Source of the DNA: Podarcis filfolensis
Lineage: Eukaryota
DNA: 64,000 nt
Assembly: GCA_964270895.1 (NCBI GenBank)
Contig: OZ185436.1
Direction: 5' to 3' (one strand)
Shown: piece after piece, positions 1-64,000 of the stretch
How positions within the stretch are numbered: position 1 is the stretch's first letter
Layout of the letters: every line of letters begins with the position of its first letter
The notes under the pieces: generated by a model
The model's database searches: none
What the model was told of the DNA's origin: nothing
The model's input: the letters and a program-made list of their open reading frames with translations, nothing else
Made by a program: the position numbers and the translations under genes

Positions 1-85
1 GAACTAATTCTGCAGCAGACTTTTGGGCTCAACATATTCTTGCATCAAGCTGCAGTCACCAAGGGGAATCACTGTGCATGGTGAA

Positions 86-255
86 GGGGTGCACAGCTCA
101 GTGGTAGAGCATCTGCTTTGCATGCAGAAGGGCTCAGGTTTAATCCCTGGCATCTCCAGGTAGGGCTGAGAAGGCCCTTTACATGAAACCACTGTCAGTC
201 AGTGTAAGGCAAAACTAAGCCAGATGAACCAAAAGTCAGACCTAGTGCAAGGTAT
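86..255 (+). mobile_element. tRNA-derived SINE
   Basis: AGCTCAGTGGTAGAGCATCTGCTTTGCATGCAGAAG head, GGTTTAATCCC B-box, body shared with the copies at 6466 and 63332. Confidence 0.75.
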
Positions 256-473
256 TTTGTTTGTTTAAAGGCTGTACATCAAAATGCTATCTTGGGACAA
301 ATGCAGATTTTAAAAGTTACTGTTTAAGTATGTGTGCTGATCATATAGGGCAGGTAGCCCATTTCACTTCAATATATCTGTACAAAGGCTTTTAGGAGAG
401 CAGTTTGCATAGTTTGCCCGACTCCAGTACTCTTATAAAACACTTGCTTAGTGAGAAAACAGAACGAATTTAC

Positions 474-663
474 CTGTTGCCTGACACTTGCTAGCATCTC
501 CTGCTGGTGACACACGAATTCGGTATGGAGAAAGGGGGATATCATCCCCACCGTATTTAATGCCAACTGAGTAGCGACCAGTCTTGTCAGGGAGGTAAGT
601 GACTGCATAAGTGCCATCTTGGTTGTCTTGGACGTCAACCCTCTTTGGTTTGCCTTCTTGGTC
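474..663 (-). CDS. FLNB: FLNB exon 28 (190 nt): [63 protein letters not shown]
   Basis: AG acceptor at 664-665, GT donor at 472-473; filamin Ig-repeat sequence. Confidence 0.96.
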
Positions 664-1880
664 CTGAATGCCAGAAGCGAAGCCACAATCAGCAAGAAAG
701 CCTCAATCACAAAGAAGACGCAGAGCGTAAGCTCTAAGAACAGCAGGTGTTCAGGTTTACATCTACCCTGAACTTGACAGTTTCTATAACATGCTGGTTT
801 TTTATTTTCAAGGGGACCTGGTATTTAAGCAATCAAAGGGCAGTTTGAGGTTGACATGGAAGTTCAAACGAATGTGATTTGCTGCTGCCTGTAAAAGCCA
901 ATCTCGTGACAAGAAAAAATCCTTAGGACAAGACTTGGCAGTAAATATCCACATTGCCTGGACCCTGCAAGAAATATCACAGGCTTTGGATGAGCAATGT
1001 GCAATTGGCTTGCTTCTGTGGGTAATGCAAACACTTTCCATGTTACACTGGAAGCAGTCATTTTTGTTAACCTGTTCCTTCTTGATTAAGAATGGTCTAG
1101 GTTTATACTGAAACAGGAGTCTAATGCAAGACTATTGCATATCATAATGCCACCAGACAGCTTTTAGATGTTGTATCTGTGCAATAGCTGCAAGTCAAAG
1201 GTCCTCTGGGTAAAATGCAAGCTCTACTCTTCCATTATTTTTTTATAACAAGTTTTCATAGCACTGCTTATTAGACAGGGGAATGGGGCACCATGCATTA
1301 TTCTGGCTAATACATAATTGTTTGCTTTAACAGCTTTAATGCGCTGTGGGGGTTAACTAGTATCCCTCGAAACCAAGGTTTGTCTTTGCAAATGCTCATG
1401 ACAAAGCTGCCTTGAAACAGAGCCCAGAACAGCTATGATTACCTCTGAAGTATGTACTGGCCCTTCCACAAAACCTTGTCTATGTTCATTCATGGTGAAA
1501 ACTGCAGACTGGCCTAGTTTATGGGGATCTGAAAAGGCTAGGAATAGTTCACATCAAAAAGCACTGTACTATGTCCAGGGCACCCTCTCTCTATTAGGAG
1601 CCACAAGCTTTGCCTAGAAATAGTCGGCACACAGTAGCCTTGCTAAATTTGGGTGATATATAAAGCGAGCGAAGTTTGCCCACTGATACTTTTAAAGGAA
1701 AGCTTTAAGGGCACTGCTGAATGGAGGTCTGCACTGTTGAACCCCCACTGATGCTCAGCAGTGCACCAGAAGGAAACATTCTAGTTCTCCTACTCAAAAT
1801 ACCAGAGGTCTTTGAGTTCAGTGTGTGAAGATTCAGCTCCTGCGTTAAATGGTCAACAGTAGGAAGAAATTGTATCTTAC

Positions 1881-2037
1881 GGTCACATGCACTGAGAGAA
1901 GTCCTTGGCCTGCATCTCTAGCATCAACAGCAAACTCAGTGGGCATGCTGGCAGGAACCCCATGGGAGCTTAGCCCTGGCCCACTCGCCGTCACTTTACT
2001 GGCATCGTATGTTGGAAGCACCTTAACTTTGAACGGG
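1881..2037 (-). CDS. FLNB: FLNB exon 27 (157 nt): [52 protein letters not shown]
   Basis: AG at 2038-2039, GT at 1879-1880; in ORF track 1845..2060. Confidence 0.96.
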
Positions 2038-2724
2038 CTGTTGAAAGAACAGAGCGACATATTTCAGCACTGAAGATCATGAATGTTTATGTAAGTAGAT
2101 GCCTCACCGGCATGAACGTTAAACAAAGGTACGAGATTACTGTTGAAGGCCAGACACTGGATTAGTCACTGAACCTTTTTGATGTAGGAGTTAGGGAACC
2201 ACTCATTACTATATGTACAAACCTACTAGATATTTGGGGAACAGAGTGGGACAGACACCCTTGTTTACACAGGCATTCCCTAGAGATCTTTTGACCCCTG
2301 TTTTTAATTGCTGTGTTATTTCGCTGTGCCTTTTAGCGACGGGCTCTTGCATTTTAATGCTTGTGTAACTCGTTTTGGTGCTTTGTAAATCTTCTCGGAA
2401 GCCTATTTTGGCATTCAAGCAATAATAGCAGCACATAAATAAACAAGCTGGTCCTTGGCAGAAGCAAACACTGGGCTAGTTACAGAATGTTTGCTAGATT
2501 CTACAGTTCAAGGAAATGCACAGCACTTTGTAGCCTCTTCCCCCTCTCTGACAACCACCAGGAGGAACCAAGTCCTCGCTGTAGAAGCATTTCTTTAAAG
2601 CCTCTTTACCAAAAGTGCAAAGACTAAGCTCATGAACAACAATGCAACCCACCTCAAATTTGGAGGCCAGCCAACAGCACTGCAGTTTGCACAATAAGCT
2701 TTGTTTCCTGCACCCCACTCTTAC

Positions 2725-2848
2725 CTGCGAGGAATCTCTTCATCTGCATATTTTACTGCAACTGTGTAGGGGCCTTCTTTCGTAGGTGTGTAGGCTACTG
2801 TATGGGTGCCATCACCGTTGTCAACTATATTTACAGGTTCTGCCAAGC
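2725..2848 (-). CDS. FLNB: FLNB exon 26 (124 nt): [40 protein letters not shown]
   Basis: AG at 2849-2850, GT at 2723-2724. Confidence 0.96.
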
Positions 2849-4074
2849 CTAAGGAGTAAAAAGACCACATTTCAATTCCTTTGGCCACCTTCTCATCAAA
2901 GGCCTCAATGACATACGAGCAATTTTTGCCGCTTTGAGCACCGACACACACACACAATGCTGATTTAAAGCTTTGCAAGAAATCTGCAGAGACATCTGCT
3001 TTGTGGTCTGTTCAGATAAGCCAATTTATTCCTATCATTCCCAGTCTGTGACCTCATCAATTAGAGAGAGGTGAAATCACTAGCAGTTCCTTGGCTGGCT
3101 CAACTCCAATGGCTGTAAGCTAAGAAACCCCCATCAAATAGGGGTTGGAGTGATTTATTGTTCCAAAATTATACAGCTGGTTAGGTCAGTTATCGGGCAC
3201 ATTTAAATATAAGCTTCCAGAAAAAGGAAGACTTTTTTTTATTTAAACACTACTACTGATTAGGCTCAACATCCGATTCAGTACTGCGTGTTAGTCTGGA
3301 ATAGTTAGTAACTTTCGTTATAACCCAGGCATGGAGGATAAATTTATTTGGTCTGCATCGATGAGCAAACCAAATCAATTTGCACCTCCCAGATTAATAC
3401 AAAGATCAGAACAGCTCTCCAAATTTTGCAATACACTTCTCAAAAACAGCAAAATGTGTAAAAAAATTAAACTGCATATTTTAGCATTTAAAAGGTTGAG
3501 AAACTGATAAAATATGCATTTTAAAGTATTTATTGTGACAATATGTATTTGAATACAAATGCTCATGCTTTTTTATATAAAAAATGCAGATTAATGTAGA
3601 AATGGGATCAAACTGACATATAAATAAACATATGAAAACTGGAGCAGAATGGGGGAAAAATACCCTGCCTTCTTTAGGTTCTACCCCTCAGTGTGACATT
3701 GAGAAGTTGAGCGCAGTCAACAAAATTTGGTGCTGCCAAACAAGTGTTATGATCGGCTAGTTCAAGGTAAGAAGAGCTCCAAGGACCTATTCCCAGAAAA
3801 TCAAGATATGTGGATTTGCACATGCAGCTATTTCACAAGATTAGTTGCAAACGTGATTAGAACTGCCTGCAGTTACAATTTAGATCAAGGACCAAAGTAA
3901 GTGTGCATATAAATCAAACAAGGAATTGTTTAGTAAAAAGGATAACTCAGTGGAGAATTAATAGTACAGCGGCAGTTAAGCACAGAAGTTCAATTAAGCT
4001 CATTCACAGCAGCGCTTTATACAGTTTAGAGGATTTGCTGGAGGCACAGGTAATTAGTTAGTAAAAGTTCAAAC

Positions 4075-4167
4075 CTGTCTCATTAGATTCACCCTGTGGG
4101 TCACCTTTAAAGAACTCTGAAATTGCTTTCAGCGGACTGCGCCATGACTGGGTATCCGGCTCATCAG
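4075..4167 (-). CDS. FLNB: FLNB 93-nt alternative cassette exon between exons 25 and 26: ADEPDTQSWRSPLKAISEFFKGDPQGESNET
   Basis: Acceptor ttttaattctAG at 4168-4169, donor GTTTGA at 4073-4074. Phase 1-1 and no stop codon. Resembles the 31-aa insert of the long human FLNB isoform (ADDTDSQSWRSPLKALSEFFKGDPKGDFNKT, from recall). Confidence 0.9.
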
Positions 4168-5432
4168 CTAGAATTAAAAAGCTATTAACTTAGTAATACA
4201 AAATCAGAGCTCTGTCAGTTGTCCCTTGAGACATGTTTGCCTTAAAACCAATTATACAAAAGGTGGTTTATTCATGCAACGGCTACGTTAGACCAAGTGC
4301 AACCCATTCAGCATAGGTTCACGGTGTGCAGTGTACATGCAATTTAATTCCAAATGCCATTGCCTCCCCTGGGCCTTGGGCTGAGTTGCTTTCACAACTT
4401 CAGCGAAGAAAGACTTCTTAAGATGAAGCTGAATTAGATCTGCCAACAGCTGAAACGTACTTGCTCCAAGAAGTATTTTACATACTCAAGAATTCTTGCA
4501 TAAGTCTGCAGTACTCAGAACACATTAAATAAAAGCCTGTTAGGTCTTCAGTAACTGGAAGAATGAGGTAAGAGAGGGGACCCAACTACAATTTGTGGAG
4601 GGGGGGGAGGGTTTCATTCATCTGAGGTTCAATGCATTCGCATTCTGTATCTGACAATGTCAGATAGTTGACACACAAGAGTGCTTAGCATCTAGTAACA
4701 TCAGAATTGCTTTGGGCTTCTTCCACTAGCCCTCGTCCCACCAGGCTGTTCCTTCTTCCAACCCTTGTTTCCTAGCCACCCCCTCACAGCGCTTTCCTCA
4801 GGCCTTCACCTCTGTCCCCTTTCCTCCCTCAATCTTTCTGCATGCTCTTATCAAGGATCAGAGCACTTCACAGAGAAGGCAGCCAGACACTTGCGTCTCA
4901 CAGGAGTGGATAGGACCAAGGGCAGCTCAATGAACTTGTTGCCAAAGATTTAACCACCTTAACATTTTCTAGTGCATTCACAAATACAAAGTAAGCGGTG
5001 GTGTATCTTTAACAGGTTGTAAGCGGCCCTTCAAGGTAGCCAAGAAGTGTTTCAAAACGCAGATCACCCCATTCAGCTGTCAGATGATCCTAGGCCATTT
5101 CTCACCACCCTAAGAGTATACAGTACTATTTTTACCTGAGCTACCTTGATTTTTTTAAAAAAAACAAAACCTCCAACATTCATATATTTGCATCAGCATG
5201 TACCATTTGTTTTTATTATTTAAATTTATATTCTCACAGCGGCTCACAACAGAACAAAAATGCAAATCAATACATCATGAAAACAATCAAATATTAATAC
5301 TCCTGTCTGCCGCTTTCTATGCAAGATTTGATTACAATGACTTGTTAGCGGGATTGTTGGTTGAAAAGCATATTGTCCTAGTGCAAGAAGTTTGTTCAGT
5401 GACCAGATATGCTCCACTCCAAGTTTCATGTA

Positions 5433-5677
5433 CAGTCGTACCTTGGTTGTCGAACACCCTGGAACTCGTACGTTTTGGCTCCTGAACACCGCAAACCCAG
5501 AAGTGATTGTTCTGGTTTGCGAACGTTCTTTTGGAACCCGAACATCTGATGGGGCTTCCACGGCTTCTGATTGGCTGCAGGAGCTTCCTGCAGCCAATCA
5601 GAAGCTTCAATTTGGTTTTCGAATGTTTTAGAAGTCGAACAGACTTCTGGAACTGATTCCGTTCAGCTTCCAAACTG
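5433..5677. mobile_element. Tc1/mariner MITE with an internal palindrome
   Basis: TA-CAGTCGTACCTTGG start, partly deleted right TIR ending ACTG-TA, repeated CGAAC motifs. Confidence 0.75.
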
Positions 5678-5992
5678 TACTCAAACTGCTGTCCTCCCAT
5701 GTCTGTTTAAACACTAGACTTGCCTTGAAGACTCCCAACTGAGTTATAAAGGAGCACCTTGATTACTGAAGCTCCCAACTTTCTGAAGCACTACAGAGTA
5801 ATAGCTATATCAGCAGGACCCAAAACTTTGCGCTTCAGAACTGTACACGACGCTACTTTTTCTTAGTACTTCCAACTCAACAACTCCTACCAGTTACCAT
5901 TCAAGTGCTTCCAAGTGATGACTTCTGCTAATCATACAACTGTAAAACCTCATTTAAAAGCAATATCAAGCGATTGCAGTGGAACACGTTAC

Positions 5993-6160
5993 CTCTGGGT
6001 GCCGTTACTGTAACCTCAAGTGGTGCTACCCCAGCTTTACTGGTATCTACAGTAAACGACTGGGGAATTCCGGCACGGACTGCTGTTCCCAGGCCTGGTC
6101 CAGAGACTTTCACCTTGTAGGGGTCAACGACATCTTTTACAGGAACCTTAAATGGACTGC
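5993..6160 (-). CDS. FLNB: FLNB exon 25 (168 nt): [55 protein letters not shown]
   Basis: AG at 6161-6162, GT at 5991-5992. Confidence 0.96.
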
Positions 6161-6465
6161 CTGCCAACGAAGCAAGTGCTAGCTCAGTACAAAGGGGAAT
6201 GTAGCAACTTGTGTAAAGGTGTGTCAACAGCCACCCCTAAGCAGCCCAGCTCCTCTCACACTGCTCCCTTAGTCTCCCACTGATGACCAGCCTGATAAAA
6301 GTGGGCAACTTAAATCAGATTTATACTGGCTGGACAAGGATTAAATTTTAATTGAAATGGGACTGTATGCAAGGTGAACTTGATGCTCTAATGAGGTGAG
6401 AAAAATAAGTTTTGGGGCACTGAAAGTTGGTTCTAGCACCCACCACAAAATCTTTAGATACATTT

Positions 6466-6640
6466 GGGGTAGAGCTGTGGCTCAGTGGCAGAGCATCAGT
6501 TTCGCATGAAAGAAATCCCAGATTCTCAATCTCCGGACAATCCAGGTAGGGCTGGGAGATAACCCCAAACTCAAAACCTGTCTACAGTTAGTGTAGACAA
6601 CACTGAGCTAGGTGGACTCTGTTTAAGACAAATTTTTATG
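6466..6640 (+). mobile_element. tRNA-derived SINE (same family as 86..255), degenerate
   Basis: GCTCAGTGGCAGAGCAT head; CCAGGTAGGGCTGGGAGA and GTGTAGACAACACTGAGCTAG body. Confidence 0.7.
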
Positions 6641-6922
6641 TAGCGGTCAAAGAGAAGCAGCAGTAGAATATACTACTATTGTGTTATAGGTCAATAAGGA
6701 TATTTGCTTTATATTCCCAAAAATCTAAAGGCTATGCTATGAGACCCTGGTTCCCACTGGGAATGTTCTTACAAAAGCATGATGTGTTGACTTTTTCAAA
6801 TGCAACGCACATTAATTATTATACATTACAACATCCTTAAAAAAAAAAATGTGTTCGCCAATATGAAAGTGAGTTCACAGGCTTTTACTTTGAATCCAAC
6901 CTCAGGATGCAAGCCATCTTAC

Positions 6923-7083
6923 CAGGGATGTGTTCGCCCCCATAAGTTATGTTGACATCATAATCTCCTGGAACGTAAGGAATATATTCTGCACTGCAGC
7001 TGCCATCCTTGTTATCTTTACAACTTATTTTGGATTCTGAGGGTCCTTCAACAGTTATTCCAAGGCCGCCAATTCCAGCCCCT
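6923..7083 (-). CDS. FLNB: FLNB exon 24 (161 nt): [53 protein letters not shown]
   Basis: AG at 7084-7085, GT at 6921-6922; hand translation. Confidence 0.96.
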
Positions 7084-7667
7084 CTGCAAGCATTTAAGAA
7101 AAGGGGGGGGGACAGTTAACATGTTTCTATTACAGCATTTTAAACTCAAGAGCCCACTTTGCTTTGCATGACTGCAACTAATTGTTCTCTGCTGCATTCT
7201 CTCAGAATGACAGTAGCCTACTAGACAGTTGAGAAGAGTAAGAACCTGTAGTGCAGGTAGGTCTACATGTTGATTGATTAATGGTTTCTTCAGTTTAAAG
7301 TCCAATTTAGCCTGGGGACTTCTGAAGTCATTGGTGGGGACATTACTTGGCAGGCGTGTGAATCACACAAAGACAGTCTGGGGAAAGTCATCAAGAATCA
7401 AAGCAGTGAGTTGAAGGTGTGTGGGCGGGTTTGTAAGGAAGATGACAATGTTTAAGCCTGTGGTAATGTCAAGATCTCTAAGTTGCTTCTTGCTATTTGT
7501 ACCTAGCCCATGGCACGTCCCTGTCAATCAGCTACTTTGGGAGGAGAGGCAAGGACACCTGCAATTCTACTTCATGCATCTACTGTCAGACCTTCCAACT
7601 TTATTTTACAAATACACAGCTTACTCTGCCTGCATTAATGTATCAGAATACAGTCCATCATACTTAC

Positions 7668-7830
7668 CGAGTGACAACAGTGAATGGGTTTGGTTTATTT
7701 GTGAAGGCTTCTTGTAGCCCAGCTCCTTCGGCCACCACCCGAGAAGGATGGCATCCTTCTTTAACATCAACCCTGAAAGGGCTGTTTAGTACAGGAACAT
7801 CATCATAGGTTACTTCAACAGTGTGAGGAC
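7668..7830 (-). CDS. FLNB: FLNB exon 23 (163 nt): [53 protein letters not shown]
   Basis: AG at 7831-7832, GT at 7666-7667; hand translation. Confidence 0.96.
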
Positions 7831-7955
7831 CTGCAAGCAGAAGATGAACGTTTACTGGAGAAGTCTCTGAAGCACTGCAAAAGTTACATCACAGGTGTCT
7901 GACCATTAGTCTCCACCTTGTTTGAATTATTTTCAGAATGCAAGAGAGTTTAGAA

Positions 7956-8090
7956 CGGCATCCTCCAACTCGGCCCTCCAGATGTTTTGGGACTACAGTT
8001 CCCATCATCCCTGACCACTGGTTGTGTTACCTAGGGATGATGGGAGTTGTAGTCCCAAAACAGCTGGAGGGCCGAGTTTGGGGGTGCCTG
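7956..8090. mobile_element. hAT-like palindromic MITE (same family as 12602)
   Basis: Inverted arms with GGGACTACAGTTCCCATCATCCC / GGGATGATGGGAGTTGTAGTCCC; imperfect TSD gtttagaa/ctctagaa. Confidence 0.85.
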
Positions 8091-8613
8091 CTCTAGAACA
8101 TGTAGTGCCTTCCCCATGTTGTTCAACTACAACTCCCATGAGCACCAGCCAGCAGGACAGTAGCTAGGGGTTGGTGAGGTGGGCCTCCGCCAGGAAAGCA
8201 AGCGATGGGTGTGTGTGTGAAAAATTGGCAAAAAATATGTCCATAAATATAAATATTGATTATTGCCTCATAAGAAATTGTTTCAAATTTATGGTGAATT
8301 GAACGGGTGGAAGGTGGAGGGTTGCAGGAGAGGTGGAAAGAAGAACTAATTTGCCGGTGGCTAGCGGGCACAATCTGGGTGGTTCTGCCAGGGGCGCAAG
8401 ATCACCCAGCTATGGCTCTGCCAGCCAGCATTGCCTATGGTCAAGGAAGATGGGAGTTTTAGTCTAGCAGCATCTGGAGGCCATCAAGTTGGCTACCCTT
8501 GTCCTGGAGCAAGCCTGCCCTTCGACGTGTGTTAAAATATAGAAAGGTGCCGTTTAGTACGATCTATTTCCTCCCTTATTCTCCCAAAGTCAGTAGCAAC
8601 TAGCAGACTTTAC

Positions 8614-8787
8614 CTCTTTCATAGGGTGTGAACTCTACTGCATATGTCCCATCGGCATTGTCTTTGATGAGGCAGTCTGTGGAAGCTCCAGAGGGATTTG
8701 CAATCTGAGCTTTGATATGGTCTCCGCCAGTCTTGGTCAAGGGTCTAGCATCTACGGTGAAATCGGTGGTCGCTTCACGGAAAACAT
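8614..8787 (-). CDS. FLNB: FLNB exon 22 (174 nt): [58 protein letters not shown]
   Basis: AG at 8788-8789, GT at 8612-8613. Confidence 0.96.
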
Positions 8788-9156
8788 CTATGAAATAAAG
8801 TTGGGAAACAGCTTTGTTTTGGGCAGAACCATATCCAAGAATTCCATGCTTCTGCATGGAAATAGGTTCAGCCACTCTGAGACAACAATGGTACTCAAGA
8901 GACCCAAATGGGTATCATGCAAGAATGATCCCAACCAAGCAGTTTCCCGCAAACCTGCTCACCTAAGCCATATTTTGCCAGGGTGCTTTCCTACAGTCTC
9001 ATGAGTCACCATCAACCCACAGAAATAAGGAAGTGAGCCATGTGATTTGGTAGTGGGAAGGGTGCTTTCCTGGAAAGCACTGTGAACTGCCAGGGGCACA
9101 TCTAAGCATGTACTGGGATATGCAGGTTAAGAGTCACACGAGTGACAACAAAAGTA

Positions 9157-9365
9157 CAGTGGTACCTCTGGTTACGAACTTCATTCGTTCCGGAGGTCCG
9201 TTCTTAACCTGAGGTACCACTTTAGCTAATGGGGACTCCTGCTGCCACCGTGCCGCCAGCGCACAATTTCCGTTCTCATCCTGGGGCAAAGTTATTAACC
9301 CGAGGTACTACTTCCAGGTTAGCAGAGTCTGTAACCCGATATGTTTATAACCCGAGGTACCACTG
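9157..9365. mobile_element. Tc1/mariner (Tigger-like) MITE
   Basis: TIRs CAGTGGTACCTC / GAGGTACCACTG with TA on both sides. Confidence 0.9.
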
Positions 9366-9451
9366 TATAGTGTGTGCACGCACACAAAAGCTTATACCAA
9401 GAACAAACTTCGTTGGTCCCTAAGGTGCCACTGGACAATTTTTTTATACAG

Positions 9452-9995
9452 CTCAAGGGAAGTAGTAGTACCACTCTAGTCTGCCTTAGACAGATGACAC
9501 TTGGAATTTTGTGTGCAATTCTGGGCGCCACAATTTAAGAAGGATGTTGACAAGCTGGAACATGTGCAGAGGAGGGTAACCAAGATGATCAAGGGTATGG
9601 AAAGTAATACTTAAGAGGAACGCTTGAAGGAGCTGAGTATGTTTAGCCTGGAAAAGAGGAGACAGAGGAGATATGATTGCCATCTTCAAATATCTTAAGG
9701 GCCGTCACATGGAGGAGGGAGCATGCTTGTTTTCTCCTGCTCTGGAGGGTAGGACTCAAACCAATGACTTCAAGTTGCAAAAAAGGAGATTCCAACTAAA
9801 CATTCAGAAAAACTTTCTTACAGTAAGAGCTGTTTGGCAGTGGAACAGCCTCCCATGAGAGGTGGTGGACTCTCTTTCCTTGGAGGTTTTTAAACAGAGG
9901 TTGGATGGCCAACTGTCATGGATGCTCTAGCTGAGATTCCTGCATTGCAGGGGGTTGGACTAGATGACTCTTGGGTACCTTCCAACTAGATTCTA
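9452..9995 (+). mobile_element. CR1 LINE 3' fragment (RT C-terminus plus 3' UTR), degenerate
   Basis: Typical CR1 translation (MIAIFKYLKG...RT..N..KLQ..RF.LNI.KNFLTVRAV.QWNSLP) and 3' end GGGTTGGACTAGATGA. Confidence 0.9.
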
Positions 9996-10035
9996 CAAGT
10001 GCTACAAACCTAAAGAGAAACTAAGGAAGGCATAC

Positions 10036-10633
10036 CTTTCCCTTCAATTCCTGGCCCAAACACTTTGACTTGACTTGTGTCCACAGCCGGATCAACTTTG
10101 ACCCGTGCAGGGAAGCTTGGCACTGGTTCTCCGCCATATTTCATCTTGAGTGTGTACATCCCGGCAGAAAGGGGGACGTATGTAACTGCGTAGGTTCCAT
10201 CCTTGTTATCCTGAACCTCGACATCTGCCTTGGAGCCAGAATCAGACACAGCTTCCATATCCAGAGTCCCAGGCCCAGCTTCTGAGCAGTCTACGTGTAG
10301 CAAGCCCGCTTCCCCCACTTTGCCACGTTCAAGCCCAGGGCCTGTGGCGACTACTTTAGAAGCGTCAAACGGCATTTCAACGTCTGCTCTGAAAGGTGAG
10401 CCAGGAATATGGACGTCTTCAAAGAGGATGTTCACAAGGTATTCGCCAGGTTTCGTAGGCAAGTAGGAGACTGAGCAAGTGCCGTCCCCATTATCAGAAC
10501 ATTCTATCTTGGCTTCGCACGGGCCTTCGACTGTCAACCCCAGACCACCAGTTCCAGCTCCTTTGGTGTCTATTGTGAATTCAGCAGGCTTTCCAACAAG
10601 GCCTCCTTGAAGACCTGGACCATAGGCTCTCAC
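10036..10633 (-). CDS. FLNB: FLNB exon 21 (598 nt): [32 protein letters not shown]...[11 protein letters not shown]
   Basis: AG at 10634-10635, GT at 10034-10035; ORF track 10010..10633. Confidence 0.97.
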
Positions 10634-11727
10634 CTGGGAAGGACAGGAAAGTGCTGAATTAAGTATTTAGCCAGGAAGAGATCGGAGCCAGTTCTAGAGT
10701 TCTCTTATGTTAGTGGTCTGAAGTCACTAAATAGATGTATAAGAACCAAATAGTATTTCTACTGTTCAAAGGTACTGTTATAACCACTATCACAAGTTAT
10801 CGTTATCACAAGTCAGCAAGATTTCAAGCTCAACATTTTTTTCTTCAATTTTGAAAACGTAGCGACATTGCACAACAGTTGGCCTAATTAGCATATTGCC
10901 GCCAACTTGATTCTCATTAATCTAATCTGTTTTGAAAGCAAGAGAGTTGACCCAATCAGCACAAAGGAAAACAAGAGCTAAAACGGTCCCATGTGATTTA
11001 TCATTAACTTCTTCAGAAATTGCCAACATTTCTTCAACAGGAACTACGAAAGAAATAGGCCTTTTAATCCTGCCAGCTATTACAAGGCTCAACATGCATT
11101 AAAATAACGTAGAAGCTTAGATCGTTACCAAAACACCTGACATTAATGCGTAATCACAGATGATCCAAAATAATTCTGAGTAAATTGTAATGTCTTATAT
11201 CAACTCATTGCACAATCTAACAATTTTACCAATTTGTAATATATGAGAACGCCAAGAAACAATTAAGATCCATGGCTATTACCGTACATCTTTTGGAACA
11301 TTTCTGAGTCCATAATGAATTTGAGGGAAATTGAATGGTGGGGGATAAATATCAATAGACTATTTGAAGGGGTAATGAATGGGGATAGCATAAGGGCAAT
11401 TTGATTTGAAGGAGGATCTGCTGGGAAACTGGGTCAAATTAACTAAGAGGAAGTGCTCTGGGGTAATCTGAGAGGGTGTAAATTAAGTAATTTGGGTGGT
11501 TAATAAGTCTAAGTTTCTGTGAAATTTGAATTCAAATTCATGTAAGGTTAGCAAATGCACTTCTATGTCTATGGGCCCATGCCCCAAATTTGCGTCTAAG
11601 GGCTTCTGCTAAAAGATAATATTTGTCACACTTTCCAACAGTGTAATGCACATACATCACAACTTGCCAAGCAATGGAAGCATCCAAATCTCACCCATCC
11701 ATGTAGCAAGGGTTAGAAACAGCCTAC

Positions 11728-11990
11728 CTTGGAAGGATCTGGTGGCAGAGTGGCTTCCACAGCGTAAGGGCTTCCTGGGACTGGATTCCCATCATAATTT
11801 ACATCAACTAGATAAAGGCCCTCCTCCCGTGGGATATACTTTGCAGTGCTGCACTCTTTGCCTACTACAGGCTCCACAAGACATGGCACGGCTTGCTTGC
11901 TGGGGCTGAAGATGTTCACATCGAGTTTGCCCTGTCCACCAGCGCCTTTCGAATCAATTAGAAATTCCTGATCTTTCCCTACTTCAACTC
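11728..11990 (-). CDS. FLNB: FLNB exon 20 (263 nt): VEVGKDQEFLIDSKGAGGQGKLDV...ATLPPDPSK
   Basis: AG at 11991-11992, GT at 11726-11727. Confidence 0.96.
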
Positions 11991-12601
11991 CTTCAGAAAG
12001 GAAAGGAGACTCGGTTATGGCATGTTCTCTTTCACAAACCATAGGTCACATTCAGAACAAAATTCATACCGGCTATCAATACAACAACATAGGGAGACTG
12101 TATGTACGAAATATGTACAGTTACTATTTCATTTTCCAAGCCAACCCCAGAGTTAACGCCCAAACTCAGTAGAACGGAGACTTGCCCCTGCAGCTCACTG
12201 GAACACACTCATTTTGAAACATTCAGGATTTTGCTCTGTGCCAATATTGCCATGAAAGGTGTGATTTTTTAGGGGGGGGATCAACAGAGAGCAATAGGTC
12301 ACATAATGCAACATGCAGGGTGAGGACTTTTTTTAAAGGTACTCTTTTTTATATAGGCCATTTTCATATTGCCTCACCATAATATTATTGTGCCATGTGA
12401 AGTCTAGAATGGAGAAGGTAGTTTAACATTTGGTTAACTGAAGGTCCAGTGCTCACTGATGCAAAACCTCTTTATTGTAGCTCAGTGTATTTCATAGTAG
12501 AACACTCCCTTCAGGAGCCTGGTCTTTCAAGTTCTTAAAATTCAAATGCACCTTCTTTAAAAGTCAATCAACTCAAGGAATGGCTTAGAAAAGTGGTAGA
12601 G

Positions 12602-12737
12602 CAGGCATAGGCAAACTCGGCCCTCCAGATGTTTTAGGACTACAACTCCCATCATCCTTAGCTAACAGGACCAGTGGTCAGGGAAGATGGGAGTTGTAGA
12701 CCCAAAACATCTGGAGGGCTGAGTTTGCCTATGCCTG
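12602..12737. mobile_element. hAT-like palindromic MITE
   Basis: Arms CAGGCATAGGCAAACTCGGCCCTCCAGATGTTTT / AAAACATCTGGAGGGCTGAGTTTGCCTATGCCTG; imperfect 8-bp TSD tggtagag/tagcagag. Confidence 0.85.
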
Positions 12738-13554
12738 TAGCAGAGCAAAATTTATCATCTCCACATCTATGTTCCAGGAAGTCATCAAATGGGATCTGGA
12801 ATGCTACATGATCGCCAACCTAAAATTCTGCATAACCCTCAGTGCATCCATTTTAAAAAATAAAGCATGCTTTGGATCCAACCCATGAGCAGACCTCTGT
12901 TCATGGAATGCTGTTTCCTGTTGTCCTGCCTCTCCACTTTACTCCTGGAACCCCAATTCCAAGGAAATACTGCAGGATGTAGCATAGGGGACTGCAGATG
13001 GGGAGTAGATGAAAATGGGAACTACCTTCCAAACTATTATCTCACTGTATCCAACCAACATTTTAGCAAGAGCAAACATCATACAGGAAGGTTTGGTGAA
13101 GGGTTTAGAACCAGAAGGATTCCTGCTTCCCCATGGTTAATAGGCGGAACTCAGGAAATCTTCAATGCCTTCCTTTTTTTTCTCCTTACCCCACATTTTG
13201 GGTATTGAACGGGACTTATCCAAATAAAGTCCTAGGTCAATGCTGACCTTTAAGCTCACAACTTCTTTTATTGCCAATACATGCAGAATTCTCGCTTCGA
13301 GTACTTGCCTTAAATGGGCTTTCTTTCCAAAGCAGAGAATGGCCAATTTCAATTTAACAGCGAGAACATATACATACACCCTTCTCCACCCAAAATTCTC
13401 AGGTTTGAACAAACTCAGAAGTTCTACACAAGACACAAAACAGTGATATCTGTCAATTCAGGTGTCTACTGACATCTTGACCTCCATTCCAGATACGTTT
13501 ATTCTGTACACGAGTTAAAAAAAAAAAAAAGCTCACGTTACTTAAGCTACTTAC

Positions 13555-13672
13555 TGTTTTCCAGGCCATTAACTTTAATTTTGCTTAGGTCAAGCGGAGC
13601 AGCAACACCTACAGTGAAAGGACTCCTAGGGATGGGATCACCACCATAGCTCACTTGAACATTCATGCTACC
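13555..13672 (-). CDS. FLNB: FLNB exon 19 (118 nt): [39 protein letters not shown]
   Basis: AG at 13673-13674, GT at 13553-13554; hand translation. Confidence 0.96.
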
Positions 13673-14310
13673 CTAGAGAGATTGGACAGATTGGAAAACG
13701 TAGTTTTTTATTTCAATATTTGCTACAAGCCAGAAACTACAGCAGCAGAGTCTGACATACAACTGCCCCCTAGTACTTCATCATGCATATCTTCAGACAC
13801 CAGGAAGCAAAGGCTTATTCCAAACCTCCAGAGTTCTACTTAAAATTGTTCGACAGTATATACAAGCAAAGTTGTAGAGGCAAATAAATAACTGGTAGGA
13901 GAAATCCCAATTGGTAGCGGAAGCAAGTTTTGTGCAGATGCAGCCTTGGCATGAAGCTTTTAGAAGTTCTGCATTTAAAGGCTAAAATACTACCATGTTT
14001 TTACTAGGATACCAAGATGCTCTGCCCTGTTACAGATGAAATTGTGCCCAGTCATGCCCTATAAGGACCCGTATTTTGCTAGCTTCACTCTTAAGCCTAC
14101 TGTGTTTCAAACTAATCTATTTTCTACAAATTTCAGCAAAATACAAGTTTTTGAACCAAGGATACTGTAAATCAGTTAATTACAGTTAATCTGCAAGGGC
14201 TTAATACTAGGCAAAACATCAGAAATAACATGACGACTACTCTGCAGGTAAAGGTTTCCTGTTTTATCCTTCTTATAGATGTGCAAAAATACTGTTGGGG
14301 TCCTCTACAG

Positions 14311-14975
14311 TTTTATTTTATTTCTATACTGCCCTATAGGGACGCAGGTGGCGCTGTAGTCTAAACCACTGAGCCTAGGGCTTGCCGATCAGAAGATCGG
14401 TGGTTTGAATCCCTGTGACGGGGTGAGCTCCCGTTGCTTGGTCCCAGCTCCTGCCAACCTAGCAGTTCAAAAGCACGTGAAAGTGCAAGTAGATAAATAG
14501 GTACTGCTCCAGCGGGAAGGTAAACGGCATTTCCATGCACTGCTCTGGTTCACCAGAAGCGGCTTAGTCATGCTGGCTACATGACCTGGAAGCTGTACGC
14601 CGGCTCTCTCGGCCAATAAAGCGAGATGAGCACCACAACCCCAGAGTCATTCACGACTGGACTTAACTGTCAGGGGTCCTTTGCCTTTTTATACTGCCCT
14701 ATACCTGAAGGTCTCAGGGCGGTTCACATTAAAAATCACTTACATAAAATCAAAACAAAAACCAGATTTCCCCCCCCCCCCGGAAAAGAGCCAGCATTTT
14801 AAAAAGGGTATAGGATGTCAGGTCAGGCAAAGGCCTGGTTAAAGAGGAATGTTTTTGTCTGGTGCCTAAAGATGTATAGTGAAGGTGCCTGGCGAGCTTC
14901 CCTGGGGAGAGCATTCCACAGACAGGAAGCCACTACAGAGAAGGCCCATTCTTGTGTTGCCACCCTCCTGACCTC
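14311..14975 (-). mobile_element. L2-type LINE 3' fragment, interrupted by the Sauria SINE
   Basis: ORF track peptide SVVASCLWNALPREARQAPSLYIFRHQTKTFLFNQAF (L2 RT C-terminus); 3' tail GTGAACCGCCCTGAG...TATAGGGCAGTATAGAAATAAA. Confidence 0.8.
14339..14689 (+). mobile_element. Sauria-type SINE, near full length
   Basis: Head GGGACGCAGGTGGCGCTG, body TAGATAAATAGGTAC, BovB-like tail CACGACTGGAC; 14-bp TSD TATACTGCCCTATA (14325-14338 and 14690-14703). Confidence 0.9.
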
Positions 14976-17150
14976 TACATGGATGTCTACACTGTGTATA
15001 ATGTGGATATGTACACTCCCAAGTCTGTAACTATCAAATTTATAATCTACAAATAAGAGATACAGGAAGGGCAAAAAAAAAACCTCCAGTAATGAAAATG
15101 TATGAAATCTTCAGTTGATAAAACCTTTGTGTATGGCAAAGGGTGGTTTTATATATCAACTCCAATAGTTTAAACCTAACAGACCAAGCCCATTCAAAAT
15201 CCAACATTCTCTATCTAAGGTGTTTCCAACATCAAAACAGGCCACCCATACGTTGGCTGCAACCTGCTTTCCCCATTTCCCATTCGTCCGTTACAGTCTG
15301 AGCTGCACCTATTAACACCACAAGACAGACGGTCTACTTCACTTTTGATTCTGTAAAACAGCTAAATTAGGTGCCAAGAAACGAAGCATTTGCTGCCTAG
15401 AAACTGCCATGCATTCGTCTGCAATGTTCCCATATGGGCACAAGATTAATGCATCCAGAATCTTCAGCCTCCCTTTGTTCATTTGCTGTAGAACACTAAT
15501 AAATTTGAAGGAACAGAGGCTGGCTATAGAGAGGAGACTTTGAAATTCAGATTTTTCAGTTAAGCTAGTTGGGCACGGGCCAGCAAAGCATAGCATGTTA
15601 ACTCCCTGTGACTAAGGTGCATATAATGCGGCAGTTCTGGAAATTAATCCCTTGGATAAGGCATTTAGGAATGGAAGTTACATTTTCACAGGGCCCGGAG
15701 CAGTTTAATGTTTGATAAGTAGTATTTGTCACTGCTATGTTTACAGACTGACAGAGCAAAAGAGCAGACTGCAATGTTTGCTTACTCCACCCCTTATTCA
15801 CTTTAACCAGCTCGCTCTCCCCTTCCCCCTCCAGAACCTCTATCAACGTTTGCTTCAAAAATGCAATGTACATATGGTGCAGTGTTCAAATATGGCAGTA
15901 TTTCTCAACAGTGCCACCACCTACTATAATTTTCAACCCCTGACAGAATGCTGGCATTCTGCCAGCGTTCAGTTTCCTGAGTTTATCTCCGCTTCCTTTA
16001 TCTAAGCTGGGAGCCCATGGGCCAAATATTCTACACTGTACCCAGAAAGCAGCATCACCTGTGAGTTAAGGTCCAGTGTAGTCTTCTCCTAAATGTGCTA
16101 GTTTATGACACACAACATGGATAACTTTAAAGGACGATGAGGCTATTCTTGGCCGCTAGCCACATTGGCTAGGTACTGCCTACACTGTCAAAGTCATCAT
16201 GCTTCTGAATACCAGTTGCTAGAAATCTGAATTGTGGAAAGTGCTGTTGTACTCAAGTCCCATTTGCAGCCACTGTGAGAACAGGATGTTGGACGAAACG
16301 GGCCTTTGGCCTGAACCAGCAGGGATGTTCTTGGGACATGCGGTGAACTTTTTATGTGAGGAAGCATTTACAAACAAGGCTCTATGCAAATGGGTAGAAA
16401 CCACAATTCTACAATTCTGTAAGGAATCAAGCGTAAAATGGCTTAGCTGTCATCTGTGTGTATCTTGGATTTGGTAAGCATAGGAAAAAATTAGTACTTT
16501 CTGAGGTGTAAGCAAGCCAGGAACAGTTAACTGGCCTCCAAAGAACACATTCAACAAGCGTCAGCCATATTTTGAAGACAGTCCCTCAAATGCACCCCAC
16601 CACTTGCAAGCTTGCTGCAAGTTGCTGAAAGATAGTACACAGCACCACTGTTTTCCGAAGTCATAAACTCCAGTTCTATTTACACCAGCCAGTGTCACGA
16701 GTGGCATGCCAAAGAGAAAGCTGGCATTGAAGTTTCTGCTACCAAGATCCAACTAAAACAAAAGCCTATAGAACCCAGCTACTCCAAATTATGGACACCT
16801 AAAAGTTGCACAAAATACCCAAAGGATCATCTCGGTATAAAAATGAACATGGCTTAGATGAAAGACCACCTGTATCAATGGACCAATACAGATGCCCGGC
16901 AGTGCAGAAACCAGGAAGGGATCATAAGAAGAGCAGGATTACACAGCAGTCACTATACTTAAACTACTAGTGGCAAAAATGAAAGTTGCAGCTGGTAACA
17001 TCATTTTGAACATAAAGTGATAGTTCAGCCAAACCATCCCTGGGAGAGGAGATCACGGTCTCCTCCTCTGGTCCTGCTGCTATCATGCTGCCTGGGGCTA
17101 AGCCATGAGACAGAAGAGATCACATTAATACCTCTTATAGGAAATCCTAC

Positions 17151-17320
17151 CTGCTGTACTGGAGTGTATCTTACGGTGTGTGAATAATCATAGTTGTCAA
17201 TTATGTCCAAATCTTTGACAGCATCTCCCGCCATCGGTCCACTGAACTGAACATCCAGAGGGGCTTTTCCAGCACCTTTTGTGAACACGGTGAAATGTGT
17301 TGGCTTCCCATTTTCCACAC
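17151..17320 (-). CDS. FLNB: FLNB exon 18 (170 nt): [56 protein letters not shown]
   Basis: AG at 17321-17322, GT at 17149-17150. Confidence 0.96.
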
Positions 17321-17787
17321 CTAAGTAGGAGAAAAAGTAGAATTTATCATCACCCCTTAAGGCATATTCAGAAAGAAGGTGTGCCATGCTTTCTTTTTCT
17401 TTTAACAGAATGAAGACGCCAGGCTAATACCAAACTGAACTCTTCATGATTAATTATTATTTTTATGTATCAATGGACTGATCTCTCCTAGATGCAGAAT
17501 TGTACAGGTGAGATCCAACAGTGTTCTAGTGGATTTCCCCTTCCTTTTCCTTCCCACTGCAGTCCCCTAAGGCTAAAGAACACATTTTGGATTTGGATAC
17601 ACGCAGGGAGCTGCGAAGGAGGAGAGGGAAAGGAATTCCCTTCTGCTTAAGTGGGAGTCCATTGCACAAGGAGTATGCGCAATCTGGGTATTGCTCTGTT
17701 TTAATATGAAGACAAAGGAAACAAGCAAACAGCTATCATGACAGCCCCCCAAACTTCCACACTCACCAAGTTAAGGTGAACTCTCAC

Positions 17788-17878
17788 CTGTTTTACTTAG
17801 TCCAGGCCCTTCAGCCTTCACCTTGCTTGCATCATGTGATGGTTCCACTTTCACTCTGAAAGGGCTTGTAGGGATTTC
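17788..17878 (-). CDS. FLNB: FLNB exon 17 (91 nt): [30 protein letters not shown]
   Basis: AG at 17879-17880, GT at 17786-17787. Confidence 0.96.
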
Positions 17879-18825
17879 CTTCAAGACAAAAAAATAAAAA
17901 TAAATAAAGCTTTGTTGCAATGTAAGTTTTCTTTTCAAGTAAGAAAATACAAAAGAACTAGCTCATGAGACACCCGGGGCATCTTTCCAAAATGTATATC
18001 TTCAAACATACACCCGACTATGAAGCTATTGATTTCCTTCTATTTACAAAGAGTACCAAAATAAAATCAACTTTTTGTGGCAGAGATCACCTTAAGTAAT
18101 CAACTCTGTGTGTACTCCAGAAACCCCAATATTAATCTAATCTTCTGCTCCAGAAGGTCAAAACGCAAATGCTTATCCTGCTTAGAGCACCTTTGGCCTA
18201 AATGCACATATCATGGAACATTTCAAGTGGTCATTCAAGCAAATGCCACAGCGCCATACAGAGAGGAAGTGATGCTTTGCATGGTACCTTTTCCGCCATC
18301 TGTTTAACAAGCATTCCTATTTCTTGGTGTGTGCCTTTTAGAAGTGCCCTAAATTTTTGTTTAACTGATGCTAAATGAGAAACTTGTAAGGACTCTTGTT
18401 TGGAATCAGTTCCGACTACAATCAGCCCTTGGCCACAGAGCAGGAGAACATCAAATTTATTATCCGTTTTTGTATTATCTGTTTCATTTCTAAAGAGCAA
18501 GCACTGAATTTCATTTTGCTCTTCAAATATTAGTGACAACTGCAAGGGAGTCAGAAACAACTGCAGAACATGAAATCAAGAGCCCATTAAGTGTTTTTTT
18601 ATCTGCTACAACCATCTCTATATATTATCAGATACGTTTTTATAATTGCTGTTCTTTGTCATAAACCACCCTGAGGACCTTCAGGTGTGAACCCTTGTGA
18701 GATGTAAACAGAGCTTAAAAATAAATCAGTCATACAATAATGTCATACATACAGAAGCTTCAGCTAACCAGAGAGCAATATAAAATGGCATCTCAACTCC
18801 CCCCTCCACCATCTTAACTGCATAC

Positions 18826-18986
18826 CTCTCCAGCAAACAGCACTTTGACAGTGTAGCGCCCAGCTGCAGGGGGTGTGTATTTAACTGTGAATGTATCATT
18901 AGCATTATGTATGATGCCAAAGTCTATGTCCTGCTCTTCTTCACTCAATACGTGAGCATCACATTTAATGCCCACACTGACATCAC
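18826..18986 (-). CDS. FLNB: FLNB exon 16 (161 nt): [53 protein letters not shown]
   Basis: AG at 18987-18988, GT at 18824-18825. Confidence 0.96.
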
Positions 18987-19337
18987 CTAGGAAGAAAACA
19001 AAAGTATCAATTTGTTAGTAAAATGACTTCACAATTGCTCCCTCGTATCAGTAGTTGTGGCTTAACGCCCAGTATGGAGAACCTTACGGCCTCCAGATGT
19101 TATTGAACGTCCAACTCCCAACTACCCCTGGCCATTGGTCATGTTTGCTAAAGCTGATAGGAGTTGCATTTTAGCAACATCTTGAGAGCCCATGGCTCCC
19201 CACTCCTGCTTAACATATTTACACAGGCGTAACAGCTTTGTCAGCCACTTCCATTAGCACATTTCTTTCTAGAACAGTTCCACTGGAACAGCAGCAAATA
19301 GAGCTTAGGTTAACGGTGTTAGTGATTCTGGTTTTAC

Positions 19338-19461
19338 CTTCTCCTGCCTCTGTGCAGTCTACTGTGAAGTGAGTAGGTTCATTGGCTTTCAGACCAGTTC
19401 TCTCCACCCCGGGTCCAATAACTTTCACCTTCTGGGGATGACTGCCTTGCCCAATCTGGAC
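19338..19461 (-). CDS. FLNB: FLNB exon 15 (124 nt): [41 protein letters not shown]
   Basis: AG at 19462-19463, GT at 19336-19337. Confidence 0.96.
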
Positions 19462-19764
19462 CTAGGGGGGAACATTTCATCAAATTAAAGGAGGAGCCAC
19501 TTTGATTACACAAGCCCTTCATTTATTACAACATTTGTATGCCACTCCACAAAAGGGAAGGCTTACAGTAAGTATTCGACAATGTGGAGACAAAATAAAA
19601 TCATGAACAGAGACCTAAATACAAGATAACAAAACCTGAGGCAACCCCAAAATAAAAAATGAATTTAAGAACTGAGAGGACCAGAAAACATGAGTATTTC
19701 TGAATCTGCTTTATTTTATGGTCATAACTTTTCCTAATCTCATTTACATCTTTAATGGTGCATT

Positions 19765-20040
19765 ATTAATTATTATTATTATTTCAATTTATATAAATTA
19801 TCAAAAGATCCTAGGACGGTGCACAACATTAAGAACACATTTCATAGAGCATAATTATAAAAACTTAATAAAAAGCATAATGACAAACAGCATAATAATA
19901 AAATAGTCATAACAACAGTTTTCCCCACCCAAGCTTTAACAGGCCATAGATTGTTTAATGGCCAAAGGCTTCGGTAAAGAGGAATATTTTTGCCTGGCAC
20001 ATAAAGATGTGCAACAATGGCACAAAGCGACTGAACTTTT
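19765..20040 (-). mobile_element. L2-type LINE 3' fragment
   Basis: Similar to 14790-14900 (AAAGGC.T.GGT.AAGAGGAAT.TTTTTG.CTGG..C.TAAAGATGT), with an (ATT)n tail. Confidence 0.65.
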
Positions 20041-20503
20041 GGTTGCAACAGCGGTGGAGAACATCCAAATCAGACCCACCAGGCTTCTCCATTTGGCCTA
20101 CAAGACCATTTTGGCCTAAACCACACAGACCTGCCCTATAGCCTCGTATGATGTCGAGGGTGCTTGGGGAATAGGGCTGAAACGGAATTTTCAGGCACTG
20201 CTCAGCAGCAAAACTCTGTTGGGTCTTGCAAGCACATTTTTCTTTTACAGAAACTGGTCACCTGGTATAAGTTGACTGACGGATGGGTGGCACCACCCAC
20301 TTGTCAAACTTGGCCTGCAAGCAGGTGAGGGAGATAAAGATCCAGCCTGCCAGATGGATCCAGTTTTCCACCTCTGGGCTTAGCGTAATACTACCAACTA
20401 AATGCCAGTTAACATAAGCAAGGGTTTGCGCATAAGACACGGTAAGACATGCTACAACTGGAGGATAAAGAACTACAGCTATTTAGCTGTTTTTAAAACT
20501 TAC

Positions 20504-20647
20504 CCTGTAAGGACTATTGGGCACATTAGCTCCTCCCCAAGTAAGAGCAAGTGTGTGCTTGATTGGTTTTGTTGGATTGTAAGAGCAGGCATAGATACCA
20601 TCCGGCTTGCTTTTCATTTGGATGTCAATAGGATTCCCTTCTGCATC
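20504..20647 (-). CDS. FLNB: FLNB exon 14 (144 nt): [48 protein letters not shown]
   Basis: AG at 20648-20649, GT at 20502-20503. Confidence 0.96.
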
Positions 20648-21429
20648 CTGTTAAAAAAAAGAAAAGGAAGAATGTAGATCCTCTTAAGAGGGGCGACATA
20701 CAGACCGACATGGTTTCGGAATCCTATCATTGCTGGTTTACCACAAATGATGGCGAGTCAAGAGTCTTTAGTGCAAGCTTACTGGTCAGCATTTAAGACT
20801 TCCATGCAGAACATCTTCCAATACCTTGTGGCACCGTATGTTCTAACGGTACATAGAATGTATAAACCTTTTGTAGGCAAGAACACAACACAGGTATAGA
20901 GGATGAAGAAGTGTTTTGTTTACCTTCTCATCTACAATACTGGTAAGTGATGGAAGCCCTTCCTGCTTTCTCTTCTCTGCCACCATGTAAAGAGCCATAA
21001 AACTTGCTCCACTTTAATCCTATAGGCTATAGCTAGATTTCACAGAGCAGGCAGATTGTAATATCAGCCACTCCCACTTAGGAACAAATTCACACTACGT
21101 ACCAGCAACCACCTGGGTAACATGGACAAGCTGACAAGACCAATAGTGCAATTCTTTCCTATCAAGGAATAAACCTGACTCTGCATCTTATAAGAACTTG
21201 GGCTCAGGGCATACTCACAGTCGCCAATATGGCAAGTGCCAGGACTAGGCTAATGGCCCATCAAGTCCAGCATTCTGTGATGCCTGTGGCCATATGGCAT
21301 CTTAAGTATTTCTGCCCGTCAGACTAATACCCTTAAGAAGAAAACTCCCAACTTCTGAACACAATTCCAAGGCTACAGTTCCAGATGACTTAGTGAGAAG
21401 CAAATGCAGCCTGGAACTCTGGACCTTAC

Positions 21430-21543
21430 CTGTGCATAGATCCTCAGAGGGGCACTCCCAGCTTCCTTTGTGTCAACTGTAAACTCTGCAGGGTTGTTCA
21501 CAATGCAGCCAGTCCGCTCCAGCCCTGGACCGTAAGCTTTTAC
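21430..21543 (-). CDS. FLNB: FLNB exon 13 (114 nt): [38 protein letters not shown]
   Basis: AG at 21544-21545, GT at 21428-21429. Confidence 0.96.
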
Positions 21544-21909
21544 CTAAGAAAGATCAGAAGAAACATAAGAGAATATGTCAACATATCTTTACAGGTTGTT
21601 AATAGCTCAGACTACAATGCCCAAAGTTTGTTCGAGTGAGATACCTGGATACACCTTGCATGTCACTGCTAAAATAAGTAGTTTTCCACTCGATGTTCTT
21701 GGGAACATCTCACAATGCAAAGCATACATGCACCAGTGCCTAAATTTGCACCGGTCCTCAATGGAAGGAGTTTCTCCTGTAATGAACTTCTAACCTTCGA
21801 CAGACTCATATCTGGTGTTGTCGTGAGTTTCCTTTAAATTGGGGCTAAATCCTGACCGTGAATACCATCTAGCACAGTTTATACAGAAGGCTGACAGATT
21901 AACAGCTTT

Positions 21910-21912
<3 letters not shown>

Positions 21913-21954
<42 letters not shown>
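21913..21954. repeat. (GA)21 microsatellite, (TC)n on the transcribed strand
   Basis: Direct reading. Confidence 0.98.
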
Positions 21955-21961
<7 letters not shown>

Positions 21962-21977
21962 CTCCTCAGATACTTGC

Positions 21978-22171
21978 CTTGTCAGAGTTGAAGCCTGGAG
22001 AAGCAGGCTGGATGAACGCCATGTAGGGGCTGTCTTTGATATCTTCGTCATCGCACATGATGTGAACGGCATATTCGCCAGGCTCTTTGGGCCAGTATTT
22101 CACATCGCACGAGCCATCGTTCTGATCATCACATTCAATTTTGGCTTGAGAGGGGCCTTCAATGGCAAAAC
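21978..22171 (-). CDS. FLNB: FLNB exon 12 (194 nt): [64 protein letters not shown]; GC donor
   Basis: AG at 22172-22173. Donor AAG|GCAAGT at 21976-21977 is the only nearby site that keeps frame with exon 13. Confidence 0.94.
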
Positions 22172-22420
22172 CTAAAAGAAGCAAACATGTTAGCAGTGCT
22201 GTTAAGAGGTGCCATGCTTTAGCTAGTAGGACTCAAAGACCTTGGGTTGCCTGTTCAAAACCATTTTTTAAATCCACAGCATTAGAGCCTGTTAAGCAGG
22301 TTTTGTTTGAGGTAACCCTTATGTGAACTGAAACCATCTATTGCAAAGCAAACCAGAAAACTCACTGCAGTTACTGTGCTTCAGGGGCCGTGTGCTGAAT
22401 TTCTCATCACTTATGTCAGA

Positions 22421-22585
22421 AGCCAGTTTAGTGTTGCGGTTAGAGTGCTGGACTGGGTGGCCTTGGGGCTACTCACAGTCTCTCAGCCTCACAGGGTTGT
22501 TGTGAAGTTAGAGTGGGGTGAAAGTGGGACAAAGAATAATGTGTGCCAACTTGAGCTTCTAGGAGGAAAAAATGGCTTATACTAA
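22421..22585 (+). mobile_element. Degenerate MIR-like SINE
   Basis: CTCAGCCTCACAGGGTTGTTGTGAAG core and an A-box-like head. Confidence 0.6.
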
Positions 22586-22930
22586 TTAATTTTAAAAGTC
22601 CATCCCCTTGGGTGTTATAGCACTGGGGCCTGGTGAAAGGCAGGGTTAATAATGAAGTTACCAGAGACATCATAACCTTCACAAAACCATGAGAAGCAAA
22701 GGCATCAGCCAACATTTACTGCCTGTCATGCTAAAACTGGGCGGAGGACAGTGTCATCATTGTTCTTGTCAGAAGTGGTATACAAACCAATTTCTTTTAA
22801 ATCCAATTGGATGTGGTTCCACACCCACTGCAATGTGATGTTGAGAGACTTCCTCCATGTGACGTTAGCTAGGCATCACGTAAATGCAATAACCATTTAG
22901 CAAAGCAGGGCAAGCCAGGCAAGTTCTTAC

Positions 22931-23067
22931 CTAAGGATCCAACTTCTGGGCCAATGGATTCTACCACAAAGTCGGCAGATTTACCAACAACGCCTTCATG
23001 AAGGCCGGGCCCCCAGGCTCTTACTTTCTGAGGACCAGGTTCAGGGCCTACTTGAACTTCAAATGGG
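22931..23067 (-). CDS. FLNB: FLNB exon 11 (137 nt): [45 protein letters not shown]
   Basis: AG at 23068-23069, GT at 22929-22930. Confidence 0.96.
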
Positions 23068-23776
23068 CTATGACAGAAACATCAGAAAGCAGGATTAGGA
23101 GCAATTAATATCAGATACTAAAGATGGGCTCAAGTAGAGCTACAGGGATGTAGCTAACTAGAAACATTGTCATCCTGCATTTTTGTAAGCGCCTCCTGGA
23201 TTGGATCCAGACTTCAAAAAAAACCTCTTCCTTTCTTTTCCATTTCTGCCACTGGAATCAGATCAGATAGACTGGGTAAGGACAGGAAGGATATGATGCA
23301 CCTGGGACTCTAGGAAAAGCTTGGGACTGAAAGCAGCAATGGTCACCACTATCCTTCCCTACACTGTCAACGATTCCAGTTACAGCCTGAATCCAGAACA
23401 AGGCAGAGCTTATTGTGCAATCACCTCTGTCCAGCTAAAAGACCGGGAGCTACAGATAGATGAAGCGGGAGCCTAACCTCTATGTGGTGCATCACTTGGA
23501 AAACAGACGGGGGCCAATGAAAGTTAAAATACGGCAGATATTCCAAAGGTTGCCTACATTAAAATTCCACTCTTTAGATAAAATCTGAATAATCTTGGTG
23601 CTACCGAATAGTAATCCGATACCTAGAAATACAGATGAAAGCTTGTGCCACAAGAGTTTGTCGGCCTTTAAGGTGCCACTGGATTTGGTTTTAATGCAGC
23701 AGACATAAGTCCACCTCTTCAGAAATTGAAATATACAATTTGTCCAAACAGGGTAGCACCCTTGTACTAGACACTA

Positions 23777-24008
23777 AAAGGTAAACGTACCCCTGACCGT
23801 TAGGTCCAGTCGCGGATGACTCTGGGGTTGCGTGCTCACCTCGCTCTATAGGCCAAGGGAGCCGGTGTTTGTCCACAGACAGCTTCCGGGTCATGTGGCC
23901 AGCATGACTAAGCTGTTTCTGGTGAACCAGAAGTGGTACCTATTTATCTACTTGCACTTGACATGCTTTTGAACTGCTAGGTGGGCAGGAGCTGGGACCG
24001 AACAACGG
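23777..24008 (-). mobile_element. Sauria-type SINE, 5'-truncated with an internal deletion
   Basis: Reverse-complement similarity to the copies at 14339 and 50916. Confidence 0.85.
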
Positions 24009-24130
24009 TACTGCCATCCGTTAATTTGCTCTGGGCAGATGTGGAAACTTAAGCAGTTCCAACGTGTTTGGTAGGGAATACACATCCATTGCTAAAAACA
24101 AACAAACCTGAAATGGATGTTCTAACTCAC

Positions 24131-24257
24131 CTTTTAGGGATGTTGTGGCCTCCCCATGAGATTGTCACAATGTATTTTCCTGGGGTTACTGGATAGTATT
24201 CAAAAGCATACACGCCATCCACATACTCCTTTTGTTTCACAAGTTCCTCCAGACCTT
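24131..24257 (-). CDS. FLNB: FLNB exon 10 (127 nt): [41 protein letters not shown]
   Basis: AG at 24258-24259, GT at 24129-24130. Confidence 0.96.
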
Positions 24258-25804
24258 CTGCAGAAATATCATCAATCTAGCATTAGCCTTCCATAGTTAC
24301 AGCCTCAATCCTCTGGTTACAGGCAATTTTGCCCCTTTCCAGTAGTTTAAGAACAATTGCTAAGAATGAAGTCATTCCCCCCCCCAACCAGAAATAGTTT
24401 GCAAGGAGGAGAAATGGCCTCCAAGTTGTCATGCAAGAAGGATGGCATAAATATTTCCAGAAGAGATCGATGAGTGAAAGTGTTACGTTACCTCGCTTAA
24501 CTCATTCCCTTATGTTATTCCTTAGTCTAAAGAATTATGCGTGTCATGTTAAAACAAGGGAAGCTTAAGCTTCATCAGACCTCATGACCACAAGTATTTG
24601 GGGAATGCTTACTTGATTTAATTTTCCTGCAACAGTCTAAATATGCCGAAGTTTGTTGATACAAGACTATTGTCTTTAACAGTGCACAGTTGGCAACCCT
24701 GCCGTAGTCAACGCTTTAAGCACATTACAGCTCGCAAGAGGCCCGCCAGAATCCCCACCAATTTGTACAAGGCTGAAAAGGATTGCCATTCATTTTGATC
24801 TGGGGCCAGAAGGTAACAAAGCCCTGCATCTATTTCAAGCTGTACTGTGATCCAAGAGTAGAAAAAGGTGTCTGCCATATGACCAGCAAGCCAGCGGGGG
24901 ACTTTCTGTCCATTATGACTCCTGAATGGAGCATTAACTTGCTAAAGTGAAGCAGAGGGGAAATGATCCTGGGGTTCAGTTTTGAGTACCCATCTTTAAG
25001 GTAGGAACTCCCAAAAATGTGTAAAATGTAGTATCCTAACTGCTAAGTTTCACTTATTTTTTTGCCAAGTCTGAGACAAGGAAAAGAATGACGGTCTGAA
25101 ATCCTGAAACAGTCAAGTTGCATAAAAATTCACAGATCATGTCCAAGTTATCTCAAGCAGCTGAGGAGTATTTCAAACAATTAATACAAGTTCCATTAGT
25201 TTCCAATATTTACACTTCCCCAGGTAAACCTGGGGAACTCCTCAGCCACACAGCTCATTTGGTTATCAGTTTGACACACACAGCCTCTTATTTATATTCC
25301 ATTCAGGCAGATAAGCAAAGAAATGCAGGCACCTGATACCATCTTGTCTAGTTTGGCCTAACCTTTCTTCCCCTTTTGCATGTTTGCTTCACATTTCTTG
25401 AGCAATGTTGTCATGAAACATTATTACTGAACGTTTTTTGCTACACACACACACCCTTTTGTCCAAGAGCTTTGCACCATAGATAGTGAAGTAGAAGTTC
25501 AAGCCTTTCCAAACCCACTAAAGCAGTTGCACAGCTCAGATTACTTCTGTAAACAAGGCGGTTATCACACCCAAAGAACCAGTCATTTCAAATTTCCAGC
25601 CACGTTTACCTAGTCTCCTCTTGTGCAATTAGATATGAGAGAGAGAAAAGAGCGGCTCCATTTCACTTCTGGAGTTTCCCCAGGGGATAAAGTCAACATA
25701 CAGATACCAGAATCACAAGCCGATGGATTACACTTTTAAGCCCTTTGCAAACTTCCCTGGCCCCACCCCAAAGCCCCAGCAATGCTAAGAAGCCGAGCAC
25801 TTAC

Positions 25805-25942
25805 TTGGTCCTTTTATTGCCACATGGATATCTCCACTCCCTGCGGCTTTAGTATCAACCTTGAAGTCTGCGGTTTCTCTGATCCGAACTCCTTTAGGTT
25901 GGAGGCCTCTACCACTGGCACGGCAGGCATTTGGATTGCACG
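25805..25942 (-). CDS. FLNB: FLNB exon 9 (138 nt): [45 protein letters not shown]
   Basis: AG at 25943-25944, GT at 25803-25804. Confidence 0.96.
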
Positions 25943-27708
25943 CTGCAAGCGAATTGCAGACAGACATCAATACAGCCTTTGATTCCTAGAGATATTTAAC
26001 TTAGCCAAGCTAGTCTGGAACGGTTTCTCTCAGCTTGCTTTAAGATGGATGAGATTTTAAGTTTATGAAATGTAAAACCTGAACACCATTTTGCAGTCTT
26101 AAGGAGGCAAGACTGAGGCTGTCAATGCACATTATATTAACATAAAACTGGGGGCTGCATGTTTTTTGCTTCACTATGTACAAACACAAGTCTCGTTTAA
26201 ATGAACTAAACTAAGAAATTTACATCAGCATGAGAGACCAGGGAAACTGGAGAAACTTGTTGGTTTGTTTTAAAAAAAAGGAAAGTGTTTTTGGCCTTAC
26301 AATAGTAAAAGGAGCAAAGTATCCTCATTTTCAAAATTTCACACTTAGGAGGGCATATTGCCTTAGGGCATGCATGCAGATGAAACCTTCCAGTTTGAAT
26401 CAGACTTTTTTTTTTCCCCAGTGAAGTCTCAGGTTCCAAGGGGTGAGGGGTGAAGAAGAGGGCAAGAAGTGAAACATAGCATGAGACAGGGAGCATCTCA
26501 TAGAGATGTTGCACCTTGCATGGTTGAGACAGTGTTGCTATGCTGATCCTGCTATTGCCCCTAAATTAGCAAATTTAATCCCCAGAGGAAGCCCCATGCA
26601 GATGTGCCTGAAATGAACAATACCATGGAGGTGGGGAAATATAATTCACACACAAGAGTTTAAACATGCTTTCCTGAACACCGTCACCATTAGGGAAAGC
26701 AGGTCTGTATGCAGAAACCACTGGATACAATGTGAAAAAGACCACATACAGAATGATGATTTATGGGAGGTAAGCAGGCTCACAGTTGTCAGTATTTGGC
26801 CTAGCCGTGAAATTGGACTGTGAGGCATGCGGGCTTGGGCTCCCAACAGCTCAACTCCATGCATTTCCTTCTGGAGTTGGCAACCATTTCCTTGGAGGGA
26901 AAACTAATTCATCCCACGAAAAGCTGTCCTGCTGCAAGCATGCAGGGAATTCTCATCCCCAGCCAATCTGCATTGACTACTTCTACATCCATCTGTAGAT
27001 GCAACAAACAGGGGATGTAGCAGCAAGCCGAAGTTCAGTTTCAAGCTCCTTGCAACAAAGTTTGGCAGTTTGTGGTTAAGCCGTTTGACTTCTTGCGAGA
27101 CTGCCTGAAGCCTGACCTGCCGCTTGCAACATTTTCATACAACCCAGCCACTTCTGCTTAGGGCTGCAAACCTGCCTGCTGACTAGGTGTTCAGAAAAAA
27201 ACGCAGCAACACAAGTTCACCCTGCACACCCTCTTACCGACAGAGCTTGCCCAACTATGAAGCCAATAGCAGTGAAGTCCAACATCTCACAAATTGAAAG
27301 TAGCTCAGGAGAGGTGAGCAGAGGTCTGAAAGCACAGGAGCAGGCAAGGATGGAATAGAAAGCCAAGTGTCAGTTCAAGAAGGGAAGAGAGTTGTGATAC
27401 AAAATAAAGTGAATATAGTTGGTTTTAAAGAGACACAGCAAGAAAGCTCAATTCTAAAAGTGTAAGAAGGAGCAATGCGGTCATTTAGGATGACAAGACT
27501 GATAAAACCCAGTTAGTTAAATGTGACAAGATACTAACACTTAAAAGTCCTTTTTTGGGGAAATGACTTTCATGCAAGAATTGAACTGCTTTATCCAAGC
27601 CAAAAGACTAAATTCCCACGTTTAGAGAGTCTCATAGATACTGCACTTAATGTGCACATGTATCCAGTAATATGGTTAAATAGTTATACGTCTGCCCAAA
27701 ACACATAC

Positions 27709-27906
27709 CTTCACCAACATGAATACCCCAAGGGCTTTTGGGAATTTGCTCTCCAGCAAACGCCACTTTAATGGTATGGGGACCAGCTTGAAGAGGTTTG
27801 TACACACAACGATAGACTTGATTCCCTTTGTCTTCTATTGCAACTTCCACAGGGTTCTTCCCTTGAGGATCTTCAACTTCTACACCTATATCACCAACAC
27901 CAGCCC
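27709..27906 (-). CDS. FLNB: FLNB exon 8 (198 nt): AGVGDIGVEVEDPQGKNPVEVAIEDKGNQVYRCVYKPLQAGPHTIKVAFAGEQIPKSPWGIHVGE
   Basis: AG at 27907-27908, GT at 27707-27708. Confidence 0.96.
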
Positions 27907-29366
27907 CTACAAGATACAAAATAGGAGCTCAAAAATTATTTCCACAATTAGGGAAGTCTCCCAGTTTTTTATATTGGCCAGTAGCAATCCCAGTGGAAAG
28001 AGGGCCAAGGAAATACACACTCTATATAGCCAAATTGGGGTGTTGGGAAATGGGACACGGAGACCATCTCCCCTCAAGAACACATTGTTTTGTCACGAAT
28101 TTCCAGTTTAGCTTTTCCAAAAAGAACCCATAAGCTATTGAGTATGATAATGATCCATAACAAAAAGCAGGAGGACCTCAAGGTTTGCAGCCTGAGGAAA
28201 TGAGTTGCGAAATGCCTGATAATACATCCTTGACATTTGCAGCCAGAATTGTCCTTATCTTTATACCAAGGTCCTGCCTGCTTGTTTTGCAGAAAACGCT
28301 GCTAGATTTATTTAGACTTATGTCTACCAGTTTTCCCATTTGGAAGGATTTAAAAGCAGCTTTAGTTTTGCAATATAGCCCATCAAGACTCGCACCCCCA
28401 GTTGGGAAAATCCTCATTATACTCAATTCGCAGTCACCTTTTTGTTTAAGTTACTACTGCAAAATTCTAGCGCTATAAACTCCTAAGTCTAGTACTCAGT
28501 AAGTTCGTCTTAAGTGACTTCGGAAGAAACAATAGCGAAGCTACTATGCCACAGACATGCTATGCATTCCCAAGAACAATGAAGAATGCTTAGTTCAAAT
28601 GCATGAACATCATGCACCTTGCACAAAAAGCTTATACTCTGCACTCCCTGAACACAGACACATTGGTAACCTTTCTTGCCAAAGAAACCCAAGGCCGTTG
28701 CCATCCGATTGGTAAATCAGAAAAAATGATGTGAATTCATATCAATGCCTACTAAAAAAAAAACACCTGTTGGAAGACTAGTAAGTGTTGGTATGAGGCA
28801 GGCTTCTGTACTTCTGTACCAAAGAGATGTAAAGCAGATATACACCCCTTCATGTCCAAACTAGGTGTTGTTAATTAAGTACTGTGGCCAAGAATTGCAA
28901 ATTGAACCCTGAAGCTTCAAATGCATCTTCAGCATCCTTAACCCATTTATTTGCATTTATTCTATCTAGCAAGATTCATATACCACTTCATAAAAAAATA
29001 TGTCAGTGTTTGTATAAAGTGGCATGATATTAATTAAAAACAGAAATAAAGACAACCCTTTAAAAACACCACAAATAATAAAAATTTAATAACAGTAAAT
29101 GCCCAACCCATGGAGCACTGTGCATTCCTTCCACCCTCACATATGCTCTGTGTCAGGGGAGGAGTCTCTGGCTATGAATCCAATTCCCATCACTCCTGAT
29201 GTCTGGAAAGGTATGATTCAGTGCCCAAAAACATCTGCAGAGCCTCAGGGTCCCTATCCTGTGTGGACACTATAGGGAGAAGTAACATCATGGCCCATAC
29301 GAAGAGAAGGCAAGCCTGCTCACAGCTCCATGTCACAAAGGAAGGAATCTATTCAGCCCATCTTAC

Positions 29367-29529
29367 CTGCTGTGTAAATTTCAAAGTAAGTAGGTTTATT
29401 GGCTATATTTCCTGTTACTTCCAAGCCTGGTCCTTTTGCAGTCACTTTGCTGGCATCTCCCTGGGCTTTATCAACATTTACTTCAAACGGGCTCTTTGCA
29501 ATGTGCTGGCCAGCAAACAGAACTGTAAC
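29367..29529 (-). CDS. FLNB: FLNB exon 7 (163 nt): [54 protein letters not shown]
   Basis: AG at 29530-29531, GT at 29365-29366. Confidence 0.96.
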
Positions 29530-30095
29530 CTAGAAGTGTAGTAACAGTATTCAAGTTAGATATGCACCGCTGCAAGCAGGTAGCCAGTTTGCATTCACTC
29601 AATAGCAGATCCAGAGGAGTTCTGAATTCACAAGCTGACATTTAAAAGCCAATTTTAAAAAAACAAAACTTCTGGAGAAGTCTGCAGGCCCAACACTGAA
29701 TGTGGTATTGCCAGCTACCATATCCAGCTACCATATCCAGATGAATTATGCACATTTTTACAGGCAAAACATATTTTAATAGGGCATTGAACGTCAATCA
29801 ACCATATAGTTCACTTTCTCAACAAAAGAGAAGGCAGGATAAAAAAGGCAGCTTAGCTACTCTAAAATAAAACTGACTACCAGTGTTGCCTCCACCTCCT
29901 CTTTTACCTGAACAATTGTTAGACCAGCCAATCAGTACTTTAAGCCGGGGGGGGGGGGAGCGTTGTCGCTCTCAACTACAGCTACAAAACTAGACCAACT
30001 TGTTTTGAGATAGTATTACAACAACATTGTCCTGAGCAAAATGTACTTGGCAGCTAAAACTCACGTCTCCCTCCAGAATCTTCAGATATTCTTAC

Positions 30096-30173
30096 CTTGT
30101 GAGGTCCTGTAACCTTTGGGAGGTACTGAACAGCGTAAGTCTTGTTCTTATCGTTGTCAGGAGTCACTATGGC
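30096..30173 (-). CDS. FLNB: FLNB exon 6 (78 nt): AIVTPDNDKNKTYAVQYLPKVTGPHK
   Basis: AG at 30174-30175, GT at 30094-30095. Confidence 0.95.
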
Positions 30174-30556
30174 CTAAGAAAGAGGAAGGCATTAGGCAAC
30201 TCAGTCATGCTTAAGTTTCTTGATCTTTTTCACTGGGTATCGTGGTCATTTTATGTGGTCATTTTATGATTTTAATTCTACACATTGTGCCTATTTTTAT
30301 AGTGACATTTTTGTAGCCTGCGCTGGAGAGCATTTTGTAAAAGGTGGGCTAAGAGTACAAATAAATAAAATGCCAGGAATTAAAATTAGGACCTTCTATA
30401 TGGCCTGTACCCCTTAACTATGGTCCATCCTCATGATTCATGAAACTCACTCAAATGCCAACACACTTGAAAAGGATTCCTTTTCCATAGTGTAAGATAG
30501 TAGTAAGTGGTCAACCCATTTCCCTTCCCTGGCCCAAGACCTCTCAATATGCATAC

Positions 30557-30675
30557 CTCTTCTCTGTTTCCTTCTGGATCTTCTACAAAAACCAATACCT
30601 CGCCTTGGCCAGCACTGATGGTGTCAACACTGAATTTGGCAGGCTGTTTCACCATATTTCCATGTGGTTCAATTC
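30557..30675 (-). CDS. FLNB: FLNB exon 5 (119 nt): [39 protein letters not shown]
   Basis: AG at 30676-30677, GT at 30555-30556. Confidence 0.96.
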
Positions 30676-32214
30676 CTGCAGGAATAAAAGGCTGTGCTTA
30701 GCTGGCTGTAAAGACGACACGCAGAAAGTTTTTACTTGATAAACTGTGATGCAAGTACAGTATTTCCTAGAATTATCAGCACCAATTTGTAGCTATCCTT
30801 GCTCTTAATGTAGCATCAGGACAGAATGGTGAAGAAAAGAAGCACTTTCCACAAAATATGGGAGGTTCAATTTGTGGCTAACGTGGTTAATTGCTACTGA
30901 CAGACGGTGATGAGGCTGGTCTTAGCTACCGTCACATTAAACTGCATTTTTTAAATAAATGTAAATACATACTTCTCAATGTACACATTTCCAAATGAAT
31001 TTTATCCTAACGAACAGGTTTTGAGTAGCGAATTGTACTTCAAAATTTGGAGGTGTGCAGAATCCAAAAAAACTGTGTATTCATCTGTGATGTGTGAATT
31101 AGGTGTTTGCTTTAAAATTCTTAGTGTTGCTTAAAAAAGAAAAAATCTAGCGTTGACAACATCGATACCCTAGATTTTGGTAGCTTTCTGAATATACACG
31201 TGCATTAGTTTTTCATGGTCTTCACAGGATCCCTGCTTGTTTTCCTTTGGTAGAACTTCTGTTCCTCTCCAGGTTCTCATCCCATCCCGTCTCATTGCAA
31301 CCCCACTCACCAGCCTGCCTCCATCCACCTCCAGTTCCCTTGTCACTCACCCACCCAAACCATGCCCCTCTTACAGCTTGGCCAAATGGCAGCCCAAGTC
31401 AGCTATGGAGGAATAGGTTAGGGAAGCTCCTCAGCAGACACGCCTCATACTGAGGTCACCTAAGCTGCTGAGGTTCACAACGAGAACAGCAGGATGCTTG
31501 CTGGGGAACCCTGCGTGTTTCTCTATAACTTGCCCAGACCACCCACCACTGACAACACTCACCTGGGCCAACCATTCACCCACCTGCCTAGGATGCCTTC
31601 CTGCTAACCCTCTGCCTGGGCAGTCTGCCTATCAGCAGTCATGAAAACTGCAGTGTAACAACATTCTTACCATCTTAATATACACCAAGATATATTGTAT
31701 TTTGCTGTATTATTTGAACACAAACTGATGCAATTTGTGCAAAATAAAAGCAGCATTCAAAATACAATTAAAAACCATACAGCACAGTGCATTACAATTG
31801 CTACAACAGGCAGAAATACCATTAAGTGAACTGGACCCTCTGCAACTTTCTAGGTGGTCCATGATGGAAAAATGTTTGGGAACCACTGCCTTACACGAAG
31901 CAACTGGTCCCCTCCCACTGACAGTGATGAAGTTTAGGTTTACATCTTAGAACAAGACAATAGCCTTGCTAAACTGGTTCTCAAAGTGGGAATTTTCATG
32001 TGAAAGTAGGAGTGGCTTTTGGACTATTTCCACATTTTTCTGAATCTCAGCACTGCACTAAACGAATACAATGCAACTTGGAAGTTTGTCTACAAACATG
32101 ATTTAAATAGAGCAAGAACCAACTGGTCTTTTAAAGCACAATAGTTTTGAATGTATGTAACAAGATAAAAGAAACAATACACGCAAGTTATAAGAAAAGC
32201 ATTTTAGACCTCAC

Positions 32215-32362
32215 CTCTGCCATACGCCCTTGCCTTCTTTGGATTAAGCTTAGGCTTCAAAGGAGCACCAGGTTTCAGCTTTGCTTTGGGAAACTGTGAC
32301 AAGTAGGTCATTACAGAGTGTTCATCCACATCAGGGTGTATGATTTCTTCGGGAGCGATGAC
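32215..32362 (-). CDS. FLNB: FLNB exon 4 (148 nt): [49 protein letters not shown]
   Basis: AG at 32363-32364, GT at 32213-32214; end of CH2. Confidence 0.97.
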
Positions 32363-33439
32363 CTGGTAAATAAGGACATATTTTCATTAGGATTACAACA
32401 TGTGAATCAGAGTTCCCCTCATGCATTCCTACACATCCAAATCACTGCCTGTCCAATAATTCCCTAAGTTTGGAAATATAGTTAACCAGTAGCATTCCTA
32501 AGAGCAAGAAGCCTTTTGAAAAATTACACCATGCAATTGCAACACATAGAATAAGTGCACTTTATTTGCACACATAGCTTTGTAACTCGGTCATTTGCAG
32601 TTGAGTTACTACTGCCAGTCAAAAAGTTATGATGCCACCTTCCTCCCAACAGCCAATCGCTTGAAGTTGCACTGAGTGTTTTACTGGTCCCCCTAAACAC
32701 TGCCTAGGTTCTATGTACAAACATTTTTAGACCTGTCAAATAAATACTTCAGTAGCACCAATTCAAAAGTACATAACAGCAGTCAAGGCTCTTAATCTTA
32801 GAGAAACGCCGAGGCAGATTTATTGAACTGGCACTGGCACAGTAAGTCGTAAGTGCTTTCTTTTACTGGAACAAATAATGGGCATAATATGAGTTATTTC
32901 AATAAAGGCAGAGGACTATAAAGTGTTTCTAGCAGGGATAGGATCCAGCCCAACCTTTAGAGGAAGGGGGGCTTCTATCCTTGTAAAAATGAGAGGGGAA
33001 ACTCAAGTTTTTCAATATTGTACGTTTGCGATTTATGCACATTTAATTTGTGTGCATTCAGCTTTATGGGCTTGGCAAATAAAAATAAAAGGGGTGCATG
33101 GGGATCCAGGTAGCAACTGACAATTCCACCTACCATTGAACCCAACAGAACTTTGGATTTAGGCACAATTCCCAGAATGTAACCCATGCATAAGTTACGG
33201 GCTTACTGTACACTAAAGGGGCAGCTTTCAAGGAAGCAGTCTCATCAAACGTATTCTGTGTGGAGGACCCACTGTTTTTAATCATTTGAGACGATGACAT
33301 TTCATACCACAGCAGGTATTTTTAAGCACAGCTGAATTTGTGGGACCGGGACCATCAGATGCTACAAGCAAAATTATTTCTGTTCATATCCTGCCACCTG
33401 GATATGCTGAAGCTCAAATATCATTTCTCTTCTCCATAC

Positions 33440-33537
33440 CTGAGGGACACCCAGCCAGTCATCTGCTTGCTGCATGGCTTCACGGGCATTATCAACAGGC
33501 TTCTTAGGGTCCCAGGTTTCCCAGTCTGGGCAGAGAC
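33440..33537 (-). CDS. FLNB: FLNB exon 3 (98 nt): [32 protein letters not shown]
   Basis: AG at 33538-33539, GT at 33438-33439. Confidence 0.97.
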
Positions 33538-34679
33538 CTAGCGAAGCAAGAATTATAAAGTTTAAAATACTATGAACATCAGGAAGCATTTACACTTAGC
33601 ATAAATCCATTTTAATTTTAGCTAGCAACTGTCAAGGTCTACCCACAGAAGTGCACTTGCATTACACAAGAGTAGGAAGTGGAGATTATAGCCTGGTAGC
33701 CAAGGTTTTCAGACTGCAAAGTCAGGATATGTGAGATAAATCCTGTTCGTATTGTTTGGCCTCCACTCCCATTTGTGAGGAAAGAGATTCAATGCCAATC
33801 TGAGATCTAACAGATTGGAACTGCCTACTATCCACTGAGCTACACTGACTGCTGAACCACTGATTGGCTTTTCCAGTACTCCATGCTGCCAGTCTGGTCA
33901 AATTCTATGATTCTAACAAACTGCTCTCTCATTTACAATATGCAGTAACTAAAGATTACCCTAAAATTCTGGATGCAACATTTATCAAGTTGTTCTGCAG
34001 TGCTGAATTTTCAGAAAATTGTTTCGCCAGAAGTAGGAACAAATAAGATGCTAAAGAATCCTATTGACAACAGAAGGAGTAGCCAAAATGGTCTTCTGCC
34101 ACACTCTCACCAACCCCGGCCAGGGGTGACAGCAGGTTAGTCCACCAACATCCTTCTTTTCTTAGCTCAGAAACAGGTGCCAACATCTATAAGGCTACTG
34201 GCTACTCCTGGATCACAAGAAGGTTAACTTAGCCAATAGTCTTCTCATTCACTTGAGAGTTGGGTGCAGCAAAGGTAACAGCTCGTAAACACGACAAAAC
34301 AGCTCTACTGCTGCATTTACATCCAGGATATTTTGTTAAAAAAACAACTGTAGAAAAGCTTTTAGGAATCCGTGCAATACTTCATGAAGCTAAAAACGTG
34401 CTGCTCAACAACTATGATTGGACATTTTGGAATCCATAAAATATGTACCAAGTTTTTTTTATGATGCATTGCAAACTTAAGGCAATGCCTAAAAGTTGTG
34501 AAACCTTCATTAAGGGTTCCTGACTTTTATACAGACATTTAGAGCTTGTTTTCATAGGTGTGACTTCTAGTCAAGTACAGGACTTCTCAAAGCAAGGGAA
34601 TCTTATTTACATTAAGGTAAAGATAAATCAACTGCTACTGACATAGGGTGAGAAAATGGAAAGGTCACAGGTGGCTTAC

Positions 34680-34928
34680 CTGGAGCACAGCTATCAACGA
34701 GGGCACCTAATGCTTTGCCATCTTGCCAATTTTGGTTGAAGTTCGTTATTGGCAAATAAGGGATTTTGTTCTGAATCCATCCCAAGAGTCTCTGTTTGGG
34801 AGTCTGTTTCTTGGCATCGTCATCTCCTTCATCTTCCCACACTGGCATAGAGATTGAGTAATGGAGGATAAGGGTCCATACTAACCCTAGGATTAGCTTC
34901 AAGTTCCCATCAACAATAGCTTTACTAT
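34680..34928 (-). CDS. FLNB: FLNB exon 2 (249 nt): [82 protein letters not shown]
   Basis: AG at 34929-34930, GT at 34678-34679; CH1/CH2. Confidence 0.98.
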
Positions 34929-37419
34929 CTGAAAAGAAGAAAAAACACAGAATTACTACTAAAACCACCATTAGGCATCAAGTCAAACTGAAAGGTAACA
35001 AATCCACTTAAAGGCATTTGCTTTGAGCCACCAATCTAACTGTGCAGGAGTCAGGTGGATAGTATGATTGGCAGACACACTGGTTCTTTCTATCTACCTA
35101 GGTCTCTATTGAGATCTTTTTACACATACTTTACTATACGTTTGATTCATGGCTGGAGTAGCTTCCTCCAAGTTTCTTCTCAAGCCATCAGTTCAGCTGC
35201 CTACTGTCAACAGACAGATCATAATAATGTGCACTTGGGAACTAGGACAACCAGCCTATTGTCCTCATTCTAGGACCTTGCCCTGAAGGAGAGCATAAAC
35301 ACATTTATATACTTTCATTATGCACCTCCATAGTAAGTGGCAGCAAGCCAATCATACTAACTGGTGGATATCCCAAAAGGGTAGAAATCCTTTGCTCTGG
35401 TTTCTCTTCAAGAGTGAATCAACCATAATTTAAGATTAATGTTTTACTCAGCTTCTTACAGAATCTGCATAATTGCAAAATTAAGCAGATTGGCAGCAAC
35501 AGACCTTGGGTTTAAAAATGGGGGTGGAAACCATGAGCTATTTCTACAACACAAACCTTTCTTGTAGAAAAGTACATTACATGGTGAATAAGATATACAA
35601 AGACAAGATGGAACCAATCTGCATCAGTCATTTAGAATTTAGAGAACAAAAGGAGCATTTACACAGCTAGATTTCCATCCTGTTGCATATTTGGCTATAG
35701 CTTATTCACATCAATATGAAAATGTTATTTTTAGTCCAAGTATTCCCCCTCCTTATCACTCAACTATTAGTAGCAGACTTTCTACCAAGCTAGAAATTCC
35801 TTAGTACCCTAGTCAACATTTGCCCAGGACACATCAGTATGTTGATGAAACTAGAAAGCCAAACAGATGAATGTGCTTCTAAAATGGCATCATGCCGACA
35901 AAACTGGACTTGGAAAGCAAACTTCCCTACTACCTAGCTCAGATGTATAATAAGCAAAAGTTCATTTCTATATTGACTCGTACAACAGCTATTTGTGACT
36001 GGGTACCAAAGAGATCTAGAAATAAACTTAAAATGAGTCCTTGCATAAGTGATACTGCGGCTAGAAAACTTATGAAGCGGTTTGCAGTGTACCACCACTC
36101 TGGCCAGTAGTAAAACCAAAATCACACCAGGGAAATTTAAAGATTCATAGTTATGAAAACAAGTCCTTCCTGGGAACTCTTATCCAAATATTTTCAGGAC
36201 TCACATCAAGCCCTGTTTGCCAGGTCTGTTTGAACTAGACCTGGACTCACAGACTATGGGAAGGCACTGTCTCATGATGAGGAACTGCTCACCTACACAA
36301 CTCTCTCCATTGCAAAGCTCTATTGTAATGTTTCTGGCCCCAAGCACAAATATATTTCATGAGCAATTAACAGTGGAATTTCTATCTAGCCACTGTCATT
36401 TGCTAATTGCATCTTAAAACTGCTTAAGCAATACAGCTTCAGTCTGGAGGTTATGAAGGTACATGGCCTGAGGAACAGTGTTTAGCTAAATTGCAACATT
36501 TAAGCTGTAGACTCACACAAGCCAGGTTTGCAGGGCAGATCAACTGCTGAAGATAAGTTAGCTTTGTGGCTGCATACTGGTCTTTTAACATGTGAAGTCT
36601 GAGATTTGTCGGATTCCAGAGGGCCATTGCTCAATTCAGTATACAGCTACAATATGCACACAAGATTTAAAGGGGTGTGCAATCGCCTCTTCTCACGGCT
36701 GCAAGGGCTTGCAAGAAAACAGTAGCCTAAAGTAATTCCACCAGTGAACCAAAAGTTGCACAAAGTGTAGGAACTCATTTTGCACCAATTGGACATTTCC
36801 TCCTTATGTGGAAAACATTTCTACTCAACAACTAGTAATGTGTTTGGGTAGCAGGCACCAAATTTTTACCTGCGCATTTCCTAACTGAATCACTGTATTT
36901 TAGATAATATGCGGTCATATTAGGGCAGGCCCTACATTAGCTGCTGAGGGCTAGAGCTATGAATTGAGTTGCTTAGAGCCATTAGCCACAGAGAGAGATT
37001 TACAAGCATCACTGAAGAAAAACGGTTCAGTAAGAAGCAGGCTTCCATAGTGATACAGGCACTGCAGGTCAAAAGTGCTCCAAATTTAAGGCTGCAACTT
37101 TGTCTATAGAAACACAATGGGGAGGCCTTCATATGATCTTGTGTGGTAACTACTAGAGCATGGGCAGATAACTTGTGGTCCTGCAGATGTTACTGAACTA
37201 CCATCAGCCCCAGTGAGCAAAGCCAATGGTCACAGATGATGGGAGTTATGGTCCAACAACATCCAGAGCTATGTTAGAAGCTCATATATAAGTTCATTAC
37301 CAAATGGCACCTTCAACCTAGGTTATGGTCATAACAACAATACTGTCTAGTTGCCTTTTGGGAGTGGGGATTTAATTATTATTCATTTCATTTCTATATC
37401 ATTTTATGCAGTGATATAA

Positions 37420-38090
37420 GTTTAAAAAACTGCTCCTTTCCCCTTATGGGGTACCCAAGAGTCCTTTTGTAGGTTCTCTATTGGTAGGAGAAAATAACAG
37501 AGACCAGCCAGAGAATATTGAGAAGCAAAGCAGCTAGTAAGCCTGATCTTTATTGACCGTTGCAACAGGGTGCTCCCCCACACGCAGGAGAGGAGGAGGA
37601 GGACCTCGAACAATGGTGCGCAAGGCCTTATATATCCATTTTGAAATTTCCTGCCCTGGAGCTCCAGACCACCCCTCCATACATAAATCACAGAAGGGGT
37701 GTAGCCCAAGACCACCCCCCACAAATATCATACCTATATCACAGAAAAGGCGGTCTACAACAGAAATTTGATGGTGGTTGTTTTTCCTATCTGCCAGGTT
37801 ATCTGATAATGCCTTATCTGATTGCCTTTTCTGGTAGTCTGGTAGCCATTCCTTTTGAGATAGTAATTAGTTAATTCCTGGGACAATGGGAAGGTGGGTT
37901 TTTTTATTATTTTCTCCCTCCTTGCAGAGAAACATTTGGTCAGTTTGGGAGTTAAAATGGTTTCAGGGCTGTCTTCCTGTGCTGCTTCAGACATGTGGTT
38001 TATATATTTATGTACGTGTTTGCTTGGTACATTTATGAACATGACATACCTAAGACCTTAAAATTCTTATAAAAGCAGTTTATAGCACAT
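37420..38090 (-). mobile_element. Probable ERV-like solo LTR (boundaries approximate)
   Basis: On the minus strand: imperfect tandem enhancer-like repeats, TATATAA (37628-37634), then AATAAA (37549-37554) about 75 nt later and a pyrimidine-rich U5-like tail. No TSD identified. Confidence 0.5.
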
Positions 38091-38189
38091 TAAAACAGCA
38101 AATAAAACAATCCAAAATAAAATAGTGACAAGACATCTCCGCCGATCAGCTGACTGACTGTCTATGCTAGAGAAGACAAGTTTAGCATA

Positions 38190-38404
38190 CAGTGGTACCT
38201 CAGGTTAAGAACTTAATTCATTCCGGAGGTCCGTTCTTAACCTGAAACTGTTCTTAACCTGAAGCACCACTTTAGCTACTGGGGCCTCCCGCTGCCGCCA
38301 CGCGATTTCTGTTCTCATCCTGAAGCAAAGTTCTTAACCCGAGGTACTATTTCTGGGTTAGCAGAGTTTGTAACCTGAAGCGTCTGTAACCTGAGGTACC
38401 ACTC
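38190..38404. mobile_element. Tc1/mariner MITE (same family and orientation as 9157)
   Basis: TA-CAGTGGTACCTC ... GAGGTACCACT. Confidence 0.88.
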
Positions 38405-39210
38405 CAATTCTTTTCTGTTTTTCCAACAGTGAATTGTTTAAGTATTTAGCTGGTGGCCTTCTCACTTTCAGATGCCAGTTCTTCAGAAACTGCTGTAATT
38501 TGTTCCAAATACATCTTTGGTTGTTACCCATGCATTTTAAAACCTGGGACATGTTCAAAACAGTAGTAACATTCTGCTCCTTCTCCTACTTACAGCCCAT
38601 TGTGAACCTCACATGACTGATCAATACTGAAACTGAGCAATATCGCAAGTATGTACTTGCAGCCCTGGGAATTAGTCAGATCCTGGAGACCAGCGTTAAA
38701 TATTTACTAAAAAGAAGAATAGTTATTCAGGTTTATTACTGGCATTTACTAGCTGGGTTAGTTCTGCACTGCAATCCAAAGAATTCTTTTCAGCACAGTC
38801 CAGAGTGTCACCCAATAGGACCTTTTGCCTTGCTTAGAAACAGTTCTCATTTTGCCAGCAACCCACTATTCTGCAGGACCACCGTTCAAAACAAAGTTTA
38901 CGGCTCAGTTTATTCACGAGTGCCTGGACTGGGAAACACCAACTAAAACCTCGTTGCATAAGAGCCAAGTGAATTTGTTAATTTTTAAAAACTTTGTCCT
39001 GCTGCAGTACTACAAGGAATTTGCTCTTAAGACAATTAGCGGAAACACGATAAGCTACTGTGGTCAGTTTCCTTGGTAACTGGAATACACAGAAGAACTA
39101 TGCTTTTTACTGGCACGAGCAAGAGATTAGAACATGGGCAAAGGAAGGACAGTATTGTTGTAAGCTAGATTTGGCAGCTTGAGAAAAACAGGTTAACTGT
39201 CACTTGAAAC

Positions 39211-39360
39211 AGGATAGCTCAGTCGGCAGAGCATAAGACTCTTAGTCTCAAAGATCATGGGTTCAAGTCCCCCCCCCACTGGGAAAAGATTCCTGCATTG
39301 CAGGGGGTTGGACTAGATGACCCTCGTCCCTTCCAACTCTACAGTTTTATGATATTATGA
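39211..39360 (+). mobile_element. tRNA-Lys-derived SINE with a CR1 LINE 3' tail
   Basis: Head GGATAGCTCAGTCGGCAGAGCATAAGACTCTTAGTCTC...GGGTTCAAGTCC; tail AGATTCCTGCATTGCAGGGGGTTGGACTAGATGA matches the CR1 end at 9934-9970. Confidence 0.8.
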
Positions 39361-42300
39361 CTCTGGAAGTGACCAAACTGGAACATACCTATGGTGAACA
39401 AGCTCCTATGTAGTACTACTGGCCAAGAATGAAAGGCGGCCAGTTCTTAACATATTCACTGGCATAGAAACCATTTGGACTTGTGGAAGTAAGAAGTTCA
39501 GCAAACAGCACAAACTCCAAACTTTGACACCACTTTGCAACAGGGTATCTCGACTGTGCCACCTGTGCACCTAGTTTAGAACAGCAAGAGCATGGAGAAA
39601 AAGGCTGCTCCATTGCAATGGCAGCCCATTCCCCTAGATTTTCCTAACCCAATCCCAAAATGGGTTTTATTTGGGCTTGCTTTCAAATGCCGGGAGCAAA
39701 GTAAGTTGAGGGCAGGAAAGTAAGACTTCTAGAAAAGATTTTATGTTGGATTTTTTTAAATGGTTACCAGCAGGCTCTGGGCAGCACGCACACTTATCTG
39801 TCCACTGTAGGTCATCATGTTTGCCATTAGCTCGGTTATGGTGTGCAAATTCAAATTTATTCCCTCCAGTTCATTTGTATTTGTTAGCCACACTATTTCT
39901 TGAAAGGGTATCCACTTTTTGCAATGTTTTCAGTAAGATTAATGTCACTGAGATTGTCTTCTCCTGGCCTAGCCTTGATTTGAGATTACACCCAAAGCTC
40001 CTATGGAAGGGAGACAGATGTATCATTTATGAACCTAGTGCCCAGAGAGTAATATACTACTTTTGGCAAGCCTTCAGAATTTTGTACTTAAAACTTAAGG
40101 TAGTAGTTCAGAGTGATTGCTATTATTCTACAAGGCAATACAACTAAAATACAGTATCCCCAGCCATTATGTTTCTTTTAAGGGATTTTCAGTATCTCAA
40201 AGGGTACGAGCCGCTATAACTTAAATGGCAGGATTTCTTCTGTAGCCAAATGCACCCCTTCACCTTGGGTGACCCCTTACACTGGGTTCCAGGCATTGAA
40301 AAAACGGTGCGCCTTATAGGCAGACACCCACCTATGTGCTTGCTGCCTTCTAGACTGCACCTTTTCCAACCAGTGTTCCACAGGATGCTTGGGTCCGTCA
40401 ACATTTTACAATGCATTACCTGTTTTTACTTTGTAGGGTGGATGTCAGGGGCAGGGAGAAAGGGCCACGGTACTAAAAAAAAAGGTTTGTTTCCTCTAAC
40501 TTAAAAGGGCTGAAATCCACTGGTATAGCACAGCTATTTTTCATGAAAAAGTGTTAGCCAGTTTTGTAGGTTGGGTGCAGATCATGCAGATAACAGCAGC
40601 TAGTAGTACATAATTTGGTATCTTCTCTTTTTGGGGGGACCTTCTGCTGGAACAGAGGGCAGAGCTTAGTGACACACCTGCAATTTAAAATGACAAATGT
40701 GACCACTGAGATTGTTATAAACCCGAAGCATGTTATTTTTGGTACTGTTAGCTTATAGCCTTAAGGGGGGTGGGGGGAGAGAACCACTAGAACCAAGCAA
40801 AGATTACTATATGCCTTAAAGGGGCAGCAGCAAAGGTTCTGCTGCCAAGCTGCAATGCGGTGTGCATATGCTCACATCCCACGCACACTTTCACTTGGGA
40901 GAGGCACATTGTTCACCAGCATGTTAACCACCAACAACTGACAAGAGAAGAGTCTAAAACATGACCATTAAAAGCATAAATGATGTTTAGGGACAGAAAT
41001 AGCTCTGAGGAAAGTCGCAGCAGCCCCATATGCCTAAATCTGCAAGATGTATTCCTTGGAAGCAGATCACCCCCATGACAAAGCAAACAGAGGGTGCCAA
41101 ATAGCTTCCTAGTCGTAGCAGAGAGTTTGGCTTCATATGCTTACCTTAAGATAGGACTTTTAGGCAACATCAGACACAGCTTGTTGAGTTTGGAGGAAAT
41201 GGCATGTTGCAACCCATCAAACAATGGAAGCATATGTACACATGTCTCACTACAAATTGTTCCCATTATGGTAGGACATGGCTTGTCGTAATGTCTGAAA
41301 CAGGTCATTCCTCCTGACCTTAAGACTCAAGCCTGTGGGTCCAAACCATAGCAAGAGAACATGATCTTTGAACTCTAGTACAGAGAATAAACATGTTGCA
41401 GGAAGGAGCAGTGCAAGTTCTTGACCAGAGTTGTGAATAGAAATGATATCATTTGCAGATTTCCCTGAAGGTAGAACTCCATTTAATTTTCTTCAGTGAA
41501 GAGTCATGTGGTCAGAGTCCATGAAAGACTGCATCATAATAACTGTGTTGGTCTTGATAGTGCCACATGAATTTGATGTTCCTGCTACAAGACGACTAAC
41601 ACAGCTACCTTTCTGGACACTAATCATTTCAGACACCAGGAAAGAGCCAGAGAATGATACTACAAGGAAAATATATAACATACTAGAAAAGGCGTGGGGG
41701 AGGGGGGATATGTGGCTATCCGTATGCTGCTGACTTCTTCTCCCATCATCCCTGGTTGCAGCTGATGTGAGTTGGTCCAGCAAGTGGAGGGCCACAAGAT
41801 CCCAATCCCGCCATCATCAGTTGCCTTACAATGGCTACAAATGCATCCTTAGGTGCCTTGTAAACTAGGGAAGATAAAGCTGTTGCACGTAATGTTTCAA
41901 ATCAAGAGTCTGTTGTAGACAATTAATCACCTGTGGTTCTTTGGGTAAAGGGCCACAATGTCCCATTGTCAACCCTCCAGGGGCCACATATCAAAATGGG
42001 TGCAGCTTAAGTGTTAGTATGAGTGTGGTGCGAACTGCAGTTCTCAAAGCTGCCTTGCAATAGCCCCATCCACCATTGTGTATCATTTCAAACCATTTAT
42101 CATTAAATTCAGTAAAATTTAAAATTTAAATATAATTTTGAATGGAACTACCACCAACACATAGAACCACCTTTTGGGGGTGCCAAATACTGCCCGTGGG
42201 TTAGGGGCCCTCGTCATGTTTAAAGGAAGCATTTTTATACCCCCAATCACCACAAGGACCAACACTGTCTATTCCCTGTACCTCCCGCTTTTCAGAAGGT

Positions 42301-42706
42301 ATTTAGTTTTTGAATAAGTGTTAGAAGTTTCAAGTTTCTTAGTACAGAGCCACAAGCCATTTGTCTTCAGCAGCTGTGGTATTTAACATGGAAATACTGT
42401 CTCCATGTTAAGCAAGTGTCAAATCTTATGGTTGCAAGGATGATTTAGTCCTGCAAGTACTGTGTGCAACATACCCTGCCCTGTTTACTCTTGCAGTACT
42501 GCCCCTTAAAACAGAACTGCTAACTTTCCCATCACCTGCCTCCGAATAAAGCACACAACTGTCAGAAATGGGAGGTTTTCATGTTTATGATTTACCCTGA
42601 AAGCAGTGCGAACTGAACGTCATGCAACCAGAGCCACATTAACAAAGCTCTTCTCCCAAGAGGATTGTGCTTTTAAAGAATGCGGTAGGCATTTTAAATA
42701 AAAAGG

Positions 42707-43330
42707 TATGGGGTGTTAGGGGAGGGATGGTAACTCTAGGGGACACATTGTACCCCTCCTGGGCTAGTTTGACCACCTTTAGACCCCACCCTGCACTCAG
42801 CTCTCACCTGTGGATCCTAGAAGCTGTCAGCATGTGACAGTAGCCACACCCCGGGAATGATTTCCATTGGCCAGCTAAATCAGGTGAGGATAACCAATGG
42901 GTCTCAAACCCTTGGTAAGTTAGCGACTTCCCCCTGCATGTAAACACAGGATCTGGTGGATTAAGCAAACGAGACCAACAGTGACTTCAACAGTCTGAAA
43001 GGCAGCTCATCAACCTGGGATGGTAACTCATCTAGAAGGAAAACTCTGGTCTTAAAACTCCACTGCCTTACGAGAACTTCAGGAGAAGAAATGGCTCAGG
43101 AGTAAACCCTACACATATCCAGAGCATAGTCCTTAAGACGGCTGGATGATGCCTTGCACCCCTCCTTCTGACAACTCCTGCAGCCAGTCTGGTGTCAAAA
43201 GCATTGCTCTGCTTTCCTTTGAACCACAGCAGTGAGGCTGGGGGGGGGAGTCTTGTACCCTGGGCAGCCCAGGACCTCCACACACACTGCCCAGGCTTGT
43301 GCCTCAGGGAGGTCCCTTTGTGTTGCTAAT
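42707..43330 (+). mobile_element. Probable 5'-UTR portion of an RTE/BovB-like LINE (family assignment from recall)
   Basis: Contains GAAGGAAAACTCTG...CTCCACTGCCTT...GGAGTAAACCCTACAC...GGGCAGCCCAGGACCTCC, which I recognise as an abundant lacertid interspersed repeat; not verified. Confidence 0.45.
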
Positions 43331-46021
43331 TTGACCTCTTGAGACAGATGCCAACAAGTGGGATGCCAAGAAGTATGGCAATGAATACTGGGGTGCTTTA
43401 TTATGCTGCTTAGAAAACATCTGTGGCACATTTGCTAAGTGATCACTACTTAAGTCCAAGCTCAGGTTTGTTTTTCACCAGTTCTTGTTATCACTTAACA
43501 TTTACCACCGCAGTTCTGAGTTAAGAGTCTTTTGGCTATTAAGATCTGGCACTAGTGGTATAACAGGAGTCAGCACCTGGTAATGCTTCCTTTTCCAATA
43601 AAATTTTTCTACAGCCAACCTGGAGAACTTTGGTTCCATTTATTACTAAAACAGAAACTTCGGCTTTCGAAAAGCCCTTCCTGTGTCCTTAAAGCCTGCT
43701 GCAGCACGCTTTGAATAAATGACATCATTGGCAAACTTGTTATGCTGACAATAACCCCCAGGAGAACAGGCCCCCCTCTTACACTAAGCAAAGCACATTC
43801 CACATTAGTGAGGTCACCCCTTGTTCCCCATGTATGTGAAAAGCCCCCAGAAGCTGCAGATGAGATCAGTTTGCTTCATTACTGGCTTGACTGGAACACT
43901 GCCCTGCGAAGCATCCGAATATTGATGCACATATTCCCAGGAGAATTTCTTGGCAGCCATTCTAACCTGCACATGCACAGAACCATTCCCCAACCCCCCA
44001 ATGCTGCCATTCATTTCGACGCAAGCTGCCTCAAGCATTTATAGAGATCTCTCATTCTCGCTTCTATGGCAATTGCTTCGGCAGCCCAAACCTATCTCAG
44101 AGGTTCTAGATTCATTCATCCAACAACCGACGGGTGAATGGATGCTGTGGAAGCAAGCATCCTGAAGAACAGAGCTGCACCACTGGACCCCCAGGGCGCT
44201 GACGGTCAAGGAGTGGCAGCTCCAATGGAAGCACATGACGACTGTGCTAATCGCTGCTAGGCCAAGTGGCAAATCAGGAACAGAATGGGTGGGACAGTCC
44301 AAGACAGGTTGTGCAAAACAATGTCAGGAAAGTGCTTTCAGAGGTAACACTATAGCCAACAGCTAATGGTGTGGAAAACTATTGTCTGGAAAGCCCTACG
44401 GTTAAGTCTGCACCCACATTCACCCACCATTCCCAGTAATCTGCCGCCATCCGTATGAGTACAATAGTGTTCTGAAGTAGCCCTGCCTGCTGATTAAGGC
44501 TCCAATCCTGCATTTCGTTTCAGATATGCCAGAAAGGAGGTATTAACTTTCCCACAACATTGTTCATGGTAGCCGTCTAGACATACAACAATGCCCCCCT
44601 TCAAGTTTGCTGCTTGAGGCTGCTGTCTGGAATATTTGTTCATGGGTCTATTTTCAGGCAGGCATCCCACCAGCCTGTTCTCCGAAATACTAGAGTGCCC
44701 ACTCACGAATAAAATGCACTAGTCAGTGGCTACACATCACAAGCACATGAAAACCAGTAATAATGAGAAAACACCAATTCCAGTGATAGGCCATTTAGGA
44801 AGGAGACAGGACACCCATCACCAGGCCTCAAAAGGAACTGAACACTCTGGTAAGTATTTATGTTTCTCCAGCTGTGTATCTAGATCAACTAGCCACTGGC
44901 TCTGGAATAAGGCAGCCATATAAAATAACTGTTTGAAAGGCACATTACACTTATGGCTCCTGCCTAGCATGCTTTCATGTCTTCAAACCTCACTTCAAAA
45001 ACAACAGCATATGACTGCAGAGTAAGATAAGATGCTCCATCTTCCAATGCTATTAAATTTTGGTACATATAAGTAGAAACTCCCATTATTCTGCTGTCAA
45101 AGAAATTGGGGGGTGGGTGGGGGGCAGAAAGTATGAAGCATTACAGAGACCTTGCATGGCCCCATGAAAGTATAGAAACCTATAATGAAAGTGTATCTAA
45201 AATACACTAGACTTCCCCCAAACTAGTGAGTTTGAGCTGTTGCTGGACTAACTTCTACAATCCCTGTTACACCGGCTGAAGTGAGTTCAGGTGATCATTA
45301 CCCTGGAGGACACCAAGTTGGGGGAAGATTGAAATTACAACAGAACTGGAAAATACTAGGAGGATTCAGTGCATGATAAATTGCACAGTCATTTTTGTTA
45401 TTTTTCCCACAAAAGGCCTCTCACAAACCAGAACTTCATTCTCCAAAAGGCAGGCCAGTCTTGCAATTTGACATTTGCAAGACAGAAATAAAACAATCCT
45501 TCCAGAAAGACTAGGCAGAAGAATGCAGGTTCTGTGGGCTTGGCAACCCACACAACCATCATCAACATATGCCATAGTTCAATGCATATTATTCTACTAC
45601 AAGTAAACATCAACAGTATGCAAAAGCTTTCCAATTGGACAAGAAAAGTGCCACCTCAGATCGAGGCTGGAAGGACTATGCACATCACACTCCTATTTCA
45701 GTGGCTAATTGCAGACAACAGACCCTCATTTAAGCCTGCAGTTATCTTTAAGGTATGTTTGGCTTTGAGTCTGTGGCATTAAGAGTGCAAATTATGTCAG
45801 TTTCAAGCCACTGTTGCCTTCTCATTTCCTGATCGCAATACCCTCTCATTTGATAATACAGAGTCTTGTCAAAACATATGGTTTATGCAGACAATTATTG
45901 CTATTTACAGTTTACATGCACATATCATAACTGCATCTGAGGTTCCTGTTGCCAGGAAGGCAGAAATCAAGGAGCAATGAGCTTTTTTCAACACTATTAA
46001 CTAGATATATGCAAAGACATC

Positions 46022-46542
46022 CTTGTTTTAGCAATCAGTCAGTTAGTAGAGGCTACATGGTTAGTGACAAAGTCTGGGGAGCTTCCAAGACCAACATCCA
46101 CAGCATTAGCAAAGGCTGTTTCATAGAGGGGTGGCCAATGTGAGGACTCTAGAAACTGCTGACAGACAACTCCCACCATCCCTGATCACTAGCCATGCTG
46201 GCAGGGGCTGATGGGAGCTGTAGTCCAACGACTTCTTCTGGCCTTATCTATCCCCAGTAGTAGAAGCATGCAGACTCAAAATACTGGATACCTCCCAGAA
46301 ACAGGAAAGGGTACATCTGACCCAGGCAGGCTTGGGGTGAAGCTGGAAGTGGCCATCTTTCCCACAACTAGCTTACCCCAAAATTTCTTCCTTATCCATA
46401 TAACTATGCTCAAAAAAAGTCTCATAAGAGTCCAGTTACTCATCTGCAGCAGCTTGTTTTAGCAATCAGTCAGTAGTAGAGGCTACATGGTTAGTGACAA
46501 AGTCTGGGGAGCTTCCAAGACCAACATCCACAGCATTAGCAA
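46022..46542. repeat. Near-perfect 90-bp direct repeat (46022-46112 and 46453-46542) flanking 340 bp
   Basis: Direct comparison: the copies differ only by a 1-bp indel (CAGTTAGTAG vs CAGTAGTAG). Confidence 0.95.
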
Positions 46543-48241
46543 GCATGTTTACTCACACTGGGTGTGGGTCAAGATGCTTCCAGGCAGCCATCACACCAGC
46601 AGAGGACTGCACAGATAAGTGAAGCTATTTAGATATGGTAGAGCCAAATATCTTCTGTGCAGCACACGCCAAACACTAAAGCCACAGTGTATACGGGTTT
46701 TTTAGAGCCAAAACCAACACGTTGGAAGTAATCAGAAGTGATTACTGTTTGGGGAAATCCTTGACTACAATGTACACTTTGATTCAGTTTTTCCATCTGA
46801 AACCATCCAGAGTCACCACACATAACAGGATTGGTGAGAGGAAATCCCATTCATGCAAGTATGCACAGTTCAGCCAGGCTCCATCACAGGCAGAGAGCAG
46901 CATTCAGAAAAAGGAAGTGTTCTAGTTAAAGGAAAAACATGTTAATGTTCATAGCCTGGTACACCTCTTAAAACTTTGATACACGCAATATTTTGGCTAC
47001 TTCCTCAAACTAATCTGTTTTAAAGCATTTTGATCGAGGCAAGCAACACAAGACTCATGGCATAAGCCTAAAAGATGTCCCCATTTTTGTTAACACCACA
47101 ACCAATGTTTCACCCAAGTGGCCACCACATTAAGCCCTGGGCCAAAAGTTACAGAATAGAGCCGTTGAATTGTAGAGTTGGAAAGGACCACGAGGGTCAT
47201 CTAGTCCCTAGTCATCTAAACTAAGCAGAAATAGGGGAGAGGCCAGAGGCCATCTTGGTTATGAGTCCTGGAAGAATTTGACCACAACCATGATTTAATT
47301 GCAAGGAATAAGTGATCAACTGGGACCAGTACTTGTGGGAAGTGATGCTTTCTCTCTCGTCAACATTACCCGAGGAAATGGTTTGCCTGTGCAGCTTTGA
47401 GAGACCAGTCTGCCTTCATTAGTTCAACATCACCTCTAAGAGAGGAAGATGGGCAGCACTGCTTCCTCTGCCCAGCACAGACATTCTTCAGTGCTCACAC
47501 CAAGCAGGCCAGTGACACATGTCTGACTAGGGGGCGGGGGGAATGTACTAAATACCAGACTCTAAGAATTGAACACAACCTATTAGACATTTACCACCCT
47601 CTTCTATAGAGCACAGTGAATGGTTAGGTATGTAAAGGGGTGAGACGATCTTTTAGGTATCCTGGTGGCCTTTGAACACCAATACCAGCACTTTGAACTT
47701 AGCCTGATAGCCGATTCATAACCAGTGCAACTCTTTCAGCAGCAGGGAAGCCATCTGTGCAGCTTCTCTCCTGAAGAGGAACCGGTATGCCGCCACCGCA
47801 TCCCGCCGGAGCTAGCTGGAGTCTCCCCCATCAGACAGGCACCCTCCTATCAGCAGCAATTCAGACTGGCTACAGCCCCACTTCACTTGCGGATGCTCCT
47901 TGCAAAGAAGTGGCAAGAACACCATTTTTGAAAGGGGTTCTTTTTTTCTCTTGGCTCACTGCTTGACAGGTCTTTCTCCTGATAAACACAGAGGCTGCAG
48001 GCGAGAGCGGAAAGCGTAAGTAAAATGTGTGTTAAGATGCAATCCCAGTGTATAGGGACTTTCCAAGTCTTTTAGTCACTGACGCATAAACCTGCTCCTC
48101 AGCAGTTTATAAAGTCAGAACCTTGCAAGTGTCTGAGCTGACCATCTCCATTTCCTACGTTTAGTTGCAGCAGGATACTGTTGCTGCAGGACCACTAATT
48201 TCCTCAGCCGCCTACCGAGTTTCAGTTCCCCAAGCTCTTTA

Positions 48242-48482
48242 CAGAGGTACCTCTGTTTACAAACTAAATCCGTTCCTGAAGTCCATTCTTAAACCAAATG
48301 TGCTCTTAAACTGAGGCGCGCTTTCCCTAATGAGGCCTCCGGCCGCCAGCGCCCTTCCACGGTTTGGTTTCCATTCATAGATCGAGGTAAAGTTCACAAA
48401 CCGGAACACTACTTCCAATTTTGCGGAGTTCGTAAACCAAATAGTTCATTAACAGGGCTGTTCGTAAACCAAGGTACCGCTG
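48242..48482. mobile_element. Tc1/mariner MITE, related subfamily
   Basis: TA-CAGAGGTACCTC ... AAGGTACCGCTG; the left part resembles 9157-9230. Confidence 0.75.
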
Positions 48483-49931
48483 TGCTCAGAAATCCCACCT
48501 TTCACTCTACCCCTGAAGAGCCCCATCAGCCGCCACAGTGCCCAGAGGGAAGGTTTCCCTTGCAGTTTGTAGAGCTCTAAGCACATTTTCATGTCAGCTA
48601 TGCTGCAGATCAAACAGTTATCTCCACCTCCACACAGAAGTCTTTTTAAGATTTCTGCCTCCCACCCCCACTAACTTAATTGAAGTTTGGGCCTGGTCCC
48701 ATTCAGAGCAATGCTATGTCAAAGCGGCCTTCACTTCCTAAGAGGCAGCAAGTGGAGCTGTGCTGCTAAAAGCATTAAGCCATTTCGCTATTCATTCATA
48801 AAGTGAAGGAGCACAACTTAAGCGTTATTTTCACCTGTTTAATCCAATTAGGGATCCCACAGCAGCCGATGAAATCAGAAAGTATAGTACTTGGTCAGGT
48901 TTACACCACACCAAGTTTCTAACGTCAGTGTTAAGGGCGTTGGCACAAGTCCCAGTTCAGTTGTCAGATCATGGTGGTTATTGTTCACCCATTTCTTGAG
49001 CTACTTCCAAGACACAGAGCACCGCAATGCAAAGTGCACATGAAACACTCAGACTGCCTGGGTGGCCTCTATCATTGCAGCCCATATGGATGCAATACCC
49101 TAGCTTTTAGCACACTTAAAAAAAATGCACTGCTATAAAGAATATGACTTTGCACCACCACAAAACTATGTTATGTCTTTGACTTCTACTGAACAGAACT
49201 GGGAGGGGGGGGGACCACAGATAGTCAAGCCTGAGTTTTCTAACCCTCATGCCAGAAATATAAAGCAGGCAAGTGGAGAGCGTCTCCCATCCGTAAATAA
49301 AGGGGCCAGGAAGCCACTGGCCCTACTTTTATCTCAGCTTCATGCTAATGTTTGGGGGGGGAGTCGAAAGCAAGAGAGTTGCTTCATGTATTTAATGGGA
49401 AGAGTTGGAAGGAGAAAAGAGTGGCAAACATACTTGCCGCAGCCAGCTTCCTCAAAGCACAGAATGTTTTTTTAATTAATCCTACCCACTCCTCCCAAGT
49501 TCCCAGGTTGTGATAGATATGAGCTGTTTGCATTGGAGCAAGCATTTCCTACTTTCCTTTATCAACAGCAACAAAAAAAAGCACCTCTAAAAAAATTAAG
49601 AGTAATAAAACACATAGTTGCAAAGGGGGGTGAGGAGAGAAACACAAGGAATTAGCAGTTCTGGAACTGAAAACAGATTCCTGGGCTGAGCATGTCCCTC
49701 AGAAGCTCCCTAGGATACATTCAGCCCCACCCTACCTGCAGACACTATTTTGCAGACCATGAGATGCCAGCAGAAAATACCCTGAAGGAGATTCCCCCCA
49801 AGTCTGAAGTCTGCCCATACCCGTGGTAGAGGATTTGTGGGAGACGAAAACAGTACACACAGCATGAAGTGAGAAACCCCTCCAAGTTAAAGTTACCTAC
49901 AGTGTGTGAATTGAATCTAAAGTTGCAAGTA

Positions 49932-50173
49932 CAGTGGTACCTCGGGTTACATACGCTTCAGGTTACATACACTTCAGGTTACAGACTCCGGTAACCCAGA
50001 AATAGTGCTTCAGGTTAAGAACTTTGCTTCAGGATGAGAACAGAAATCATGCTCCAGCGGCGCAGCGGCAGCAGGAGGCCCCATTAGCTAAAGTGGTGCT
50101 TCAGGTTAAGAACAGTTTCAGGTTAAGAACGGACCTCTGGAACGAATTAAGTACTTAACCTGAGGTACCACTG
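49932..50173. mobile_element. Tc1/mariner MITE (same family, opposite orientation)
   Basis: TA-CAGTGGTACCTC ... GAGGTACCACTG-TA. Confidence 0.92.
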
Positions 50174-50837
50174 TAGTGACTTATGTAAGTTTGTGGAACC
50201 CCTGCCCTGAACTCAAGATGACCCGCCATAGGTTACCTTTTCCACATAACAATTCCTTTTACAGAGAAAAGAAGTATAGAGCGAATCCATTAAACGCTCA
50301 ATTAAAACAGGAGCAGCAAGGCAGCAAGCCCAGCACCCACAAACAAACGCTGGATAGAAGGAATAGTCTTTCCTGGCTCACAGTGGGAGCCTTGGTCTTT
50401 TACTTCCACTATGACAGCTCAATAGCACCAAAGAGTTATGCCCGGCCTACAGTTCTCTAGAACTGTACAGAAGCATATTTCACGTGATGAATTGAGTACA
50501 TCTTTGCCAACAGTCATTCTTCAGATTAACAACGCAATTCTGCACAGATGGTTCATTTTTACATGACATGATTGCGCTGCCAGCAGCAGCGCCAGTTTCT
50601 CTCCTTTCTTTTTGGTCGTGTTGAAGGGTCTCAGAGGATTTTCAAGTCTATTAAACCCAAATGTCCCTGCTTCTCTCTTACAGGAGAAAACCTTTGCAGA
50701 GGCAAACAGTGTGAATCTGTTTGCAACCCTCGATTTTGCATCCTCAGAAGTAAGCCCCATTGAACAATGGGACTTATTCCTTAAGCATGCATAAGATTAC
50801 AGCCAAAGTCAACAAGCCCGTCTCATTTGGAAGCTGT

Positions 50838-51340
50838 TCTATTTTGTCCAAGGAAATCAGGGTAGTGCACATGGTTCTCCCCCTCATTTAACCCCCACAA
50901 CCACCCTGTGAAGTAAAAAGGAAAAGGTACCCCTGCCCGTATGGGCCAGTCTTGCCAGACTCTAGGGTTGTGCGCTCATCTCACTCTATAGGCCGGGAGC
51001 CAGCGCTGTCCGCAGACACTTCTGGGTCACGTGGCCAGCGTGACAAGCTGCATCTGGCGAGCCAGCGCAGCACACGGAACGCCGTTTACCTTCCCGCTGG
51101 TAAGCAGTCCCTATTTATCTACTTGCACCCGAAGGTGCTTTCGAACTGATAGGTTGGCAGGTGCTGGGACCGAACGGCGGGAGCGCACCCCGCCGCGGGG
51201 ATTCGAACCGCCAACCATGCGATCGGCAAGTCCTAGGCGCTGAGGATTTACCCACAGCACCACCCGCGTCCCACCCTGTGAAGTAGGTTCAGCTGAAAGG
51301 CAGTGACTGGCTCAAGGTCACCCTGTGAGTTTCATGGCTC
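50838..51340 (-). mobile_element. Older MIR-like/L2-tailed SINE interrupted by the Sauria SINE
   Basis: CCCACAACCACCCTGTGAAGTA|GGTTCAGCTGA...GACTGGCTCAAGGTCACC continues across the insertion; similar to 61932-62130. Confidence 0.7.
50916..51272 (-). mobile_element. Sauria-type SINE, full length, CpG-rich (young)
   Basis: 13-bp TSD ACCCTGTGAAGTA (50903-50915 and 51273-51285); similar to the copy at 14339. Confidence 0.92.
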
Positions 51341-51356
51341 AGCTCAAGTTATAGCC

Positions 51357-51492
51357 CAGGCTTCCTCAACCTCGGCCTTTCAGGTGTTTTGAAACTACAA
51401 TTCCCAACATTCCTGACCACTGGTCCTGCTAGCTAGGGATCATGGGAGATGTAGGCCAAAAACATCTGGAGGGCTGAGGTTGAGGAAGCCTG
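51357..51492. mobile_element. hAT-like palindromic MITE (same family as 12602)
   Basis: CAGGCTTCCTCAACCTC ... GAGGTTGAGGAAGCCTG arms. Confidence 0.85.
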
Positions 51493-54400
51493 CACAGCTG
51501 CTAAACTTTACTTTAAAAAAATGGGAGCAGTTGGCACTTGTTTATGCTAGAATTCCAGGTTTAACCAAATACTGTACCTGCAAGGATCATAACACTGGCA
51601 AGCACCTAGCAGGCTAATTCGTTTTTGCAATCTCCATCTTTAGACTTGAAGGCCCAGCCCATTTAATTTTTATTCCCCATCCCCATCCCTTGCTTTGAAA
51701 CTCATCTCACCTGATTAAGAGTTCTGGAGAACTTGAAAGCTTGCACATTTCATGATTCTTGGCTTGTCCTAATAAAGGTATTATATAGCTATGGGTGTTG
51801 GGAGATATTTTTCATCCCAACACAGCTGTCTTTGTTGGTTTGTTTTTATGCCTCATTTAGGTAGTTGCCTTTCATTGTAACTGCATCTGCCCTCATATTC
51901 ATATTCTGTGTGTGTGTGTGTGAATATATACATTAGATTTATCCAAACCTCTAAGAGGATTACATAAAATATAAAATGCGCATTAAAATTTCTGATAAAA
52001 ACTTATTTTAAAAACAAGTTCTTTTAAACAGACAACACTACATATACTACGGGCAGGAATTATTCTAACTTCCCAGCTAGCCAGGGCTGGGAATATGTTC
52101 TAAGTTACCAGGACATTTAGATGCCCAGGCAACCAGGCACACTCACACAAACATGTCATTGCAAGAGGTAGGGCAGAGTGAGTCAGTGTTTCATGTCCCT
52201 GTGTCACACAACTATAAGCTGGGCAAAAAAAAAAAAAAAGCCTCCTACACAGCAATTTTATCTACAATGATTTTACATTTCACCCATTATTAAAACCTAG
52301 CACGTCATAGGAATAACAATTCTTGTTATTTTACTAGCAATAAAGCAGTAATGCCTGCTGAAACTCAGTGGTAAAGCCCCGAGATAAGTAACTCGGCTTT
52401 TCAAGCAGACGATGATTAAGGAGTCAGTCAACAGGCAGAAAGCAATCCTTGAACTTTGGGTTCCTCCTCAGGAAGTTTGTCTGCTAAATCATTGTTCTAG
52501 GAGCAAAGGTGGCGAGTTGCGCTTTGCAGCACCATTTCCACTGTGATAATCTCTAGGCATTTATAGTTCCTATGCAAGGATCTGCAAAATGGGAGGAGAG
52601 GGAGGAGGAAGCTGCCAACATTCCTTTCAACAGTAAGTTGTAAGATCCAGCATTTGCTCTGATCGGGCAGACACAGAAGAACATGCTTTTTTGAAACAGA
52701 ACAAGCAAAGTCTGTTTATAAGTTCAGGTTACACATGTATTTCAGCTACCAATGCCACCCTTTATTATGAGTACATTAAGAAGCTTCCATTTCAAGATTA
52801 AAGACTACAATCTAAGCACCAGTAGTTCCAATACTATCACACACACTCCAAAACAAGATTTGCCAATGAGGTTTCTATGTCATTTTCACCCAGCAGAGTC
52901 ATTTTTAATTGCAACCAAAGCCTCTTTGCACACACCAACCTGAACAAAGCTATCAACTCACAAGTAGAGAGAAAAAATTCTTTTTTTCTATACTAAAGGG
53001 CAAGCATGTTTTCTGTACAACTCCCAGCACCTCATGCTTTGTGTGACTAAGTCCCAAATTCTAATCATCAGCATCCCTAGGCAAGAAATTTCAGGTTGCA
53101 GGACTGGGGAAGCCCTCTCTGCCCAAGACCTTATAAAACTATTGCCACTCAGAAAGGACAATACTGAATTTGTGTTGAAGGTCTGGATTTTTCAAGTTCA
53201 ATGGGTGGCAATGGCACCATTTTTTGGAATGTTGCTCAAAGTATTACGCCATCTTCCCCTGACCAGAGAAGGGTGCATTAACCACTGTCAAGAGGATTCG
53301 AAGGCATACACTTTCATCACTCTGCTCCTTGCCTGAGGAAACTAGAATATTACCACAGTATGAACATCATACTAGGCTGGGGATGAGTCTGCAATTACAC
53401 AAGGTATGTTCCTGCATTGTACAGACTAGAAACATGCTGGTTTCTAGTCCCCACATCCTAAAACAGCCAATTATTGCTGCATAACAGTAGCTAGCTTAGC
53501 TGTTACCTAGGTTTTTGCGTATATATAAACATGGGGTGTGGACATTAGCTGGCAGCAGTGAAACCACCCTCTCTATTTAAAAAGCTACTACTTCTGTTCA
53601 CGGAGACAGCTGCATATAAAGAAACCCATAAATCAAACATTTCATTTGAACTACTCCACCCAAAAAAACCCAAGTCGAGTACAGGTTCGTTCCTTGAACT
53701 GCAACATGAAGACAGGAAGTTGCTTCAATAGCATTACTAATTGCAACTCAATTCACACACCCAAACACACACCCTAGTGAGCCACTGATAAATAGTACAA
53801 CTGTTGCATGATTGAATGTCTAGCACGAATTGGTTCAGTATTTCTCCATATAGTGACATCTGAGTATTGCTTATCAGTGTTCCTGTTAAACTGAGTCAGC
53901 ATGGGTGTAGTGCTTTTCTACTTCAAAAGTTATCTGCCCTATGTTGCAGAGAGCTATTGCCTCTACCACATGATGGGGGTAAAAGATTATGGTTTGGATC
54001 AATACTTTCAGTTCTGCAAATGCAATGGCACCTTCTGCTTGTGGTACATGCTGTCCAATCCAATGGAGGTTTTCACTGGAGGAGGCGAGATAAGACCTTT
54101 GCACCAATTCTGCTTGCAGCCTACAGCATTCTGAAGGATCCCCAATCCTTCTGAGCAATTGGCAGGGGCATAGAGGCTTCAGGGGCAGGGGCATTGGGGA
54201 GGGGAAAAAGCTCCCCCCTTCCATCGGCAGAAGCATCATCAGAATGGAACTCTGATCAAAGAAGTCTGGATCCAATCCCTGATCAGTCGGGGAAGAGACC
54301 ATCACACTCCACTTATGCACACATTACAATCAGTACTCAAAAAGGAATATATTAAGAGACTTCTGAATTCCAAGCTGACCCAGGACAATAAAAATGATTT

Positions 54401-55829
54401 TGTCTACTAGTGCTCATGGACATTTGGGTTCCATGTTTCCTTTGAGCCTTTGCCATTAAACCAAACTGCATCTCCTACCACCAGCAGACCACTACATTCA
54501 GTGCTGCAGTTTGTATTTCTTATTCAAGACTGCTCACTTGGGTGAATCATTAAGGAGTGTAGTGTAGGCGATATACTAGGATTTTATTGCTCATGAAAAA
54601 ACCTGCCAGGTTTACTGAAGGAAAAGAATTCCCACAAAGATCTGGCAATATATACCGAATGAGGCGCACACTCATAACCTGTACTTCAGGAGTGGCGCTC
54701 TCAATCACACAGCAATCACGATTTTAAAAGTTTGGATCAATTCCCACTTCTTACACTTTCATTTGCAACCCAATTGTGAGCCTAAGAAGAAAGCTACATT
54801 GGAACTTGCTCGGGGCAAATGAACCAAAATGGTTCACTAAAATATCAGTTATTAAATTTGATAGCTAGTCATTAGCTGCATGTTAACTGCCAAAATACAG
54901 GTGCTTAACTATGCATCTTCCAAAAAAGGATTCATATGTCTCTTGTTGACTGAAGCAGCTTTCAATATTGAGGTATATGCTACTAAGTAAGAGTCTAAAT
55001 TCCAGCTACCACTACCGGTTTAGCAGAGAACAATTCATTACGTAAATCTGCATCTAGACATGAGCTACAAGACACTAGGGAGATGATCATTCAGGGAAGG
55101 GTTTTGGGCAGTTATATTTAAGGTTTCAGTATTGCAATGTAATATAGAAAGAGGGTGACAAAATAAGGTATTCTTTAGATTATTGTGATGCACTTATATT
55201 TGAAATGCGGTATTTTAGACCTAAGCACCGCTGAACAGGGCTATCCATAGCAATGCCAGATTTTATCCGATTCAGGAACATAAACACCTGGAGCAAAATT
55301 AGTAGGGCTGTTTGTACTTAAGATTTCAGTAAGAACTTCCTAACAAGTTGCAAGTTTATAGATCACACTGAGGCTCAATCCTATTTCAAGCAAGGTGATT
55401 CTTTTATAAGATAACCTATTCCAGCAACTGAATCGGAGGTATAGCTGCATGCTGGTGGAACCTTCATGAGATTCTGAAGTTCCCCTACTTTGCTTTAGGC
55501 TGCAATCCTATACCTGGGCAAAGTCCAGTGAACTCAGTGAGATTTAACTTGGGAGGCAACATGCATGGAATTTCGTGTTCAAGTTCTAGCTATGGCACAG
55601 AATGCCTTCCAAGACCACACAGGAACTTTTGACCCTTCCTGTCCCATGATGAGTGACAAAATACCTACAAGAAGGAGGATAGTCCATCAGCCTGCTTGTG
55701 CCTCACAGGAGGTGAAGCTAAAGCAGCTGTAAAGCAAAGCTTGATCCTTTGATCTCTAATCCTTTGGAATGTATCAAAATGATGCCGCCACCAAATTATA
55801 CCTCTGCGATTCCCTGGCCCGAAGATAAG

Positions 55830-56645
55830 TGTCAGGGAATCGGGAGCAGGAGCAATGGGGAGAGAGGAATTGGAGAGCGAAGGGGAAGAATCCGAGGGCA
55901 GCGTAGGGGAGTATGACAGTGGCCCGAGAGATTCCATGAGCTTCTCCAGCGAATCAGAAGATTCCCAGAAGGGGGCGCTGATGGTCAGGGCAAGGGGGGT
56001 CCCAGGGGGGACGCACCAGAAACAAGGAGCCAGAGGGGAACCCCAAAACAGCAGTGGAGGATCGGGACCAGTTTCCCCACCAGAGCGTAGTGGGGGGGAA
56101 GAGTCACATGTGTCAGGGCCAGCGTCTCCTCCAGAGAGGGAGTCAGGGCTGACCACGCCTCCATCGGAGAGTGGAGGAACGGAAGGGAGGTCAGTTGCAG
56201 CTAGCCCCCCCGAAGGGGGAAGCAGTGACAGCAGCAGTGAAACGGTCAGGAGGAAAGCTGCTGGCTGGGCGCGCGCACCAAGTTCAAATGTGCAGGCGCG
56301 CGGGACAGCAGGAGACCCGGATGGGGAACCAGCTCCTAAAGCCCGCCGGAGGGAGGGAGAAGGCTCAGGGGAATCTGCGTCAGAGGAGGCTAGAAAGGGC
56401 GAGACCCCGGCGGGCAGGCGGACCCAGAGGAGGAAAGAGCAGCGGAAAAGGTGGAGCAAGGCTAGAATCTTAAATTGGTGTCAAGGGGGAGGAGACTCAG
56501 ACGGAGCATCAGTGGTCTAACGGTTGAGACGTAGAGCTGCGCGCTGCGGCTTTGGAAGTGAAACTGAACTTCAATAAAGACTTTTGTACTTAACAACGAA
56601 GCAGCGTTGGTCCTTTGTGAGCTGGGACCTAGGGTAGCTCTGACA
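55830..56645 (+). mobile_element. Solo LTR (816 bp) of an LTR retroelement, containing a 221-codon ORF
   Basis: Termini TGTCAG...CTGACA, perfect 5-bp TSD ATAAG (55825-55829 and 56646-56650), AATAAA at 56573-56578, CpG-rich. Confidence 0.9.
55855..56520 (+). CDS. Intact 221-aa ORF inside the solo LTR (acidic N-terminus, SPPE repeats, Arg-rich C-terminus); function unknown
   Basis: ORF track; the frame is open from the LTR 5' end to TAA at 56518-56520. Confidence 0.45.
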   Translation: MGREELESEGEESEGSVGEYDSGPRDSMSFSSESEDSQKGALMVRARGVPGGTHQKQGARGEPQNSSGGSGPVSPPERSGGEESHVSGPASPPERESGLTTPPSESGGTEGRSVAASPPEGGSSDSSSETVRRKAAGWARAPSSNVQARGTAGDPDGEPAPKARRREGEGSGESASEEARKGETPAGRRTQRRKEQRKRWSKARILNWCQGGGDSDGASVV

Positions 56646-59600
56646 ATAAGTTTATGCCTCTCTTTAGGTGACATGACATGTTAGCATTTAAAGCAGCTTG
56701 GAGAATTCGGGATATTTGGGAAGAGCACTTGCTCCAGCATCCTATTTTCACAATGGCCAGCCAGATGCTTATGGGAAATCTGAAAGCAGGTCCTGAGCGC
56801 AACAACACTCTCCCCCACCTATGACTCCCACCAACTGATATTCAAAGGCGTACTTCCTTCAACAATGGAGGGAGAACACAGCTATCATTAAGCTCACCCA
56901 GGGCACACATTTCAGAAACTTTCCTTAAAACATGTTGCAATAAATCTGATAGAATCAAATATATGGCTGCTACATAGAATGTACTGTAATCCACACATGC
57001 AGGAGCCTAACACTTCCTGCTTTGCCCAGACATTGGAGTACCAACTTGTAAGAGGCAGCTTGCCATCTCCCAGGGGCAGTACAGGACGGGCGGGGCCTTG
57101 TCTAGTGAAAGGCAAAATTTCCCCCACCCACCACAACAGTTTTTAATGGGGTTTCTGAAACTAGCAGCACTAGTTGCAGGAGTACACATTATTCTGCTTG
57201 TTACTTCTGTTGGCGCTTTGCACCAACAATATTCTGCTGTTAATATTTAAACTGAAAAGAAATCAGAGTGAAGTAATCCCTGGAAAAGCAAGTTTGCAAC
57301 AGCTGTCAAAGGTATTTTCCCACAAGGAGTCTGATTCAGAGCTCAGCAAGGTTTCCGTGCTTCAAAACATATGGGTTACATACAGAGAACCAACATTCTT
57401 TTCTCCTATACTTTTCCTTGAAGCCTCAACTCTATTTACACAGACAGGACGTCTCTGAAGTTCTGTTTCAGGTCTCTAACTCAAGGTCACGTTTTGCTCA
57501 TAACATAGTTCTATACTCCAGAGACACCACTGCAGAGAGAACCGAAGTTACTTCCCCGGTTAAAACTCAGACAGACTTCCAAACAGGGCAACAATTGTTA
57601 GAAAGTTAGATTTCAGCTCCCACAGGCAGGTATTAGTTTTATTTTCTTTTGCTTGTTAACACACCAGTTCTGTGCTACTACTTGGCTGCTAATAGAGAAC
57701 ACAGCAAGATCTGGCTATGAGAACCACTTGCTATTAACCCATCTTTTTAAAAGTTTGAAAGCTGCCTTCATTTGCAAATGATGTACTTTATACTCATGCC
57801 CCCACTATTTCTGTTGGAGGTTCAGAGTAGCATTCAGTGCTCCCAAAATATATCCATTACTGCCTTGAAAAAAGCTGCATCTGCAACTGAGAGCATTAAA
57901 CTATCATTGAGAATGGTTACCAAGTTGCTTGGTGGCAGAGATTTTTTGTTTTGGGTTTTGGCCAATGGATGAAGTCTCTGCCCAGAAAAACCCTGCCAAT
58001 TAAGTTTATCTTTGTGAAAATGTTTTAGGAGTATTTGCCACTTTACTGATACCACATTTGCAACTCCTGCGCTTAAAATGGGAATTATGGGCAGTTGCTA
58101 GTAGATGCATAATTTCCTCCCTAAATATCACATAACCTTCATCCATAAACATTCACGGACAAGTTGGATAATGCGCTTTTTCTGCCTTAGGGGTATGGGC
58201 CTGCCTTGGTAAAAACCTAATTCTGCAAGACCCCTTCCTGCTTTCATGCTCTATGGACCCAACAGGCTATGCACATTCACTCCCAATTATCCCCCTTTGA
58301 TTTACTTCCCAGAAAAAATGCAAAGGTTCATGCAGCTGTTAAAAGCAGAAGTGTTCAATTTTGTGTCACTTTAGAATTGTGATTGGCAGCAGAAAAGTGG
58401 GTGCGCTGATGGTGTCGCTTCAGCTGCTGAAAAAGCCATTTAAGATTTTTTTATAGTTAACATTTCTAAGCCACAGTAAAATATTTTGTTTGTACTACCT
58501 ACATGTTTTCACAAACACAACTGTTGTGAAGTATATCCTGCATTCTTGGTATATACTACAGGTGTCCACAAGGCATCAGGTTTAGCCTCTCGATAATTTC
58601 AGCTGGCATTCTATCCATGCAATATTATCCAGAAACACCTCCTAGTGCTATTTTGCATTATTTATTCCCTCCTTTAATACAAGTTAGGCATTTTGCAAGA
58701 AAAGATTCCCAACACAAAAGACACTATAAACACAGTCAAAGCAACAGTACTTAGCTGCAGAGCTTTCTATACAATTAATGGCTATTGTAATCAGACTACA
58801 TTTATCCATTCTATGGTTCAACTGTATCTTGGAAGTTTGTTGTGCTTAGGACACTGGCAGCCTTTTAATCACAGCTTCTGAAATGCCATCTAGTCCTTTA
58901 CAAATGGTTTTTGACTAGACTGAAGCTGACTAGTATCTTCCCTCTCTACCACTACCACCTCCCAACTTGTAAGCTTGGAAAAATGCAGCTTCAAAAGAGA
59001 AAATATGGAGTGTCATTATCCATGGACAATTTTTAAGGGAGTCCCAATACCAGGTTTTACAGTTTCTTGTATTCGCAGAGGAATGGACTAGATGACCGTG
59101 AGATCCTTTCACACTTCGATTCTACAACACATGCTGCATATGTACCTGCAACTCAGGATAACACCATGCATCTAATCTAGTGGGCTAGTCCACAAAAGCT
59201 TATGCCATCAGGATGTCAGTCTTTAAGGGCTCAACAAGATTGTATTTTCCTGCAGCTATCCCTTTGATAGGTGACTAGTTAATAGTGCACAACACCTTAT
59301 AGGTGTGATGTGTCAATTATGTATACCCAGACTACCATACATAGCCTATCATTTTGCAGTTTGTCCCACTGAACCAAGAACCTAGTCACAGCTGACTCAA
59401 CAGCAGTGCCAACTGAAAAAATAGGTGTGAGTAGTCTACCAAATTAGTCTTAATGTCAAATCCTAATGGTTAAAATAGATGTACTATCACAGTCACACTT
59501 TTAGAAATCCAGACACGTCAGAATACTTGCTAAGGTATTAAAACAATTTAACAAGATATTATTAGCATTCCTTATATACTGCATCCTTCGTGCACAGAAC

Positions 59601-60756
59601 CAACAGCACAGCGCATTTTGGCCACACCACATTCTCCAGAGAATAAAATGAGAAGGCCGGCTGGGTTTTCTTCCTGACATGCTACTTGAGGAGCAGAGCA
59701 CTGCTTTGCAAACTATCTCCACAAGCCCTGCAGCTGCTCTTTTTCCATCTTTAATTTTAAACGGGAACCAAGTTCAGCCCAATGCCTGCTTCTCCCAGGA
59801 AAGCAGAGAAGAAGCTGGTCTCAGATCAGAGACTGGGCTTTTATACAGCTCAAACCTTTCAGAAACCTCCAGCATGGAAACCGGTCTTTGCCGCCAAAAG
59901 GAAGTGGCTCTACCTGCTGGGAGGGAGGCACCTCAGGAAATCCTGTCTGAGCAGCGCCAGCCATTTCTCCGCTTTCCCAGGATTAGGCTCAGGCCCCGTT
60001 TACGGTTCAATGCGAGCCCGGGGACGGGGGAGTTTGTAGATGGTGGAGACACCATTAATTGGGGTGGGGGAAGAGAGCATGCAAACACCCGACGCCTGGG
60101 CGTCCCTCCTCCTCCTCCCAACCCGCGTGCTTTACAACAGTACTTAAGAGAACGAGAAGTGGGGGGGGGCTCTAGACAGCTTAGGGATCCTCCTTTGGCG
60201 GGCGGTAGGCTAAGAGCCGAGCTGGTTTCAAAGCTCGCAGGGTGCAACAAGCCGGCAGGTACCCGCCCCGGGAGGGTCGGGTTGGGCGGCTCCTCCCCAC
60301 AGCCTCCCTCCAAGCTGGGCTCCCGGGGGCTCGTCGGCGCCTCAGGAAGACGCTCAGCAGCAGAGCCGCGCCCACCTCGCCCGCCCACCCGCTCGCTATT
60401 CTAGCGGAGCGGCAACTCGACGGGGCACCCACTGCCAGGCGCTTTGCCCCCACTTCTGCCTTCCTCACGCCGGGAGAAATTCAGGCACCTCCCCGCAGCT
60501 GCGAACAGACGAGCTGGTTTGAGTTTGCCCCCAAAACCCTGAGCCGTAACCCCCAGGCACAAGAGGTGCCCGGACGGCTGGGTTGAAACGAAGTACCATG
60601 CCCGACTAAAGAGGTCCGGGGATGCAGAAACTGAGCTGTTTCCCTCAGGCAGCCTGCAGCCCGTAAGCGCTGCTCTCGCCACACGCGGAAGCCCGCCCGC
60701 CCGCCTAGGCGTCCCCGTTCTTTTGCCCAGCCCCGACGGGCGCGCCACAAGCTCAC

Positions 60757-61048
60757 CGATGGAGACCAGCTTGATGTTCTCCTTCTCCAGGAACTCGAGC
60801 GCCACGGACACGTTCTCCAGCTGCATCTGCCGGAAGGTGGGTCGCTGGTGGTACTTGCGGTACATGCGCTTCTGGCTCAGCACCTCCAGCAGCGCGATGA
60901 GGCGCAGCCCGTCGCTCAGGTCGAACTGCAGGTTACCGATGCGCTTGTTCACGCAGCGGAGGTGCTCGTTGCACCAGCGGGTGAAGGTGTTCTGCTGGAT
61001 CCGCTTCCAGGGCGCGTCCTCGGCCAGGTCCTTCTCGGTCACCGGCAT
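60757..61048 (-). CDS. FLNB: FLNB coding exon 1 from the canonical Met (292 nt): [38 protein letters not shown]...ENIKLVSI
   Basis: ATG at 61046-61048 (gccgcagccATG), donor G|GTGAGC at 60755-60756; calponin-homology domain 1. Confidence 0.98.
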
Positions 61049-61231
61049 GGCTGCGGCGGGGTCGCCTTCGAGGTCGCTGCGGCCCAAGGGAGCAGGAGAA
61101 GGAAGGTGGTGGAGGAGATGTTGCTGGTGCTGTTGCTGCTGCTCCTGCCACTGAGGCTGCAAGCTGCTGCTGCTGCCGCCGCCGCCGCTCCAGTCACTGC
61201 GAGCAGCCTGGCCCCGCGCCTGCGTGCTCAT
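61049..61231 (-). CDS. FLNB: Possible 61-aa in-frame N-terminal extension of FLNB ([61 protein letters not shown])
   Basis: In-frame ATG at 61229-61231 (ctcgacATGa, purine at -3), no stop before the canonical Met, and no other ATG between it and the TATA box. Confidence 0.6.
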
Positions 61232-61519
61232 GTCGAGGCCGCCGCCCCGCCTCCTCCTGGCGGTAATGAGCGGGCAGGCCGACCAACCCGCCCGCCGAGG
61301 CTGGTTTGCTGGCTCCCTCCCTCGCGCTGCTGCTTCTGGGTCGCAGCCAAGTGTACAAGCGGCGAAACCTACAGGGGAAGAGAAGGAACAGCGCCGTTAG
61401 CTTGGCAACCCCAGCCGCCCGGCTCCACCAGCCCAGCGTCGCCTCCGGAGCGCACACGTGCTCGCCACCAAACAATCCTGCAGAGAGGAACTATTGCGCG
61501 CCGTCTGCGCCTGGAGATG

Positions 61520-61575
61520 TTATATATACCCCGCGGCGGCCAAGGGATTGGACCCCAGCCAGGGAGGGGGCGGAG
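61520..61575 (-). promoter_or_regulatory. Core promoter: TATATAA (about 61520-61528), CCAAT (61547-61551), GC box GGGGCGGAG (61567-61575); predicted TSS near 61495
   Basis: Motifs read directly in the order and orientation expected for minus-strand transcription; the TSS is inferred. Confidence 0.65.
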
Positions 61576-61931
61576 CACGCGGAGCGGCACAACTGCGCGG
61601 GGGGGGGGGAGAAGAAGAAAACGCTGCCCCCCACCCCCGTCGGAGGCGCTGCGCACAACGCATGACAGCCCCCTTCCATTGCACTCCTGGTTTTGTCAGG
61701 CCCGTGAAACCTCCTACTGCCGCCCAGTTTTAACTTTTTTCCTTTGGGATGCCCAGATTCAAATCTCTTCCACCAATAACACTTGCGTGAAAGAAATGTC
61801 AAATAATATTGGGGCACAGGCACCTTAAAGGTTAATAATGCTCTAATCTATGGAAGTTTTGCCATAAGGTATTTAGTAGGCTTTTAAGTTTCAGGTTTAT
61901 GGCACCACCTATATGGGGTGTGTTCCTGCAA

Positions 61932-62130
61932 CAGTGTGGTGTAGTGGTGAATGCCCAGGACTAGGGCCTGGCGGGAGGTCAGGGTTCAAATCCCCACTCA
62001 GCCACAAAGCACACTGAATAACCGTGGGTCAGCCACTATCTCTTAGCCTATCCTACCTCACAGGGTTGTTGTGAGGATAAAATGTGGGGAGAAACCAGCC
62101 TTGAGGTCCTTTCAGGAAAAGGGGGACATA
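61932..62130 (+). mobile_element. tRNA-derived MIR-like SINE
   Basis: A-box TGGTGTAGTGG, B-box GGTTCAAATCC, core CCTACCTCACAGGGTTGTTGTGAGGATAAA. Confidence 0.8.
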
Positions 62131-63331
62131 CTGTACATGTAATTCTGAATAAGAAAAAAGACTTGTTTCTGTCTGTGGAAGTTGTATCTGCTGGAATCAC
62201 CTCACAACTATGCAACTGTGAGACCACAGGAGCACATGTTCTCCTTTGAATTTTTTGGTTCTCCGTCTTCTTCTGCCGTTGCTTTTAAAGCTAAACAACA
62301 ACAAAAAAAGAGTAGCGGTGCCAGCCCCCCAAGGTCACGACAGGATGCCGTGACAGCCACCTGTTCGGATGGCTTTAAAAGAGGACCGTCCAAATTCATG
62401 GCCATCAGTGGCTCTGTTCTACCTCCCGTGCCAGAGGCAGGGAACATAAGAAAAGCAGGGCTTTTCTTACAGTCTCATGCATGTAGGATCAACATCAGAG
62501 AACAGCACTGTTAGGCTCACATCCAAGTAAGGGCCCACAGCTGAACCCCATGCCTTCCTTTGTCAATTTTGGCAAGGAGGGGAGGCCTGCTGGAGGAGGT
62601 AGGCCCATTGGGGGCATCTTGCCCAGGAGGTCTTCCCCAAGAATATGGAAGCAGTGATGAATCACAGCACAATCCACTTTCATCCACAACCCATCACTTT
62701 GTCAGTCTGGAGAGGGTAAATTTCCTTTAAGACTGAGGTCTCCAAACATGGCACCTGTAGGCACCCTGGCACCCTCAGGCAAGGCCCACTGCTCCTCTCA
62801 ATTTGTGTGTAAGGAGGCTTTTCAGTGCTGTTTTCAGGTGGTTGCCTGCTGTTTCTTTGTCTGTTTTTTATTTCTTTTGGGGAGAGTCGGTCATTGTCAC
62901 TCTTTCACAAATAAGGTTCTGAAGCATTGTCAGATTTCGTTGTGTGGAATATGTGTTTTCCTGCCCAGAGCAATTCATTGGGGGTTTTGTTCTAAATGTG
63001 CCCCCAAAAGGTTGTGCACTCCTGCTTTAAGATATGATGAGCTGGAAGCCACCAAGGAGTGAGGAGGTGTGGCCAGCTGCAGAGAGGGCGTGGGAGAGAA
63101 CAAGCTGGAAAATCAGTCAAGGTGGAAGCCTCCTGTTTTAAATCATAAAAAAATGTCACTAGCTTACAACAGTTTCTAGCCTTCTAGAACAGTCTCTAAC
63201 ACCTAGTGGTCTACACAAGTGAATACCAATCCTACATGGGCTTGGATCCCCCCCCCCCCCGGTGCTTTAACAACTTTGTGACTAGGAGAAGTTCAGTGGG
63301 AAAGCGTTGACTTTCATTTCTGCCTGGAATG

Positions 63332-63505
63332 AATAAGAAGCTGCCTTATGCCAAGATGGCCCATTGGCTCATCTAGCTCATGATTGGTCACACTGATTGG
63401 CAGCAGCTCTCCAGGGTTTCAGGCCTGGGTTTCCCACTCCTCCTTGGAGATGCAAGGGATTGAATCTGGGAACTTCTTCATACTCAACCACTGAGCTACA
63501 AACCC
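63332..63505 (-). mobile_element. tRNA-derived SINE (same family as 86..255)
   Basis: Reverse complement begins TAGCTCAGTGGTTGAG...GATTCAATCCC. Confidence 0.7.
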
Positions 63506-64000
63506 TTCCCCTGTTAATAGGAAATGTGTATAGGATCAGCCTGCCTTTTCAGCCAAGCGCCGTGTTTGGATGTTCTAATGCAGGGATCACCACCCATGGG
63601 TGCCATGCTTTCCTTGGTGCCCCTGGAATGAAGCGCAGATTTCCCAGATTTCATGGTTTTTTACTAAAGTAAGTTTGTCATTTTTGGAACCTGAGATTTG
63701 AGGCAAAGCATGCAAACACCATTCTTCTCATTTTGTTTGTGAGAAATTCACCTCCTCCACCCTTTCAATGTTTTATTTTGCCCCACCCCAGGAAAAATAC
63801 CCACCCTAAGAAAATATCTGAGGATGCTCATGTGAGAGAGAGGGAAGGCTGCACTAGAAAGAAAGAGGGATGGGGCGGGGGAAGTTAAAAGAAGTGGAAA
63901 TAAACTATCTCTTTGTAGACTTTTGCTGTGCTTCTCAGTTAGCAGGCTTCTTATTTTTTTACCCAAATGCTCGCTTAGACACTTAAATATATTAGTCTAC

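Follow-up and report, generated by a model that had tools for sequence, protein, structure and literature searches.

The open frame that fills the U3 of a solo LTR in Podarcis filfolensis is the in-frame C-terminus of Pol, namely the integrase tail beyond the chromodomain, and no separate accessory gene, and it evolves as a protein under purifying selection. Its parent is an env-less Ty3/Gypsy chromovirus of a lacertid lizard, not a retrovirus. We consider it highly probable that this 3' end of pol, which runs through the PPT, specifies a likely disordered integrase tail with motifs for nuclear import and chromatin tethering. The earlier note on this DNA had interpreted the frame as an accessory or regulatory protein of a retrovirus-type element, which both the fusion to Pol and the nature of the parent contradict.

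The solo LTR and the length of its open frame

The 816-bp solo LTR, with the termini TGTCAG...CTGACA, occupies positions 55830-56645 of the window (the whole stretch of 64,000 nucleotides that was analysed), and its parts are collected in Table 1. Examination of the sequence confirmed what had been described from it before, that is the LTR ends, the ATAAG TSD, AATAAA at 56573, the frame at 55831-56520 with its ATG at 55855, and the composition of the U3 peptide. The Ser/acidic block holds possible CK2 sites, judged by the CK2 consensus, and the Arg/Lys-rich stretch that ends in LxW is a reasonably likely candidate for an NLS or chromatin-contact motif. TTAAAT at 56470, 29 nt 5' of the inferred RNA start, might be a TATA box, but only as a weak candidate, since it is not matched exactly in family E and the DNA at this place differs in distant families.

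Table 1. Features of the solo LTR and its flanks, in window coordinates
Feature	Position	Strand	Basis
TSD, left copy, ATAAG, 5 bp	55825..55829	+	Sequence
Solo LTR; group A, a high-copy and young family of Ty3/Gypsy chromoviruses	55830..56645	+	Copies and full-length parents
U3-encoded 3' end of the Pol/integrase frame, 229 codons; TAA at 56518-56520	55831..56520	+	Continuity with Pol; selection
Group A-specific ATG, 221 aa from there; start not conserved	55855..55857	+	Group alignment
Ser/acidic block SSESEDSQKGA, conserved	55945..55977	+	Alignment; A vs E dN/dS 0.12-0.19 over the first 60 codons
Arg/Lys-rich stretch running into [IV]LxWC; most conserved U3 block	56413..56481	+	dN/dS 0.04-0.17 where measurable
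Self-primer AGACGGAGCAT, 11 nt, overlapping the frame's last codons	56499..56509	+	Complementarity to the PBS of full-length copies
AATAAA, putative polyadenylation-type signal	56573..56578	+	Sequence
TSD, right copy, ATAAG, 5 bp	56646..56650	+	Sequence

The solo LTR lies antisense inside a filamin gene, between a CH-domain exon some 4 kb away and a Filamin-repeat exon (exons at window positions 10010-10663 and 60404-61393, minus strand); being one gene-body insertion, it is no test of insertion bias. A solo LTR of this kind would make no U3 tail protein, and the copy in the filamin intron is most likely a silent by-product.

Only 79 of the 691 nucleotides of U3 are T (11%), so that stop codons are not easily formed in the frame, the reverse of the earlier expectation that they should arise readily on a purine-rich strand. 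When the LTR was shuffled 3000 times by dinucleotides, 21 of the products contained a plus-strand frame of at least 229 codons, and 80 contained one if either strand was counted; plus-strand frames of this length were also present in 16 of 20000 block shuffles and in 597 of 20000 second-order Markov strings. These null models place a frame of such length in 0.08-3% of the trials, and an antisense frame of 217 codons within the LTR is open as well. The length of the frame is therefore by itself merely suggestive. We discount the antisense frame as following from the sense frame, the two having third positions in common, and it contains a stop in most A, B and C copies. The S/T-P-P-E repeats noticed before do exist in the peptide, but a repeat check did not support a tandem array at the DNA level, and the units sit where the frame is least constrained. 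A Pfam search with the U3 peptide matched no family.

Continuity of the U3 frame with Pol

With the last 56 codons as query, frames of 1583, 1588 and 1357 codons were recovered. Single stop-free frames from protease to the U3 stop were found in three elements (L092, 1583 codons; L093, 1588 codons; L214, 1585 codons), all with the order protease, integrase, chromodomain-like region, about 160 codons, PPT and the whole of U3, and the frame is thus seen to extend 5' of the PPT, as the earlier note had thought worth checking. Among 13 3' ends aligned to L092, the A/D-type register was kept in six of ten, the other four having net private frameshifts upstream of the LTR, and three B-type ends were damaged or uninformative. 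Family E, which is very young and has 90% Pol identity, gave 150 matches, 70 of them in frames of 1100 or more codons (51 of those 1860 or more) and the remaining 80 mostly in 5' or solo LTRs. The same tail forms the C-terminus of a 1498-aa Pol of Podarcis muralis (UniRef A0A670KNJ5, P0008), and a P. lilfordi protein (P0005) spans the PPT. There is no conserved independent start and no stop between the U3 frame and pol; the codon at the position of the group A ATG is Leu or Gln in B, C and D, and the first Met falls at codon 9, 14, 36 or 126 according to the group, the last being that of E.

Purifying selection on the U3-encoded tail

The search of the genome for copies of the LTR, as the earlier note had advised, yielded 3163 candidates, the best 40 of which scored 98-100% identical, and recovered full-length parents. 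The frame was kept in 24 of the 30 group A LTR copies fetched, which in copies so nearly identical shows only that the source element possessed it. In a set of 153 LTRs, fetched in part by protein search and hence favouring intact copies, the frame was kept in 116 (A 39/60, B 21/30, C 23/27, D 3/6, E 30/30) and broken in 37; a majority of broken copies, which the earlier note would have taken as the mark of a chance frame, was not what we found.

All selection comparisons are between natural copies, and dN/dS was obtained from 95 distinct open copies. Among subfamilies A, B, C and E the U3 gave dN/dS values of 0.22-0.38, in keeping with the earlier proposal that a real coding frame would show purifying selection; in the same comparisons the values were 0.04-0.17 in the block from the basic stretch to W, while the SPPE-rich middle of U3 is weakly constrained (about 0.3-1.1). 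A against D gave 0.57-0.68 overall. In DNA-only alignments mismatches were in excess at third positions, both against E (84 of 155 mismatches, p=8e-8) and against B (23 of 39, p=9e-4), and the excess against B, C and E holds without CpG sites; against D it is not significant. Indels were to preserve the frame if it is coding, and all subfamily-wide U3 indels in 123 A-D copies are indeed multiples of 3, frameshifting U3 indels being confined to 1-6 copies each and a 1-nt deletion common to 30 copies lying 3' of the stop. Along the tail, L093 compared with L211 gave dN/dS values of 0.06-0.07 in the enzymes, 0.11 in the chromodomain, 0.03 in the FxGF segment, 0.37 in the pre-PPT tail and 0.21 in U3.

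The parent element and its self-priming

On the question of Gypsy element or endogenous retrovirus, raised before, the RT/RH of L093 speaks for the former: it matches Ty3 best, with 242 bits, while retroviral RT scores no more than 86. In the full-length copy L031 gag (Ty3 capsid, CCHC knuckle) and pol (PR, RT, RH, IN and SH3 by Pfam) take up the 5049 bp between the LTRs, and no env gene was found in that internal region. The host's own PSIP1 gene has an exon that is 100% identical to that of Podarcis muralis and 99% to that of Lacerta agilis, as befits a lacertid. The order gag-PR-RT-RH-IN together with a Ty3-like RT is that of Ty3/Gypsy elements (Metaviridae-type), and the parent has none of the marks of an endogenous retrovirus, these being env, a tRNA PBS and a retroviral RT. 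In most full-length copies gag and pol overlap. The sister family E contains both a single 1868-codon gag-pol frame (L211, L215) and two overlapping frames with a 1512-codon pol (L212), and the identical LTR pairs indicate that both forms spread very recently.

Three LTR copies (L070, L076, L103) have an internal gag stretch 5' of the LTR in place of the PPT, which suggests internally deleted elements. Among the matches listed, many full-length but damaged Gypsy copies lie on C19 (43 Mb) of genome G000, and many matches are near contig ends; an accumulation on C19 would be as expected of a W-like chromosome, as far as these ranked matches indicate. Four sequencing runs, presumed to be of RNA, contain contigs from related elements that cover the stretch throughout, from which no strand, start or level can be read.

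The PBS of full-length copies is the 11-nt complement of their own LTR at 56499-56509. Of 10 elements, 9 have a match of 11 nt between self-primer and PBS at the same offset, the covarying sequences being of five kinds, where chance would give 0-1 hits in 3949 positions; in L144 the match is not significant, and in a separate comparison L093 and L140 were unmatched. A self-priming PBS is the signature of the Tf1/sushi group in the available parts of PMC10085805 and PMC6317226, and a PBS complementary to its own R start points to a parent of Tf1/sushi type. The self-primer (~56499) would mark the start of R and of the genomic RNA, 7 codons before the stop, and consequently U3 would be present only at the 3' end of that RNA.

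Chromodomain and FxGF segment upstream of the LTR

AF2 was run on the 442-residue tail with a 14-sequence alignment, and predicted a chromodomain fold (pLDDT ~90) matching CDYL2 and HP1, followed by a short helix (59-66, at low to moderate confidence) and then by disorder. Folding of the C-terminal end, which the earlier note had recommended, did not provide a confident structure for the basic/LxW part (pLDDT ~45). The modelled chromodomain comes after the integrase SH3/GPY-F region, the arrangement that defines a chromovirus. Pfam Chromo matched at E=0.21 in group A and at E=6e-12 in family F. The cage residues are N/R/T in group A, which has lost all three aromatic residues of a type I chromodomain; W alone is kept in family F and L239, and family G has Y/W/Y.

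Directly after the chromodomain comes a segment of the form helix-F-x8/9-[FL]xGF, in which F, G and F are invariant in 18 of 18 segments. This helix-acidic-FxGF segment (for example L093:5742-5852, L137:6812-7048 and L238:1378-1491) is present in every degraded-cage lineage seen, in two copies in family F and L144, and absent from family G. Shuffling reproduced the pattern in 3 and 1 of 5000 trials, values that are optimistic because the pattern was defined after being seen. The segment has the layout of a TIM, with a short helix, an acidic or phosphorylatable linker of 8-16 residues and FxGF. In TND-interacting motifs the FxGF part is needed for LEDGF/HRP2 binding and the linkers are CK2 substrates, according to the accessible text of PMC9987994 and PMC6877644.

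Distribution among related families

At about 62% Pol identity 20 elements were fetched, of which 14 were analysed and 6 had no usable LTR pair. In nine of the 14 the frame continues for 77-110 codons inside U3, as far as a basic stretch with L-x-W or a similar Trp, the other five being broken, and U3 dN/dS within this lineage was 0.23-0.47. Two further lineages read into U3 likewise (L238-241, 4/4; L248-249, 2/3), and the W is invariant in 14 of 14 aligned tails. In family G, whose chromodomain cage is intact, 5 of 20 copies read to the U3 end and 13 stop near the PPT or have no LTR; four members (L224, L227, L235, L244), with the LTR start TGTGATGG, have some 120 U3 codons with a basic RRSARL-type end, and the U3 stop lies within a TATA-like run. 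Eight elements (L137, L140, L143, L144, L239, L248, L093, L211) have the LTR start TGTCAGGG, and in all of them the PPT/LTR junction is spanned by codons for D-V-R; the reading phase is therefore fixed by the end that integrase recognizes. The named relatives that were found belong to Podarcis only.

Proposed function and alternative explanations

Could U3 specify a stand-alone protein of the sag, nef or Rev kind, with its own start or a spliced RNA, beside or instead of the Pol fusion? The ATG at 55855 is found in most A copies and the Arg-rich block is strongly conserved, as such a protein would require. That ATG is, however, missing from B, C, D and E, the position of the first Met varies by group, Pol runs on into the frame without a break both in P. 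muralis and in intact copies, and the inferred transcript start lies just 7 codons 5' of the stop. As for a Rev-like product in particular, the parent lacks env and has no genome with introns that would call for Rev, and nothing was found in support of Rev-like RNA export, which the earlier comparison with Rev had brought to mind. We regard a stand-alone protein as very improbable. Accidental translation of T-poor promoter DNA, in other words a tolerated read-through shaped by stop-avoidance or promoter constraint only, is contradicted by the basic block, where synonymous sites are saturated and dN is 0.08, near that of the enzyme core (0.05-0.06), by the third-position excess that persists without CpG sites, by the retention of L-x-W with different DNA in distant families and by the stop in the antisense frame of most A, B and C copies. 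It can draw on the 11% T of U3, on the 3% of Markov strings that reach the length, on the nearly open antisense frame, on the near neutrality of the U3 middle and on the W codon placed 20 nt 5' of R in both distant lineages, which could reflect promoter constraint; it is already largely refuted and we give it next to no credence.

The tail might instead be cut off Gag-Pol by the protease and have a separate role in the particle, as an RNA/cDNA chaperone or a p12-like tether. A long and disordered tail with a basic end would suit such a role, and selection would look alike whether the tail is attached or cleaved, but the tail adjoins the chromodomain, where known targeting domains sit (PMC3059260, in the part available), and we judge cleavage to be unlikely. 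The reading that we prefer is that of a tail attached to integrase. The genomic RNA would run from the self-primer (~56499) to the 3' R, and with these limits the 3' LTR would be the sole source of translated U3, which would close Gag-Pol; the earlier suggestion that the frame is normally expressed from the 3' LTR of the full-length copy agrees with this layout, under which it would be the only route. The tail would probably remain on integrase after processing, and may resemble the disordered integrase tail of Ty1, with FxGF 5' of the PPT and basic/LxW in U3; a role in import and tethering is suggested by the disorder in the AF2 model and by the agreement of FxGF with the TIM definition.

What the FxGF segment might bind is a more tentative matter. 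From its sequence, helix-acidic-FxGF may bind the LEDGF/HRP2 IBD and replace methyl-lysine reading by the cage-less chromodomain, a proposal that we hold at a little under even chances. The wider scheme, in which histone-methyl reading was swapped for linear motifs on a 400-residue integrase tail, FxGF hijacking LEDGF/HRP2 and basic/LxW being written across the LTR promoter, is possible but should be taken with some reserve. Such a hijack would represent convergence on the HIV tether, and the same DNA would then be enhancer-promoter, self-primer and integrase end.

Comparison with known systems

MMTV sag, lentiviral nef and Rev/Rex are separate proteins, made from spliced RNAs of env-bearing retroviruses. 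The lacertid frame is like them in the overlap of coding sequence with U3 (sag, nef) and in an Arg-rich stretch, but it is part of Pol and lacks a start that is conserved.

The Tf1/sushi elements (V-clade: Sushi-ichi, Amn-san) are alike in the order gag-PR-RT-RH-IN-chromodomain, the lack of env, the 11-nt self-priming PBS, and the gag/pol overlap in most copies and 5-bp TSD, group features given in the portions of PMC10085805 and PMC6317226 at hand. In contrast to them, the lacertid Pol runs about 160 codons past the chromodomain to the PPT and then about 230 through U3, and the group A chromodomain lacks all three cage aromatics. We found no account of a U3-coding Pol end in vertebrate Tf1/sushi elements in the literature searched, which included PMC3601003 and PMC4131045 as partial texts; Repbase/Dfam, Butler 2001 and Kordis 2005 may mention the overlap. 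The same literature, with those two texts again in part, gave no account of FxGF motifs in retrotransposon integrase.

In plants, CRM group A and certain Beta Reina elements have polyproteins that extend into the 3' LTR, as described in the available sections of PMC3059260 and PMC3605345. The closest known systems are plant CRM group A (CR motif/CHDCR), whose targeting motif is LTR-encoded, and the Beta Bingo elements. The lacertid element has the frame into the 3' LTR that characterizes CRM group A, but not its tRNA-Met PBS or its CR motif instead of a chromodomain; it keeps a chromodomain fold upstream and uses a self-primer, and is likened to CRM by layout, not by centromere targeting. An LTR-encoded integrase tail, known in plant centromeric elements, is thus extended to a vertebrate Tf1/sushi lineage, in which the whole U3 is coding, and where lacertid solo LTRs contain long 'hypothetical protein' frames, these are explained as copies of a Pol end, not new genes.

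Ty1 likewise has a large disordered integrase tail (PMC8487063, in part) with short import and targeting motifs, an NLS and a Pol III tether (PMC7459421 and PMC10050235, also in part); being Copia-type, with the tail internal to Pol and not LTR-encoded, it offers a functional analogy only. The TIMs, which are the LEDGF IBD-binding motifs of IWS1, JPO2, MLL1 and JIL-1, have in common with the lacertid segment that a short helix is joined to FxGF by a linker that is acidic or rich in S/T, as set out in the available part of PMC9987994, with DFxGFDE in JIL-1 in that of PMC6877644. Some lacertid families have two copies, as do several host proteins. The candidate motif differs from TIMs in its place on a retrotransposon integrase tail and, in group A, in a linker that is S/T-rich and not acidic; being encoded upstream of the LTR, it is absent from the solo LTR in the window. 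Lentiviral integrase binds the LEDGF IBD through folded domains, and, if FxGF does bind LEDGF, the lacertid element would be a case of a retrotransposon that exploits the integration cofactor of HIV by mimicry of a host motif.
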